DNA of 60,474 nt, the filler included, from Fonticula-like sp. SCN 57-25 (Eukaryota), in assembly GCA_001724245.1 (NCBI GenBank). It is 5 parts of 5 records of this genome, joined end to end, with 100 filler letters (N's around TTAATTAATTAA, not from the genome) between each part and the next. Parts side by side here need not be neighbours in the genome. Positions count along the whole stretch, not along the records: positions 24,930 to 36,775 come from MEDX01000192.1; 4 more parts are not named here. One strand, 5' to 3'. This document shows positions 1 through 60,474 of this stretch, piece after piece (the stretch's first letter is position 1; the number at the start of each line of letters is the position of its first letter). Position numbers and translations under genes: made by a program. The notes beneath the pieces are model-generated. The model was not told the origin of the DNA and did not search any database. It saw nothing but the letters and a program-made list of their open reading frames with translations.

Positions 1-356
1 CCCAACTTCCATGGTGCAAAGTGATCAGATTGTTATATTCATTTGGCTCCTTACAGAGAGAGGCAAATCACGTGCTGGATCATAGGTGATCTACCCGTGG
101 ACACTCCTCGGGGACGGAATGAAACTAACCCCTAACCCTGCCCTAACCGACCTAACCCGACCCTGACATACCCAGACCGACCCAACCCGACCAAAACAAA
201 CAAAACCGACCATCAGTGACGCGACCGAACGCAGACTTTCAAGGGCAGTTTTTCTGTATGACTATAGATAAAAATATATTAAAAGATACATTGAACAGGG
301 AAATTGAAAACAAAGAAAGCACAGCTGTAAATGAATGCATTAGAGTGAATAGTCGC

Positions 357-3044
357 TTATGTGACGACTCTCCTTGACGCGTTTGCGTTTGAGCGCCTCT
401 TCTCCTTTTGCGCCCCCGGCTTTGGCGATGCCGGCGCGACGATCGCCGTGAGCGACGGCTCGCCCGTGCGCCTCTCCCTCTGCGGCTTGGCTGGCCTGAC
501 AGGCTGCTTGTGCCTGAGCACCCTCGCCAATTCCCGCGCGTTCGTCTGCGCGCGATGCGCAATCCCCCGAATGTCGATGGATGTGTCCAAAAAGTCGACT
601 GACCGCGAGATGCTCTCGGCCAGCACGCGCCTGGTCGACTGCACGAGCTCTTCCGGCAGCTCCTCCGTCACCGGCGCGTGCTGCAGCGGCCTATAGTCGT
701 TCGTGAGCACCGCAGAGAGCTGGTTGAGCAGCTGCCGCCACTCATTCTCGCGCTCTATCATGCTCATGCTCTGCCGCGAGAGCATGTCAAGCTGGGCGCT
801 GCGGAGCGGCTGCAGCGTCGGCGCCATCAGGTTGACAAGAGTAACGTCCTCGGGCAGGTGAACCGCCTCGGTGACGTTCACGGCGCCGTACACGTCGGCG
901 TACTCGTCGTCGTCAAGCTCGCCTTCGTCCGACGACAGGTCAGACCGGTCGGGAAGGAAGCGAAGACGCTTGCGGGGGAGCGCAGTCAGCGTCGTCGACG
1001 CGCTCAGCCAATCACCCGCCGACAGCTTGTTGTAGCGGTTCGGGCCGGACGCAGCGGGCGCCTCTTCAGAGGCAGTGCGGACATTCGCGATGGGGCGCGG
1101 GACGCGGAACGACGACGCGGGAATGTCATCTTCATCCGACGGCGGTGCAGAGGCGGCAAGGGCGGCGGCGCTGTCGCCAAACTCGCCGCGCAGCGCAACA
1201 GGAATGACACCAAAAGGCGGGACAAACGGCGCGGTCGAGTTGGCCGGCGATGCGGCGGCGGAGGCGGCGGCGGCGGCGGGCGAAGCGGTGACGGATGGCT
1301 GCGGCGGCTGAGTCGGCTGCGCGGCGGGCGACGCCTGCGCGTGCATCGTCTCGTTGAACGCCATCGACGTCGGCGCGCTGCCTCCGACATTCAGCAGCTG
1401 GTACGTCTTGTTGATGTGCTCATAGTCGACGCCGCGCAGGGCAGCAATGTCGTCCATCGACTCTTGCGACCCGAGCTTGTGCTGCTGCTGCTGCTGCTGC
1501 TGCTGCTGCATGCCAGGCGAGCCGTACATTGCCTGCGGCTGCGGCTGCTGCGGCGAGGCGGACCCCGCCGGCGGCATGACGCCGAGCATGGGCGTGCCCA
1601 TCGGGCTCGGCACGCCGGGGCTCACGGGCTGCTGCGTGACGCCCTTGAGCGGCGCAGACATGAGCGGCGTGGCGGTCGGGCGGCGCGCGCCGGCACCGAT
1701 CGGCGACGCGGCGGCAGAGATGGGAGCAAGCGCGCCCGCCGGTGTGTGCTTGCGGGCGCTCGCGGGCGCCGGCGCAATGGTGCTCGGCGTTCCGGGCGAC
1801 TTGCTAAAGCTGCGCGCGGGCGTCGGCGACGGCGAAACCGCGCCGCTGTCCGCCATCGCGTCGCCGTAGCGCTTGCGGCTCGCGCTGCCGGCGGCCGACG
1901 AGGGAGTCAGGCTCGGGCGCGCGGCCTTGGGCGGGCGCGCCGACTTGGGCGTCTGCACGGCCGACGCCGATGCAGCCGGGGTCGCAAGGTAGTCGCCCTG
2001 CTTCTGCTGCTGCGCGGGCGACGCGCCCGGCGGCATGGCAAGGACAGACGGCGACGGGAGGCCGCCCGTGGGGGTGCCAAACGCGCCGTGCGGGACCATC
2101 ATGCCCTGCGGCCCGCCGTGCATCGGCGAGTGCGCGCCGCCAAAGCCGCCAAAGGGCATCTGGAGCGGCGCGCCGCGGCCCATCGGCGACATGCCGACCA
2201 TCGGAAGCGGCGGCTGTGCTGCGCCGGTGGGAGCGGCGGGCGGCGGCGTGGCGGTAGCAACAGCGCCGGGGCTGCTCGGAAAGCGGAATACGTCGTTCGG
2301 GAGCTTGCCGATGGACTCGGCCGACTGCTCGCGAAGCTGCATTGACGCGTCAATGTCCTTGATCGGCGGCAGGACCGTGTCATACGACGACACGGCCGAT
2401 GGCGAGCTTGACTGCGAGCTGAACCGCGACGACGCGGCGGGCGACGAAACCGACGACTGAAACAGGTGTTAGTCGAGGGAAAAGTCACAAAAAGAAAAGC
2501 GCACGGGGGTAAAGTCGGCGAGGGGCTTTGTGTGCGACTCGCTCGAGACAATTGACGGGATGGGCGTGCCAGTCGGCCGCGGCGTGCCCTGCGGCGACGC
2601 CGAGATAAGATGCGCCGGCGGGAGTCGCGCATCGCTGGCGGGCGTGGACGGCGTCGGCATCACGATGGGGGAAGAGATCGAAGGGAGTGCGGCGCTCGGC
2701 TGCGGCGTCGGCGGCACGCTCGGCTGGGGCGACTTTAGCGGCGTCGACGTTGGCAGCGGTGGCGTCGGCGCGCGGGCGGGCAAAAGATCCGACATGCTCG
2801 GGAGCGGCGCGGCGGGCGTGGGGGGAGGCGAAACACGCTCCGGCATCACGGCAGGATCCGGCGTCGCGGCCGGCGGCGAAGTAACCAAAGCAGCGGCAAC
2901 GGGCGTCGCGGCAACGGACGGCGCCGGCTCGGAGGGCGCGGCGGGCGGAGTCGCCACCTTGGTCTCCTCGGGCTGGGGATCCACAGCCGGCGCCACAGGA
3001 GGCGCAGGCGAGGAAGGGCCGTCAGCAACACTGTCTACCTCCAT
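357..3044 (-). CDS. Pro/Gln-rich protein with C-terminal RXT2-like domain (Rpd3L/Sin3 HDAC complex subunit-like); 2 exons, intron 2504-2457
   Basis: ORFs 2469-3044 and 357-2393 join in frame via a GTGCGC...CAG intron; NRYNKLS and LDMLSRQSMSMIERE..LSAVLTND resemble the RXT2_N motifs. Confidence 0.6.
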
Positions 3045-3351
3045 GACGATCTAGAAAAGGGCGCGATCTGACGCTCACCCGCGCGATCAGCTAAACCTCG
3101 TAAAAGTCAGCTGTTCGTGCGCTGCGCAACGAAAGAGGCAGCGAAAGGAGAAAGTTGACGGCGGCGATAGGTCGGGCAGCCGATGCGTGCGCCGTCCCAC
3201 CGCAAGCAGAGGAGCAGTTAAATCTGGGTAGTGCACCCCGAAGCGTCCAAGAGGGGAATGAAATGCGTCACCCCTTAGGTTGTGTCGTCATCGGTGACGT
3301 CACAAACGTGATTCAGTTTCCCGACGTCCCGGCGACCCAACCCCAAAGGAA

Positions 3352-3784
3352 ATGGCGTCCCGCATCCTGTTCGGCGCTCGCCGCTTTGCCACGCAGGGCT
3401 CGCCCGCCCGCACTGCTCTCGCTCATGAGCTTGAGGAGGAGGCCCACGCTCTCAGTGCGCCTTTATAATTATCATTTTCATGTGTTGACATGATTTTCCC
3501 TCTTTTCCCTTTCTTTTTCCCTCTGCAGAGGCCACCGCTACGTGGAAGAACATCTCGTACTTTGTTGCCCTCCCGGTGACCTTTATCGTCGCCGCCAACT
3601 CGATCTACAAGGCCTCGCAGCACAGCGAGCACCACGAGCAGATCCAGTACAGCACCTTCTTCCGCATCCGCGCTTTTCCCCTCTTGTTCGCTTGCGGCAT
3701 CAGCTCATGCTTGTGCTCTAATAGCCTTTCCCGTGGGGCGATGGCGACAAGACCCTCTTCTGGAACGACCACGTCAACCACTAA
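3352..3784 (+). CDS. COX6A: Cytochrome c oxidase subunit 6A (COX13), 3 exons
   Basis: Mitochondrial presequence MASRILFGARRF, WKNISYFVALP TM segment, C-terminal PFPWGDGDKTLFWNDHVN signature. Confidence 0.9.
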
Positions 3785-4181
3785 AGGAGCGGCAGAGCGC
3801 GTGCGCGCGCGCCGGAGTGTCGGCCTTGCGCGGCGCCTTTTCGTCCCTTTCTCTGGACCGTTGATGGTTATGTAATGTCTTGTTTCTTTCGCCACACTTC
3901 CCTCTACCTAATAAAGCAGAGAGTTGATAACCCAGTTACCCGACCGCTTATGCTTTATTGCCGTATAAATATTTGGTGTGCATGTTCGACACTTTTGAGC
4001 ACTTGCCCATTGTCATCACGTTGTTTGTCGTGAACATGAACAACTTTACCGCGATGATCAGCTTCCTAAAAATGATCCATTGTCACTCCCTCCCCATGTG
4101 CGGCACAATTCATATTCGACATTATATTCCGTAGCAATTTCGTATAGTATTTTCTTTCAACTTTCCACGCCCTCCGCGTCC

Positions 4182-5592
4182 CTACTTGGTCTGGCTGCCA
4201 ATGTCCATTTTGAGCGCAGCCGCGAGATCCGCCGCAAGCTGCATCTGGCTGGGCCTGGCCTTCCTGTTCTTAAGCCCGCTGAGGAGCTTGTCGGTGCGGA
4301 GCTCCGCGCCCGACGCGGGCTGCCCCTGCGGGTGCTCGAGGAAGCGCTTGAACGCATCCTGCTCGCCGCTGCTCTCGCCGCCGGCCGCGGCCGCCGCACC
4401 GGCAGCCGTCTCGGGCTCCCACTCGTCGGCACCCATGTAGTGGTGCACGTGCTCCCAGTTGATGCTGTTCCACCAGTCCTCGAGGTACTTCTTGCGGTCC
4501 GTCCCATAGTCGAGCATGTACGCGTGCTCCCACACGCTGCACGCCAGGATCGGCACGAGCGGCAGACCAAACGGCGGCCGGTGCATCAGCGCGTCAAACT
4601 GCGTCGCCGTCTTGGGCCACGTGGAAGGAGCGCTGGCGGCGGCGGTGGCGTCGTCGACGAGCGAGTCGGACCGCGCGCCGGCGTCGGGCTTCCGCCGACC
4701 CTCAAGAAGGGTGTCGAGCGTCACGAGAAGGTCCTTGCGGGCCTCCTCGAGGCGGTTCGTCGACGAGGCGAGCGCGTCAGAGGCGAGGGCTTCGGGCGAA
4801 GGGTCGCTGCCCTGCACGGCCATCGACTGGAAAAGCGTCGCGTCGCGGACGTCGGTCGAGGACGGCGACTCGGGCAAAAGGTTCTTGTCAACAAGATGCA
4901 GGCGAGCGGGGGCGAGCGGGGTGCCGCCGTTGAAGCAGCAGATGATGCGGAGAGTAAGCTTCTCGTCCTCGACAAGCCACACGGTGCCGCTGCCAAACAT
5001 GGACATGGCGCAGTTGATGAACTGGGATGAAAGGCGCGGGGTCAGATGGCTGAAAAAGGAGACAAAAATAGAGTGGCGCACCTCGCGCTTCAGGTTCTCG
5101 AGCGACATGAATTCGTAATTGATGCGGCGGAGAACGCGCTCGCTCGGCTCCTGCTTGGTCGCCGACTATTCAGATCAACGTCAGTACGGGGATCATTCCT
5201 ACGAAAAAGAAAAGGAATCGCACCTGGCAGGCAAGAGCATAGTGCATGTTCCACGACTGCGACGCGTGGTTGAAGAGGTGCGCGTGCTCGGGCGTGCGCG
5301 CCGTGCGCGTGATGAGCGCGTAGAGCGGCAGCTCACGGAGGTCCTCGCGCTTGGGCGAATCGAGCAGCTCATTGACGCGCGTCAGATTCGACTGCAGGAC
5401 CGAGAGGTAGTGCTTGTAGGCATTTGACGACAGCGTCGGAGCGCCCGTCTCCTCCTTGAAGGAAAGCGGGGGCAGCTCATGGTACACCGTGAGCGAACGC
5501 GACGCGGAAACGCCAGCAACGGCGCCGATGCGCGAGCGGGCGACCGACGCCAGCGACAGGCGCGCTCCCGACAGCATCCTCGTGGAAAACAT
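4182..5592 (-). CDS. Fe/Mn-SOD-fold mitochondrial ribosomal protein (mS42/mS43, Rsm26/Mrp1-like), 3 exons; start at 5592 or 5577
   Basis: HELPPL, LFNHASQSWN, FGSGTVWLV, PILACSVWEHAYMLDYG..RKKYLEDWWNSINWE; SOD metal ligands largely missing; mitochondrial presequence. Confidence 0.75.
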
Positions 5593-5596
5593 GAAA

Positions 5597-5683
5597 CTGG
5601 AGGGGCAGGCCGAATCACTTGCGGGGCAGGTTGAATTACTTGAGGGGCAGACATTGAATAGCACTCGAGGGGCAGGATGAATG
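5597..5683. repeat. Four degenerate 21-25 bp tandem repeats (consensus CTnGAGGGGCAGGnTGAATnA) filling a divergent promoter
   Basis: ctggaggggcaggccgaatca / cttgcggggcaggttgaatta / cttgaggggcagacattgaatagca / ctcgaggggcaggatgaatga. Confidence 0.8.
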
Positions 5684-8490
5684 AGGGGCTGGAGGCGTTG
5701 GTGCGGCAGCATGTGCCCTGGGAGCGCATGTCCGCCGCCGCGCGCCAGACATTCAGCAACAGCAAGGAGCAGTGGGAGCAGGAGGTCAGGAACTTTAGTC
5801 TTAGAAACCAGCTCAATTGGCGCTCGGGATTGGTAAGATCGCTCTACCAGGACGAGAAGAAGTACTACGAGGAGCTCGTCCAGCTCAGCCGCGAGAGCCT
5901 ACTGGTGCGCGCTAGCCGCAGCGCCGTCAAACCGCTAACTGTGTTGTGTTTCAACAGCTCTTTCCGTATCACTTGTCGGACGTGCTGGTCCGCGGGCTCA
6001 AGATCTCCCCCTTTGCATACTATCGCGAGATGATGTTTGACCTCATGATGAAGGAGAAGAGCTACGATTCTTTGCCCAACTTTACCGCCACAGACTGTAC
6101 GCGCACGCTTTCAGTTGACACACTTACTGTATTATTGTGGTTGTGTTGTGTAGTGTGTATTGTGTCTACTTTTGTGCCTACTTTTTCTCTTGCGTCCTTA
6201 CTGACTCTTGCAGGCGTTCGACTTCTCGGCATCGGCCGCAACGAGTACATTGACAAGATGAACCGCAGCAAGAGTGTGGCGCGCACCGGCCTGCTCAACA
6301 TTATCATGATGCGCCGCAAGACAGTCATCTCTGAGCTGCTGCCGACGCAGCCGGTCGACTTTACCATCGAGCCATGGTGGATCGTCCGCTTTGCCTACGT
6401 CACCGAAGAGACCCTCAAGGTGCGCCTGTTTGACGCCATAAATGTTGTATTACTGACACATTTTACGTTATGTTTAGGCCTGTAGCCCTGCCGAAGAGGC
6501 GCTTGTTCGTCGCTTATTTGCACTCAAACACTGCGAGGCCGGCCTGCTTCCGCTCGACGTGCTTCGCGCCATTTACCGCAAGGGCGTCGTCTATTTTGAC
6601 GTCCCTGTCAGCCCAACCGACAGCGTCGCAGGTGCGCATATGACAGCACTGTGATACCATTGTGCATATCTAATACTCTTCTTCTTTTTTTTTGTTTTCA
6701 GTTCCGCCGCTGGAAAATTTTGTGATGAACCGCGTCCAAGGCGACTACTTTGAGACACTTTTATACAAAGTTTTCGTCTCTATTGACGAAAACACGACAA
6801 TTCAAGAGCTAAGCAGCGTCCTTCTCGTTGACGTATCAATGGTCCAGGACGCCGTGAGCGTCTACTGCCGCCTCGGATTCGCCGTCAAAAAAGGCGTCCC
6901 CGACGCCGACGACAACCCCCGCTGGGACGACAGCTGGAAAAGGCACGCAATTGAGAAAATCGCATGCGATTTTTACTCATCTTTTGTTTAGCGACGTCCG
7001 CGGCGCCGCTCTTCTCGAGGACGGCCTCCTACCTTCGCACTCGATCTCGCGCGGGTACCGCCGCCCCACTGCACCCTCGCCTTCCGTTTCCGCCACACTT
7101 TCGCCGCCGTCGCCCGCGCCGCGCATCGCCTTTTTATATGACGCGACATTGACCGCATTTCTCATGATGGGCAACTTGTCGCCCGGCCTAAAGATGCACG
7201 CCGTGACCATGTTTGAGGTGGGAAAGTTGGCGAGCGAGAGCGTCGATGCGCTCATGGAAGAGCTCAAGAGGGTGGAAGAGGCGGCCACGTGGACGGAAGG
7301 GGATGCTGATAGGTATTTTGTGCATGCGATTGCGCTAAAGGAGGCGATTGCGTGTTTGAGGAGGGAAAAGGATGGCGTCGTCCCAATGATCGGTGCGAGA
7401 TAAAGATTGACGTAAATTATACTAACATTGTGAATGTCTTTTTGGTCTCTTTTTGGTGTCTTTTGGTGTATTTTTGGATTACTTTTGGTTACTTTATGAT
7501 TAATTTATGTTATTTTATGGTTACTTTATGGTGACTTCCCTTCCTTTTACCTTCCTTTTTCCTTATTTGTCCCCCCTTTTTCGCCCCTTTTTCCCCCTTC
7601 CAGATCTTGTTCGCTACGAATCCCTGACCAGTCTTGACTCTGCCACTCAGCAGCGCATCCTCGCGCGCAACTACGACCTCCTCGTCTCGATGGCCCCCAT
7701 CTCCCCCGACTGCCGCACGATCCCCTTTGCCTCGCCGCCGCACCTCGGCCCGCCAATCCCCGAAGTGAACGCACTCTGGTTCAGACTTTTTCTCTACGCG
7801 ACAATGCAGAGCGGGCCTGTGACAGCCCTGTACGCAATGGGCGCGCGCGTCGCGTCGCTCCCGCTCGTTTTTTTGGGCGGCGCAAGTGGTGCAATTGGCG
7901 GGAAAAGTGGCGGGAAAGCGTCGCCAGAGTGGATCATGCTCACAATGTGGGAGCAGGCAGAGCTGCCAAAGATTGTCCACGTGGGCGCTGTGTTGCCGCT
8001 GCTGAATGAGATGCTCACAGAGGGCCCCGTGATGGTCCAGGCCGTTACTTCACAAGAGGCCACGTGGATAGATAAGGTTTTCCCGGCCGCTGAAGGCGAG
8101 CTTGGCGCGGTCGGCCGGTTTGAGGAGCCGCTCGGGCTGCGCGACATGTGCGGCTATGTGCGCTTTGTGCGTGGTGACGTCAGTGATGACGTAGGTGATG
8201 ACGTCATTGGTGATATGGTTCCGTTTTCGGTTCATTATGGCGTGCCGCTGTTTGATCTTTCGCTGACGCGGCGCGTGGCGGGCAAGATCGAGTCACATGA
8301 TCTACTTTCAACAGACAAGCTTGGAAAGGCGAGTGCGCGGGCAAGGCGGCTTGCGCTGAGCGTGCTCGAATTTGTTAGGGCGCAGAGGGGAGGAAGGCTT
8401 GAGGCGGATCTGGAGAGTCCGTTGAATGCGGCGCTGTTTCCGACGTACTCGCTGCTGTTTGCCAATGGTGGGTTGTCAAGGCTGAATTGA
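5677..8490 (+). CDS. FAM91A1: FAM91A1 homolog, multi-exon
   Basis: [96 protein letters not shown]. Confidence 0.92.
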
Positions 8491-9706
8491 GGAGAATTGT
8501 GTATATATGTTTGTATTTGTATTGCCTATGTAATAGACGGCGAAAAAGAAGGTTTAAATAGTCAAAAGAAAAAGTGGGCTTTTCTTCATGTTTGATTTTT
8601 TTGAGTTTGCCAGCAGTGATTGCATTGAATATCAAGTGAGATGTTGACTTGGCGTATATTTGACGGAGCGGTTTAAAAAGTGCTCTTTTTCCAAAAAAAT
8701 ATGACAAATAATATTTCCCTATCAATTCATATTATTAAAATACGTGCGCTTTTATTTGTTTCGCACTGCTGCAGCATACAGACGAAAAATAGCCAAAAAA
8801 TCATGATTGGTGCAAACTGATTTTAGTTTGCATCAACATGGCATGATCGGCTGCATCTGACATTCATTCAAATAAAAGAGCATTCATTTTGCCACATAGT
8901 ACACATATACTGCTTTAATGCCCGCCTCCCGAGTGTCATTTGTCCGTTCACTAGCATGATGTCGCCGTCATCGCTCTAAAATTACCGGAAATTACGACCT
9001 AATAAACGTTGACGTAATCACAATCATGACACAATCGACCAATCAGCGCTCGCCGTCATCTGCTGTCGTCCCCACAGAGTCTCCTGTGTTTTGGCAGATC
9101 TCTGCTCCTTCTGACCTTTACTTCAAGCCGACCCTTCGCCTACATACACCGTCTATTTAGGCAGTCAACGGCCACTTGTTTCATTTGCGAGCCTTTTTTC
9201 AATTGATCTTGAACTTTACTTGTTGGTCGGATCGGATCGGCTGCTTCCCGCGCGAATTATACCTACATGCCAGAGGGCCGCGCCTCGTCTGCGTGGCGCC
9301 ACGCGAGCCGCCGCGCAATGGCCAACGCAAAGTTTGGCTGGCTCGCCGCCAGGCACGACTTTGTAAAGTTTGTTTCGCGGCGGTACAGCAGGGGGCTCGC
9401 GCAGCTCATCGCCGATGACTCGATCGTACGCGCGGGCAGATCAACCATGCGGGTTGCATATCTTAACTGTTTGCTTGCATACATGCACTTTATTTACTGC
9501 ATTACAGTGTCTGTTTATTGCCTTTTGCTATTTATTGCATGTTTTATTATTGGCATGTTTCTTCATGACGTTGATTCGGTTCTCATATTCTCAATCATTG
9601 TGATGCCATTGTGCGTATTTTCAGTCATTTTCACCACATTTTACACCAATTTACACCATTTTTCATGTACTAATACCACCCTCAGCCACCTGCAACACTG
9701 CTCTCA

Positions 9707-11056
9707 ATGTCGCGCGCCCTTCTCGACCTCGGCGCGTCCCCCAACTCCCCCCACTTCAAAGGCGCCCCTCCCCTCCGCCTCGCCTGCGAGCGCAACGCCC
9801 CCCTCCTCGTCGCCCTCCTCCTCTCCCGCGGCGCTTCCCCGACCGCGCGCGGCGCCGACGGCTGGTCAGCGCTCCACATTGCCGTGATCGACGGCCGCAC
9901 GCACGTGGCGCATCAGCTGCTGCTTGCCGGCGCGTCGCCTTTCGAGCGCGGCGCACGTGGCTGGAACCCGCTGCAGGTGGCGGTCGTCATGGGGCGGTAT
10001 GGGCTCGTGAGGCTCATGCTCAGTGAGGCGCGGCCGACGGCGGCGGTGTCGGCAGAGGGCGTCGAACAGGGCGAGGGCGGAGAAAGAGACGCGAGAAGTG
10101 ACAGTTTTGGTCGAAATATGGCGCGAAATGGGCGTGGAATTACAAGTGAATCATTGCCAAGTGGTCAAGAATTGCCTTTAAATGGTCAAGGAATGCCCAT
10201 GTTTGGTTCCTCAGAAGACGTTTCCAGGGCCGCATTTTCTCTCTCTGGCGACGCAAGTCCGCCACGCAATCGCCGCGAGCGCCGCAACGCCGTCATTGCA
10301 GTTCCCTCTAATGACCATAATGATCATCAATCTGATGGCCATCAGTCAAGTCATCAGTCAAGTCATAACTCTGATGACCATCAGTGGAACCTTCATGGTC
10401 ATCAGAGAGAGGACATTAACAGCCCGACAGAGAGTGGACTGACGGCTGTTCACGTGGCGTGCCATGGTGGCCAAGTGATCAGTTTGCAGTTGCTGTTGCG
10501 GCATGGCGCGGCAATGGAGGCGCTCGATGGAAAGGGGCACACGCCGCTCTATCACGCGGCGGCGCGTGGTCACGTGAACTGCATTCGGGTACGAAAAGTG
10601 TATAAAAGTGTTGAATATGTGTGACTCTATTGTAGTATTGCATGCATGGGAATGAGGCAAATGTATCGAGTATATTGGTTTAGCGTGCATGTATGAGTGT
10701 GTTAATGCTGATGTGCATTGACATATTTATATATATTTTTATACGTGTTTGCATGTGTGACAAGCATGTGTGCATGCATGCATATTTCTGTGAGTTTTGA
10801 CGTGCATGCATATATCTATAGTAATTTCCTTCTAAACATATCATAGATTCTTATGCAGCGCGGTGCCGCCAAGCGAAATCTCCCTGCCGATCTTTCTCCC
10901 TTTGTGCAGCGTGAACTCTCAAAGTGGCCATCAGTGCCATCTCTGACGACACTCAGCCTCGAGCGGGTTCGTGGAATGGTACGCGAAAAGCCAGATATTG
11001 CAAGCACGCTTCCCGTCGGCATCCGCCAGCTGCTACCAGTGTCTCTATCGCAATAA
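9707..11056 (+). CDS. Ankyrin-repeat protein (possible upstream exon from 9267)
   Basis: GWSALHIAV, GWNPLQVAV, GLTAVHVAC, GHTPLYHAA repeats; intron about 10589-10846. Confidence 0.8.
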
Positions 11057-11389
11057 AGTGCAATTTTGTATAGTATTGACAATGCTGTCACAACAATGTA
11101 GGACGTGTATCTATCAGCATTATGTGCACCAATCAATAGCCATATGTAGGATGCAAGCCATATCTACAATATGGCCATAGTAATACGAGTCACTCTATGC
11201 AGCCCGCTATGCAGAGGCAACGTGTATCAGACATACTTATCATATGACAATACTGTCACAGCATTGTACATGATTTTTTGCATGCATAAAGCATTCTATC
11301 TAGCATTCTATCTATAGTGTCATCACTTGTCACCGTATGGTATTAGCTTCTTCCATGCAAATTGCATGATAATATACAACATTGTACAA

Positions 11390-12148
11390 CTATTCGTCCT
11401 TTTTCGCGTCGACTGCGAGACTTCCCGGCCCCACTCTTGCGAGCATCCAGAACCCGCCCATGACGGCGCACGCGATAAAAAAGTCATACTTTACGAGATC
11501 CCGCCTGGGATCGTGCTCGCGCATCCGCCAGAACGAGTTCACGGCCACGTTCGCGATGCCCATCGCCACGACAATGATCATGGCGCACATGCGCGCCCTG
11601 AACCCGACGGCGACGCACACGCTCAGGATCACGCCCGTCAGCGATGCCACGACGCGCGCCATCGTGATGGCCTCGCCGCGCATCATGATCGACGCAAAGA
11701 GGACGATGAGCAGGAGGCGGCCGAGCAGCTGCGCAAAGTCGGACGCATAGAGCTCGCGCGATAGCGTGGGGAGGCCCGCGTGCGTCGGCGCGCGGCCGTG
11801 CGGCAGGTACTCGGACAGCAGGATCAGGACGCTGCCGGAAAGCGACGCGAAACCGATCGAAAAGGTGACGTCAGCAAAGTGCTGGTAGACGATCAACTGG
11901 AGGGGCAGGTCGACGAGGAGGAGCGCGCAGCCGAGGGCGCCGGCCGTGCGGCCGAGCTTGCCCGAGAGCAGGACGAGCGACGCGCCCACAAACTCGAGGA
12001 GAAAGTTGACAATGAGAAAGAGGAGCGAAAAGGAGTACGAGTAGTGAAGACGGCGCGTAAAGTACTCGAGCTGGAAAGAGTGATCCTGGACGAGGCGGAT
12101 GCAGTCCTCAACAAAGACGACGACAATCAGCACGCGCGTGATCAGGGG
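11390..12148 (-). CDS. SURF4: SURF4/Erv29 ER cargo receptor (5' end lost in spacer)
   Basis: FVEDCIRL, AQLLGRLLL, RDLVKYDFF...GG, GPGSLAVD and C-terminal KKDE (KKxx) retrieval signal. Confidence 0.85.
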   Translation of the reverse strand, partial: PLITRVLIVVVFVEDCIRLVQDHSFQLEYFTRRLHYSYSFSLLFLIVNFLLEFVGASLVLLSGKLGRTAGALGCALLLVDLPLQLIVYQHFADVTFSIGFASLSGSVLILLSEYLPHGRAPTHAGLPTLSRELYASDFAQLLGRLLLIVLFASIMMRGEAITMARVVASLTGVILSVCVAVGFRARMCAMIIVVAMGIANVAVNSFWRMREHDPRRDLVKYDFFIACAVMGGFWMLARVGPGSLAVDAKKDE

Positions 12149-12211
12149 CTGGGGGTAATCATTGTTAGTAAAGAACAAAGACAAATGGGAGACGGAGGCG
12201 CACAATAAAGT

Positions 12212-12311
12212 NNNNNNNNNNNNNNNNNNNNNNNNNNNNNNNNNNNNNNNNNNNNTTAATTAATTAANNNNNNNNNNNNNNNNNNNNNNNNNNNNNNNNN
12301 NNNNNNNNNNN
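12212..12311. other. Artificial contig spacer (N-TTAATTAATTAA-N); also at 24830-24929, 36776-36875 and 48673-48772
   Basis: The same 100-nt N run with an all-frame stop linker occurs four times. Confidence 0.97.
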
Positions 12312-12817
12312 TAATCCCAAGGTCAATGACCTTTACAAAGAGCTCACAATCGACACACACTACGAAAGAGATCATGCGACGAAAGTTGGAAGAAGATCTG
12401 ACGATCAGAAAATGCTGAAATGACAAAAGCCACCAGTGATATGCGAAACTTAATCGCGCAGCCGGAAGATGTCGAGCCGAAGCCCGGAAGATGGTGTGAA
12501 ACTAGTCCACGGAAGATCTCCACGCTTGCGCGAGGAGTGGAAGATGCCGCGTGCACGGATAATGGTTGGTGAGGATACGGAGACCCCCGATGAGTAAGGG
12601 ACTGACAACAGTGCAATAAGCTTGGCCCAAGCTCAAGGTTCTAGCAGCTGCACGTCAGCTAGGCAACAATAAAAGGTGCTCCGCTTGTCAGATCCTTCGC
12701 GGCACTGAACGGCGTGGCTGACCGCCGGACGATGCGCAAGATCAAATCGAGCGGCGCAAAAGATCTCGCAGATGCGGCATGCCCAGAAACAAAAAATGCC
12801 CCGGCGGCACCAGCGAG

Positions 12818-12890
12818 CGACCTCCGGGTCGAAAAATCTGACCCGGCCCGGTCCGGGTCGAAGCGGTCCGACCCCGGCCCGGCCCGGCGC
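12818..12890. repeat. GACCCGG/CCGGGTC repeat cluster, probable hAT subterminal region (counterpart at 15053-15120)
   Basis: tctgacccggcccggtccgggtcg...ggtccgaccccggcccggcccgg versus ggtccgacccgggtccgggtc...gacccgg. Confidence 0.55.
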
Positions 12891-13010
12891 CAATGACATG
12901 GCGTAATATGGCTGCATTAATGACCTCATATGAAATTGCATACAATATTCGCTAAATACACCATGTTGGCTAAAATGCACATACGATAAATTCACATCCA
13001 ATAACACACG

Positions 13011-14257
13011 TCAGATGCCCACAATAGGTGCATCAGAGATGTCATCAAGTACAAACCATGTGCGCAGACATGCTAGCGCTTCCAACGTTTGCGCAGAGAG
13101 GCCGGTGCGACGATTGCCGACAATATGTCCCGTCAGGGAAAACGCTCGCTCGCTGGCGCATGACGACGGTTGCATACACAGGTACTTGCGCGCAATTTTT
13201 GCAATACCGGGGAAACGTTCTGCGTTGGCTCGCCACCACAAGGCGTGTCGTAGTTCGCTGGCCGCTTCGACGTTCTGAGATGCTTCGTCGACGCACGATA
13301 GTGTCCGTACTCGGACACAAGTCTGTCATCCTCGTCACTGCTTTCGCTACTTGGTGAACCGCGCTCATCGCCGGATGTGCGCTGCGGGTCCAGTTGCTGC
13401 GCCATCAAGCGCTTGACGCGCGCCCGCAGCACGTCGGGACTCGTCGACGAGGGCAGATGGTTGAACCGCAGGGCGCACGGGTCGCATGCGATGGCGAGCA
13501 AGACAGCGTCTGGTATTGTCATCCAATAGCCCTCGAATGCCCGCAACACTTGGCGTTTGGCATCGGAGCCGACGGCTGTCGTTGTTGACGTGGCATGAAT
13601 GGCGGTGTATGTGTCAGCCAAAATACTGAAGGCTCGACTTATCAAGCCGGCGCCAGACGCTGACAATGCAGTGGTGGCGGCCTTGATGTGGCCGAGAATG
13701 GTAGCCACCTCCTGGAGTGCGGCAAAGGTAGGGGAGTCACGCAATGGCGACATAAGCTTGTTAAAGGTGTCGAGCGTCGCCGCCATTGTCCCTTTCACAG
13801 TTGGGGGCGACAAGGCAATGACTGATGCGATGCGGCCGGGAAAGGCGTCCAAGGCGCTTTGAATAAGGGGGTCACAAAAGCGGGAGATCATCGTGTGGCG
13901 CGAGTCCCACCGCGTGGGGACATCCAGGAGGAGACCAGGCAACGCGTTGACCGGACGCATATCGCCTGACACGGCAGCAGCATCGCGGACCACATCCCGG
14001 AAAGACTGGCCGGCAGGACCACTCTGCTTGAAAAACTTGACAACGTCGCGTACAGCTCCTAGGGCATCGCTAATGCTCCGTGGGGCCTCGCTGCTGATAA
14101 AGGCATTGGACGGCTCCGAATCAAGATCCAAGACGTCATCATCGCTGATAGGAAGGGTGGGTCCATCAACATCGACGACATCTTGGTCTGCGTAAAGAAT
14201 TTTGTTTGCTGCAAGTTGAAGGGTGTGAGCAAAGCAGCGAAGCGACACAATGATCAT
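13011..14257 (-). mobile_element. hAT transposase, C-terminal half (frameshifted near 13240)
   Basis: RCFAHTLQL, DVPTRWDS, WWRANAERFPGIAKIARKYLCMQPSSCASERAFS (hAT dimerization domain). Confidence 0.9.
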
Positions 14258-15133
14258 GGTTCACTTTATGGTCGTCAAAGAGCGGTTCGTTGCACCCAGG
14301 TTACCCGAGCGTGATTGGCCAATGCTAAACGTAAGTTTAGGGACGGTTTGCTTGTCAAACTGTCTGCATACGGCCACTGCCTCGCCGTGTTGTGCAAGCT
14401 ACAGATCGACGACGATATGCAAGAGACGCTGTGTGGCTTGCAGCGGACAGCTGGAGGGGGGGAATGTGAGCGAATTTTCCCGCCTACCTGGCAATTTTTA
14501 TCAGAATTCGGCGGCACAGCGTCGCAATCCTGCCGTAGTTGAACGTCAATGTTGATGTGCCCCCTTACCGACAGCAGTACATTTATGAGAACCAGTTTAT
14601 CGGTGGTGTGTCTTTCGCAGGAGCCACTTCCAACAAAGCCCTTGGGGGAGGGCAAAGAGAACCACTACCGTTTCTGTGCTGCGATTGTTGCGTTGGACAA
14701 CATTCGAAAGCCGCGGTGGCCGCGACCGCCACTTCCACAAGAGAACGTCAGCGAGAGCAGCGAGCACATTTCTACAGTGTCCGCATCTGCGAACGATTGT
14801 TTTCGTGCTGCATTTGAGTCCCAGACTCTTGACGTTTCGGCCATAGAGAATGAGCGACTGGACGCCATCGTACGGAACGTCAAACGTAATACAAGTAGAA
14901 GACCAAATTCGCGTGCTCGACTGCTCATCAGGAGGTTCGGACTTTGAAGAGACGTTGTGTGCGGTAAATGATCGCGCGTCGTCTGCTATTGAACGCAGTG
15001 AAAATGTAAGCGCACACTGGCGACGCGCTCTTCTACTCTGGGAACAAATAGAGGTCCGACCCGGGTCCGGGTCAGGAATTGCCGACCCGGCCACCCGCTA
15101 GGCCCGGATCTGCCCCGGATTATTCGGAGTCTA

Positions 15134-16291
15134 GTGTTGCACCTGCTATTTGCAATGGGCGCGAGGGGGCAAAAACGAGCAGGTGAACCACACCAAGGCG
15201 CGGAAACCGGTTCCAACACTCGCCGGCGGGTAACCAACCCTCCCGCCCGCTTCAGCGAGTTTGTTGCGGACACCGGCATTCCCATATGTCGACATTTTCA
15301 GGCTGGATCGAGCGAGCCGACCACACCAAGCGAGCAGTTTACCTCGCTGTCCGCAGCGACGCGGCATGCCCGCGGCTCTGATGAGCAAAGAACATCGTCG
15401 ATCGGACTAAGTGCGTTATTGTATATTGAACCACTGTGCATTAAACATTTGGCTTTAGTGCCCGCCGCCACCGCCACGAGTGTGCCCGTCCACTTTTCTG
15501 CCACTTTGCCTCGCGCATCAGCAGCTTCCAACACCCCAGAAACGCCAAGCGTGATCCCCGTTCCGAACGAGCCTCGTCGCTATATAACCGGGCCAGCTCC
15601 GTTGCGCTTTTTTGCACCGGTGGTGGTGCCGGCCGGAAACACGCCAACACCAGGGCGAACAACCACGATCCGATGCCAAATTTATGGCTGCAGTAAGGCA
15701 TACGCTTATAAGCAAGGTGACGGAACGGGCACTATTGGACGGCATTTGAAAATCGCGCACAGAATTCTCGACGAGGAGATTTGTGACGTTGCCTGGGTCG
15801 AGAAACTGTTTGCCAATGACGGGAAGCTGGCATCCAACCGACAGCTGACGCTCGACAACTTTGTCGGCAGCGTGAGGTCAACCGCTCAAGACCAGCAATT
15901 GAGCTTTTTACGAATGGTTGTGGACTGCAACCTTCCTTTGACATTCGTGGAGCAACAGAGTGTGCGGGATTATTGGAAGCTCACTACGTTGACCCTTCCA
16001 TCGTCATCGGCGTTGAACGACTTGGTTTTACGTGCTCATTCGCTCTCCCGGCTGAACCTCCACAGCTGGCTTCAACAGCAGGAAGGCGTCAGCATTACGG
16101 CGGACCATTGGAGGTCTCCACGCGGTCACCCAATCCTTGTCGTCACTGCGCACTTCCTCGATCGACACTTTTCAACGGCATCCTGCATTTTGGCAGTTCG
16201 CGAGGCTCCACATCCGCACATAGGAGACGCTATCGCCTCTCAAATTGCGGACAAGTTTGGGGTGATTTTTGCATTGAACAGGGGATGTTAA
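15134..16291 (+). mobile_element. hAT transposase, N-terminal half (BED zinc finger and first catalytic Asp), truncated
   Basis: IRCQIYGC...GTGTIGRHLKIAH BED finger; VDCNLPLTFVE; SITADHWRS..ILVVTAHFLD; PHPHIGDAIA. Confidence 0.85.
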
Positions 16292-16438
16292 GGTGGGAAT
16301 AAAACATGGCATGTGTGGATGGGGTACCGTCCGGACCAATGCGTTGTTAAGGCCGGTGGTGACCTGTCACAAAAGCTGCTCAAGATCACCTAACCCAATT
16401 TTTGGCTCAGCGGCCGAAAAGGTGCGACGCGGGAGTTT

Positions 16439-16894
16439 ATGATGGCTCCACGCGGGCACGCTGTGAATCGGGATTTTGCACGCTGGCGCGAGACATGGCA
16501 ACCTATTGGTGGGGTGTACAGGGTCGTTCGCGACAGCTTGATGCACGCTGGTCAGACCAAGGTCAGCTTTGAGGGAGTCAAGATCAACTACGGAAAGTGG
16601 GAGACCGGCAACTCGAACGACACGAGCGAGTACGCTCTCGACTGCCATGCACACCTGCATTTGCTCCTATCACGCGCGGCAATTGAGGCGCTCTGGAACG
16701 ACGAGGGATGCAAGTGCCTTCGCGGCCGCATCGAAGACTCGGACGACTACATTGAGGAGGACTGCCGTGATCTTGAGCAGTTCCGCCTTATCTCTCTTGA
16801 GCACCGTTTGCTCGAACAAGACGTTCAGGAACTCAAGGGTGACGTTAAGGCCATACTACAACTGCTTCGGCAACTAAAACAGAACCAAGGGTGA
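16439..16894 (+). CDS. HIT-like (HxHxH) domain ORF with C-terminal coiled coil; probably 5'-truncated
   Basis: INYGKWE...DCHAHLHLLL motif. Confidence 0.5.
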   Translation: MMAPRGHAVNRDFARWRETWQPIGGVYRVVRDSLMHAGQTKVSFEGVKINYGKWETGNSNDTSEYALDCHAHLHLLLSRAAIEALWNDEGCKCLRGRIEDSDDYIEEDCRDLEQFRLISLEHRLLEQDVQELKGDVKAILQLLRQLKQNQG

Positions 16895-17248
16895 GTGAGA
16901 AAAGTCGTGCCATTTTTGTTTAAGAGCAAGACAAGCGTGCTTTTCAGGCCCCCATTAGTGTCAGTTTGTTTTTGTTCAAAAAAGCGCATAAATATAAAAA
17001 AAGTTAAGTGTGTCTTGTCTTCATCCTTGTGTGTATTTTTCCGCCGCTGTCAAACATCATGCGTGCACTGTTTGTTGTGCGGAATGGAAAAAAAAATGTT
17101 GATAATAGAAAGAGATAATAGGATGGGTAAATTTGATGCACAAATTGGACGCGGCAACGTAACGAATTATTTATATAGACTGATTGAGTATATTTGAAAA
17201 CAACTAGAAGAAGGAAAGATTCCAAGACCACAGACACTCTTATTGACG

Positions 17249-18202
17249 TTACCAAGAAAGGCGTTTCATATTCTTCAAAGCACATTCAATTGCCGTTCTA
17301 ACGAGCTCATCCATTCTCGATTCATATGGAGGATGCGCGAGTTTTCCCCTGCTGCCATGTTGACGGTTAAGTAGATATTTGAGGCAGTGAAGAGTTGGAT
17401 TGCACGATGGCGACGAAGCATCCCAAAATTTCTTGGCGGTTCTCAAGAGTGACTCGATCAACAAATACTCCAAAGCAAACGCTGCGTCTCGTGTCAATCC
17501 GCTCCATATCTTGCCACCATGGATAGGCTCTTTCTTTCCAAGAAAGCAAAACCTCAGATACTGGTGCAGAGGCACTTTAGAATCAGGCAAACGTGCGTCT
17601 CTGCAATGTGACTCAAACCGATCTCCGGTCCCAGAGCCAACGTAGTAAATGTCCACTGAATCAGACACGTTCGCCTTCTTCCTCGAGAAAAGATAGACAT
17701 ACGAGGATGCTTCCTCGTTGCCGACGTCGAACAAGGAGTCGAAGAGTGTTGATTGGAAACTAATCCTCTGCAAATCGAGATCGTCTGCCATCACATCTGC
17801 CGAGCCAGTAGAATCACGTTGAATCACTGCAACTAAAGTAGTAGCACCTTCACCACAAACATCAGCCTCTGCACCGCTAGCACCGCTAGCACTGGCACCA
17901 GCGCTACCAGCAGCGAGTTCGACGTCGCGCGCAGCGATGTCAGCGATGTATGACTTTTCCCATTCTGCCGTGAAATGAGTTTGAAGGAAAGTCTCAATCT
18001 TGCCCATTGACGTCGCGCTAGGGGTAGAAGTCATCCAGTTCCCAATTGATGTACCCGACACACCAACGGCACGTCCGAGCTCACCCTGCGTTTTGCGATA
18101 ACGTCGAGCGTAAAATCGAAACCGCCGAAGAACCTGTAACGATTCCATGGTGGAAAAATTCACACGACGCTCCGTGTCAGTGTCTGCCACGACCTCCGAC
18201 AT
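17249..18202 (-). CDS. XRE-type HTH + GIY-YIG (LEM-3/ANKLE1-like) nuclease
   Basis: KTQGELGRAVGVSGTSIGNW HTH; YVYLF...YYVGSGTGDRFESH, AFALEYLLI, LLNRQHG. Confidence 0.7.
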   Translation of the reverse strand: MSEVVADTDTERRVNFSTMESLQVLRRFRFYARRYRKTQGELGRAVGVSGTSIGNWMTSTPSATSMGKIETFLQTHFTAEWEKSYIADIAARDVELAAGSAGASASGASGAEADVCGEGATTLVAVIQRDSTGSADVMADDLDLQRISFQSTLFDSLFDVGNEEASSYVYLFSRKKANVSDSVDIYYVGSGTGDRFESHCRDARLPDSKVPLHQYLRFCFLGKKEPIHGGKIWSGLTRDAAFALEYLLIESLLRTAKKFWDASSPSCNPTLHCLKYLLNRQHGSRGKLAHPPYESRMDELVRTAIECALKNMKRLSW

Positions 18203-18593
18203 GTTCCTCCTCCTTACGCAGATGAACAGCAGCACCCACCGAGTACCGCACCACCCACCGCCGCAATTTCCCGTGTCTTGATTGGTCCAAACAAAGCACT
18301 GATTGGTCTACACAAGTTTTCAATCACACCTCAGATCCTGAATTACACCCCCTGATTCTGTCGACAATTGCGGCTTGTGCTCGTGCTTGCTCCCTGCTCT
18401 TGCAATTGTTCGCACGTAGTAGTACTTCTTACCATTCAGGCCGAACCGATAAAATGGTCCTTCCATATCCTTCCCTTCATTATTGGGATTATACTATTAT
18501 GCCAAGTAATTATAAGAGCAACCGATATATTGATGACCATGGGAAGCATTCACACGGTACAGGCAATGCAAAAAAGAGCGCATGCCTTGGCGT

Positions 18594-19136
18594 TCAGTTA
18601 GACTGACTAGAGGAAGGAGCAGAGGAGCTAGAAAATGGTTGACTCGAATTCGGCTCGCTCGAGAATGGAATAGGCTTTGGCGCCCTGAAAGAGTACTCAT
18701 CCTCGGAGTCAGCGTCGCTGGGCAATATGTCTTGAGGAACATAAACGAGGCTAAGGAATTTCTCGCCCTTGTGGCGTGAAGAGCTGGATTCCTCAATGAG
18801 GAGAAGACAAGTTACCGTCTTTCCGTCCATCTCCAAGTGCGCACGAGCAGGGTGATAAATGAGCCTAGCAACTCTAATAACTCGTCAAAAAAAGAAAAAA
18901 ACGTGGCGAGCGTACTTTCCGTTGTCGACACGGACGCTCTCTTTCCTAAAGGTGGCGTTGTACAGTTTCGCCGTTGCCTCAATGGTGCTCACGTCCTCGC
19001 GAAGGTAGCAATAGGTGACGTAGTCCATCGCCATGGGAGGATTTGGCCAATTAGCCCCCGGTATATTCTGGAGGCCAGCTCGTGGCGCTAGTCCTTCGAC
19101 TGTGAGCTGGCGTGTGCCTACGACGTGCTGGCTCAT
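18594..19136 (-). CDS. Hypothetical protein, 2 exons (intron 18915-18865)
   Basis: A GTACGC...CTAG phase-2 intron joins MSQHVVG...NGK to LIYHPARAHLEMDGK in frame. Confidence 0.5.
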
Positions 19137-19388
19137 GGTGGATGGCGGTTGTGGTTGGCGCGTCCTGCAAAGTTCCCTGATTTCATTGGACGAAACAAAG
19201 GATTTGATTGGTCTACGCAAAATAGCAAATCAACAATCTGCGCAATGAAGAAGGACTGAAGGAGGATATATTCGCCACCGTGGCAAGCATTCACACGGTA
19301 CAAGCTACTAAACTAAACTAAAAGATGGTACTACAGCTCACAACAAGGTAATACAGCGCACAGCCATATAGTCCAGCAATCCACCCCA

Positions 19389-19823
19389 TTACTCGTCATC
19401 GTCCGAGACATCCTCGAATGTCGCCGCGTAGTCCTTAAGAAGCGCCTTCGTGTTCGCGAGGATCTGGTTGCAGTGCGGGCGGTCAATAGTGTTGGAACGG
19501 GAAGCTTGGATGAACTGGCCGATAGTGGCGAGGTCCTGGGTAACCTTGGTGATGACCTTAACATACTCGGTGTCGGGCAGCTTACGACGGCGGCGCGCTT
19601 CAATCGCTCTCTCAACCATCTTGGGGCTTGAGACGTCGGCAATACGCGGCGCCTTAACGGGAGTTGCGGCACGAACTTGAAGAGCAGCAACTTGAGCAGC
19701 AACTGCACCGATGTCCAAACCGTCGACGACCTGAGCGGGTGCAGCTTGGCCATCGTCAAACGCATCACCATCCACAGCAGCAGCAGCAGCGGGGGCCTTG
19801 ACCATACGCTTCTTAGCCGACAT
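19389..19823 (-). CDS. Hypothetical helical protein with acidic tail
   Basis: MSAKKRMVK... ORF with coding-like codon bias. Confidence 0.5.
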   Translation of the reverse strand: MSAKKRMVKAPAAAAAVDGDAFDDGQAAPAQVVDGLDIGAVAAQVAALQVRAATPVKAPRIADVSSPKMVERAIEARRRRKLPDTEYVKVITKVTQDLATIGQFIQASRSNTIDRPHCNQILANTKALLKDYAATFEDVSDDDE

Positions 19824-20321
19824 CGTGGGGAATCGTCGCGGTCCTAGAGGAGGGAAGCAGACAGAGAGTGAGGAACTACGGAATCGGTGACAAGTTGGTG
19901 TGGTGTACCTTTTAACTTCCATCATCGCTTAAAAAAGTCTGCACGATTGCGTCACCATGCGCCATCTGCGCAATCAAAACTATGATGCTAACTTTGAGTT
20001 GGCCAACTAGTTAGCATAAAAATTATAAACGATGGGATTAAACAAGCGCACCGGGATCGTGCACCATGGCGGGAATGGCTGCGGAAATCCTGCGACTCCG
20101 TGCTGTCTACATCGAGTTTAGCGAACAACTGAACAATGAACCAAGCTTCACGTTTTCGGCTGTATCACGAGGAAGCGAACGGTTAATGTGCAACGAAATA
20201 ATGGGCGAAGTTAAGAGACTGGAACGACACAATAACAAGATCATCGAGCATCAACAAGAATTAGTACAGTAATCCAATTTGAAATACGTGTCTGGACATG
20301 GATTTCATTTTGATAGGCAAA

Positions 20322-20440
20322 TTGAAATCCGGATTTCATACTTTTTTGAAACCAAATGAACTGGGATTTTCGAAATCCCGCCGGATTTCAATCCTCGATA
20401 AACAATTATGGATTTGAAATCCGGATTTTGAAACCAAATG
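20322..20440. repeat. Cluster of palindromic GAAATCCGGATTT and TTTTGAAACCAAATG repeats
   Basis: ttgaaatccggatttc, ttttgaaaccaaatg, gaaatcccgccggatttc, tttgaaatccggattttgaaaccaaatg. Confidence 0.6.
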
Positions 20441-20734
20441 GACCCTAATTTCATTAATAAACGAATAAAACCCCTAAGCAATATATTAACCCTAAATCTG
20501 ACTGCCATTAAAACTCATTGGCGCAAAAAAGCTACTCCATCTAACCAAAATAAAAGTTACAATACTGTGGAATAAAAATGCAACACTTATCAAAGAAAGG
20601 ATCACTTGTCATACATGGCAGCTGCTAGAAGGATTGCTACCACATGAAAGGCCGAAGAATTGGAAAAAATACAGAGAGAACACGACACATCAGCGAAGGT
20701 ATCGTTCATCTCAAGAGTATCATCAACTAACCTT

Positions 20735-21718
20735 TCATTCCTCCTCACCGTCACTGGTAAGTTCCTTTAATTCATCGAGCACCTCCTTAATGAGTTCGAC
20801 GTGCTTTTGAAAGCGGTCTGGGTCACGAGCCATAGCACCAGGGTGCATAGAATAAATGATGCTTGGGTTACGACTCTTCGACTCCTTTGTTCTGGCTTCC
20901 AAATTAAAGCCATACGATCCGTTCTTGCCAAATTTGTTCGATTGAGTATGATCAAAATGGGAGGAAGTAAGTTTGACGTCCTTACCACCGACAGCAACAT
21001 CGACCACCCAGGCGGCCTGTGACCCGAAGACCAGAATCAGCTGTGGTTTGACGTTCTCAACAACCTTCACCATGTACGGAACACCGAGGAGAGCATGCCA
21101 GAGGCATACTATTGGCAAAGGACTACTATCGTCCGTCGCATTCTTCGCATTCTCACCTGCTTCATCCTGCACGACAGCCTGCTTCGTCTTCCGTTTTGGT
21201 TCATCAAGCACTTTTCGGGCACACTCTTCATCAGACTGTACCTTTTTCCATAGCAATAAAGGAAATGCGTCAACGAGATAGCAATTATTCAAAGAAAAAG
21301 AAAATTTTTGGAGCTTTTCTTCAAGAGCCGCAATGGTTGCTGCGAATTCTCCATTGGAGGCACGACGAAATGGATTCCATCCCTTGTCAACAGTAGATTT
21401 TGGAATGGTATCTACTGACGGCCCTAGGAAAACGCAAAGTACACGATTCTTGACCTTCTTATTCGTCTCCGGGCAGACAAGGTACGGAAACGGGGCCTTG
21501 AAACCTGCCGAGGGTTGAACTTGGTGTAATTCAGCTAACTTGGTCAGAGAATCGGTAGCGACAGCTTCCAAAGCAGCAGTGATTGTGTCGGCGGGGGAGC
21601 TTGCGCTCGCTTGAGCACGCGACGCCTCTTTGTCTTCGTCATCAATAAACTCATTTGAAGCGGTGCCTGAGGCCTCAACAGGTGAGCCGCCACGAACGGG
21701 CGAATCTTGGCTTGACAT
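20735..21718 (-). CDS. Uracil-DNA glycosylase superfamily-like protein
   Basis: VLCVFLGPS, NNCYLVDAFP, VKPQLILVFGSQA and IIYSMHPGA follow the UDG-fold motif order. Confidence 0.55.
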   Translation of the reverse strand: MSSQDSPVRGGSPVEASGTASNEFIDDEDKEASRAQASASSPADTITAALEAVATDSLTKLAELHQVQPSAGFKAPFPYLVCPETNKKVKNRVLCVFLGPSVDTIPKSTVDKGWNPFRRASNGEFAATIAALEEKLQKFSFSLNNCYLVDAFPLLLWKKVQSDEECARKVLDEPKRKTKQAVVQDEAGENAKNATDDSSPLPIVCLWHALLGVPYMVKVVENVKPQLILVFGSQAAWVVDVAVGGKDVKLTSSHFDHTQSNKFGKNGSYGFNLEARTKESKSRNPSIIYSMHPGAMARDPDRFQKHVELIKEVLDELKELTSDGEEE

Positions 21719-22129
21719 TGAAGAAATTTGCTTATGACGCGGAGCAAAGATAACACAGTGTACTTCGCGACAACAGGCGAGCAGTGAGAATGGTACGACT
21801 ACTGGATAAAGGAAGGGAACACACAAGCCCCTCGGACCAATCAGCTTAAAAGGCAGACTCCACCCCTGTATATCACAACTTTTGCTCATCACCCCCACCC
21901 ACCGTTTGCAATCCTTGGACTACAGTATGTATCAAAACGCAATCCCACAGCGGTTAAAAATTATTGGCCATGGCTCGCGTCTTCATTTACTTTCTGCCAG
22001 GCCGCTTCCTGAACCGTTTTTGTTTCTTTGTGATGAGCCAAGGCCGCCATTGACGATGCCGCCGGCACTCACCAATAGTGAAGGCACCATGTCACGTCAC
22101 GGGAGGTCACCCACTTGGAGAAACACCGT

Positions 22130-23200
22130 TACATGATGGAGCTGGCGTTCAAGGTTCCTAGTTTTCGCGGCGTTCAAGCCGACGTTACCCTTCATTCAGC
22201 CATTCGCGGAGAGGGTGATGTGGAAGACTGGAGGTTAAAAGACGTTTCTTTTTGCTGTCCCGGCTGTGTGGTCCTCCCGCTCATCTCGCTAGTGGAGGAT
22301 ATGTACGAACAACTTATTTCCAAGCAGATCGGAACGGTGTATGTGCACCACCAGCTCCCCGCCGACAGAATCCGGTACGCGAGTCACGGATTGTTGTTGA
22401 GGAAGAGCGAGTGGTTTGGGTTGGTCTCCTTATACCTCCTGCTGACCCGACGCGCCTCTCCAGGCTGGCCTCCGACAAGCTTGTTGCGTTTTTCAAGCTG
22501 GCGAAGACTGTACTAGTTACTCCGGAGAAAGCTGTGCGGCCCGATTTCCTAGCGCTCTTGCGCTCACACGGCCGTTGCGGTTCGTCGTCGACGGGCTCAC
22601 GAGGCATACTGCATCCTCGAGTGGGGGGACTTTCGCCCTGCCTACAACGCACTCGGTTTGCTTAAGGAGACGTTTCCCCAGAGCCACATTATTGCCATGA
22701 CGGGTACTGCCTCTCACGTCTCCGCAACCGAGATCGCGAGAGTGCTGCGATGCCCAGCGCCGCGCATCGTATTGGGGGACATCGACCGCGGGGAAATCTC
22801 GCATCAAGCCAGGTCAGACCGAAATGGACGAAGCATTCGCCAAGCATTTGAGTCGCTCTTTGAGCTCCTAACGAGGCACCGAACTGAGACGGGTATTGTG
22901 TGTGTCGCCTCTGTCAGGAGCTGCGCGCTCGTCGTCGAGACGATCCGCGAGTGATTTGTATGGAATTGCCGGCCGCTACGTACCACGCTTAAGTGAATTA
23001 TCAAGAATAGCAAGCGCGCGCGTCAGTGGGCTTCTGGTGCCGTCAGGGTAATGGTCGCAACTTAGGCTTTGGCATAGGAATCAACAATCTTGCATGCCGC
23101 TTCGTCATACATCCTCAAATGCCAGCTTCCTTGGCCACCCTGCAGCAGGAGAGCGACCGCACTGGCTGAGACGGTCGTTCTTCTTTCTGATCTTCTTGCC
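22130..23200 (+). pseudogene. RecQ-family helicase pseudogene
   Basis: Fragments in shifting frames with stops: FRGVQAD, VVLPLISLVEDM, VTPEK, HCILEWG.DFRPAY, IIAMTGTA, VMVAT*.FGIGIN. Confidence 0.8.
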
Positions 23201-23525
23201 ACGCGCTCGGATCACGCGATATGGGCACTTGTGCTGTCCAAATCGGCTCGCGAGCTCGTGGTCAAGGAGCTTTGGCCGATTCAAGGTGCCGGAAGGTGTT
23301 GCAACAAAAGGACATTTTGCGTGTCGATTTTCATTTGACTAAATTGACGACTACTCATTTTGCGGCAGCGTGAAATGTCGCCTTTGTCGGGCTGCTTGCC
23401 CCTGGTGAGAAAGATATGGCACTCGCTATACATTATGGCAATTGTACATATTTGTTTTTCCCTTTAAGCATTCCCCCTCCCCTCCCTCCCTCGTTCACCC
23501 CATTTTCTTCCTTCTCCCGTCTTAA

Positions 23526-23803
23526 TTAAGGGTGGACTCCAGGCCAATCTGTTTGCCCTTCTAGAAAATGTAGTTCAGAGTCTGTCTCGGTCGGTTTGCA
23601 AAAGGTGGGAAGGCGGGTGGGATCTTGACGGCTCCAAATCGGCGCCATCGTATTTAGGCACGTTTCACAAGCACCAATATACTTTAGAAGAGCCAACGAT
23701 AAGTGAACTCTCAGATTCCGCACAAAAAGTTTACCATCTCAATCTTGATATCCCCCACGGACATATTATATGATTTTGATTATGGGGTGGAGTCCACCCT
23801 TAA
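23526..23803. mobile_element. MITE, about 270 bp, GGGTGGACTCCA termini with TTAA TSD (Kolobok-like)
   Basis: Perfect 17-bp inverted repeat attaagggtggactcca (23525-23541) / tggagtccacccttaat (23788-23804). Confidence 0.8.
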
Positions 23804-25353
23804 TAATGAACTGTACACTATGGAAATAATGCATTATGCATTTTTGATATTGCTATAAAAGATGGAGCTATCTAGACGGTGCTAGTACTGGTACTACAAG
23901 GGAAGCTGAGTGGCCATATCCATACAACCGCACGACTTCACATGCTAGTAGCTTTTGCTACTGGGGCACAGCGCGAAAATGAAAGGATTATGGAAGAGCA
24001 CAATGATGTACCAGCAGGTCCAGCACCACTAGAGAGAAATGAGTGGCCTTCCACCTCTATGCTGATAGCTTTTACAACCAGGGCACAGGCCGTGCCCGGT
24101 TGTAAAAGCTATCAGCACCAGAAGTGGTCTCTGTAGGGTTGTAGCTCAATCTATGGACTGTGATTTTCGACGTGATTGGTCGGACGTGGGTGGCATCCTG
24201 TCGTGTGGGCGCGCGAGGTCAATATAGTTTTGAACCTATTATTTGCTATTATATTATTATTAGCTATTACTTGTGGCTATTACTTTATAGTTGATAGCTA
24301 TTATTTCATTGTATGATAGCTATTATTTCACAATTTTGATGGGTATTATATAATTCGATAGCTATTACATCACAGTGCCTAATAGCTATGGCTCGGTCCA
24401 GCGGGGATTCAAGACTAGATCGTATTGGGTCAGATTCGACCTGTCGCGCACGCATTTCACGGGCATTGGGCAGCAGCAATGGCGCCACTTCACGTATGCC
24501 TATTCTATGCGCAACTGGCAGGCGTTCCTTAATGAACCATCCCTCTTCCTCCGCAAACGCCCTTTTCAGATTCGCAACTGCGCTAGCCGACCAGCTGGCC
24601 GTAGGCGGGCGGGTCCTTGATGAGCGGCACAACAACAGACGGTTAGAGCTTGTGCATGAAGCAAGGCAAGTACGCCGAAAAGGGACAACTTACCGCCGCG
24701 CATTTTCCAAGCCTCCACGCATCTTGGTTAGGATTCGCCATTCCAAAAGCGCCTCCTCTTGCACTGGAGCCAGCAGCGGCCTAGGTTCACGCCAGCCAGC
24801 GACGCAACAGAACCGCTACCAGGCGCAAANNNNNNNNNNNNNNNNNNNNNNNNNNNNNNNNNNNNNNNNNNNNTTAATTAATTAANNNNNNNNNNNNNNN
24901 NNNNNNNNNNNNNNNNNNNNNNNNNNNNNTCAGGGTGTAGCGCGAGTGACACTGTATCCATCATGATTAATAACAATGACGATTTTGAAAGTTTTCTTTG
25001 GTTTGCACTTTGAAGGGCAAAAAAGACCATTTATGCTTGTTTTACCTCACGTCAAAGTGTCTTTCATGATAAGCATGGCATACATTCATTTATTGGATCA
25101 CATTCACAATGTTGGTCAAAGTATCACTTTCAGTACAAGCATGAACAGCCTTTCTGAATGAAGCAAGTCCAATGGCACAATTGGGCAAACCTGTAAAGAC
25201 CCTCTCTTCTGATTGGACAATGCTAAAGGACCCTCTCTTTTGATTGGACAAATAAAATTATTCATGGTTCACTCGAGTGTATTGTCTCGTCATATCTACA
25301 ATGGGCGTCAACACCGGCGACGCGCAATAAAACAATAAAGAAAACACTAAAGA

Positions 25354-25430
25354 GAATCAGGAAATATAGAGTTTCATCCAGCCTCATTAGAGTTCAGGAT
25401 TAGCATGAAATATTTTGGAAACATCACATG
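25354..25430 (-). ncRNA. Box C/D snoRNA 8, candidate U6 snRNA Am53 guide (mgU6-53/SNORD8-9-like)
   Basis: C box GTGATGT; D' CTGA with a 10-nt guide to U6 GAUUAGCAUG, +5 = A53; D box CTGA. Confidence 0.65.
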
Positions 25431-25534
25431 AAAAGAGCACGAACAGTCTCGAATAGGGCGCGGCCATACCTGCCAAACAGCACAGTTAGTACAAGTGTAA
25501 ACATAAACCAAACAAAATATAACAAGTATACAAA

Positions 25535-25636
25535 GAGGAATGAAGGGATCAGAAAGCTGGGTTTATGATGGGTCGTCAACGTTTTTCAGTCGAAAGATGG
25601 TGATCAAATTTCTCTCATCACTTTCCTTCATTCCTC
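25535..25636 (-). ncRNA. Box C/D snoRNA 7, double guide: LSU Am807 (snR39/59-like) and Cm2948 (snR69-like)
   Basis: D' guide to CGAAAGAUGGUGA; D guide to AGCUGGGUUUA; 12-bp flanking stem gaggaatgaagg/ccttcattcctc. Confidence 0.85.
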
Positions 25637-25797
25637 ACAACACAACACGAAAGAAAAAAAAAAAGAATATGACGCGTACCTAATAGAATGGTAGCCAATG
25701 GTCGTACGTTGTTGTTACCTTAAGTCGGCAGTCTACAAGAGCAGAGTAAGTATGCATGCAATATAATCACCCAAAACAAATAAAACAACACAATGCA

Positions 25798-25872
25798 AGG
25801 ATCAGATTAAGCTTCTCCATCAGGTGTTACTCTCAGACTCGAAAGATGGTGTAATTTGCTATCATCAGAATA
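25798..25872 (-). ncRNA. Box C/D snoRNA 6, snR39B/SNORD2-like (LSU Gm805 yeast)
   Basis: D' guide complementary to CGAAAGAUGGUG, +5 = G; TGATGA and CTGA boxes. Confidence 0.82.
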
Positions 25873-26031
25873 CCTCACAATACAACACACAAAAAACAAT
25901 CCAATAAAGATAAACGTACCGGTTATGAATAAAGAGGCAAACCAACCCGCCAAAAGCAACGAAACGCTACCATAAAGCGCCCAATGTAAGCATGTTATGC
26001 CAGATAATAATAGATAAAAGGCAGAAATGCA

Positions 26032-26112
26032 TGCATCAGATAAAACAACTCCATCAAAGTAAATACTCAGACGGCAATTCCTATCAATGTGTATTTTGTT
26101 TTTTCATCCCAC
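26032..26112 (-). ncRNA. Box C/D snoRNA 5, snR77/SNORD65-like (18S Um578 yeast)
   Basis: C box GGGATGA, C' TGATGG, D and D' CTGA; guide pairs with CGGUAAUUCC with one G-U. Confidence 0.7.
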
Positions 26113-26228
26113 AACAGCAATACTAAACCGCATCGCAAACCAATGAAACTTACCCAAAATAGTCGACCTATTCAAGTAAAAGTCAGTATTGGAAAAAAGT
26201 AAAGGGGCAGAAAGAAAACACATGAAAT

Positions 26229-26312
26229 AGTATCAGAAGGTAAAACCACAGAAAAGACCGTTTTGTCAAACATGCAGGTTTTTAGACAGCCAAGGGATTG
26301 TTTCATCAGAAT
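26229..26312 (-). ncRNA. Box C/D snoRNA 4, U53/SNORD53-like (LSU Cm3848 human)
   Basis: D' CTAA with a 12-nt guide to ACAGCCAAGGGA (+5 = C); extra match to the overlapping AAACCACAG. Confidence 0.8.
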
Positions 26313-26484
26313 AGCACGCGCACAACATCACCCCTTCCTACACAAATAATAAACGCACCTTGATAGTAGGCGTGTCACGGCCTCATCGTCGTCATCGCGA
26401 GTCGACATGTGTCAAAGTCTATCAGACAGAGAGTTAGTTTCAAGTAGGCAAGGCAATACAACACGAAATAGGCACAAAAAATAA

Positions 26485-26584
26485 AGGATCAGACATCTAA
26501 GGAAGGACAGTTCAACTAGCATTAGTGGGCGACTGCCTACTCTTCAGTGGAAACTGCGAATGAACTGTTTGTTTCATCACACTT
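26485..26584 (-). ncRNA. U14: U14 (snR128) snoRNA
   Basis: Domain A CATTCGCAGTTTCCAC; domain B complementary to 18S ACAUCYAAGGAAGG (Cm414) next to the D box; GTGATGA C box. Confidence 0.93.
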
Positions 26585-26746
26585 TACGGAAAAAATAAAC
26601 ACACAATACTGAAAATTAACATACCTCGCTAGGACTGACGCAATGTTCTTGTGCAGAGGCGTAATGCCATAGCAGGCCTAGACGCGCATTGTAAGTAACC
26701 AAACAAAAGACACTTATTATAGGAGCAAAACAGAAACATATAGGAA

Positions 26747-26836
26747 GAGTCAGACAAAATGGGTAAAGGGTAAGTTGCCTGACGATCTCAACAGTTGAAA
26801 TTCTGACTGGGGCGGCCAGGCAAAGTCATCACACTC
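26747..26836 (-). ncRNA. Box C/D snoRNA 2, snR67/U31-like (LSU P-loop Gm2619 yeast)
   Basis: GTGATGA and CTGA boxes with GAGT/ACTC stem; D' CAGA guide complementary to ACUGGGGCGG, +5 = E. coli G2251 equivalent. Confidence 0.8.
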
Positions 26837-27021
26837 AAACCTCACACACGCGAAAAGAACACACATTTACGACAATAGACACAAAACATACCTCGAGAGC
26901 AAAAAGGCTCTTGTTTCAGATCATGAAGTACATGGTACAGGGCGGGGAATCTAGCAGGTCGAGGGGCAGGTCAGTGACAATGAACGAGAGCGGAAGAGAA
27001 ACACAAAAGAATAGAGGAGGA

Positions 27022-27126
27022 GCGTGTCAGGATTATTGGCTTGCACAGTCGCACGAATGCGACCGTGAGGACTTTTGACTCAGCATGGTCGATAAGTCGG
27101 GGTAAGAAGAACAAGCATCACCCACG
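27022..27126 (-). ncRNA. Box C/D snoRNA 1, snR190/SNORD12-like (LSU Gm2395 yeast / Gm3878 human)
   Basis: C box GTGATGC, D box CTGA, D' CTTA; guide matches LSU CGGGGAAAGAAGA with 1 mismatch and the +5 rule hits the third G; internal 10-bp UUCG hairpin; terminal stem. Confidence 0.65.
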
Positions 27127-27300
27127 TAAAGTGTATAGAGCAGTAGCAGCAGAGGCACACAGAGAGAGCAACATAGAAGCAAGAGCAACACAACCATAAA
27201 ACATTTCAACCAACTCGCACCATTTCATCCGGCCATCTTCAAGCCACGAGCGAGGCAAAAGAAAAGGAAAATCAAAGGAAAGAAACGCCACGCGGCGCTC

Positions 27301-27376
27301 TTTATACCTCAAAAAACTCCACGTGGCCATTCCGCCATTTCACGTGGCCATTTACGTTCGCCCCGCACATCACGTG
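27301..27376 (-). promoter_or_regulatory. TATAAA box and three CACGTG E-boxes upstream of the snoRNA host gene (divergent with PHYH)
   Basis: TATAAA 27306-27301; CACGTG at 27320, 27341 and 27371; CTTTCCTTT pyrimidine tract starting at 27282. Confidence 0.6.
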
Positions 27377-27488
27377 ATTAAATGATATGAATTTCCAAAT
27401 ATGGAAATTTCGCCGTAAAAGGCAAAGGAGTGTTGTTGGTTCCATGTCATTCTTTAGCTTGTCTCCGGCCCGGCCCTCCACCTCCACC

Positions 27489-28481
27489 ATGTCGGATCGC
27501 CTTGCCCAGACCCTTGGTCACCTCTCGAGCGCCCCCGCGGCCGCCGCCACCGCCTCTTCCTCCGCCGCTTCGGGCTATGAGTTTTCGGTTAACCGCAATG
27601 GTCGCCTGACTGCTGCCCAGCGCGACTTTTATGAGAAGAACGGCTTCATCGTCATCAAGGGCGTCGTCCCCCCGTCCGATCTCGAGGCGTACCGCGAGCG
27701 CTTCGTCAAGCTGTGCAACCGCGAGGTTGAGAGCCCCCCCATGATGACTGTGATGCGCGACCTGAGCAACGCCAAGGACCGTCACCTCAAGGGCGAGCAG
27801 ATCATCAACAAGGTCCAGCACTTTGAGGATGATGACGTGCTCTTTTCGTACTGCAAGCACCCCGCCGTGCTCGATTACGTCGAGAGCTTCATCGGCGGCG
27901 ACATCATGAGCGTCCACACGATGCTCATCAACAAGCCCCCGCACGTTGGCGCCCTCGGCCGCCACCCCCTTCACCAGGATCTGCACTACTTCCCCTTCCG
28001 CCCGGCCAACCGCGTCGTGTGCGCCTGGACGGCGATGGAGCGCGTGAGCAAGGCCAACGGCTGCCTCGTCGCCCTCCCCGGCACGCACAAGGGCACCCTT
28101 CTCGAGCACGACTACCCCGAGTGGGGCGACCAGGGCGGCGTCAACAAGATGTACCACGGCGTCAAGGGCATCAGCAAGGACGACAGCGCCATGGCCTACC
28201 TCGAGATGGACCCCGGAGACACCGTCTTCTTCCACCCGATCCTCATTCACGGCTCGGGCGCCAACATGACCAGCGGCTACCGCAAGGCCATCAGCTGCCA
28301 CTATGCCAGCTCAGAGTGCCACTGGATCGACGTCAAGGGCACCAGCCAGGAGTTTGTCGCCGAGGAGATCGCCGACCTCCTCAAGAAGATGACAAAGGGC
28401 GCCGACCTCAGCCTCACAATCCAGGACATCTTCCGCTACAAGAGCAGGCTCGTCCGCGGCGAGTACGGCGAGCTCGTGTAA
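27489..28481 (+). CDS. PHYH: Phytanoyl-CoA dioxygenase, peroxisomal
   Basis: PTS2 RLAQTLGHL; HTMLINKPP, HPLHQDLHYFPFRP, FFHPILIHGSG, RKAISCHYA. Confidence 0.95.
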   Translation: MSDRLAQTLGHLSSAPAAAATASSSAASGYEFSVNRNGRLTAAQRDFYEKNGFIVIKGVVPPSDLEAYRERFVKLCNREVESPPMMTVMRDLSNAKDRHLKGEQIINKVQHFEDDDVLFSYCKHPAVLDYVESFIGGDIMSVHTMLINKPPHVGALGRHPLHQDLHYFPFRPANRVVCAWTAMERVSKANGCLVALPGTHKGTLLEHDYPEWGDQGGVNKMYHGVKGISKDDSAMAYLEMDPGDTVFFHPILIHGSGANMTSGYRKAISCHYASSECHWIDVKGTSQEFVAEEIADLLKKMTKGADLSLTIQDIFRYKSRLVRGEYGELV

Positions 28482-28711
28482 GCGACTTTTATGCAGCCGC
28501 GTGCCCCGCCCTACCTCCCACACAGTGCCATCTGTTTGTTATTGCCATATTGTAGCGTAGCCATTTAGTAAACCCTGCTGTTATATACTATTTTTCTTTC
28601 CCTGTACACCCTCAAAGGCCCGCAAAATAGCCACTGTTCAGTGATACTTTTTGTTTCAGTTCACAGCCATAGTATTATATTATTCAAACAACTCTCTAAA
28701 CACCCCCAAAA

Positions 28712-31700
28712 TCACTTTTGCTTCTTGTCCTTTTGGGGCGCCGCGGCCTCGTCCTCGCGCTTCTTTTGCGCAAGCTTTCCCGCCTCTGCAAACACGCGCT
28801 GCATGTCGGCATCGAGCGCGCTCGACAAGAGCGCGATGCGCTGCCCGCCCGCGCGCTGCAGCTCGTCCATCGTCTCCTGGAAGACAATGTACTCGTCCGT
28901 CTCGTCGATGGGCAGCTCGACAAAGAACTCTTCCTCGAGGCCCGTCGGGAAGCTCCCAAAGCCGTTCTCGCCGTCCTCGTCGTCCTCGTCCTCGTCGTCG
29001 TCCTCGAAAGCGTCCATCTCGGCCGCGTCGTCCTCGTCGTCGGGCCCGCTCGGCACGGCCCCTTCCCTGCGCGCGGCCCTCCCCGCGCGGCGCGTGAGCT
29101 GCTCGAGGTACTGCGCATCCTTTTCGTTAAAGATGTCGTCCTCGTCGCCGATGGCGTTGCCCTCGTCGTCCTCCTCGACCTCGTCGTCATCGTCGTCGTC
29201 GACCTGCTGCATCATGCGGTTCTCGAGGTACGCGCGGCGCAACACCGCCGCCGGCATCGTCTGCAGGAACTTGGCCATCATGGCGACCGACGCAGGGAGA
29301 AAGTTTTGCGCGCTCGCGGGGAGCTGCTCGCTGGGCGTGCGCCACAGCTGGCACAGCGCAATGATCGAGAGCTTCTTGTCGTGCACGCGCACAAAGCGGT
29401 CAGCGTTGGCCGACCACGCGCCGAGGAACATATCCGTCCAGCCCTTGGACTCGAGGTGCGAGAGCGCCAGCGTAGAGTTGTACAGGAGCGCGTTGATGGC
29501 AACCTCGAGGCCGCACACAATCAGCGCGTCCTCCGAGGCGCGCCCCGCCGCCGGCAGCGCCATGTCAATCAGCGTCGGCACCACGTGGTCGATGCGGCCG
29601 CGCAGGCGCATCATGACGGCCTCGATGAGCTTGCACGCGTTGGAGCGCTCAATGTCGCCGGCGCGCGTCGACGTCATCACGCCCTCAATCATCTCGAGCA
29701 CCATCTGCAGGCGCGACGGGTCCGCCATAAAGGCGTCCGAGTCGACGCTAATGTAGTTGTCGATGGCGGGGACCATCTCGGTAAAGTAGTCGAACGCGCT
29801 CATCTTGTACGCCTGGTAAAGCATCGGGAGCACCGACCACATCATGTCAGAGATGGGGCGGCCGTGGATGTACGTGAAGGCGACGACCATCTCGAGGATC
29901 TCCTCAAGCATGTCAAAGTTGGCATTCTGAAGCACGTGCGACATGAGCGGGTAAAAGACGGGCTCGAGCTGCAGCAACACCTGCGGGTGGTCGTCCACCG
30001 CGCGGATCACCGTCAGCATCGTCCGAAGGATGCCCATGATCGTCAGGCCGAGGCCGCCAAACTCGTCATCGTCGTCATCATCGTCCATCATCGCAGCGAG
30101 GCCGCCGGCAGGAGCGCCCAGGCCGCTGCGCGAAAGCTCCTCCTCAAGCATGCCAAGGAACGTGTCGCGCATCTGCGTGCACAGCTGCACGGCAAACGGC
30201 GCCATGTCGTCGGCAAAGGTCTCTACAATGTTGCTCATCACTTGCGTGACGTGCTCAACGCTCGACTCTTGCGTCAGCGCAAGAAGCTCCTGCATCACGA
30301 TCTGCAGGCTCGGGCGGATGTGCTCCTGGACTGAGGGGGTAAACAAAAGTTAGTCGCACTATTTAAACCACAAAAAAGCGCACAGAAAGGCTTCTCGAGG
30401 AGGAAGCTGAGGGCGATGGCCGCCTGGACCTTGACCGGGAGCTCGGGGTCGCGCATGCCGCGAATGACCATGTCGAGGGCGCGGACGATCGTCTGCTCGT
30501 GCTCAAAGTTGAGGCTGCCAAACTGGCCGAGGACCCAGAGCGCGCGGGCGCGGAGGAACGGCGCCGGGCACTCGATCTCTGAGAGGACGTGCGTGTTGAT
30601 GAGCTCCTCCATCTGCGGGATGAGCCACTCGGACTCTTCGATGGTGGTGGACGCGGCCCCAATCATGGCGAGCGCGCCGTCCTTGTGGCGGTAGTTGCGC
30701 TCGGCGGGCGCGGCCGCCGCGTACGACGACAGGATCGAGTGGCAGAACTGGAGGACGACCATGAGCGTGCTCTTCTTGCGCATGCTCACCATACGGTGCA
30801 CAAAGTTCATGGCGGCGGCGACCGGCGAGCGGTACTCCTCCTGCGCGTCAAACTTGGCGCGGAGGTACTCGTGGGGGTCGCTCTCCCACATCTCCTGGTC
30901 GGCGTCCGTGTGGCACAGCAGCGGGAAGCACAAGTCCACAAGGAGCGGGCGCATGTTGTTCTTGAGAAGCGCCCACGTGACAGCGTGGTCAATGCAGTCC
31001 GACGAAAACTCGAGCGTGATTTGCACGAGGCGCGGGGCCACATACCGGCCCTCGATCACCTCGTTCATCTCGGCGAGCAGCGCCTGAAGAATGACAGGGG
31101 TAGTGCTCTTGAGGAACGACTTTGCAAACGCGCGGTGGTGGTCCGGCGCGAGCGTCGGGTTGCCGTACCGCGAGCAGAGGCGGTGAAGCGTGTGGTGGCA
31201 CCACTTTTTGGCGCGCCACCAGGGGCCGTGCGCGCGCTCCCACGGGTCGCTGTTCGCGTCCTCTGCCTGCGCGGGCACAGGCTTGGCCACAAGCGACAGC
31301 AGAGCAGGCACCCACTCGGACAGCGCGTCGCGCAGAGGAATCGAAATGTCGTGCTGAACGGCAGTGAAGAAAATCTTGTTGATAAGGTACATGATCTCGC
31401 CAGCTTCGCGCGTGTCGAGCGTCACGCACGTCTTGTAGTAGTGCAAAAGAACAGGGAAAGTCTGCTGCGTAATGTTGTCGAGCTCGGCGCGCTTGCCAAT
31501 GCCAGCGTACTCAAAGCGCCTCACCAGCTCAAGCAGGATCAGCAGGCCGCCGTGAACAACAGACGGATCCGGTGACGAAAGGAACATTACGACCTTGCCG
31601 AGAAGCTCGGGCCACTTTTCCGGGTAGTCGTGCTGAATAATGATGCCAACGGCAAACAAAAGCTGCGCGCGAAGACGCGGGGGGGACTGAAGGGCCGCCT

Positions 31701-32053
31701 CGACGATCACGCTGCGAACAACCGTGCGATCATGCTCGCTCAGGGTAAAGCGATCCGTCGACTCTCCCTCGACAAAAGGGCGCCAATACTTGATAAGGTT
31801 CTTAAAGTAGATAGCAGCTGGTATGCGCAAGCGCAAAAAACCGCCAGTAAGTAAGGATGAATAGAGCACAGCAATAGGTCGTACCAGACTGCTTCACGTG
31901 CGGCTCCACCGTCGGGATCGTCAAAATCTGCAGCAGCGATGAGCAAAAGCCGGGAACCGTCGAGTTTTCCCGAAGCTGCTTCTCAGCGGCCGTGCGGACC
32001 GCCGGGTCAGGGTTCAGCGTATTGGCCAGCAGGCCGTAGATGGCTTGCTCCAT
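28712..32053 (-). CDS. IPO7: Importin-7/8 (Nmd5/Sxm1 family), 3 exons
   Basis: IBN_N start (TLNPDPAVRTAAEKQL, AAIYFKN), DYPEKWP, WWRAKKW, HKDGAL, FLRARA, RVHDKKL, acidic tail. Confidence 0.92.
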
Positions 32054-32168
32054 GCGCCCGCTTTCCACCGTCGTGCACCACGCGGGTTGCTGGCGGGAAA
32101 TCGTCTGATTTGCGTCTGATTTGACCCCAATCAGACCAAAATCAGGCACAATCACAGACGGCGGGTAG

Positions 32169-33215
32169 ATGTCTGCAGATGATGGCGGCGAGGCGCTCTT
32201 CAATCACGCTGCCAGCGTGCTCATGAGCACCTCCGAGCCAATGTACGTCCATTTTGCGGGCACTGAATTGTCAGTCTGGTAACATTTGCGTAGCATAGAG
32301 ATTGGATTCGTCATGGGCGAGCAAGCGTCGGGGCTCGTTGTTGTCCAAGGGAGGCTGGGGATCCCGTACGCGGTCATCTCCCCGCTGTACAAGTACGCGC
32401 ACGGCCGCGTTGTTTCATTACTAGGTGTCGATTCTATCGATGATGCGCTCGAAGCGGACGCGGTGACGCGCGTCCTTCTCGTGATGAATGCCGATTTCGG
32501 CTCGGTCTGGCATGTCCGAAAGCGCCTGCTGCTCGACGGCCGCCTAACGCTGGACGCCGAGATCAAGTTTATCGATCTCGTCTACACAAAGCACTTTAAA
32601 GCGCAGGAAGCGTGGGCACACCGTCGCTGGCTCTTTCTTCGTCACACGGACGCGCCAGCGCGGCGCCGCGCCGTTCAGTCCGAGCTCGCCGCCTGCGAGC
32701 GCGCCGCCGACCGCTACCCGAAAAACTACATGGCGTGGACGCATCGCCACTTTGTCGCGCGGCACCTGGACAGCGACGAACTCATTGCCGAGCTCAACGC
32801 GCATTTGTCTTTTGCAGTGCGGCACGTATCGGACCACGCCAGCTTTCAGTACCGCTCCTTCCTCCTCGACCTCGCAGCCGGCCTCTTTTCGCCGCCGAAA
32901 GCCGCGGCGCTGCTCCAGGCAGAGGCCGAGTTCAACACTGAGCTTATAACAAGGTTCCCCGGACACGAGGCGCTCTGGTGCCACAGGCGCTTTTTGGCCG
33001 CGCGAGGCGCGCTGGCCGGCCAGGAAGAGCTCGCGTGGTGCGCTTCCGTCGCAGCCGACCCAACCGTTGCCAAGCGAGGCGAGCAGGATAGATGCGCGCG
33101 CGCCTACGCGCTCTTTAGAAAGCACTTGGAGACGCCATTACGTGGCGAGGAACTGTACAAACAACTCACGGGCGATAGGTTATTGTCGCGCGCACGAGCG
33201 CCGAGTAGCACATAG
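32169..33215 (+). CDS. PTAR1: Protein prenyltransferase alpha-subunit repeat protein (PTAR1-like), 2 exons
   Basis: EAWAHRRW, YPKNYMAWTHR, HVSDHASFQYR, FPGHEALWCHRR. Confidence 0.85.
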
Positions 33216-33545
33216 ACGCCGTTGATTCGCGCTCATTTTTGGCTTTTTAAACCTATTTTTGACACCATGTATCGTGAACACTCTTCCCTCTCCTTCTTAC
33301 CTGTTGTACTTATTCAATATTATGATACCTCTGTACCAGCTCTACCCAGACCCCTTTCCCGCCCAAACTGACCAATCAGCGGCGTTATGCTCCTGTTGCA
33401 TTGTCATCATTTCCATGACTGGCTCCTGCAGGACAATGACACGATGTGAACAAGGGGCTGAAAGGATGCCGCCACCAGGAGCTTCCGAGTTATCGCACAG
33501 CAGCGTTCTCGGACCTTCATTTGCGATCCGCCTACTGCCGCTGTC

Positions 33546-34556
33546 ATGTCTCGCATGCTTGCGGTGATCGCCCTTTTGGGGATCGCTTTCTACGCGCACG
33601 GCCAGCGGCTTTCGTCGTACAACGTTGATGCGTCGTCCATCTCCGTATCGGGCTTCCAGTCGGGCGCGTCACTTGCGACGGCCCTTCACGTGTCGCATTC
33701 TTCTCTCTTTGGCGGCGTCGGCCTCGTTGCCGGCTCGCCGTACTACTGCGCCCAGGGTGAGCACGGCAAGATGCTGACGTCGTGCTCGTTCCTGCCCGAG
33801 ACCTTTTCGCTCCGCACGGCGATCAAAAAGGCCGAGTTTAACGCCGAGTACGGCCTCGTCGACCCGCTGCTTAACTTGACGGACTCGCGCGTGTACATTT
33901 ACGCGGGCCGCTTTGACCCGATCATCTCGCCCCAGAACGGCCACAACGTGGAAGACTTTTACAACGTTTTCGTGCGCGATCGCTCGCTGATCAAGACCGT
34001 GTACCACGAGGCCTCCTCGCACGCCTTTATCACGGACAGTTACGGCAACCACTGCCTCAAGCTGGCGCCGCCGTTCATCAACAACTGCGGCTACGACCAG
34101 GCCGGCGACATTCTGCGCCACACGACCGGCCTTAAGCTGCGCGAGCGCGGCTACCCGTCGCCGCTCAACATCTACACCTTTAACCAGAGCGAGTTTGGCG
34201 CAGAGTCGCTCGCCGACAAGGGCTTCATGTACGTGCCAAAGAGCTGCCAGCGCGGTAGCTCGTGCGCCGTGCACGTCGCGCTCCACGGGTGCCTCATGAG
34301 CTACTCGTCGCCGCTCGCCAGGAAGCAGTTTGTCGAGCACTCGGGCTACAACGCTTGGGCAGAGTCCAACGACATTATTATCCTCTACCCGCAGGCCAGC
34401 AGCACGCGCATCGTTGGCGGAAACATCTTTGGATGCTGGGACTTTTACGGGTACACAAACCCGGTCGGCGACGACGGCGCGTACGTCACAAAGGAGGGCG
34501 AGCAGATCAAGGCCATTTACGAAATGGTCCAGCGACTCATCAGTGACGATCAATAA
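33546..34556 (+). CDS. Secreted PHB-depolymerase-like alpha/beta hydrolase, nucleophile Ser replaced by Gln
   Basis: Signal peptide; ISVSGFQSGA, AGSPYYCA, PFINNCGYD, HVALHGC, GYNAWAESNDIIILYPQ, GCWDFYGY. Confidence 0.85.
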   Translation: MSRMLAVIALLGIAFYAHGQRLSSYNVDASSISVSGFQSGASLATALHVSHSSLFGGVGLVAGSPYYCAQGEHGKMLTSCSFLPETFSLRTAIKKAEFNAEYGLVDPLLNLTDSRVYIYAGRFDPIISPQNGHNVEDFYNVFVRDRSLIKTVYHEASSHAFITDSYGNHCLKLAPPFINNCGYDQAGDILRHTTGLKLRERGYPSPLNIYTFNQSEFGAESLADKGFMYVPKSCQRGSSCAVHVALHGCLMSYSSPLARKQFVEHSGYNAWAESNDIIILYPQASSTRIVGGNIFGCWDFYGYTNPVGDDGAYVTKEGEQIKAIYEMVQRLISDDQ

Positions 34557-34699
34557 TCATATTACCTTTTATTGTGGCTTTCAATATATCTTGATACAAA
34601 ACAAAACGACCTTGTCTACGTCTCAATAGATTCTTGGAATTATCAAAAAGGGACTACAATACGCAAATCGTTTATTAATACATTACAAAAAGGTTATTT

Positions 34700-36193
34700 T
34701 CATGTGGAACTTGACGAGCCAGCGGCCTCGGGCGCCGTCGTAATAGCAGTCGCGTCCGATGAGGCCGTTTCTGGCAAGCCACCCCCCACCAGAGTCTCGC
34801 CCTTTACAAATCCGCCCTGAGCTGGCGGCGGCGTCGCATCGTTCGTCTTCCCCTTTGACCGAGATGATTTGTGGCTGCGAGATGACGGCGAGCGGGACCG
34901 GCGTCGGCTGTGCGAAGCCGGCGAGCGCGATCGCCCGCGTTCGCGATGAAAGTGGTCGCGGCTGCGCGACGGCGGCGAGCCAACGTCGTGCGACGACGAC
35001 GAAAGAAACTTGCTCGTCACGTTCTCATTGTCGGCGCCAAGGCCGCGGCTTCCCTTTTGCTTGCTCGCTTTAATCGGCTCTGCAATGCCTTGCCCGTGCG
35101 CGCCCAGCCCCTGGCCTTCCTTGTATCCGAGCTGCTGCAACATTTTGCTGCCCTTTCCAAAGTCGACCGCCGGCGCGCTGTCATTGCGAGGGGCATAGGC
35201 CGGCGCGCCGTCGATCCACTGGCGGCCGCGGATGCCGCGCCTGCGCTCGTCGGGGTCCGAGTTTTCATTCGCAAGGGTGCGCCCGCGCGCGGCGCACTCG
35301 CGCGAGGCCTGCTGCGTAAGGGCGGCAATGTCGTCGTCGGTGGCAGAGTCGCCCGTCATTTCGAGATAGGCGCGCCAGACGCGAACCTCTGCATTGCAGT
35401 CATAGCAGTAATCGAGCCCGTCGACGAGCGGCACAGTGTGAGGGTACAGCGCTACGCGCGTCACCGTGTTGAAGAAGAAAAGCTGCTCCTCATAGAGGCG
35501 GTTGTCATACTCAACGTCGGGCGCGTCGCCCTCCACAATGAGGCGCGACTCTGTGGTCGTAATGGGGCCCCAAATTGGAAGACGAATTTCGCCCTTTGCG
35601 TACATGGTACGCCCGCCGGACCACGGAAGGCGGAACTTGAGCATGCTGCAGACGGGCTTCATGATGCGCATCCACCGCACCTGCGCGTCCTGATCGTCGC
35701 GGACGCGCCGATCCGTCTCGTCCTCTTCAACAAGCTGCCAGTCAGCGGAGCGAATGTCGCTCACAAAGAGCACGTTTTTGCCTTCAAATTCGCGCGCAAC
35801 GTCGTCAGAGAAGAACTCTTGGCGACACAAGATGTTTTCGCTCTCGCGGACCGTGAACGGTGCGGGATCAACGAGCACAAACTTGTGGCTGGGAAAAAGC
35901 TCGGCCAGCATCTTGATATGGGTACCGGGCGCCGCTCCTGCATAGACAACGATATCAGAGCGACTTCCATAGAGGGTTAAAAATTCCACTTCAGAGAGCA
36001 ACAGCTTGCGCTGGCCCCAATGAATCACGCTCTTGACCTCGCCAGTTCGCCGACGGTACTTTGCGATCTGCGAATCGGGCCCCAGTACGCGCGAAAAGGG
36101 GAGATCCGTGCGGCAGCTATAGCCAGCTTCAGTGTTGGTCAGAGCTTGGCGCACATGCGGGCTGCAGCGAGGATCCCGCCACTCGGCTGCCAT
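34700..36193 (-). CDS. Poxvirus VP39-type cap 2'-O-methyltransferase with C-terminal G-patch and RS-rich tail
   Basis: HWGQRKLLLSEVEFL, VVYAGAAPGTHI, FVSDIRS, KFRLPW, ESRL; G-patch GSKMLQQLGYKEGQGLG..GQGI.EPI. Confidence 0.85.
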   Translation of the reverse strand: MAAEWRDPRCSPHVRQALTNTEAGYSCRTDLPFSRVLGPDSQIAKYRRRTGEVKSVIHWGQRKLLLSEVEFLTLYGSRSDIVVYAGAAPGTHIKMLAELFPSHKFVLVDPAPFTVRESENILCRQEFFSDDVAREFEGKNVLFVSDIRSADWQLVEEDETDRRVRDDQDAQVRWMRIMKPVCSMLKFRLPWSGGRTMYAKGEIRLPIWGPITTTESRLIVEGDAPDVEYDNRLYEEQLFFFNTVTRVALYPHTVPLVDGLDYCYDCNAEVRVWRAYLEMTGDSATDDDIAALTQQASRECAARGRTLANENSDPDERRRGIRGRQWIDGAPAYAPRNDSAPAVDFGKGSKMLQQLGYKEGQGLGAHGQGIAEPIKASKQKGSRGLGADNENVTSKFLSSSSHDVGSPPSRSRDHFHRERGRSRSPASHSRRRSRSPSSRSHKSSRSKGKTNDATPPPAQGGFVKGETLVGGGLPETASSDATAITTAPEAAGSSSST

Positions 36194-36495
36194 GGCAGGG
36201 CGCGAACTGAATAGTGACACAGCGCCGCTATGGTGACACAACATGGCCCAATATGGCACATCACGAAAATGGCGCGAAATGGCGCGAAATCAATCACGCA
36301 CAGAAAAGCGGCTGGGAATAGAAAGGGGAATAAGTCCTTGTTTTTAATGCACGTTCTCTCTTCCATTCTATTCAAATTACTTGTATACAGTACAATTATT
36401 TACACAAAAAGTAGCTTATCGTTTGCATACTGTACAAAGGACGAATACATCCGAAATATGTCAAAACATTATTCGCGGCGCGCGCCGCACCACTT

Positions 36496-36775
36496 TTATA
36501 CTAGATTAGGGATGCCCAGGTGCAGCCGACAGTATCCCAGTAGCTCGCTGACAGGGCCGGGAACGAGCGTGCTGGTATCTTCGATGAACTTTTTGTGGCC
36601 ATCATAGCGAGACTTGTTGTCGGTCATCTCGTAAAAGATGCTGCCGGCCGACTTCATGACGTAGCGGTACAGCGGGAGCGGCACGATCTCAATCTTGAGG
36701 CCAGCGAGCGATGCGCGATAAAAGAGATTCCAATCGACGTACGGGGAGCGACTCCGGTCGCCAGTGTTGTGACCG
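36496..36775 (-). CDS. C-terminal fragment of a GT2-like glycosyltransferase
   Basis: YVDWNLFYRASLAGLKIEIVPLPLYRY; 5' part cut by spacer. Confidence 0.5.
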
Positions 36776-37309
36776 NNNNNNNNNNNNNNNNNNNNNNNNN
36801 NNNNNNNNNNNNNNNNNNNTTAATTAATTAANNNNNNNNNNNNNNNNNNNNNNNNNNNNNNNNNNNNNNNNNNNNGGGGGATGAAAAGGACGGCGACATG
36901 GCCATTTACTGAGCTCCCCCGATCGATGACTCTGGTAGGTCGATTGGGTCACTAGAGGGAGTTGTCGTTTATTTGGCCATGTGGTCTACCTTTCTGAATT
37001 TCCGCTTTTGCACATACTATGTCTTTTCTTTGTGTACAATAATAATACTATCGAGCACTGCCTTTCACACGTCATCCGAAAATATGTATTCATGAATAGC
37101 GAGAAAAGAGAGCAAGCGGTTTATCAATAGTCGACACACTGTTAGAAATGCTCCAATGAGCACAGATCGAGCGAATACAACGTCCATAAAGAGGTAATTA
37201 ATGGAAAGCGGCATACGATACACGACTTGATATATAAAAAGCAATCAAAGCACTATAAATGCGACAAGGAGGCGCGTCCCTCCCGCCGATCAAAACCGTC
37301 CGCCTCTCC

Positions 37310-40300
37310 TCACCGCCTCACTGAGCGGTACTTTGGGTCGTGCGGGTTCTTGTTGACCATCGGCGCCGCCGGGAGGTCGTCGTCGAGGTAGACGCGTTTC
37401 ATCCCCCCGCTGACCTTTGCGCGCAGCTCCTGCAGCTCTGCGTCGCCCGCGAGGTTGGTCGAGTTCTTTTCGAGGTTGACCTTTTTCAGCGTCTTGTTCT
37501 TTCCGAGCGCCTCGAGGATCGCCTGCGCGCCAGAGTTGCCGATGCCGTTGTCGCGGAGGCTGACCGTCTGCAGCGAGCGGTTCTGCGAGAGCGCCTCGGC
37601 GACGACCCGCGCGCCGGCGTCCTGAAGGTTCCAGGCGTCCAGGTTGAGCCAGATGAGCGTCGAGTTCAGGTTGGAGGCAAAGACCTTCATCGCGTGGGCG
37701 GCGCCGTCAGAGCCGACCTTGACGACGGCGCAATTGAAGCGAAGAAGAGTCTTGTTGTGCTGAAGGCTGTCAAACAGGCGGCGGACATCCGCGGACTGAG
37801 CAAAAGTAAGTAAAGGGACAATAAATATACAGGAAATATACAGCAAATTAAATAATAAAAATCTCATGATCAATCATCAATGACACGCATGATCATACTC
37901 GCCATAATACTTTAAACACCCCTATAAAAAGAGAAAAGAAACGTACGTTCATGATGCTCGAGCTGATGTCGAGGTTCTGAATGGACGTGTTTGTGCGCAG
38001 AATATCACCGAGGAACGCATATCCATCCTACACCCTCATTAGCCACATTCACCATTAAAGAGTTCACGTACAGATCCGCAGTCGAGCGACTTTAGCGAGA
38101 GCGTCTGGAGCGACGAATTGTTCCTGAGCGCCGACTGGAGCACCGACAGCGACGTCTTGTCGACGCCATTCCCGCCAATGGAGAGCGACGTGAGCGTTGC
38201 GTTGGTCGTCAGCGCCGAGAAAATCATATTGACCGACTTTGTCTTTAGCTGCGTGGCGTGCATGTCGAGGACGCGGTAGACGCCCGCGGCGCCCGAGCGC
38301 TGCAGCGTCTCGCAGAGGAGCTCGACGACCTCGGACGAGAGCGGCACGTGCGCCATCTCGATGCGGTGCGGCTTGCCCTTCTTGGCGGCGACCTCGAGAA
38401 TCTGCTTGATCGTCTTGGCCTTGACCTTTGTGTGGTTCAGGTTGATCGACGTCATGAAGCGGCCGCTCTTGAGGCCGAGCGCGAGCTGCTTGCCGCCTTC
38501 GTCAGTGAGGCCGTTCATGGACACATTGACGGCCTCGAGCGAGCTGTGCGTTCCCATCGTGAGGCCGAGGGCGATGCAGAAGCTGTCGTGGATGCCAGTA
38601 TTGGAAAGGTTGACCGACTTGATCATGCCATTGTGCTGGAAGGGAAAAGGAAAGGTAGGGAAATGTAAGCAACAAAATTATAAAAGTGTGCAAAAACAAC
38701 CAAAAATATGGCTAAAATGAGGGCACACAGCAACAAACCCAAACAAAATCCAACAAAAGCCAAACAAAATCCAATAGGGACGCACGCGAATGCCGCGGTT
38801 GCAGAGGTCCACCGACGCCTTGTGCGACAGCGGGACGTTGCTCACATCGAGATGCGCAAGGTTGGCCGCGGTCGCCACAACAGTCACCAGCGCAGCGGTG
38901 TGGTCCGACGTCCACGTGGGGTTGTTGGACACGTCCAGGAGCTTGACAGGGAACGACTGAAGCGAAAAGAGCTGATGCCTACAAAATAGTTGTCAGCAAA
39001 CTGTTGTGCGCATAAAGACAAGGGCGTACAAGGACTCGATACTGGCGGCGGAGAGGCGCGGGTTGCCGCTGATGATGAACTCGCGGCACACAAAGTTGTG
39101 AACATATGTGTATCCCGGCGTCGGACTACAAGCGAGCATCAGCATCATTGGCATTCAATGGGCATGTTTTATAGTTATAATGAGATTAGCACGTACGTGA
39201 ATGAGAATGTCGCGATGAGCGCGTTGCGAACGGCCTTGAATTGGTCATCGTCAAAGTTGAGTCCCTCGAGGCTGAACGTGTCGCAGTTATTTCCGTTATC
39301 GAGCTCGCGATCGACGCGGTCGACGACGAGGCTGACGAGCTTGTTGAGGTTATTGGATTCGCTAATGTACACTTCCTTGAAAAGCTCGAGCTGCGACGGA
39401 AAGTTGGTGAGCATGACGCGCCTGAGCGGCTGCATAAACTCGTCGACCGGCGGCAGGTAAGGGATATCTGCAGGCGCGCTCGCGTCGAAAAAGAGCTTGT
39501 ACATTTGCAAGTAATCGCGCGCCGTCTGCAGCGCAATGATCGCAGACGTCTCGTACATGGAGAATGAAAAGGTTTCGGGCACAGAGCGGCCGTCGGCGGC
39601 GCGGCCGTACACGAACTGGAGCCCCGTGCTCGTCTGCGCGATGGACGAGATGCGGTCAAAGGAATAGTACGACCAGTCGCCGCACGACGCCTCGTGCTTC
39701 TTGCGGCACAGCAGCAGGCCGTCCTCGGCCACGCCAAACACAGCGTCCGCGCCAGACGTGATTTCATACATGTGCACGCCGTACGCGGGCGACTTTTTGG
39801 CAAAGCGAAGGTACTCGAGCTGCGCCTGCACCGTCGAAAAGCCAGTGTAGTGCGAGTGCTGGATGAACAGGCGGCGCTCCCAGTACTGCGGCGAGAAGCG
39901 CGTCGCATAGTACGCGGGGAGGAAGCGCTGAAGCTCGCGCGAGTCCTTGAAGAAGCCGGTCGTGTGCAGCTTGGGGTCGCGGTCGCCGTAAAGTACCTGG
40001 AGGTTCAGCGCAGCAAGGCGGACCGCAAGGTAGTCGCTCACGGGGTACTGGCCGCTCAGGATCGACGGCTGAACCTGGATCCACATAAGGTTGACAAAGC
40101 CGGGGTCGTCGAGCGACTTGGGCGTCTTGAAGTAGCGGACCTTGAGAACAAGGGAGCCGCCAAGGTCCTGCTGGTTCACCTGCAGACTTCCCTCCACCCA
40201 GCGGTCTGAAAACATGCAAGTTAGACACGGAAAAAGTGGGTAGGTGAGGGGAAGAAAGACAAAGCGTGGACAAAACGACAAAAGGGTCGACAAAGGAGGA

Positions 40301-42138
40301 CAGTTAACGAACCTGCTTGGCCGCTGCGGCCGGGGATGGCAAGCCCGAGCATTTCCGTGCCCGCGCCCGCAATCTTGAGCTTTGAGAGCACGACCTGCAA
40401 CAGTTCCTAAACACACCGACAGCGCGTTAGCCAACGGCTTACTAAAAATAAACGCAATTCGCACCGATCCGAGCATGTCCACGGCCACCTCGATGCGCTT
40501 CTGCGTCGAGTTGTCTATTGTCGAAATCTCCATGAGTGTCTTTGGGCTGCTCGCGTACGTCGCGACGATGTCTGCTGCCGCCTGCCTGTTGAGTGTTGCC
40601 CTCTGCGGCGACTGCGCAGCTGCAGCGGCGGCGGCGCCGCCCATTGGCGAAAAGCCCCCGGGACGGCCCAGCTGCTGGCCGGGGCGCTGGTGGTGGACCG
40701 ACGAGATGCGCGCGTACACGCCCTCGAGACCCGCGGGCATCTGCGAGGCGCCGCCGCTACCGCCGATGGACGCGACGGAAGCCGCGCGGGCCATCGGCGC
40801 GTGCTGCGGCTGCGCAGCGTACTGATCGCCTGCCGTGCTCCCGATGGGCACAATGTAGTCGCTGAAAGGCAGAGTTAGAGACCAGCAGTGGCGGGTCGAG
40901 ATGCGTACTTGCGGGGGAGCGGGTTGGAGATGTTCCAGGCCGACGCCGGGAAGGGCGGCAATAAGGAGAGCGGCGTGTACTCAAAGTCCTGCGCGGGCAT
41001 GCCGATGGGGCGCGGCGCAGTGCCGAGGCCAAAGTCGCTGCCGACGTTGCCAAAGATGATGCCGCCGTTGGCCGACGGGCTGCGGCTAAATGACGCAGAG
41101 GACGCGGTGCGCGTCGGCGGCGTGTGCTGTTGCGGGCTCGAGGCGTTGAGCGCGGGCATGCTCGACGTGGACGCCTGGCGGACGCCCATCGACGCCATCG
41201 AATTGGCAAACTGGCCGGGCGGCTGGAAATACTGCTGCTGTTGCATTTGCTGCTGCTGTTGCTGTTGTTGTTGCATGTACTGCTGCTGAGAAAATTGCTG
41301 CGGGGGGAACTGCGTCTGGGGGGAAAACTGCGTCTGGGGCGCATATTGTGTCTGGGACGCAAACTGTGTCTGCGGGGCATACTGCGCCTGGGGAGGAAAT
41401 TGCGTCGGTGGGGCATACTGCGGCGGCGGCTGCATCGGCTCAACTCCCTGGAGCAAAGTATCGCCGGCGTATGCAAATGATCCCGACGACGAGCCGGCAA
41501 ACTGCGTCATGAGCGGCGGCTGCGGGAACCGCGACATCGGGGTGCCCGTGTACTGAGGCGAGCCAGCGTACTGCCCGGGCGACGACAGCTGAGTCGTGCT
41601 GCTAAACGAGGTGGATGAAAGAAGCGGCGACGGTACACTTGTAGCCTGCTGAACCGGGGAGGGGACGGGGATCGGCGCCGGGATATTGATCGGCGCCGGG
41701 AGAGATGCCTTGTTGGCCGCCATTCTAAGCGCCGCGTCGGAAGGGGCAGACGAGAGCCGGGGAAGCGGCATGCTTGCACTACCGACCGTGCCGGACGGCT
41801 CTGCGCTCATCGTCTTTTGCATAGTCGCGCGGTCAACGGGCCGCGATGCTGGAAGGGCAGGCGGGGGCACAGCAGGCAAAACAGGGCTCGTCCTTGGGAT
41901 GGACGGCACAATCGACGGCGGCACTGGCGCCGACGCCTGCGGGGCGGGAAGGGAAGGCTCCGGCTGGGCTGGCCTACGCTGTGGTGACTCTTTGAGGTCC
42001 GGGCTGTTCAGCGTCTATGGTCCAGAGAGTGAGATTTCTATGCCGCGTAAACAGAGTAAGACGCACCCGCTCGATGCCGTTTGACAGCTCCTGCAGATCC
42101 GCCATAAGATCATCGAGCTCGCTAAGCCCGGACGACAT
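37310..42138 (-). CDS. LD-motif / Pro-Gln-rich / FERM / RNI-like LRR protein, multi-exon
   Basis: N-terminal ELDDLMADL; FERM (LKVRYF, ILSGQYPV..LAALNLQVLYGD, AYGVHMY); many LRRs (LQTVSLRDNGIGNSGA). Confidence 0.8.
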
Positions 42139-42465
42139 GGCTGGAGATGAAGCGGGCTGATCCCGGCGTTACGGCTACTGGATTGTACACTCTTTGTGTC
42201 GCTTTGCCGCGCCGAGATCGGTTAAGGTCGCCGCGTCAAACGCAGAGCCAAAAAAAGAACTCCCACGAAGCGAGATGATACTGCAAACTGATTTGCATGT
42301 GGGGTTTGTTGTACTATCCCGCACAGTAATCGGGGGATGTTTTGTCGACTACCCGAAGACAATCGAGCCGTCAGTGAGCGTGGAGTGCTCAGGGCCGCCG
42401 CCATGGGGGATGTTCGCCGACGCAGCGCTTCGTTTTACGAGGCTCTGCCGGGCGCACTACACTCT

Positions 42466-43943
42466 ATGATGACGTATCTTGTTCCTTTCTTGACCACATT
42501 ACTTTTGGCAAGTCTGCTCGCCGTGCGCTTTGACCCAACCCCCGCACCGCCCTGCCGCCGGGGCGCGTCGCCGGACGACGTGCACACGATATGTGGCTTT
42601 CCCGAGTGGAATCCGCGGAATCTAGGTGCGTTATGCGCTCTGTATGAAGGCCTATTGCCTTTTTCCTTGTGTGTCTGTCGCGCGAGGTCACTGACCGCGC
42701 TGCTTCTTTTGCAGTGTACATCCCCACCTGGAATGTGGTTGTGGTCATGAGCGCCGGCCGCCAGACCTTTACGACGGCGACGACACACGATCCATCGTTC
42801 ACGCTCTCGATGATTGACGTCGCAGAGGTCCAGCGTGGCGGTGCTGCGCTGGTGAAGCAGCTTTGGCCGACCGGGCTCGCGTCGGACGTTCGCCCGTCCT
42901 CGTCCGCGGGCTCGGCCGCCTGCTCCGGACCGCCCGTCGACCTGACCGCCGACGCTTCTTCCCCCTACATAGTTCAAGGTACACCAGCATATCCACGTGG
43001 ATGCCTGTATTGACCCTTGCGGTGCCCAGCCATGTCTGCCGTGCAGCTCTCGCCTACCACGTGGCAGCTTGCGCTTGTTTCTGTTTCCCGCAATGTCGTT
43101 GACCTCTTTGAGATGTCGCCGGGCCCCGTTGTATCATGGGTCGGCTGCGTTCCACTTCCGTCGGGCGGCCTGCTGCGCGGCATGTCGCCGAGCGGTATCG
43201 CGCTTCCCATCAAGGACGCGATCTTGATCAGCCGCGGGCCGACGATCGGCACCGGGTGGGGCGGCCTGCGCCCGCTCTTCATCCGCCTCATGAACCTCAT
43301 GAGGTACCCCATGGGCGACGTGCTCCTCTGGACGCGCGAGGCGAACTGGACGCACGTGTCGCATAGCCTTGGTTCGTTCCCGTCCGACGTGGTCGTCCAC
43401 CGCAACCACATCATCTTCTCCGACAATGGTACGCATCAAATGATGGCGGGTCGACCTGAATGAGGCTAATCGCTCGTGGCCGGTCGCAGCTAGGGAACGC
43501 GTGTGCTGGCTGCCCCTGCACCCGGGGCGCGCTGGGACGCATTCGGCCAAGACGTGCCTGGCGGTGCCCGGCACGCCAGAGGGGCTCGCGGTATCGCTAA
43601 AGATGTGCGCAAGGACAATCGGCCTGCGTGATGCTGACATGGTGTTTAGGGACGCCGTGCTGGTGGTCACCACGAACGAGTACTGGGGTCTGTGGTGGTG
43701 CCTGGTGTCGGGGGCGCGGTCGTGCGCGTCGTCTTGGGCCGTGCATAGGCTAAAGTTCTCCACCGGCGAGGGTGCGCTTGTTTCCCGCCAAATGGGGTAG
43801 GTACTGATACGGATTTGATAGTGACAACCCTGCTTTCCTTTAACGAGACCGTGCCGGGAGGCGTCACGTCGGTCGCGGACAGCGGGAGCATGCTCTTTTT
43901 TGGAAGCCCGGCTTCGGACCGCGTCGGCTTTTGGTACAAGTAG
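42466..43943 (+). CDS. Secreted protein, possibly a six-bladed beta-propeller (arylesterase/SMP-30-like), multi-exon
   Basis: Hydrophobic N-terminus, GT-AG introns, PSGIA / FPSDVVV / TPEGLAV repeats. Confidence 0.4.
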
Positions 43944-44206
43944 CCGGACCGGTTGTATTTGTGCATCGTGTATATTACCAAACTGTACTTTTTATTGATG
44001 AATTATACCTATCTGAGAATAAATGGACGCATTCACCTCTTTTGGCGCAGTCTGGTCACAGTACACTGGAATTCTGCTGTTTGGAGCTCGCGGTCCCTCG
44101 CGCTCATTTGGCGGGCATTTCAATGCAAACTGTAAACTGATTTGCAATCTGTCATTGACACTTCTACCCCTCCCTGTCCCCCTGCGGGACATCACAGAGG
44201 GCGCCA

Positions 44207-46783
44207 ATGTCTCTAGCAGAAGCGCCTCCGGTAGACACGGGCGTGCCCGACTCTGCCTCACCCAGCGACGACGTAGACGAGCAGGTCCCCGTTCTAGAAG
44301 ATCTTTCGCTCGAGAGGAATGACAAGCGCTCGTCGGTCCCGTCGTTTGAAAAGGTTGTCGTGCAGGTTCCGTCGGCTGTTATCCGGACCGACGCCAAAGG
44401 AAACCACTTTACGGCGTACAATGTGGTGGTTACTATACGCGGAGCGGAGCTCTGGCGCATCGAGAAGCGCTTTTCGGCCTTTCATGAACTCGACCAGCAG
44501 GTGCGCCGCGATCACCGCGCCATCGCCGCCTCGATCCCGCGACTTCCCGACAAGGTACTCTTCAAGCGCCTCTCGCCTGCCACTGTCGACGATCGCAAGG
44601 TGCGCTCTTTTCGTGAACAAAAGCGCAAAGTATCTCATTGGACACATTGTAGACGTCTCTTGAGAGCTACTTGAATGCGGTGCTTGCCGCGGTCCCCCTT
44701 TGGACCCCTCTCCAGGTCTTTCTGAGTGTCGATCAGCAGCGGGATCCCGAGCCTGCGGCGGTACGCTCTTTCCAGTTGCTTTCCCCAGTTGATACTGACT
44801 CATGCCACGTGTAGGATAAGATCGCGGCGGAAGGCCACCGGCGCGGCTTTCTTTCAAAGCGCGGGCGCACCCTCGGCGTGTGGACGCTGCGCTACTTTGT
44901 GTGCCAGGGCGGCCACCTTGCGTACTACCGGCAGGAGCAGGACCCCGATGCCGGCGTGGAGGCAAACGGCACGATATCGCTCGAGGGCGCAATTGTGCAG
45001 GCGCTCGCCGACATCCCGCAAGAGTCGCAGTCGCACTCGTTCGCGCTGCTGGCCGGCGGGAAGCGGCATGTGCTGTGCGCCGAGAACGACGAGGAGCGCG
45101 ACGCGTGGGTGACCGTGCTGAGGACGCACATTGAGATGATGTTTCCGGTGAGCATCCCGTCGAACTCTGAGTTTGCCATATCTGGGACGCTCTTGTACAG
45201 GCCGCACAGGCTGTCGTCGCTAAAGCCGAGGCTGTGCACGATGGACGAGCACGCGCTGACGGTCTACAAGAACGAAATCAAGACGGACAATAGCGAAAGC
45301 GTGCGCGTTTATGTCATATTGTGCTTGTTTACTTACGACTTTTGTTGCTGCTGCTGTTGCTCCTTGTTTTTCCTTTTTCTACTTGCAGCCACTTGTGATC
45401 ATTCTGCTTTCGTCGCACTGCGTGGTTGAGAGTGCCTCTGACGCGGCCGAGGACGCTGGCTCGTTCTCGTCCTTTACTCTTTGGGCGCCCAAGAGCGGCG
45501 GCGAGCGCGGGCCGAACGCGCGGCACGTCTTTGCCGCAGAGACCCCCGAGGCGCGGGACGCCTGGGTGGGGCGCCTCCAAAAGGCCATCGAGCACGCAAA
45601 GGACGACCCGTCGCCAGCGCCGTCGCCACAAGAGAAGCGGCCGCCGCTCGGCGGGGCGCAGTCGCTTCGCAACAAGTTTTCACGAAGTGCGCATGGCAGT
45701 AATTTTGTATGTGCTTGCTCACCATTGCGGTGGTGCAGAGAAGGAGACGCCGACGGTCAACGCCAAGTTTGACGTGTTTGGGGCGCCGCTACAGGCGGCG
45801 GTGGACAACACTGCGTTGTACGATGGATTTGGTGGTGATGCGTGTGTGCTGACCGGGGGTAGGCCGGGGGGACCGGGGGTGCCGGCGGTGATACGGCGGT
45901 GCATCGAGTTCCTTGAGCTGCGGGGTACGGCGCGCGGGGTGCATTGGCAGCGGTGCTAAATGGGTGGCGTAGGGTTGGACACGGAGGGGATCTACCGGAT
46001 GTCGGGCAGCGTCGTGCAGGTGAACGGGCTTCGCGACATGTTTAGCCAAGGTACGCTTCGAGGAATGAACGCTGACGAGTATCATGCTCGTGTTTCTTGT
46101 CCCGTGCCTATGGCCAATTCCAATTCTTTGTGTTCCTTTGCCTGTGCTATTTTGTTCAATGTTGTTGATGCGTGTTTCCAGATGCCGCGGCGCATATCCC
46201 AGAGGACGCCGAGGTGAACGCGGTGGCCGCGCTCGTAAAGCTCTATGTTCGCAGCCTCCCCGAGCCCATCCTGACGAACCAGCTTCGGGTCGACTTTTTC
46301 GCGGTGGCGTCGCTGGACAACCGGGAGAGCCGCCTCGAGTCGCTGCGCAAGCTTCTGCGTCTGCTGCCGGCCTCGCACTACGACACACTTCGGTATCTCA
46401 TGGCGCACCTGAGCCGCGTGTGCGCCCTCGAGGACGTCAACAAGATGAATGTGCGGAACCTTGGCATCGTGTTTAGCGGCACAATGATGATGGCCGCGCG
46501 CGTCTTTTCCGATTTTATCATCGACTTTGAGCTATTGTTCCCTGAAGCTGAGGCGCAGGGTGAAGAGGCAGAGGCGCAGGGTGAGGAGGTGGCCGAGACG
46601 CCAACCCATGAGTATTCGGCCAGGTGCAATGACGCCCAGAAGACCGATGAGGCCCAGACGCCGAGCAAAGAGGATGCGGCGCCTTTGGAGAGTGAGAGCG
46701 AGGGGGAGAAAAGTACTCAACAAATAGATAACGAGGAGGCAAAGGAAGAGGAGACAAAGGAAGAGGGCGGCCTGGAGCAGTGA
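44207..46783 (+). CDS. PX-PH-PH-RhoGAP protein, multi-exon
   Basis: PX (FTAYNV, EKRFSAFHEL, PRLPDK), PH (CAENDEERDAWV), RhoGAP (GLDTEGIYRMSG, KLYVRSLPEP, NKMNVRNLGIVF). Confidence 0.88.
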
Positions 46784-47527
46784 TAGGTCGACCGAGTATG
46801 TTCATTTTGTTGTAGTTTAGCAATGTGCACGGAATGTCTTTAATGTACCAGGCTCAATTGATTATAATAATGCACAATAAATACTCTAGTTTTAATACTG
46901 TACCACCAAACACATTTCTTTTATTTAAATATTCCTTCGGAGCACCTTTCGCTATGCTTCTCTGTTCCTCCTCCTCTCAACATGGATGACCACGAAAAAG
47001 TCGTGGCCACGTACACTGTTGGAATGAGTGGATCATTCACAGAGAAACTCACGATGATCTTTGTGAATATTGAATCTGGGAGTTTACATGATTGGTTTTC
47101 TTTTCGATCGTTTGATTTTCGTGTAACGATCCAGATTCAATTTGTTCTTGTGGGATTGCTCGCGGTAGTGTTCCGCCCTTTCTGCCTCTAAACCGGTGCA
47201 TCTGCCCGCGACAGGTGCGCATCCGTGCGGGACGGGAGCCTTGGCCATGCTTTGTGGAGTGGGACTTGGGCATCGCGGGGCGCTGTTCATTCATCCACCA
47301 GCGTGAGGGATGGAGGATGCTGCGTGAGCGCGTTGAAGCGCGCGCGGATACCGTCTCTAACGAGTGGATGGATGGACGCCATCGTGATGTCCATGGCCAT
47401 GGGGAATCTTTTTTTTTCCTCTCTTGTTCCTCTAGCGCGCCTTGTCCTTTGCGCCCGCTGACTTGTAGCGCCACTGGGAATTGAGTACTGACGCTGCTCT
47501 CTTGCGTTTTCTTAGGCAAACTATAAA

Positions 47528-48013
47528 ATGGCGCCCCAGCAGAAGGAGAAGAAGCAGCGCGCTGCCCTCGAGGAGGTTGTTACTCGCGAGTACACCATCC
47601 ACCTTCACAAGCACGTCCACGGCCAGTACGTGGAACCTGAACTTGAGTAGATCAAGTGCTGATTTCTTTTCCAGGTCCTTCAAGAAGGTTGCCCCGACTG
47701 CCATCAAGGCCATCCGCACCTTTGCCCAGAAGCACATGGGCACCAAGGACATCCGCATCGACGCCGGCCTCAACAAGGCCGTCTGGGCCACCGGTATCAA
47801 GAGCGTGCCCCACCGCATGCGCCTCCGCCTTGCCCGCAAGCGCAATGATGACGATGAGGCCAAGGAGAAGCTTTACACTGTCGTCAGCTATGTCGAGCTC
47901 CCCGCTCCCCTTACGAAGTCGAACCGCAGCGGTACGCTCTTTTCTCTTTCGCCCGCGTAACTTTCTGCTCACCCATTGGTCTAGGCATTGTCACCACGAA
48001 GGTTGACGAGTAA
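47528..48013 (+). CDS. RPL31: 60S ribosomal protein L31 (eL31), 3 coding exons plus a leader intron 47215-47515
   Basis: [58 protein letters not shown]. Confidence 0.95.
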
Positions 48014-48772
48014 AGTTGTGTGTACACAATAACACTGATGCACCATTTTTATTGCTCTTTTGCTTATCCACACGTGGGACACTTGGTCCACGGGCGCACT
48101 CTGCGGCGCGTCCATCGATATGTTTCCTGGCTGGCTTCTTTCACGCCTCTCGATTTTTTCGAATGACTGCGCGTCCTTGCGCGTGGGCGTCCACAATTTA
48201 AGCTGTCCACTGCAGATAGGTGATTGTGGCTGTTCATAAATGGTCAAAGTTTCATTGAGAACGACAAAGGCACAAAGGCTAACTAGCTAGCAGATCGAAT
48301 AACAATGCCGAACAAAACATGCTTACATACATATCGAAAATGATAAAAATTAAATGTCACATGCGATAAGCATACACTAGTGACAAAATGAAAGGGCATG
48401 ATGATGCTAAATGACCCTATAGTCCATGCAAAGACCCGGGTGCGCCTGCAGGTCGGGCGGCAGGTGGACCACCGTGGACAAATCCCATGCCATCATATCA
48501 CTGCTGCCCGTGCACACGCGGAACGTGGCCGGCGTCGGCGGCTCGGGGGCGCATATCAAGAACCCATTCACGACCCGGCACACCTGTGTCGCCGCCGACA
48601 GCGGCCCGCCAATATCAATCCGCTGAAGCGCTGGGTTGTGCGCAATCGTCGCCGTCCCGTTGAAGACGAGATNNNNNNNNNNNNNNNNNNNNNNNNNNNN
48701 NNNNNNNNNNNNNNNNTTAATTAATTAANNNNNNNNNNNNNNNNNNNNNNNNNNNNNNNNNNNNNNNNNNNN

Positions 48773-49013
48773 GCTCGCGACGGGCGGGTCGGCCGCCAAG
48801 GCCATCGAGGTGCTGCTCGAGAGCGGCGTCGAGGAGAACAAGATCATTTTCCTCAACCTCGTCGCCGCCCCCGAGGGCATCGACGCGCTCCTCGCGCGCC
48901 ACCCGCGCATTACCATCATCACGGGCGCAGTGGACGACGAGCTCAACGCCAGCAAGTACATCGTCCCTGGCCTCGGTGACTTTGGCTGCCGCTACTTTGG
49001 AACCACCGACTGA
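48773..49013 (+). CDS. Uracil phosphoribosyltransferase domain, C-terminal fragment
   Basis: LATGGSA, IIFLNLVAAPEGI, YIVPGLGDFGCRYFGT. Confidence 0.88.
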
Positions 49014-49213
49014 TCGCGGTGGCGGCAGCGGCGACTGGCGATCACCAGGCCGACTTTGTAACATCATATGAAACACATTTTCTGTGAAATAACACAATTT
49101 GAGCAAAATTGACGCCTTTATGTGTCTTTTCGACGACAAAAGTTTAACTTTTGCCGCCATCCCGGTCACTGTATGCCTCACCAACACTTTACCTTTATTA
49201 CTATCTATTACAC

Positions 49214-50367
49214 TTATACAGCCGCGTTCGCCACAGCATTAGGCGCCGCGTTCTTCTTTGCCCACTCTGCGAGCGTCGCCTCGTCAATGTAGTCGTACCG
49301 CCAGATCGTCGCGTCGGCGCACACGTACACAATGTTCCTCCCCTGGGGCCCGCCAAACGCGCACGCGCGCACGGCCGCCCTCGAGCGCTTGTGCCGCAGC
49401 TCCGACACCTCGCGGCCGCTCTCCACGTGAAAGACGGTGACGACACCCGACGCATCGCCGATCGCGACGTAGCGGCGGTCGATGCTGAGGCCAAAGCGGC
49501 ACTCGTTGTTGCCCGCGCTTCCCTTTTGGGAAAAGCGGCTCACTTGCTTCTCGGAATCGACATTCCAGTACTCGGCGCGGCCGTTGACCGACTTTGAAAG
49601 GACGTGCGCGTCGTCGATGAAAGCGAGGCCGTCGATGGCGGCATTGTGAACGCGCTTGGTGATCTTGGTGCCGCGCGCGGCGGCGAGATGATGCGCCGTC
49701 GAAATGTCCTTGCCCGCCGTCAGATCGGCGGGAAGAGAAAACAGCACAAAATCGCCGCTGTTTGTGCCAATGATGAGCCGCGTGCTGCTCGCGGCGGCAG
49801 CAGATGCGCCCTTGGTATCAAAGATGGCGACGCAGAGGCCAGACGAAATGTCCCAAACGCGCACGCCTTCATCCTTTGCGCACGAGAAAAGAACGCGCGG
49901 AAGCGACTCGTTCACAAACACTTGAACGACGCTGTTCTTGTGGCCTTCAAGGACGCGCAGAACGCTCGACTGCGTCAAGCTCACGATCTGGATCGCGCCA
50001 TTGGCGCCGCCGAGCGCGAAAAGGGCATCGGCATCGGACGGCAGCCAGCAGCACGAAAGAAGCTCCTGCTTCTCAGTTCCAGTATAGTGCGATACAAGAT
50101 CAAGGTGGTCGCCAAAGTGCTCATTGTCGTACACGTTGGCCTGGACCGCGCCAACCGTCGCCATTAGATTGCCGAGATCGGGCGACGTCCGGTTGAAGCA
50201 AATGTCATTCACCGACTGAGAATGATTCTCCTTGACAATCCGCCTCAAGCGGAGCTCCTTCAAAATGTCGTCATTCAGCTCCACATCGCCTGCACACAAC
50301 ATGAGAACACATTACGGGGGCAGAGCCATCGCGCACCTTCAACGTCCGACAACGTCCGCTTCGTCAT
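49214..50367 (-). CDS. WD40 protein, EED/ESC- or LRWD1-like
   Basis: KENHSQSVNDICFN...ATVGAVQANVYD, LEGHKNSV, VHNAAIDGLAF, DATIWRYD. Confidence 0.7.
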
Positions 50368-50597
50368 GGCGGAGCGTTCAAAGCGGTCAAAAAGGCGCGC
50401 CAAATTACAAGATCAGCCAAAATAAGCCGAATCAGATCAGATCAGATCAGCAAATCAGGACAAATAAGATTGTTATCAAAACTGGTTTTTTATTTCGCAG
50501 CAACACAATATCATTCGAGTAAGAAAACAGCAATATATCAGTCGATAATAACACAATACAGCAAAAAAACTACAACATTGCAATAGATATAATATAA

Positions 50598-51833
50598 TCA
50601 ACTTGTGGAATTAACAAAAATGTACTTTGGATGCACGGCGATCGGGTAATCATCGACCAACTTTCCTCGAAAGTCGCCGTACATTTGCTTTGCCAGCGAT
50701 CTGTACTTTGGCAGCAAGTCTCTGTCGAATAAAAGGTGTGCGTTTTGCGGGTTGTACGCATAGTGCACCACGATCACGTCGAGGAGCGCTGCACATTCGC
50801 AGTCGGCGATCGTCGGCCACAGGCTTGATATATACATCTCGTCGCTCCGTAGCCCGTCGGTCGCGGCCGGCTCGCCGTACGGCGCCTTTTCCATAAGCCG
50901 CATGACGTCAATCATCTGCTTTGTCAGCACGATGGCGTTGATCGACCACCTGACATGCGGCGCGCCGACGAGCGCGGACGTGTTGTGCGAGTGCGACATG
51001 CCGAGCTCGTGCACGGAATCGTTCCCGCTAAACATTTCGACTGTGCCGTCGGCGATGCGGGAGAGAAAAGTGTTGTGCGCCAGCATCGCGCAGCGGGGAT
51101 CGACCAGCGAGCATCGGCCGTAGGGATCGTCCTCGAAGCGGAGCGCCATGGGATCCGACGGGATCGGGATCGCGCCCGCGGTACTCTGGTGATAGTGGCC
51201 CAGCCGCGTGTGGTTGATCACGTTCGCCGACAGGACGCAGTAGGCGCCGCCGTACGTGCGGTACCCGCGGATCATGTTGGCAATCGCGTCGGGGTGGATA
51301 AACACAGTGTCATCGTCGATCTTGAAGTAGATCGTCCGGGGATCCTGCAGCGCGCCGTACAGCGGGACAAAGTCCGTCGAGGACTGAATAATAGGGCGCG
51401 GGACAACGCGGTACTCGGGCGTCACCGCCGCGACCGATTCCACCATCTCGATCGTCCCAGAGTTGACCGTGTTGATCAGGAACAAGACCTCATCGACGAG
51501 ACCGCCGCGGGACTTTAGGTTGTTCAGCAAATACGTATCCAATATGTCAAAGTAATTCTCGCGACAGCAGAAAACAACTATGCTCACCCGCCAATCATCC
51601 GTCGTCGGATTCCACCAATGCTCCGGCGGGCCAACTTCTTGACCGGTCGGTGCCTTGGTCGGCAATGTCGCATTCTGATGCCAATCCGCCGCGCCGCCAA
51701 ACGTGCCGTCAAACAACAACTCGACATATACGTACGAGTCCGAAAAGCGGTACACCATCGGGAGCAGAGCAAGCGCCACCACAATGCAAAGCACTGCGAT
51801 CCGCGGAGCCCGCCCCGCGATGGCCGGAGCCAT
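50598..51833 (-). CDS. Type II membrane glycosyltransferase-like protein
   Basis: N-terminal TM segment; YFKIDDDTVFI DxD-type motif; SANVIN, RWSINA, VHYAY.PQ. Confidence 0.65.
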   Translation of the reverse strand: MAPAIAGRAPRIAVLCIVVALALLPMVYRFSDSYVYVELLFDGTFGGAADWHQNATLPTKAPTGQEVGPPEHWWNPTTDDWRVSIVVFCCRENYFDILDTYLLNNLKSRGGLVDEVLFLINTVNSGTIEMVESVAAVTPEYRVVPRPIIQSSTDFVPLYGALQDPRTIYFKIDDDTVFIHPDAIANMIRGYRTYGGAYCVLSANVINHTRLGHYHQSTAGAIPIPSDPMALRFEDDPYGRCSLVDPRCAMLAHNTFLSRIADGTVEMFSGNDSVHELGMSHSHNTSALVGAPHVRWSINAIVLTKQMIDVMRLMEKAPYGEPAATDGLRSDEMYISSLWPTIADCECAALLDVIVVHYAYNPQNAHLLFDRDLLPKYRSLAKQMYGDFRGKLVDDYPIAVHPKYIFVNSTS

Positions 51834-52017
51834 TCCCGGAAATGCTGACTGTACAATACACGATTTCTGACTAAATCGGCGATCGACTTTGCAGCGACTT
51901 TGCACTTGGACGCGTTCTGCATCTGTGCATCATGCCGAAAAGTGGCAAAAAAGTGAATTTTATGTAGATTTTTCTTGTCAAATTACGCGCAATTCATTGA
52001 AACTGTTCAAAAATGGT

Positions 52018-53247
52018 CTACTTTTTCACGTCTTGACGTCGGGGAAGGTCGCCGTGCCGTGCGACATCACGGCCGCGAGGCCATGCTTGAGATCCTCCTG
52101 CGTGTACGCGATCGCCTGCGAGTCCGCCTCGCGCTGCAGGGCGACGCCGAGGCCGGCGTCGTTGTGCATGCGCAGCGACTGCACGGTGGCGCGCACGGCC
52201 ATCGGGGACGCGGCGGCGATCCCGTCGGCGATCTTGAGCGCTAAAGTCGGGGGTGTCAGTTGGGGGTGAGTAGAAGATCGGGCGTACCGGCCGGCAGGAG
52301 GTCCGCCTGGGGGTGGACGCTGAGCACGAGGCCGAGGCGGAGAGCCTCTTCGGCGCTATGCAACAAGTTAGACGACAGGGAGCAGAGCGGTAAAGTGTCG
52401 AAATGGGCGAAAGTGGTATAAGATGAGCAGAAAAAGTGACATGACATTGCCACAAAATGACACAAAGTGACACAAAATAAGCACCAAAGTGCACAAAAAG
52501 ACACAAAAATCATTAAATATATATATAAAGAACACACACTTTTAAAACACCACACGTTGACACATGGCAACACGAACACGTCACGACAGTGAACCATCAC
52601 AGGTTTGCGTACGCAATGAGCTCGCCGGTCAGCAGCAAGCGCGACGCCACCTGCGCGTTCGTCGCCTTTGCCAGCAAGTAGCTGCTGCCCATGCCCGGCG
52701 GGATGCCGATCCGCACAAAGTTGAAGCCCATCTTGGCGGAATCGGCGGCGAGGCGAAGATCGCACGCGACAGCCAGCGCCATGCCGGCGCCCACGGCCGG
52801 CCCGTTGATCGCCGCGATAACGGGCACGGGAAGCGAGCGCACGGAGAGGAAGCGGCGGTAAAACGCGCGCATCGCGACGGCATTGGTCGGCGGGGCGGTC
52901 GTCAGGCGGTTCGTCAAAAAGTCGAGATCGCCGCCGGCGCTGAAGGCGCGACCGGCGCCAGTGACAACAAGCGCGCGAAGACTGTCGTCCTCTACACATT
53001 ACAAACATTGTCAGTATCACCTGTCTGTTTCGGCATCGGCATCGGCGTACTGGAGAGGTCCGTAATGGTGCGCTCAAACTGCTCGCCCATGGCGATCGTC
53101 AGCGCATTGAGCGTCTTGGGATTCGAAAAGGTCATCACGGCGACGCCATTGGCGCGGCGCTCAAGAGTGAGCAGGGACGAGACTGCGCATGGGGAAGGGT
53201 TAGAGGTGCACGGCGGCGCGGCAGAAGAGCGTACGAGCGGAGGCCAT
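52018..53247 (-). CDS. Enoyl-CoA hydratase/isomerase, mitochondrial, multi-exon
   Basis: AFSAGGDL, PVPVIAAINGPAVGAG, CDLR, FVRIGIPPGMG, LLLTGE. Confidence 0.88.
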
Positions 53248-53989
53248 CGCGAGGGATCTCTGCAATTGTCACGTGATGACGCTTATTTGCGTGGTTAACC
53301 GTACGGCAGTAAAAGCATTATGGGCATATAAAACTGCCATATGCTCGCATTTTAGCATGGTAAATAATGCTAAAATGCATTGCTATAGTAGAGTGGCTGG
53401 CCACTGCAGCTCTGCGCAGAGGTTTTATAGGTCTTCAAATCGTTCCTACTCGCTGATTGGACGATTCCGCCGGATCGTGATTCTGATTGGTCCATTATTC
53501 ATTTTCTTCTTCTATAGATCCTGTGGCGAGCTGCTCGCGACGCAGGACAACCGCATACCCCAAACCAATATACAGCTTGAATAAAAATGAATGTTTAGAG
53601 CGTATTGGCACCATTTTCATGTTTGAAAAAAAATTATCAGACCGCGGACGGCCTTCTTTTTCTTTGTTTTGAAGTACTTTGGCAAGTACACACTCATACA
53701 AACTGACTGGGTATTGTGCTTCATTTCATGTTGTTGAAAAACTCGCAGACTCTTCCAGCCTCACTGACGTCATTACTATGTCACATATCTCTTCTTTTAA
53801 TGTCTCTTTACCTATTCATGTGTTTATGATTACTCGACTGTATTGCAAAAGCATAGAAAAACAACGACAACCTAGGAGTGATCGAGCGACACACTGAAAA
53901 ATGGCAATGTTCCGCCACTATTTTGTCGAGAAATAAAGTACAAACGGGGCTTAAAAGCACTTTGAAACGGCCCACTTTGACCTACTTTT

Positions 53990-55577
53990 TTACTTTTTAG
54001 ACCTTGAAAGCGTCGCGGTCTTTTCCGGCGTCCTAAAGTAAATACCGTCGTCGCTGAATCTGTACAGTTCCTGCGCGCTGTCCTTGAACACTGCCTTGTT
54101 CCCCGCGCCCGGGTTGAGCGACGACCGCATGACGTTGACAATGATGAGCACCTGGAGCAGCTGCGTGGCAGAGTCCCTCCCAAAGAGGCGCTCCCGGACG
54201 AGCCAGTCTACAGCGTCGCGGCCGCTAAAGCTGTTGACGTACGTCTTGACGCGGCCGACAAGACCGCGGAGAAGCTGCATGTCACGTGTCTTGATAGACG
54301 AGCGCACTTGCATGAGGAAAGTGCGCCAAATAAGCTGCTCGTCCTGCGCGAGAGACGAAAAAGTTGCTTTTTTGAGACGCTCGCCAATCGAAAGCAGCGT
54401 CGCAGGCGGCACAACAGCAGCTGCGGCCGGCGTTGGCGTGGCGGCGGCGGCGGCGGCGGGCGGCTGAGCGGGCGTGGCAGCAGCAGCAGCAGCGGCGGCG
54501 GCAGGCTCGGGGGCGCGCACGGGTTCCGGCTCTGGCGCGGGCTCGATGGCGGCGGCGGCGACGGCGGCGACAACGTCGGCAAAGTCGACGCCCTCGGCGC
54601 GGTCAACGTAGTCGTCGCCCGTCAGCGACTTGTACAGCACTGTGGCAGGCATGTCAGTAGAGAAAAGGGAAAGGAAATTGCGCACCTGTGAGGCGGTCGA
54701 CGACGTCGCTCAGCTCGGGGCGATCGTCGGCCTCGGCCTCGGTGCAGCGCGAGGCTTCGGCGACGAGCTCGCGCGGGGCGCCGGACTCGGCACGCTCACT
54801 AAAGGCGCGTGGTCGTCAGGAAAAAGGTGAAAAAGTACACAAAATAACGCACAGGATTTCGTCGGGGTTGATGCCAAAGCCCGGGACGACGCGCTTAAAG
54901 ACGCTCATGCCGGGCTCCTTGCGCGACACGAGCTCGCACAGGATGACGCCGTACGAAAAGACGTCGATGCGCTCATCGTAATCCATGCAAAACATGATTT
55001 CGGGCGCTTCGAACCATTCGCTGCCGCAGAATGTCATTCCTTTCTTCTTGTCATCGCCGCCGGCCGTGCGCGAAAAGCCGAAATCGCACAGCTTGGCATC
55101 ATTGTTTTCGTCAAGTAAAACGTTCTCCGTCTTGACGTCGCGGTGAATAAAGTGGTTGCGGTGAAGGTACGCAAGCGCAGAGGCAACCTGGAGCGCGACG
55201 CGCACGCGGTCAGTCCACGGCATGAAGCCATTCTTGAGGCGGCGGCGGAGATCGCCCCCCTTGATCAGTTCAGTCACAAGGTAGAGATCCGCGTCCTGCG
55301 CAATGCCGAGGAAGCGGACACAGTGAGGGTGGCGAATGTGGCGAAGCACCTCAACCTCGCGCGAAAAGTACAGAGACACGTCATAATCGGCGTCATTCTG
55401 CTTGTAAATCTTTTTCACAGCAACGTCCTGCCAAGCGAGAACGCATCAGCAACAGAGAGGTTGGATCATAGTCAAGCGCACCTGGCCCTTGTACTTGGCG
55501 CGGTTGACGCAGCCAAACTGGCCGCGACCGAGCTCGTCGCCAATTTGAAGCTCGCTCAGACTGATTACCGCCGCCAT
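53990..55577 (-). CDS. TKL kinase (LIMK/TESK-like) with C-terminal DEP domain; kinase C-lobe appears short
   Basis: LGRGQFG, HRDVKTEN, CDFGFSR, APE, DVFSYGVILCE; DEP YVNSFSGRDAVDWL...FKDSAQELYRF. Confidence 0.8.
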
Positions 55578-55680
55578 GTGTGCGTGTCCTTGAACGCAGA
55601 CGCAACGGCCACCCAGGAGACGACCGGCGGGCAAAACAAAGATTAAAATCGCATGCGATTTTGCATGCGATTTTACAGAA

Positions 55681-56813
55681 ATGGCGGGACGCAAGCGGCC
55701 GCGGGAGGACGGCGGCGACGATGGCGGCGGCCCGTCGTCTGATCACGACGAGCGGGTCATGGACACGCGACAGGTGCTTGGTGAATCGCTGAATATGAAT
55801 GTGACGCGGGAAGACCGCGAGTTTCCGCTGTCTCTTCTGGGTATGTTGCTTTTTTCGTTTATCTAGGCTGACGTGTTGCAGCGCATGACGATGACGATGG
55901 CGAGCAGCATCAGAGCAAGGAGCACGACCAAGTGGAAGGCGGGACGTCAGAAGTAGTGGAAGAGGAAGACGATGAAGCGGACGAGGCGGACATGTATGAT
56001 CAGTCGCACGTTGGCCATGAGCATGTCGACCATCTTCAGGCGCAAGAGCACGGCGACATGCAGCTTCACGCCTCTGATGATCGCCGCGCCGATCCCCATC
56101 TCTCCCTTCACGGCTACCAATTCGGCGACCTTGACACCTCCTCCTACGTGCTTGACGTGCCCTCTTCGTACACTGCTCTTCCTGCCTCCCCACCCGACAC
56201 GTCCGAAGGGATCGCGCCCCCCCCTCCCTCTGGCGAGCACACGATGCAGCTCCCCGACGGCCGTCTTGTGCGCTGGACGCGCGCCAAACGTCCCGGCCCC
56301 GGCCTCCGCCTCTCCGCCGCTGAGCACGAGCTCGTCCTGCACGTCTACGACTACTTTCGCGGCAACGCCGCCTCGTCGCAGAACCACGTTCTCAAGCAGA
56401 CGAGCGACGCCCTGCGCATCGGAAAGGGGAAAATTCGCGCTCTTGTGACCGACCGAGACCGACTTGTCGCATGCGTACGCACCCTTTCTTGTAACAACTG
56501 CTGCTTACCCACGTGGACACAATAGGGTGCGCCCAAGGACTGCGTGCCGCTGCCCGAGGGCGAGTCGCGCCGCGGGACGGGACCGCTGCTGGGCGGGGAA
56601 CACCGGCGGTTCCTCAAGGCGCATGTCGGCGCGCACGGGCCGCCAGAGTCGCTCGAGGCGCTCGCGGCGGTGCTGGCGAGGCTGCCGGAGAGGGGGCAGA
56701 GGATGGCGCAATATGGCATGATGATCTCGCCGGGCGCGATCGTTCTGCAAGATGATCAGCTGAAGAGTATATTTAAAAAGTGGAGAAGAAAACAAATCGA
56801 TTCGCAGTTGTAA
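55681..56813 (+). CDS. Hypothetical protein with acidic N-terminus and possible HTH, multi-exon
   Basis: GT-AG-bounded exons; VLHVYDYFR...KQTSDALRIGKGKI. Confidence 0.45.
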
Positions 56814-57140
56814 TTTTAGTGTCGCACGTCATATTTGTTTTGTGTACAGCCGTGAACTCTTTGCGGTGTGACTCGAATGTCCCGCACATGTGATGAATTA
56901 TCGAGTATTTATTATCATAATGTTTATGCTGTAGTATTGGCAGCATGTTTGCTGCGTGTATGGATGTATTGTAGTTTATATTGCGAGCATAATAATATGA
57001 GTTTCCCGTTGGAAATACACATATACCGCGCTCTCCCACGCTTCCTCAACCGGGTAGACGAAATAGATCAACTCGGTTTGATTTCCAGGTAGATCCCCCA
57101 TTGTCTTCTGTGCTTGCCGCGTCTCGCCTGCTGCGCCATC

Positions 57141-58693
57141 ATGTCTGCCGAGTGGACCACTGTGCCCGCCGCCGCGCGCGCCCTGCGCACCACCAACCCT
57201 ATCCGCGCTATTGTGGATAACCTCAAGAGCCCGCCGAACCCGAACAAGGAGGTGATTTCGCTCAGCATTGGTGATCCCACTCTCTTTGGCAACTTCCAGC
57301 CGCCTACCGAGATCATTGACGAGTTCACCCGCGTGCTGCGCGACTCCAAGCACAACGGCTACCCGCCGAGCGTTGGCTACCAGAGCGCGCGCGACGCCAT
57401 TGCCAAGCACTACAGCATCCCGGAGGCGCCCGTCACTGCTGCCGACGTCATCATCTGCTCGGGATGCTCCGGCGCCATTGAGATGTGCATCAGCGGCCTC
57501 GCCGATGAGGGCCAGAACATCCTGCTCCCCAAGCCCGGCTTCTCGCTCTACCAGACGGTGGCCGAGGCCCGCGGCATCGAGGTGCGCTACTATGACCTCC
57601 TGCCCGACCGCGGGTGGGAGGCCGACCTCGACCACGTGCGCTCCCTCATCGACAGCAAGACCGCGCTGCTCCTCGTCAACAACCCGTCCAACCCGTGCGG
57701 CTCCAACTACTCGGAGCAGCACCTGCGCGACATCGTGGCCGGTATGTCTTTTATTATTTTGTCGCGCGCGCGTTGTTGATGTCTCTTTTTAGTTGCCGAG
57801 AAGGCGCGCCTGCCCATCCTCGCCGACGAGATCTACGCCGACATGGTGTTTGGCGACAACAAGTTCATCCCGCTCGCCAAGGTGAGCAGCAAGGTCCCTA
57901 TCCTCACCACTGGCGGCATTGCCAAGCGCTTTGTCGTGCCGGGCTGGCGCCTCGGGTGGATCGTCATCCACGATCCCGCCAACCTCTTTGCGGCTCAGGT
58001 ACGAAGATGCTCAAATTTGTTGAATTTCTTGGCGTATTTTGATGAAGTTTTGTTTATTTTGGCGTGTTTTAATTGTTTTTTGTGTTTATTTTGGCGTGTT
58101 TTAATTGTTTTTTGTGTTTATTTTGTGCTGTTTTCGTCTGTTATGTCACTTTATGGATTTCAACTCTTCATTCGACCACTCGTTTCTAACGTTCTTTAAC
58201 AGGTCCGCGACGGCTTGACGCGCCTTTCTCAGCTTGTTCTCGGCGCCAACTCTCTCGTGCAAGGCGTCCTCCCCAAGCTCCTTGCGATCGAGGACGAGTA
58301 CCACATCAACACCATCCGCATGCTCGAGGAGAATGCGCAGTTCACTGTCGATCGCATCTCGGCCATCCCCGGCCTCCAGATCATCGTCCCGCACGGCGCC
58401 ATGTACGCGATGGTCCGCATCATCGTCGAAGAGTTCCGCGACATTGCCGACGACACCGACTTTTGCAACAAGATGATCGAGGAGCAGTCGGTCGTCTTCC
58501 TTCCCGGCCAGGTACGCTCGCTTGTCGGGGGTGATTGTCGGGGGTGATTGGTGGGGGTGATTCGGAGGCTCACACATGGGAATAGTGCTTCAAGTACAAG
58601 AATTACTTCCGCATCGTGTTCAGCAACCCGAAGGATATCCTCGGGGAGGCGTACGCGCGCCTCGCAGAGTTCTGCGCGGCCCACCACAAGTAG
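57141..58693 (+). CDS. TAT: Tyrosine aminotransferase, 4 exons
   Basis: [47 protein letters not shown]. Confidence 0.93.
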
Positions 58694-58951
58694 ACTTTTT
58701 TGTCGCAGAAGGCGACTTGCATTACCCCCCAAAAAGGCATAGGAAACAATAAATAAATAGAAACCCATTATTTGTGCAATGATGGCCATAACATTATATT
58801 GTTTATTTCACGCTCTTTTGCATGGAAACTGCACCAAAAACAGCCAAAGCACATTGCCGGCTGTTTTGATGACTGTGCGTTTCACCATGTGTGAATCTTG
58901 ACCACGTGGTCAAGTATCTCCATCGCCTGTCACAGCATCGTTGCGACCAAC

Positions 58952-59487
58952 ATGAGCATTTTGAAGGCGTGGAAGTCTGTGCAGAGCGTGCCGTTCGGCC
59001 TCGGCCCTTGGTGTTTCCAGTGGCTGGTCCTTCTGAAGGCGCCGTATTCGTGGACCGTTTTCCCTCGCGTTGTTGATCTCAAGGAGGGTTACTGCCGCGT
59101 GCAGATCAAGGAACGCGCCATCCTCAAGAACCCTTTCAACAGCATCCACGCTGTTGCGCTCGCCAACGTCGGCGAGCTCACGTCGGGGCTGTCGATGATG
59201 AGCGCGCTTGACTCGCAGGGTCTGCGCGGCATCGTGACAAAGCTTGAGACGGAGTACGTCAAGAAGGCCAAGGGTGCGTCGCTTTGCGCTGGTCGATTGG
59301 TTGTGCTCATGTTGTTTGGATAGGCGTCGTGACGGCCGTGTCGTCGGTGGACGTCAAGAGCAGGCTGCTCGCCGAAGGACAGGACAAGGCGACCATGTCG
59401 GTGTACACGGATCTTTTTGATGCAAAGGACGATCTCGTCGCGCGCACCACCGCGACATGGACGATCAGCCCCAAGCCCGCCAAGTAG
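58952..59487 (+). CDS. Hotdog-fold thioesterase (DUF4442/PaaI-like), 2 exons
   Basis: APYSWTV.PRV, NPFNSIHAVALANVGELTSGL, EYVKKAKG. Confidence 0.75.
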
Positions 59488-59891
59488 GGAGATGTCGAGT
59501 CAATGCGATATTGTACATGTAGTTTTCAATATAAACATGTTTTTGTTGGCTATTATACATTGTATTAGAGAAAAATGGGCGATCACTAATATATCTGGCG
59601 TTGCACAAAAGATCTCGTGTAGTACAGGGGATCATGAGGCGTCGCCAGAGATGGGGATCGGTTTCCGGTTGCCCATCCAGCTGAGATACGACTGCCAACC
59701 AAGGCCGACCAAATTGATAAAGAGAATGCTAAAGGAAAGCGAGTGTGTCAGTCGGGGATTCCGGTTCGGGCGGCAGCGCACCGCTGAGTCGGAGGAACCC
59801 AGGCAAACGTCACGATATTGGCGGGCATCCAGACCACCGCCGATGATATGACGGTAGGCAGGTAAAACTCTTTCATTTTCAATTTATATTC

Positions 59892-60335
59892 CTAATGGAA
59901 AAGCAGAGGGAGCATTAGCACCTGGCGCAGGCAGGATGCGTACTGATGGCGTGCCTCGATCCCGCCGCCGGCAGCAAACGTCGTTGCGCCGTAAAACAAG
60001 GCAAGATACGGCGGCGCAACCGTGCTCTGCCCCACGAGCGACTTTATGAGCACTGTGCGCCAGTCGCGGCCATGTCCGAGGAACCGATCAAGCAGTCGGA
60101 AGCCCACGTGAAAGTAGGGACCATGCATTGCCGCGCCAATCACGCCAAACGACAACGTCCTATTGCGCGATTGTGCGCTCATCAGATCAATGTGAATAAC
60201 ATGCAAAAGTGCGTACCGCCTGAGGTTGTACGTCCGCTCAGTCTTGTCCCACTGCTCCGCCGTCTGCGCCGTCACATCGCTGACAAGATGGAGGATGCAT
60301 GATGTGATCGAGGCGCGGGCAATAGCTGCCATCAT
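59892..60335 (-). CDS. Mpv17/PMP22 family protein (exon boundaries approximate; further 3' exons likely)
   Basis: SDVTAQ, RTLSFG..GAAMHGPYFHVGFRLLD, KSLVGQSTVAPPYLALFY. Confidence 0.7.
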   Translation of the reverse strand: MMAAIARASITSCILHLVSDVTAQTAEQWDKTERTYNLRRYALLHVIHIDLMSAQSRNRTLSFGVIGAAMHGPYFHVGFRLLDRFLGHGRDWRTVLIKSLVGQSTVAPPYLALFYGATTFAAGGGIEARHQYASCLRQVLMLPLLFH

Positions 60336-60474
60336 CAATAATGGCCACGTGCACAAGCGCAGCAAACTTTTCCACTCACACAAGCGATAAGAGTTGATTG
60401 AAAAATCCAAATTTTGAGACGTACCGAAACCGACTTTTTCGAATCAAATCGTCGTCGCGATGCCGTCGACGATT

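What the first reader, a model, noticed from the sequence alone, without database searches (positions are those of the whole stretch)
25270..27376. Hidden non-coding host gene releasing eight intronic box C/D snoRNAs (GAS5/UHG-like)
Seen: this ORF-free 2 kb is periodic on the minus strand. Eight times over, a GT donor is followed by a pyrimidine-rich spacer, a C box, D' and D boxes, a branch point and YAG. Internal exons are only 0-60 nt, and every exon-1 ATG meets a stop within 10 codons (MAG*, MK*, MIPRPVPCTS*). Established: the guides pair with universal rRNA sites and obey the D+5 rule (18S Cm414 plus U14 domain A, Um578; LSU Gm805, Am807, Gm2395, Gm2619, Cm2948, human Cm3848). Inference: a dedicated, probably NMD-degraded 5'TOP host transcript in a protist, whose set of snoRNAs is not one I recognise from yeast or vertebrate clusters.
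Basis: partly seen in the sequence, partly recalled or inferred. Interest (0 to 1): 0.9.

Follow-up and report, generated by a model that had tools for sequence, protein, structure and literature searches.

The report
Non-coding gene hosting eight intronic snoRNAs
This ORF-free 2 kb looks like a non-coding gene whose eight introns each carry one small nucleolar RNA that guides methylation of ribosomal RNA, an arrangement already known from animals and fungi, so it is a clean but ordinary example.

Summary
On the minus strand of 25296-27275 lie eight box C/D snoRNA units, each inside its own GT...AG intron (174-270 nt). The D box ends 61-79 nt before the 3' splice site in all eight. The motif G|GTRHG occurs exactly eight times on that strand, each time at a predicted donor. 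Internal exons are 59, 53, 60, 14, 47, 53 and 0 nt, and the spliced RNA has no ATG ORF above 49 aa. Rfam gives no match at its curated thresholds. It gives significant or suggestive sub-threshold matches on all eight units, U14 at E 7.5e-9. Guides pair with conserved rRNA sites in register with the D+5 rule, tested on rDNA fetched from metagenomes. Two guides are imperfect (unit 1, unit 5). Unit 5 may be SNORD49-like rather than aimed at the 18S 530 loop. No RNA data could be obtained, so transcription, splicing, NMD and 5'TOP remain inference. The architecture is already described in mammals, Neurospora and S. pombe, including a zero-length exon in an S. pombe snoRNA host. Verdict: a real feature, a new member of a known kind, of modest interest.

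The parts
27320..27376 (.). Three CACGTG palindromes in the 270-nt gap between the host gene and the divergent phytanoyl-CoA dioxygenase gene. Putative shared promoter element.
   Evidence: 3 of the window's 33 CACGTG sites lie within 57 nt (27320, 27341, 27371). Function inferred.
27301..27306 (-). TATAAA box. It is followed 20-50 nt downstream by two pyrimidine runs (27285-27274 and 27271-27257) where transcription probably starts.
   Evidence: Read. The start site was not determined.
27221..27282 (-). Exon 1 (5' end a guess). Its three ATGs give MAG*, MK* and MIPRPVPCTS* after splicing.
26951..27220 (-). Intron 1 (270 nt, GTGCGA...CTGAC...TAG).
27023..27126 (-). snoRNA 1, SNORD12/HBII-99/snR190-like. 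C box GTGATGC at 27121, D' CTTA at 27096, D box CTGA at 27030, 4-bp terminal stem CGTG/CACG.
   Evidence: Rfam SNORD12 25.2 bits, E 0.043. The guide pairs with LSU GCGGGGAAAGAAGA over 12 bp with 1 mismatch; position 5 faces G, L006 LSU 2395. That rRNA site is invariant in 9 of 9 LSU loci.
26892..26950 (-). Exon 2 (59 nt).
26678..26891 (-). Intron 2 (214 nt, GTATGT...CTTAC...TAG).
26747..26836 (-). snoRNA 2, U31/snR67-like. C box GTGATGA at 26832, D' CAGA at 26805, D box CTGA at 26753, terminal stem GAGT/ACTC.
   Evidence: Rfam snoU31b 24.2 bits. The D' guide makes 10 WC bp with LSU CTGGGGCGGC (7 loci), position 5 facing G, L006 LSU 2618. The D guide makes 10 WC bp with a site in the LSU 5' domain (6 loci). 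The stem appears in the MFE fold.
26625..26677 (-). Exon 3 (53 nt).
26419..26624 (-). Intron 3 (206 nt, GTATGT...CTAAC...TAG).
26485..26585 (-). snoRNA 3 = U14. C box at 26580, domain A at 26562-26550, domain B guide at 26506-26493, D box at 26492.
   Evidence: Rfam SNORD14 49.7 bits, E 7.5e-9, full-length model match, below the gathering score of 64. Domain A makes 13 WC bp and domain B 14 WC bp with 18S; position 5 faces C, L006 SSU 404.
26359..26418 (-). Exon 4 (60 nt).
26168..26358 (-). Intron 4 (191 nt, GTGCGT...CTGAC...TAG).
26230..26312 (-). snoRNA 4, SNORD53/92-type guide. C box CTGATGA at 26309, D' CTAA at 26285, D box CTGA at 26236. The D guide has no clear target.
   Evidence: Rfam SNORD53_SNORD92 partial match, 16.6 bits. 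12 WC bp with LSU ACAGCCAAGGGA (9 loci); position 5 faces C, L006 LSU 2365.
26154..26167 (-). Exon 5 (14-nt micro-exon).
25967..26153 (-). Intron 5 (187 nt, GTAAGT...CTTAC...TAG).
26034..26114 (-). snoRNA 5. C box GGGATGA at 26110, D' CTGA at 26070, C' TTGATGG at 26057, D box CTGA at 26039. The target is ambiguous: LSU peptidyl-transferase region (SNORD49-like) or 18S 530 loop (snoR77Y-like).
   Evidence: Weak Rfam matches: SNORD49 17.2, snoR77Y 19.3, Plasmodium snoR28 20.4 bits. LSU: 4+9+4-5 bp with mismatches at positions 6, 7 and 17; position 5 faces C, L006 LSU 2877. 18S: 11 bp with 2 G.U, one of them at position 5.
25920..25966 (-). Exon 6 (47 nt).
25733..25919 (-). Intron 6 (187 nt, GTACGT...CTTAC...TAG).
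25795..25873 (-). snoRNA 6, snR39b-type. C box CTGATGA at 25868, D' CTGA at 25836, C' at 25823, D box at 25805.
   Evidence: Rfam snoMe28S-Am982 27.5 bits. 12 WC bp with LSU CGAAAGATGGTG (20 loci); position 5 faces G, L006 LSU 823.
25680..25732 (-). Exon 7 (53 nt).
25470..25679 (-). Intron 7 (210 nt, GTACGC...TACTAAC...CAG).
25535..25636 (-). snoRNA 7, double guide, with a 12-bp terminal stem. C box at 25621, D' CTGA at 25589, D box CTGA at 25552.
   Evidence: Rfam snoMe28S-Am982 37.8 bits, E 3.4e-4. The D' guide makes 13 WC bp; position 5 faces A, two nucleotides 3' of unit 6's target (L006 LSU 825). The D guide makes 12 bp (1 G.U) with GAGCTGGGTTTA; position 5 faces C, L006 LSU 2946. Fold z-score -4.53, 0 of 200 shuffles as stable.
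25469..25470 (-). Zero-length exon: the CAG acceptor of intron 7 abuts the GTATGG donor of intron 8. Candidate recursive splice site.
   Evidence: Use of the site is inferred from geometry: a TACTAAC branch 17 nt upstream of the AG, and the donor 43 nt before the next C box.
25296..25469 (-). Intron 8 (174 nt, GTATGG...TTGAC...TAG).
25354..25431 (-). snoRNA 8, snR53/snoR53Y-type. C box GTGATGT at 25427, D' CTGA at 25397, C' TGGATGA at 25380, D box CTGA at 25360.
   Evidence: Rfam snoR53Y 22.8 bits. 14 bp (1 G.U) with 18S ATTAGCATGGAATA; position 5 faces A, L006 SSU 779.
25089..25295 (-). Last exon (3' end a guess), with AATAAA at 25094-25089 and a duplicated 26-nt CCAAT-containing unit at 25195-25251.
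   Evidence: The poly(A) site was not determined.

Best explanation
A non-protein-coding, multi-intron RNA polymerase II gene on the minus strand, from about 27282 to about 25089. Its only evident product is eight box C/D snoRNAs, one per intron.

Shown by sequence:
- eight C/D units;
- eight GT...AG introns with uniform geometry;
- tiny, ORF-free exons;
- guides complementary to conserved rRNA sites in the D+5 register.

Inferred from the established pathway for intronic snoRNAs (recalled: Kiss and Filipowicz 1995; Hirose and Steitz 2001):
- The core proteins (Snu13, Nop56, Nop58, fibrillarin) assemble on each C/D motif while the intron is spliced.
- This is favoured by the roughly 50 nt between the snoRNA and the branch point.
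- The lariat is debranched, and 5'-3' and 3'-5' exonucleases trim back to the snoRNP.
- The spliced exon RNA is a by-product. It starts with very short ORFs, so it is probably short-lived.
- The mature snoRNAs then direct 2'-O-methylation of 18S and LSU rRNA, and U14 also chaperones 18S processing through domain A.

The directly abutting acceptor and donor at 25470/25469 most likely work as a zero-length exon. Introns 7 and 8 would then be removed in two steps, so that each lariat still carries a single snoRNA.
For: - Strand bias of box motifs: CTGA 21 v 5, TGATG 12 v 1.
- Rfam: 17 of 20 matches at E<=10 are CD-box families, all on the minus strand, and they cover all 8 units. U14 has E 7.5e-9 and Am982 E 3.4e-4. 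Across the window, 6 of 7 CD-box matches at E<=5 lie here.
- Splice signals: G|GTRHG occurs 8 times, all at predicted donors. In 2000 shuffles no trial gave more than 2 of 8 units with full signals, against 5 observed.
- Geometry: D box to 3' splice site 61-79 nt in 8 of 8, and D box to branch A 49-63 nt in the 5 introns with a YTRAY branch. This matches the spacing the N. crassa paper reports for intronic snoRNAs (passages).
- Coding potential: longest spliced ATG ORF 49 aa.
- rRNA targets: exact complementarities of 12-14 nt to rRNA in units 3, 4, 6 and 7, and 10-11 nt in units 2 and 7. All are in D+5 register. L006 was confirmed as a full eukaryotic rDNA unit.
- Window-wide control: of the 6 minus-strand sites with >=11-nt complementarity to conserved rRNA followed by CTGA within 0-3 nt, 5 lie in this region. 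The three control combinations give 0, 1 and 2 sites.
- Host-intron size: coding-gene introns nearby are 53-71 nt with the same GTRNG donors, so the host introns are about three times longer, enough to hold a snoRNA.
- Precedents: UHG-like non-coding hosts in N. crassa. In S. pombe, five snoRNA-bearing introns in SPNCRNA.659 and a zero-length exon in the snoRNA host SPNCRNA.445 (passages).
Against: - No expression evidence of any kind. No RNA run was listed and no genome or relative is held.
- No unit reaches Rfam's curated score.
- Unit 1's guide has an internal mismatch against a site invariant in 9 of 9 LSU loci.
- Unit 5's guide is imperfect for both candidate targets.
- The second guides of units 1, 4, 5, 6 and 8 have no convincing conserved target. 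Hits at that stringency are as common on antisense rRNA.
- I saw terminal stems only in units 1, 2 and 7.
- The transcription start and poly(A) site are guesses.
- A scaffold join (runs of N) lies about 160 nt beyond the AATAAA.
- The rRNA used is from unrelated metagenome eukaryotes, not this organism.
Confidence: 0.8

Rival explanations
1. A polycistronic snoRNA precursor. The eight snoRNAs are cut apart by an RNase III-type endonuclease and exonucleases without any splicing, as in S. cerevisiae clusters, plants and trypanosomatids. The splice-like motifs would be incidental.
For: Such clusters exist. The yeast snR190-U14 dicistron is processed by Rnt1 (passage), and plants and trypanosomatids use polycistrons (passage). 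Unit 7's 12-bp external stem could in principle serve a nuclease.
Against: G|GTRHG occurs only at the 8 predicted donors. All 8 have G at -1, 8 of 8 have a YAG 61-79 nt after the D box, and branch-like motifs sit 13-21 nt before it. In 2000 shuffles no trial gave more than 2 of 8 such units. I saw no spacer stem-loop between units other than unit 7's own terminal stem.
Confidence: 0.07
2. The same host gene, but the AG|GT at 25470/25469 is not used as a zero-length exon. Either units 7 and 8 share one 384-nt intron, or the last exon starts at 25469 and unit 8 is exonic.
For: An exon-encoded snoRNA (CD6) is reported in an N. crassa cluster (passage). No RNA data bear on this junction.
Against: A perfect TACTAAC branch lies 17 nt before the CAG, which sits 79 nt after unit 7's D box. 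GTATGG lies 43 nt before unit 8's C box. A branch plus TAG lies 61 nt after unit 8's D box. Both halves therefore have the geometry of the other six introns. A zero-length exon in a snoRNA host has been shown experimentally in S. pombe (passage).
Confidence: 0.35
3. The host RNA is functional in its own right (a micropeptide or a regulatory lncRNA), and the snoRNAs are passengers.
For: ORFs of 35 and 49 aa exist in the spliced model. Roles for host RNAs beyond carrying snoRNAs are discussed for mammals (abstract of PMC7719101 in the listing).
Against: Three upstream ATGs with stops within 10 codons precede every longer ORF. The 49-aa ORF lies in the last exon and has no support. Exon conservation could not be tested.
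Confidence: 0.05
4. A decayed or silent cluster: snoRNA pseudogenes that are no longer expressed.
For: Mismatches in the guides of units 1 and 5. C boxes carry one mismatch in units 1, 5 and 8. No RNA evidence.
Against: D boxes are exact in 8 of 8. Guides of 12-14 nt are perfectly complementary to rRNA in units 3, 4, 6 and 7. All eight sets of splice signals are intact. U14 is described as vital in diverse eukaryotes (passage), and it is the only U14 match in this window.
Confidence: 0.05

Closest known systems
[quoted passage not shown]
   Same: One C/D snoRNA per intron of a host with only short ORFs. Similar distances from snoRNA to splice sites. A cluster that joins an snR190/HBII-99-type snoRNA with U14. 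Table 1 lists family equivalents for several units here: snR53, snR77, snR39b, snR69 and U14.
   Different: Eight snoRNAs in one host here, in a combination that paper does not describe. The organism is not a recognisable ascomycete. There is a zero-length exon. The Neurospora hosts were verified by RT-PCR, and this one is not verified.
Mammalian UHG (SNHG1) and GAS5 (recalled; GAS5 and UHG are named as the comparison in PMC2780460)
   Same: A non-coding, multi-exon host with one C/D snoRNA per intron about 70 nt upstream of the 3' splice site. Short upstream ORFs. A pyrimidine-rich start region.
   Different: Not orthologous. By recall only U31 (unit 2) is shared with UHG, and none with GAS5. 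Introns here are about 200 nt and exons 0-60 nt. TOP and NMD behaviour are untested.
S. pombe snoRNA hosts SPNCRNA.659 and SPNCRNA.445 (bioRxiv 10.1101/226894, passages read)
   Same: Five introns each surrounding one snoRNA. An internal zero-length exon (a 3' splice site immediately adjacent to a 5' splice site) in a snoRNA host ncRNA, removed recursively and conserved in the genus.
   Different: Those were shown by spliceosome profiling and RT-PCR. Here the zero-length exon separates two snoRNA-bearing half-introns and is only predicted.
S. cerevisiae snR190-U14 dicistronic unit (PMC5934358, passage)
   Same: Co-transcription of an snR190-type snoRNA with U14.
   Different: The yeast unit has no introns and is cut by Rnt1. 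Here another snoRNA (the U31-like unit 2) sits between the two, and each lies in its own intron.

Membership tests
Box C/D snoRNA | C box RUGAUGA near the 5' end and D box CUGA near the 3' end | tested here: met
   D box exact in 8 of 8. UGAUGA exact in 5 of 8 (units 2, 3, 4, 6, 7) and with one mismatch in 3 of 8 (units 1, 5, 8).
Box C/D snoRNA | Antisense element of 10 nt or more, with the 5th nucleotide upstream of D or D' facing the target | tested here: met
   Units 2, 3, 4, 6, 7 and 8 make 10-14 bp with conserved rRNA sites in register. Unit 1 makes 12 bp with 1 mismatch. Unit 5 is imperfect for both candidate sites.
Box C/D snoRNA | Short terminal stem bringing C and D together | tested here: inconclusive
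   Clear in units 1 (4 bp), 2 (4 bp) and 7 (12 bp). Weak or not seen in the other five.
Box C/D snoRNA | Stable 60-110-nt RNA bound by fibrillarin, Nop56, Nop58 and Snu13 | not testable with these tools
   No RNA run listed.
U14 / SNORD14 (RF00016) | Score at or above Rfam's gathering score (64 bits) | tested here: not met
   49.7 bits, E 7.5e-9 on 2.7 kb and 1.7e-7 on the whole window. The match covers the full model, 1-111.
U14 / SNORD14 (RF00016) | Two 18S-complementary elements: domain A, and domain B next to the D box | tested here: met
   13 and 14 WC bp. A pattern built from both elements with a 300-330-nt gap retrieved 97 or more rDNA stretches. L006 was confirmed as SSU-5.8S-LSU.
Non-coding snoRNA host gene (UHG/GAS5/SNHG class) | One snoRNA per intron, at a fixed distance upstream of the branch point and 3' splice site | tested here: met
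   8 of 8, at 61-79 nt from the 3' splice site. Donors are unique to the predicted positions.
Non-coding snoRNA host gene (UHG/GAS5/SNHG class) | Spliced RNA without a meaningful ORF | tested here: met
   Longest ATG ORF 49 aa. The first three ATGs stop within 10 codons.
Non-coding snoRNA host gene (UHG/GAS5/SNHG class) | Exons poorly conserved while the snoRNAs are conserved | not testable with these tools
   No related locus could be obtained.
Non-coding snoRNA host gene (UHG/GAS5/SNHG class) | 5'TOP transcription start | tested here: inconclusive
   Pyrimidine runs of 12 and 15 nt lie 20-50 nt downstream of TATAAA. The start site is unknown.
Non-coding snoRNA host gene (UHG/GAS5/SNHG class) | Transcribed, spliced, and unstable through NMD | not testable with these tools
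   No RNA run listed.
Recursive splice site / zero-length exon | A 3' splice site directly abutting a 5' splice site, with its own branch point | tested here: met
   TACTAAC, then 17 nt, then CAG|GTATGG at 25470/25469.
Recursive splice site / zero-length exon | Two-step removal seen in intermediates | not testable with these tools
   No reads available.

The most novel reading that the evidence does not exclude
The host gene may be an ancient linkage group, not a recent assembly. It joins an snR190/SNORD12-type snoRNA with U14, the pair co-transcribed in S. cerevisiae and N. crassa. By my recall it also joins an snR67-type with an snR53-type snoRNA, another yeast dicistron. It does so in an organism whose neighbouring proteins are only 34-60% identical to any named animal or fungal protein. 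If so, these pairings would predate the divergence of that lineage from fungi. The zero-length exon would then show selection to keep one snoRNA per lariat even after an exon has shrunk to nothing.
Probability: 0.2. Interest if true: 0.5.

Novelty: new member of a known kind. Interest (0 to 1): 0.3.

Why it matters
It gives a ready annotation for a stretch that gene finders would leave empty: eight snoRNAs, seven or eight predicted rRNA methylation sites, U14, and a complete intron-exom map of a non-coding host. It adds a data point outside the model animals and fungi for the rule 'one snoRNA per intron, about 70 nt from the 3' splice site'. It also offers a second candidate, after S. pombe, for recursive splicing through a zero-length exon in a snoRNA host. 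None of this changes current understanding. A specialist would expect such genes in any intron-rich relative of animals and fungi.

Tried and rejected
- RNA evidence: the look-up of sequencing runs listed no RNA holder, so read laying could not be used.
- Genome: no whole genome is held for the window. The organism's own rRNA, other snoRNA loci and relatives were therefore out of reach.
- Rfam at gathering scores: 0 matches in the window.
- Earlier findings: nothing by place, sequence or words.
Where it finished, it gave as many antisense as sense hits, so it was too noisy to assign the second guides of units 1, 4 and 5. At the looser cut-off of 10 bp with up to 2 G.U, chance hits on antisense rRNA were also common. 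I therefore relied on exact matches shared by several loci.
- Perfect complements of unit 5's guide were sought in the 97 loci and not found.
- Other window sites with 12-15-nt rRNA complementarity (53967, 48310, 10357, 8874) were read and did not look like snoRNAs.
- Taxon: the three protein searches gave no close named relative. PhyH is 54-60% identical to animals, Capsaspora and an unnamed opisthokont. SURF4 is 34-38% identical to Blastocladiella and Coemansia. The cap-methyltransferase search, set to 'longer' proteins, was uninformative.
- The paper by Mitrovich et al. 2010 on snoRNA-host intron loss is not held. What I say of it, and of the yeast snR67-snR53 dicistron, is recall.
- Supplementary tables of the papers were not opened. 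Those of PMC2780460 may list the exact make-up of clusters I-V.
- The bacterial promoter/terminator scan is irrelevant to a eukaryotic gene.

Full report
WHAT IS THERE

I read 25000-27700 on the minus strand and located every landmark by coordinate.

The region is strongly strand-asymmetric. On the minus strand of 25200-27450 CTGA occurs 21 times against 5 on the plus strand. TGATG occurs 12 against 1, and TGATGA 5 against 0. The plus strand shows an AT skew of about +0.3 across 25500-27000, so the minus strand is T-rich. No ORF of 60 aa or more in any frame lies between 25162 and 27117.

Eight units each have a C box, internal D'/C' boxes and an exact CUGA D box. Each sits inside a GT...AG interval:
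- 27220-26951
- 26891-26678
- 26624-26419
- 26358-26168
- 26153-25967
- 25919-25733
- 25679-25470
- 25469-25296

These intervals are 174-270 nt long.

IS IT MORE THAN CHANCE?

- The motif G|GT[AG][ACT]G occurs exactly eight times on the minus strand of 27275-25296, and all eight are the predicted donors. The plus strand has two.
- All eight donors have G at -1. Seven acceptors are TAG and one is CAG.
- The D box ends 61-79 nt before the acceptor in all eight. The donor lies 43-100 nt before the C box.
- YTRAY branch candidates lie 13-21 nt before the AG in five introns, which puts the branch A 49-63 nt after the snoRNA. The other three introns have CTTAC.
- In 2000 shuffles of the flanks no trial gave more than 2 of 8 units with a donor and a branch-plus-YAG in the right windows. 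Five were observed under that strict test.
- Introns that I could recognise in neighbouring coding genes are 53-71 nt and use the same GTRNG donors and CTAAC/CTGAT-type branches. The host introns are ordinary introns of this organism, enlarged about threefold.

RFAM

At curated thresholds the window has no match. With E-value reporting on 2.7 kb there are 20 matches. Of these, 17 are CD-box families, all on the minus strand, and between them they cover all eight units:
- SNORD14 at 26485-26585: 49.7 bits, E 7.5e-9, full model length.
- snoMe28S-Am982 at 25546-25626: 37.8 bits, E 3.4e-4.
- snoMe28S-Am982 at 25795-25873: 27.5 bits.
- SNORD12 at 27049-27131: 25.2 bits.
- snoU31b at 26747-26836: 24.2 bits.
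- snoR53Y at 25370-25434: 22.8 bits.
- Weak matches for unit 4 (SNORD53_SNORD92).
- Weak matches for unit 5 (snoR77Y, SNORD49, Plasmodium snoR28).

Over the whole 60-kb window at E<=5 there are 12 matches. Seven are CD-box families and six of those lie in 25540-27131. The hit stays below Rfam's own cut-off of 64 bits.

DO THE GUIDES FIT rRNA?

No genome is held for this window, so the organism's own rRNA was not available. I built a pattern from the two U14 antisense elements with a 300-330-nt gap and scanned the metagenome collection. One of them, L006, is a complete SSU-5.8S-LSU unit by Rfam. Nine of the 97 hold both an early and a late LSU marker.

Exact complementarities shared by several loci (most loci hold only part of the rDNA):

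| Unit | Guide | Length | Loci of 97 | Note |
|---|---|---|---|---|
| 3 (U14) | domain A | 13 nt | 97 | by construction of the search pattern |
| 3 (U14) | domain B | 14 nt | 16 | by construction of the search pattern |
| 4 | D' | 12 nt | 9 | |
| 6 | D' | 12 nt | 20 | |
| 7 | D' | 13 nt | 20 | |
| 7 | D | 11 nt | 28 | |
| 2 | D' | 10 nt | 7 | |
| 2 | D | 10 nt | 6 | |

Unit 8 makes 14 bp with one G.U in L006 and L042, and 14 bp with two G.U in L079.

Printed as duplexes, every one of these puts a paired rRNA nucleotide opposite the fifth position upstream of D or D':

| Guide | Faces | L006 position |
|---|---|---|
| U14 D | C | SSU 404 |
| Unit 8 D' | A | SSU 779 |
| Unit 6 D' | G | LSU 823 |
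| Unit 7 D' | A | LSU 825, two nucleotides further |
| Unit 4 D' | C | LSU 2365 |
| Unit 2 D' | G | LSU 2618 |
| Unit 7 D | C | LSU 2946 |

As a window-wide control I looked for complementarity of 11 nt or more to rRNA words conserved in at least five loci, followed by CTGA within 0-3 nt. This is found six times on the minus strand against sense rRNA, five of them in this region. The three control combinations of strand and rRNA sense give 0, 1 and 2. Two of the five are the U14 elements used to fish the loci. The other three are independent.

- The D' boxes of units 1, 2 and 4 are variants: CTTA, CAGA and CTAA.
- The C box of unit 4 is the perfect CTGATGA at 26309.
Its best support is the SNORD12 match, which aligns the same element.
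- The same unit 5 guide differs by one base from the SNORD49 and Plasmodium snoR28 consensus. It pairs with the LSU peptidyl-transferase region over 4+9+4-5 bp, with mismatches at positions 6, 7 and 17 and a C at position 5. I regard its target as open and lean to the LSU site.
- The second guides of units 1, 4, 5, 6 and 8 have no convincing conserved target.

NAMES OF THE SITES

Table 1 of the N. crassa paper (rows read) equates:
- snR53/snoR53Y with 18S-Am793
- snR77/snoR77Y with 18S-Um575
- snR39b with 26S-Gm785
- snR69 with 26S-Cm2906
- snR190/HBII-99 with 26S-Gm2357
- U14 with 18S-Cm411

A table in PMC3511168 gives U14 as yeast Cm414 and human Cm462. I had no yeast or human rRNA to number against.

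THE HOST RNA

The first exon is taken from about 27282 and the last to the AATAAA at 25094-25089. Joining the exons gives an RNA of about 560 nt. The longest ATG ORF is 49 aa.

Internal exons are 59, 53, 60, 14, 47, 53 and 0 nt.

Upstream lie a TATAAA (27306-27301) and three CACGTG palindromes within 57 nt (27320-27376; 33 in the whole window). They sit in the gap shared with a divergent phytanoyl-CoA dioxygenase gene. Two pyrimidine runs follow the TATA box, so a TOP-like start is possible, but the start site is unknown.

THE ZERO-LENGTH EXON

At 25470/25469 a CAG acceptor, with a perfect TACTAAC 17 nt upstream and 79 nt after unit 7's D box, is followed at once by GTATGG, 43 nt before unit 8's C box. 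Both halves have the geometry of the other six introns.

The simplest reading is recursive splicing. The first step joins exon 7 to this point and recreates a donor (TAG|GTATGG). The second step removes the rest. Each lariat then carries one snoRNA, which exonucleolytic trimming requires.

This is inference. It has a direct experimental precedent: an internal zero-length exon in the S. pombe snoRNA host SPNCRNA.445, conserved in the genus (bioRxiv 10.1101/226894, passages).

MECHANISM

Shown:
- the anatomy;
- the complementarities;
- the lack of coding potential.

Inferred from the established pathway for intronic snoRNAs (recalled literature):
- Pol II transcription;
- snoRNP assembly coupled to splicing;
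- debranching and exonucleolytic trimming to the snoRNP;
- decay of the spliced by-product;
- methylation of the listed sites;
- the chaperone role of U14 domain A.

COMPARISON WITH WHAT IS KNOWN

N. crassa has six box C/D clusters. [quoted passage not shown] Cluster V joins CD16 (snR190/HBII-99 type) with CD37 (U14) (passages).

S. cerevisiae co-transcribes snR190 and U14 as a dicistron (passage). S. pombe SPNCRNA.659 has five introns, each around one snoRNA.

The present locus is therefore a new member of a known kind. It is not an orthologue of GAS5. By recall only U31 is shared with mammalian UHG.

The co-occurrence of an snR190-type unit with U14 is the one hint of deeper conservation. 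So, by recall, is the pairing of an snR67-type with an snR53-type unit. With eight of perhaps 60-100 families in one host, chance overlap is not small.

THE ORGANISM

It remains unplaced:
- PhyH is 54-60% identical to animal, Capsaspora and 'Opistho-2' proteins, and 75% identical to one unnamed assembly protein.
- SURF4 is 34-38% identical to Blastocladiella and Coemansia.
- The window also encodes FERM, FAM91, importin-like and G-patch cap-methyltransferase-like proteins.

'Protist' is compatible with this but not demonstrated.

LIMITS

- No RNA data.
- No genome and no relatives.
- The rRNA comes from unrelated metagenome eukaryotes.
- Supplements of the cited papers were not opened.

VERDICT

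| Question | Result |
|---|---|
| Observation | confirmed |
| Core interpretation | supported at sequence level (confidence 0.8) |
| NMD, TOP, expression | untested |
| Novelty | new member of a known kind |
| Interest | 0.3 |

Noticed in passing
window 24831-24929: Two runs of N flank the literal string TTAATTAATTAA. This looks like a scaffold or contig join rather than native sequence. What lies beyond about 24940 may not be the true downstream neighbour of the host gene.
   Followed up: partly
window 27320-27376 and 27491-28481 (+): Three CACGTG E-box palindromes lie within 57 nt, in a roughly 270-nt bidirectional promoter shared by the snoRNA host and an apparently intronless phytanoyl-CoA dioxygenase gene (PF05721). 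That gene is 54-60% identical to animal and Capsaspora proteins.
   Followed up: partly
window 25195-25251 (last exon of the host): A 26-nt unit containing a CCAAT motif (minus strand) is duplicated 31 nt apart at 92% identity. It could be a promoter element of a downstream gene or a recent duplication.
   Followed up: no
window 24060-24117 and 24229-24374: A 23-nt inverted repeat (96% complementary, 12-nt loop) gave weak miRNA-family matches on both strands. Beside it is a run of degenerate direct repeats built on ATAGCTATTA. Possibly a small mobile-element remnant.
   Followed up: no
window 34700-36289 (-): This ORF combines a poxvirus-VP39-type cap 2'-O-methyltransferase domain (PF01358) with a G-patch. 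Its best 'longer' relatives (up to 51% identity over about half the query) are large multi-domain fusion proteins from metagenomes and a dinoflagellate.
   Followed up: partly
window 30331-30383, about 31820-31883, 39126-39196 (-): Introns recognisable in the coding genes are very short (53-71 nt), with GTRNG donors and CTAAC/CTGAT-type branches. Coding GC is about 62% against about 40% in introns and spacers.
   Followed up: partly
L006 218-288 (-): A tRNA gene sits in the spacer of the metagenome rDNA unit used as the rRNA reference.
   Followed up: no

Follow-up and report, generated by a model that had tools for sequence, protein, structure and literature searches.

A probable zero-length exon between two box C/D snoRNA introns in a host gene of a probably non-fungal eukaryote

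On the minus strand of the DNA analysed here, two complete spliceosomal introns, each carrying a box C/D snoRNA, probably abut around an exon of zero length and would be removed sequentially, a reading that we favour on the basis of the splice signals, of their spacing and of the regular construction of the gene. This layout, with abutting snoRNA introns and an exon reduced to nothing, is already documented in snoRNA host genes of yeasts and other fungi.

The window, that is the whole stretch of 60,474 nucleotides that was analysed, is made of five pieces of ~12 kb each. The joints lie at 12212-12311, 24830-24929, 36776-36875 and 48673-48772, their spacers have the form N44-TTAATTAATTAA-N44, and features are not readable across them. 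The host gene occupies the minus strand of the third piece (24930-36775), from about 27290 to 25070, in an AT-rich stretch (38-48% GC vs 51-67% in bins over the neighbouring genes). Eight introns were located, with one box C/D snoRNA per intron. The features, from 5' to 3' of the gene, are the following.

27301-27376, minus strand: putative promoter, with CACGTG three times (27376-27371, 27346-27341, 27325-27320) and TATAAA (27306-27301)
27221-27290, minus strand: exon 1, its 5' end guessed and set just 3' of the TATA box
26951-27220, minus strand: intron 1, 270 nt, GTGCGA...CACTGAC...TAG, with C/D snoRNA 1 (C to D box 27120-27027)
26678-26891, minus strand: intron 2, 214 nt, GTATGT...TACTTAC...TAG, with C/D snoRNA 2 (26831-26750)
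26419-26624, minus strand: intron 3, 206 nt, with U14-like snoRNA 3 (26579-26489)
26168-26358, minus strand: intron 4, 191 nt, with C/D snoRNA 4 (D box end 26233)
26154-26167, minus strand: exon 5, a micro-exon of 14 nt, GTCGACTATTTTGG
25967-26153, minus strand: intron 5, 187 nt, GTAAGT...TGCTTAC...TAG, with C/D snoRNA 5 (26109-26036)
25733-25919, minus strand: intron 6, 187 nt, with C/D snoRNA 6 (25867-25802)
25680-25732, minus strand: exon 7, 53 nt, the last real exon 5' of the junction
25470-25679, minus strand: intron 7, 210 nt, donor GTACGC, branch site TACTAAC with its A at 25486, CAG acceptor whose last base is 25470
25469-25470, minus strand: probable zero-length exon, acceptor G at 25470 followed by donor G at 25469, CAG/GTATGG
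25296-25469, minus strand: intron 8, 174 nt, donor GTATGG, branch site TGTTGAC with its A at 25308, TAG acceptor whose last base is 25296
25070-25295, minus strand: last exon, with AATAAA at 25094-25089, its 3' end approximate

From 5' to 3', the internal exons measure 59, 53, 60, 14, 47, 53 and 0 nt. The 14 nt of exon 5 imply that the gene tolerates very small exons. This micro-exon is also a second sign of shrinking exons in the host gene. The spliced model is 592 nt long and its longest ATG-initiated ORF spans only 49 aa, and for this reason the host RNA is called non-coding. Two direct copies of TCCAATCA(A/G)AAGAGAGGGTC are found in the last exon (25248-25229 and 25217-25198). Upstream, the promoter stretch of ~150 nt may be bidirectional and common to the host gene and to the divergent PhyH (phytanoyl-CoA dioxygenase) gene on the plus strand (27444-28481).

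The snoRNAs themselves were compared with Rfam. At gathering thresholds there was no match anywhere in the window, and the matches given here were taken by E-value and all lie below the gathering score. The clearest is that of snoRNA 3 to SNORD14 (U14), at 26485-26585 (49.7 bits, E 6.9e-09; gathering score 64). snoRNA 7 (C to D box 25620-25549) matches snoMe28S-Am982 at 25546-25626 (37.8 bits, E 0.00032; gathering score 49), as does snoRNA 6 (27.5 bits, below gathering score). Weak matches, below gathering score as well, link snoRNA 1 to SNORD12 (27049-27131, 25.2 bits), snoRNA 2 to snoU31b (24.2 bits) and snoRNA 5 to SNORD49 and Afu_300. For snoRNA 8 (C to D box 25426-25357), the match is to the plant snoR53Y via the D' guide CATGCTAAT (22.8 bits, E 0.034 on 191 nt, sub-gathering). 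In Neurospora crassa, CD11 (18S-Am793, D' guide) is listed as the counterpart of snR53 and snoR53Y (PMC2780460). C, D', C' and D boxes as well as guide elements are present in both snoRNAs 7 and 8; the latter has a UGAUGU C box and, by eye, no obvious terminal stem. Two further candidate snoRNA introns found by regular expression (60424-60160 and 18084-17833) were judged to be chance occurrences, being without Rfam snoRNA support on that strand.

A 13-nt element, CACCATCTTTCGA, is common to snoRNA 6 and snoRNA 7. As these two share this guide element and have similar 5' flanks, they look like a tandem duplicate pair housed in adjacent introns. Since snoRNA 7 duplicates the guide of snoRNA 6, selection for an intron of its own may be weak. 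When exon 6 plus intron 6 were aligned with exon 7 plus intron 7, similarity was confined to the shared 5' half of the snoRNAs, and this alignment is mute on how the exon was lost.

Relatives of the locus were searched with a pattern made of the snoRNA 7 guide, the D box and the snoRNA 8 guide with gaps between them, the spacing tolerance being about ±30 nt. With the gap as in the window, the pattern retrieved one relative, the metagenome contig L001, ~99% identical. With a longer gap suited to a real exon, no metagenome contig matched, larger exons or changed guides being bound to escape such a search. Genome contigs gave no match to the guide and D-box pattern in either gap range at this tolerance, and no viral contig matched the snoRNA 7/8 guide pattern. 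Between L001 and the window, 14 of 1322 aligned bases differ, ten in intron spacers and four in exon 4, with none in snoRNA bodies and none in splice sites. This distribution would fit constraint on the snoRNAs and on the signals in general, and is powerless for the junction: the AG/GT is identical in L001, which is itself ~99% identical overall and too close for conservation to carry weight, and with only 14 differences this identity tests nothing about conservation of the site. L001 stays ~99% identical until 17 nt into the last exon (25279) and then diverges totally (L001 1444-1495). Either the 3' end of the host gene differs structurally between the two, or the contig is chimeric at its end.

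These comparisons bear on whether the locus works at all. It could be unexpressed as modelled, or snoRNA 8 could be a decaying pseudogene, leaving the junction without present function. The lack of any Rfam match at gathering score in the window would agree with this, but eight regularly built snoRNA introns, the U14 match at E 6.9e-09, guide elements common to the Rfam consensus and the fact that 0 of the 14 L001 differences touch snoRNA bodies or splice sites all point in the other direction, and we consider a non-functional locus very improbable.

All eight introns share one plan, and introns 7 and 8 both fit it. From intron 1 to intron 8, the donor is separated from the C box by 100, 60, 45, 28 (50 if the alternative C box is taken), 44, 52, 59 and 43 nt, the D-box end from the branch A by 55, 57, 54, 49, 48, 54, 62 and 48 nt, and the branch A from the acceptor by 20, 14, 15, 15, 20, 14, 16 and 12 nt. 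The acceptor is the first AG past the branch in all eight. The ambiguity in intron 4 comes from its first C-box candidate (GTGATG, about 26328-26330), which reads GTGCTG in L001, so that the real C box of snoRNA 4 is probably CTGATGA at 26308, 22 nt downstream; the distance from the donor of intron 4 is then 50 nt, like in the other introns. In N. crassa, the 5' splice site lies mainly 41-60 nt from the snoRNA (PMC2780460). Elsewhere in the third piece, an importin-like gene (28712-31893) contains a short intron of ~53 nt (about 30329-30381, minus strand; GTGCGC...GACTAAC...CAG). This predicted coding-gene intron, with its GACTAAC, shows that the signals of the junction would be the normal ones of the organism, including a strong branch consensus.

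At the junction, the minus strand reads ...cacttgTACTAACtgtgctgtttggCAG/GTATGGccgcg..., in which the acceptor G of CAG is 25470 and the donor G of GTATGG is 25469 (the slash marks the splice boundary). In full, the arrangement is TACTAAC-tgtgctgtttgg-CAG/GTATGG, with 11 nt between TACTAAC and CAG. Upstream and downstream introns each possess their own branch site and acceptor at a spacing normal for the gene, the branch A at 25486 sitting 16 nt before the first AG in intron 7 and that at 25308 sitting 12 nt before the first AG in intron 8. Together they amount to 384 nt (210 + 174).

The first-pass annotation had described an acceptor at 25470 directly abutting a donor at 25469, and this is exact to the base. 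The 42 nt that it gave between this donor and the snoRNA 8 C box are recovered when counting to the leading purine of the box, the distance to the T of UGAUGU being 43 nt. It had also attributed to intron 8 its own branch and a TAG acceptor at 25296, which we confirm, with the branch A at 25308. Its range of 44-60 nt for the corresponding distance in introns 2-7 is roughly right in view of the measured 60, 45, 28 or 50, 44, 52 and 59 nt. Finally, it had seen no other good donor in between, and indeed no GT[AG]NG other than that at 25469 occurs from 25469 to 25083. As to its interpretation, two introns around a zero-length exon, the sequence anatomy matches; recursive splicing itself is a prediction from that anatomy, and the qualification of the case as an unusual use of the mechanism does not stand.

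The scarcity of donors also bears on a cryptic micro-exon, which would be created by another acceptor, or by another donor downstream of 25469. The gene does have a 14-nt exon, but besides the lack of a GT[AG]NG donor over this interval, all eight introns take the first AG past the branch, whereas the next AG at the junction is 38 nt from the branch A, and a later donor would fall within ~20 nt of the C box. There is thus little chance, in our estimation, that such an exon is hidden here.

We defined a composite motif as a branch motif followed by 6-30 nt and YAG/GTRNG. At the junction this motif is rare by chance: when the 122-nt spacer that runs from the snoRNA 7 D box to the snoRNA 8 C box was shuffled 20000 times with dinucleotides preserved, 28 shuffles contained it, and it has five occurrences in the whole 60-kb window, both strands summed. 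The shuffle null addresses chance origin only and says nothing on whether inherited signals are still used. The rarity of the motif excludes that it arose by chance, but as the signals would be inherited from two original introns, it does not demonstrate present use.

Present use can be questioned first for the donor. At +6, GTATGG carries a G, in contrast to the seven others, of which five have T and the rest A or C, and owing to this G it is the least typical among the eight donors of the gene. One may then suppose that only the donor at 25679 works, pairing alternatively with the acceptor at 25470 or with that at 25296, and that GTATGG never acts as a donor. The EST and RT-PCR products of the fungal clusters fit such a scheme equally well as stepwise splicing, according to Luo et al. 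2013 (PMC3596301). However, splicing to 25470 would give a dead-end RNA with intron 8 retained, and it would have to be a coincidence that a donor-like hexamer falls right on the junction, 43 nt ahead of the C box. Moreover, in a comparable intron of Schizosaccharomyces pombe, the internal zero-length exon was revealed by spliceosome-bound 5'-P and 3'-OH ends (10.1101/226894). On balance, we find it quite unlikely that a single donor serves both acceptors.

The second question is whether the two introns are still distinct. The stretch could be a single intron of 384 nt (25679 to 25296) that contains two snoRNAs and is removed in one step, the internal signals being a relic of a recent exon deletion and an endonuclease separating the snoRNAs. 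Exon skipping over snoRNA introns exists as a minor pathway in clusters of N. crassa (PMC2780460) and of Candida parapsilosis (PMC5033589), and multiple snoRNAs per intron are known from rice and Drosophila (PMC2780460); in addition, the near-identical L001 is unable to show selection on the junction. On the other side, both internal signals agree with the rest of the gene in consensus and in spacing, and the D box of snoRNA 7 would end 240 nt before the sole branch (25308), against 48-62 nt elsewhere. The spacer has a predicted MFE of -15 kcal/mol (z +1.36), equalled or bettered by 187 of 200 shuffles; as it folds no better than shuffles, nothing points to a stem at which an endonuclease could separate the snoRNAs, of the kind that an RNase III-type cut would use. 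Removal as one intron therefore appears unlikely to us, and to annotate 25679-25296 as one intron of 384 nt would probably be wrong, which gives the site some value for annotation.

We come back to the sequential removal of two complete introns, and propose the following course for it. The exon that formerly separated the introns of snoRNA 7 and snoRNA 8 would have shrunk to zero. During spliceosome assembly, the machinery for a 3' splice site and that for a 5' splice site can hardly occupy adjacent bases together. Since these two signals overlap here on the same few bases, we infer that introns 7 and 8 are removed one after the other. The order would most likely be 5' to 3', by analogy with the fungal clusters. 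In a first step, exon 7 would be ligated to GTATGG, regenerating a donor (TAG/GTATGG), and in a second step this regenerated donor would be spliced to 25295. The reverse order appears workable by sequence as well: if intron 8 left first, the product would read ...TTTGGCAG/ATATGA, with an intact acceptor. Each step would yield a lariat of ~200 nt in which a single snoRNA keeps its customary spacing to the branch point of that intron. The benefit could be precisely this, one snoRNA per lariat, 48-62 nt upstream of its own branch as in the other six introns. Debranching followed by exonucleolytic trimming could then free both snoRNAs by the ordinary one-snoRNA-per-intron route. It is from the layout of the gene that we infer transcription of the junction, its splicing order and the release route.

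Which organism carries this gene was approached through the neighbouring coding sequences. The PhyH protein has one relative at 75% identity, and among its named relatives animals and Capsaspora come first (49-59% identity, best 120 proteins). An ORF on the minus strand (34700-36289) encodes a cap 2'-O-methyltransferase-type domain (Pfam PARP_regulatory) together with a G-patch, and the named relatives that rank highest for it are Monosiga brevicollis (54%) and Capsaspora (51-52%), again within the best 120 proteins. Neither search gave a fungal name within its top 120 proteins, and these neighbours speak against a filamentous ascomycete. Two exact proteins were found, both confined to ENA or Logan assemblies. 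The organism is thus probably an unsampled, non-fungal opisthokont. It would be an unplaced, intron-poor and GC-rich microbial eukaryote, possibly a holozoan.

This non-fungal lineage is the sole respect in which the junction may extend the known range. Our literature search, which covered a limited body of papers, turned up only the fungal reports of such junctions. That the host is an unsampled holozoan-like protist, and its gene the first snoRNA host outside Fungi with a zero-length exon and obligatory recursion, is a tentative proposal, which we hold to be possible but rather doubtful. If it were true, the loss of exons that separate snoRNA introns, like the recursive removal of short introns, would be either ancestral to opisthokonts or repeatedly arising under intron definition, and the arrangement could represent a step from intronic toward polycistronic snoRNA genes. 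In any case, the junction is a data point on the evolution of snoRNA gene organisation and opens no new mechanism.

Several known systems resemble the junction in part. Metazoan ratchet or recursive splice sites, reportedly described by Duff 2015 and Sibley 2015, share the same chemistry, in which a 5' splice site is restored at AG/GT once the first ligation has taken place. Such sites subdivide very long introns of many kb, whereas the stretch here totals 384 nt, and the purpose here is likely to obtain one lariat per snoRNA rather than to handle intron length. Stwintrons, the spliceosomal twin introns of filamentous fungi, are likewise two introns taken consecutively from one stretch, but there the inner intron breaks up one of the splice signals of the outer intron, which makes the order obligatory. 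In introns 7 and 8 all signals are complete, none is interrupted, and either order leaves an intact site, which sets them apart from stwintrons. Nor does the region correspond to an intronic snoRNA cluster of the rice or Drosophila type, as a full branch, acceptor and donor stand between snoRNAs 7 and 8 and the spacer folds with a z of +1.36.

The closest systems are fungal. The same layout is found in filamentous ascomycetes, Debaryomyces, Yarrowia, the C. parapsilosis group and S. pombe, with support from ESTs, RT-PCR, RNA-seq or spliceosome profiling (PMC3596301, PMC5033589, 10.1101/226894). Consequently, the first-pass annotation is mistaken in seeing here an unusual use of a mechanism found chiefly in very long animal introns. 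In polycistronic snoRNA clusters I-III of fungi, Luo et al. 2013 (PMC3596301) described juxtaposed snoRNA introns without exons as 'complex introns', tabulated 61 exon-loss events (Table S3) and obtained ESTs and RT-PCR products consistent with stepwise removal, the fungal clusters showing only the 5'-to-3' order; they left room for a single working donor with alternative acceptors. They credit their reference 15 for the Candida and Yarrowia cases (PMC3596301). The present gene has in common with these clusters a non-coding host, one C/D snoRNA per intron and the loss of an internal exon, and where their complex introns consist of two or three complete introns side by side, it has two, introns 7 and 8. 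It differs in its snoRNAs, since the fungal clusters are snR72-78, snR57-55-61 and snR41-70-51 while here one U14-like, two Me28S-Am982-like, one snR53-like and four others make up the eight, and in its host organism, which is probably not a fungus. The earlier Candida and Yarrowia work is presumably that of Mitrovich et al. 2010.

As for short introns, recursive splicing of a 375-nt intron was reported in Cryptococcus neoformans by Burke et al. 2017 (10.1101/224170). Chen et al. 2018 (10.1101/226894) found a zero-length exon in a 336-nt intron of S. pombe SPNCRNA.445, the host of snoRNA61, on the evidence of spliceosome-bound 5'-P and 3'-OH ends and of RT-PCR, and this exon is conserved in other Schizosaccharomyces species. 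In both the S. pombe gene and the window, a short snoRNA-host intron (~340-380 nt) is split by a 3' splice site adjoining a 5' splice site; at the present junction each half carries a snoRNA, which is not stated for SPNCRNA.445. Donovan et al. 2016 (PMC5033589) give an exon size of zero in snoRNA clusters of Candida and Debaryomyces, and cite D. hansenii, in which the exon separating snR41 from snR70 has a length of zero. As in those clusters, the AG/GT between the snoRNA introns is such that either order can regenerate the site, the RNA-seq support being that of Donovan et al. only. In several of their cases the introns are nested or have a one-base overlap, so that the order matters, whereas introns 7 and 8 are complete and independent. 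The junction would thus add a further example, in a different snoRNA cluster and probably in a different eukaryotic lineage, of host genes in which exons are lost and one lariat per snoRNA is kept.
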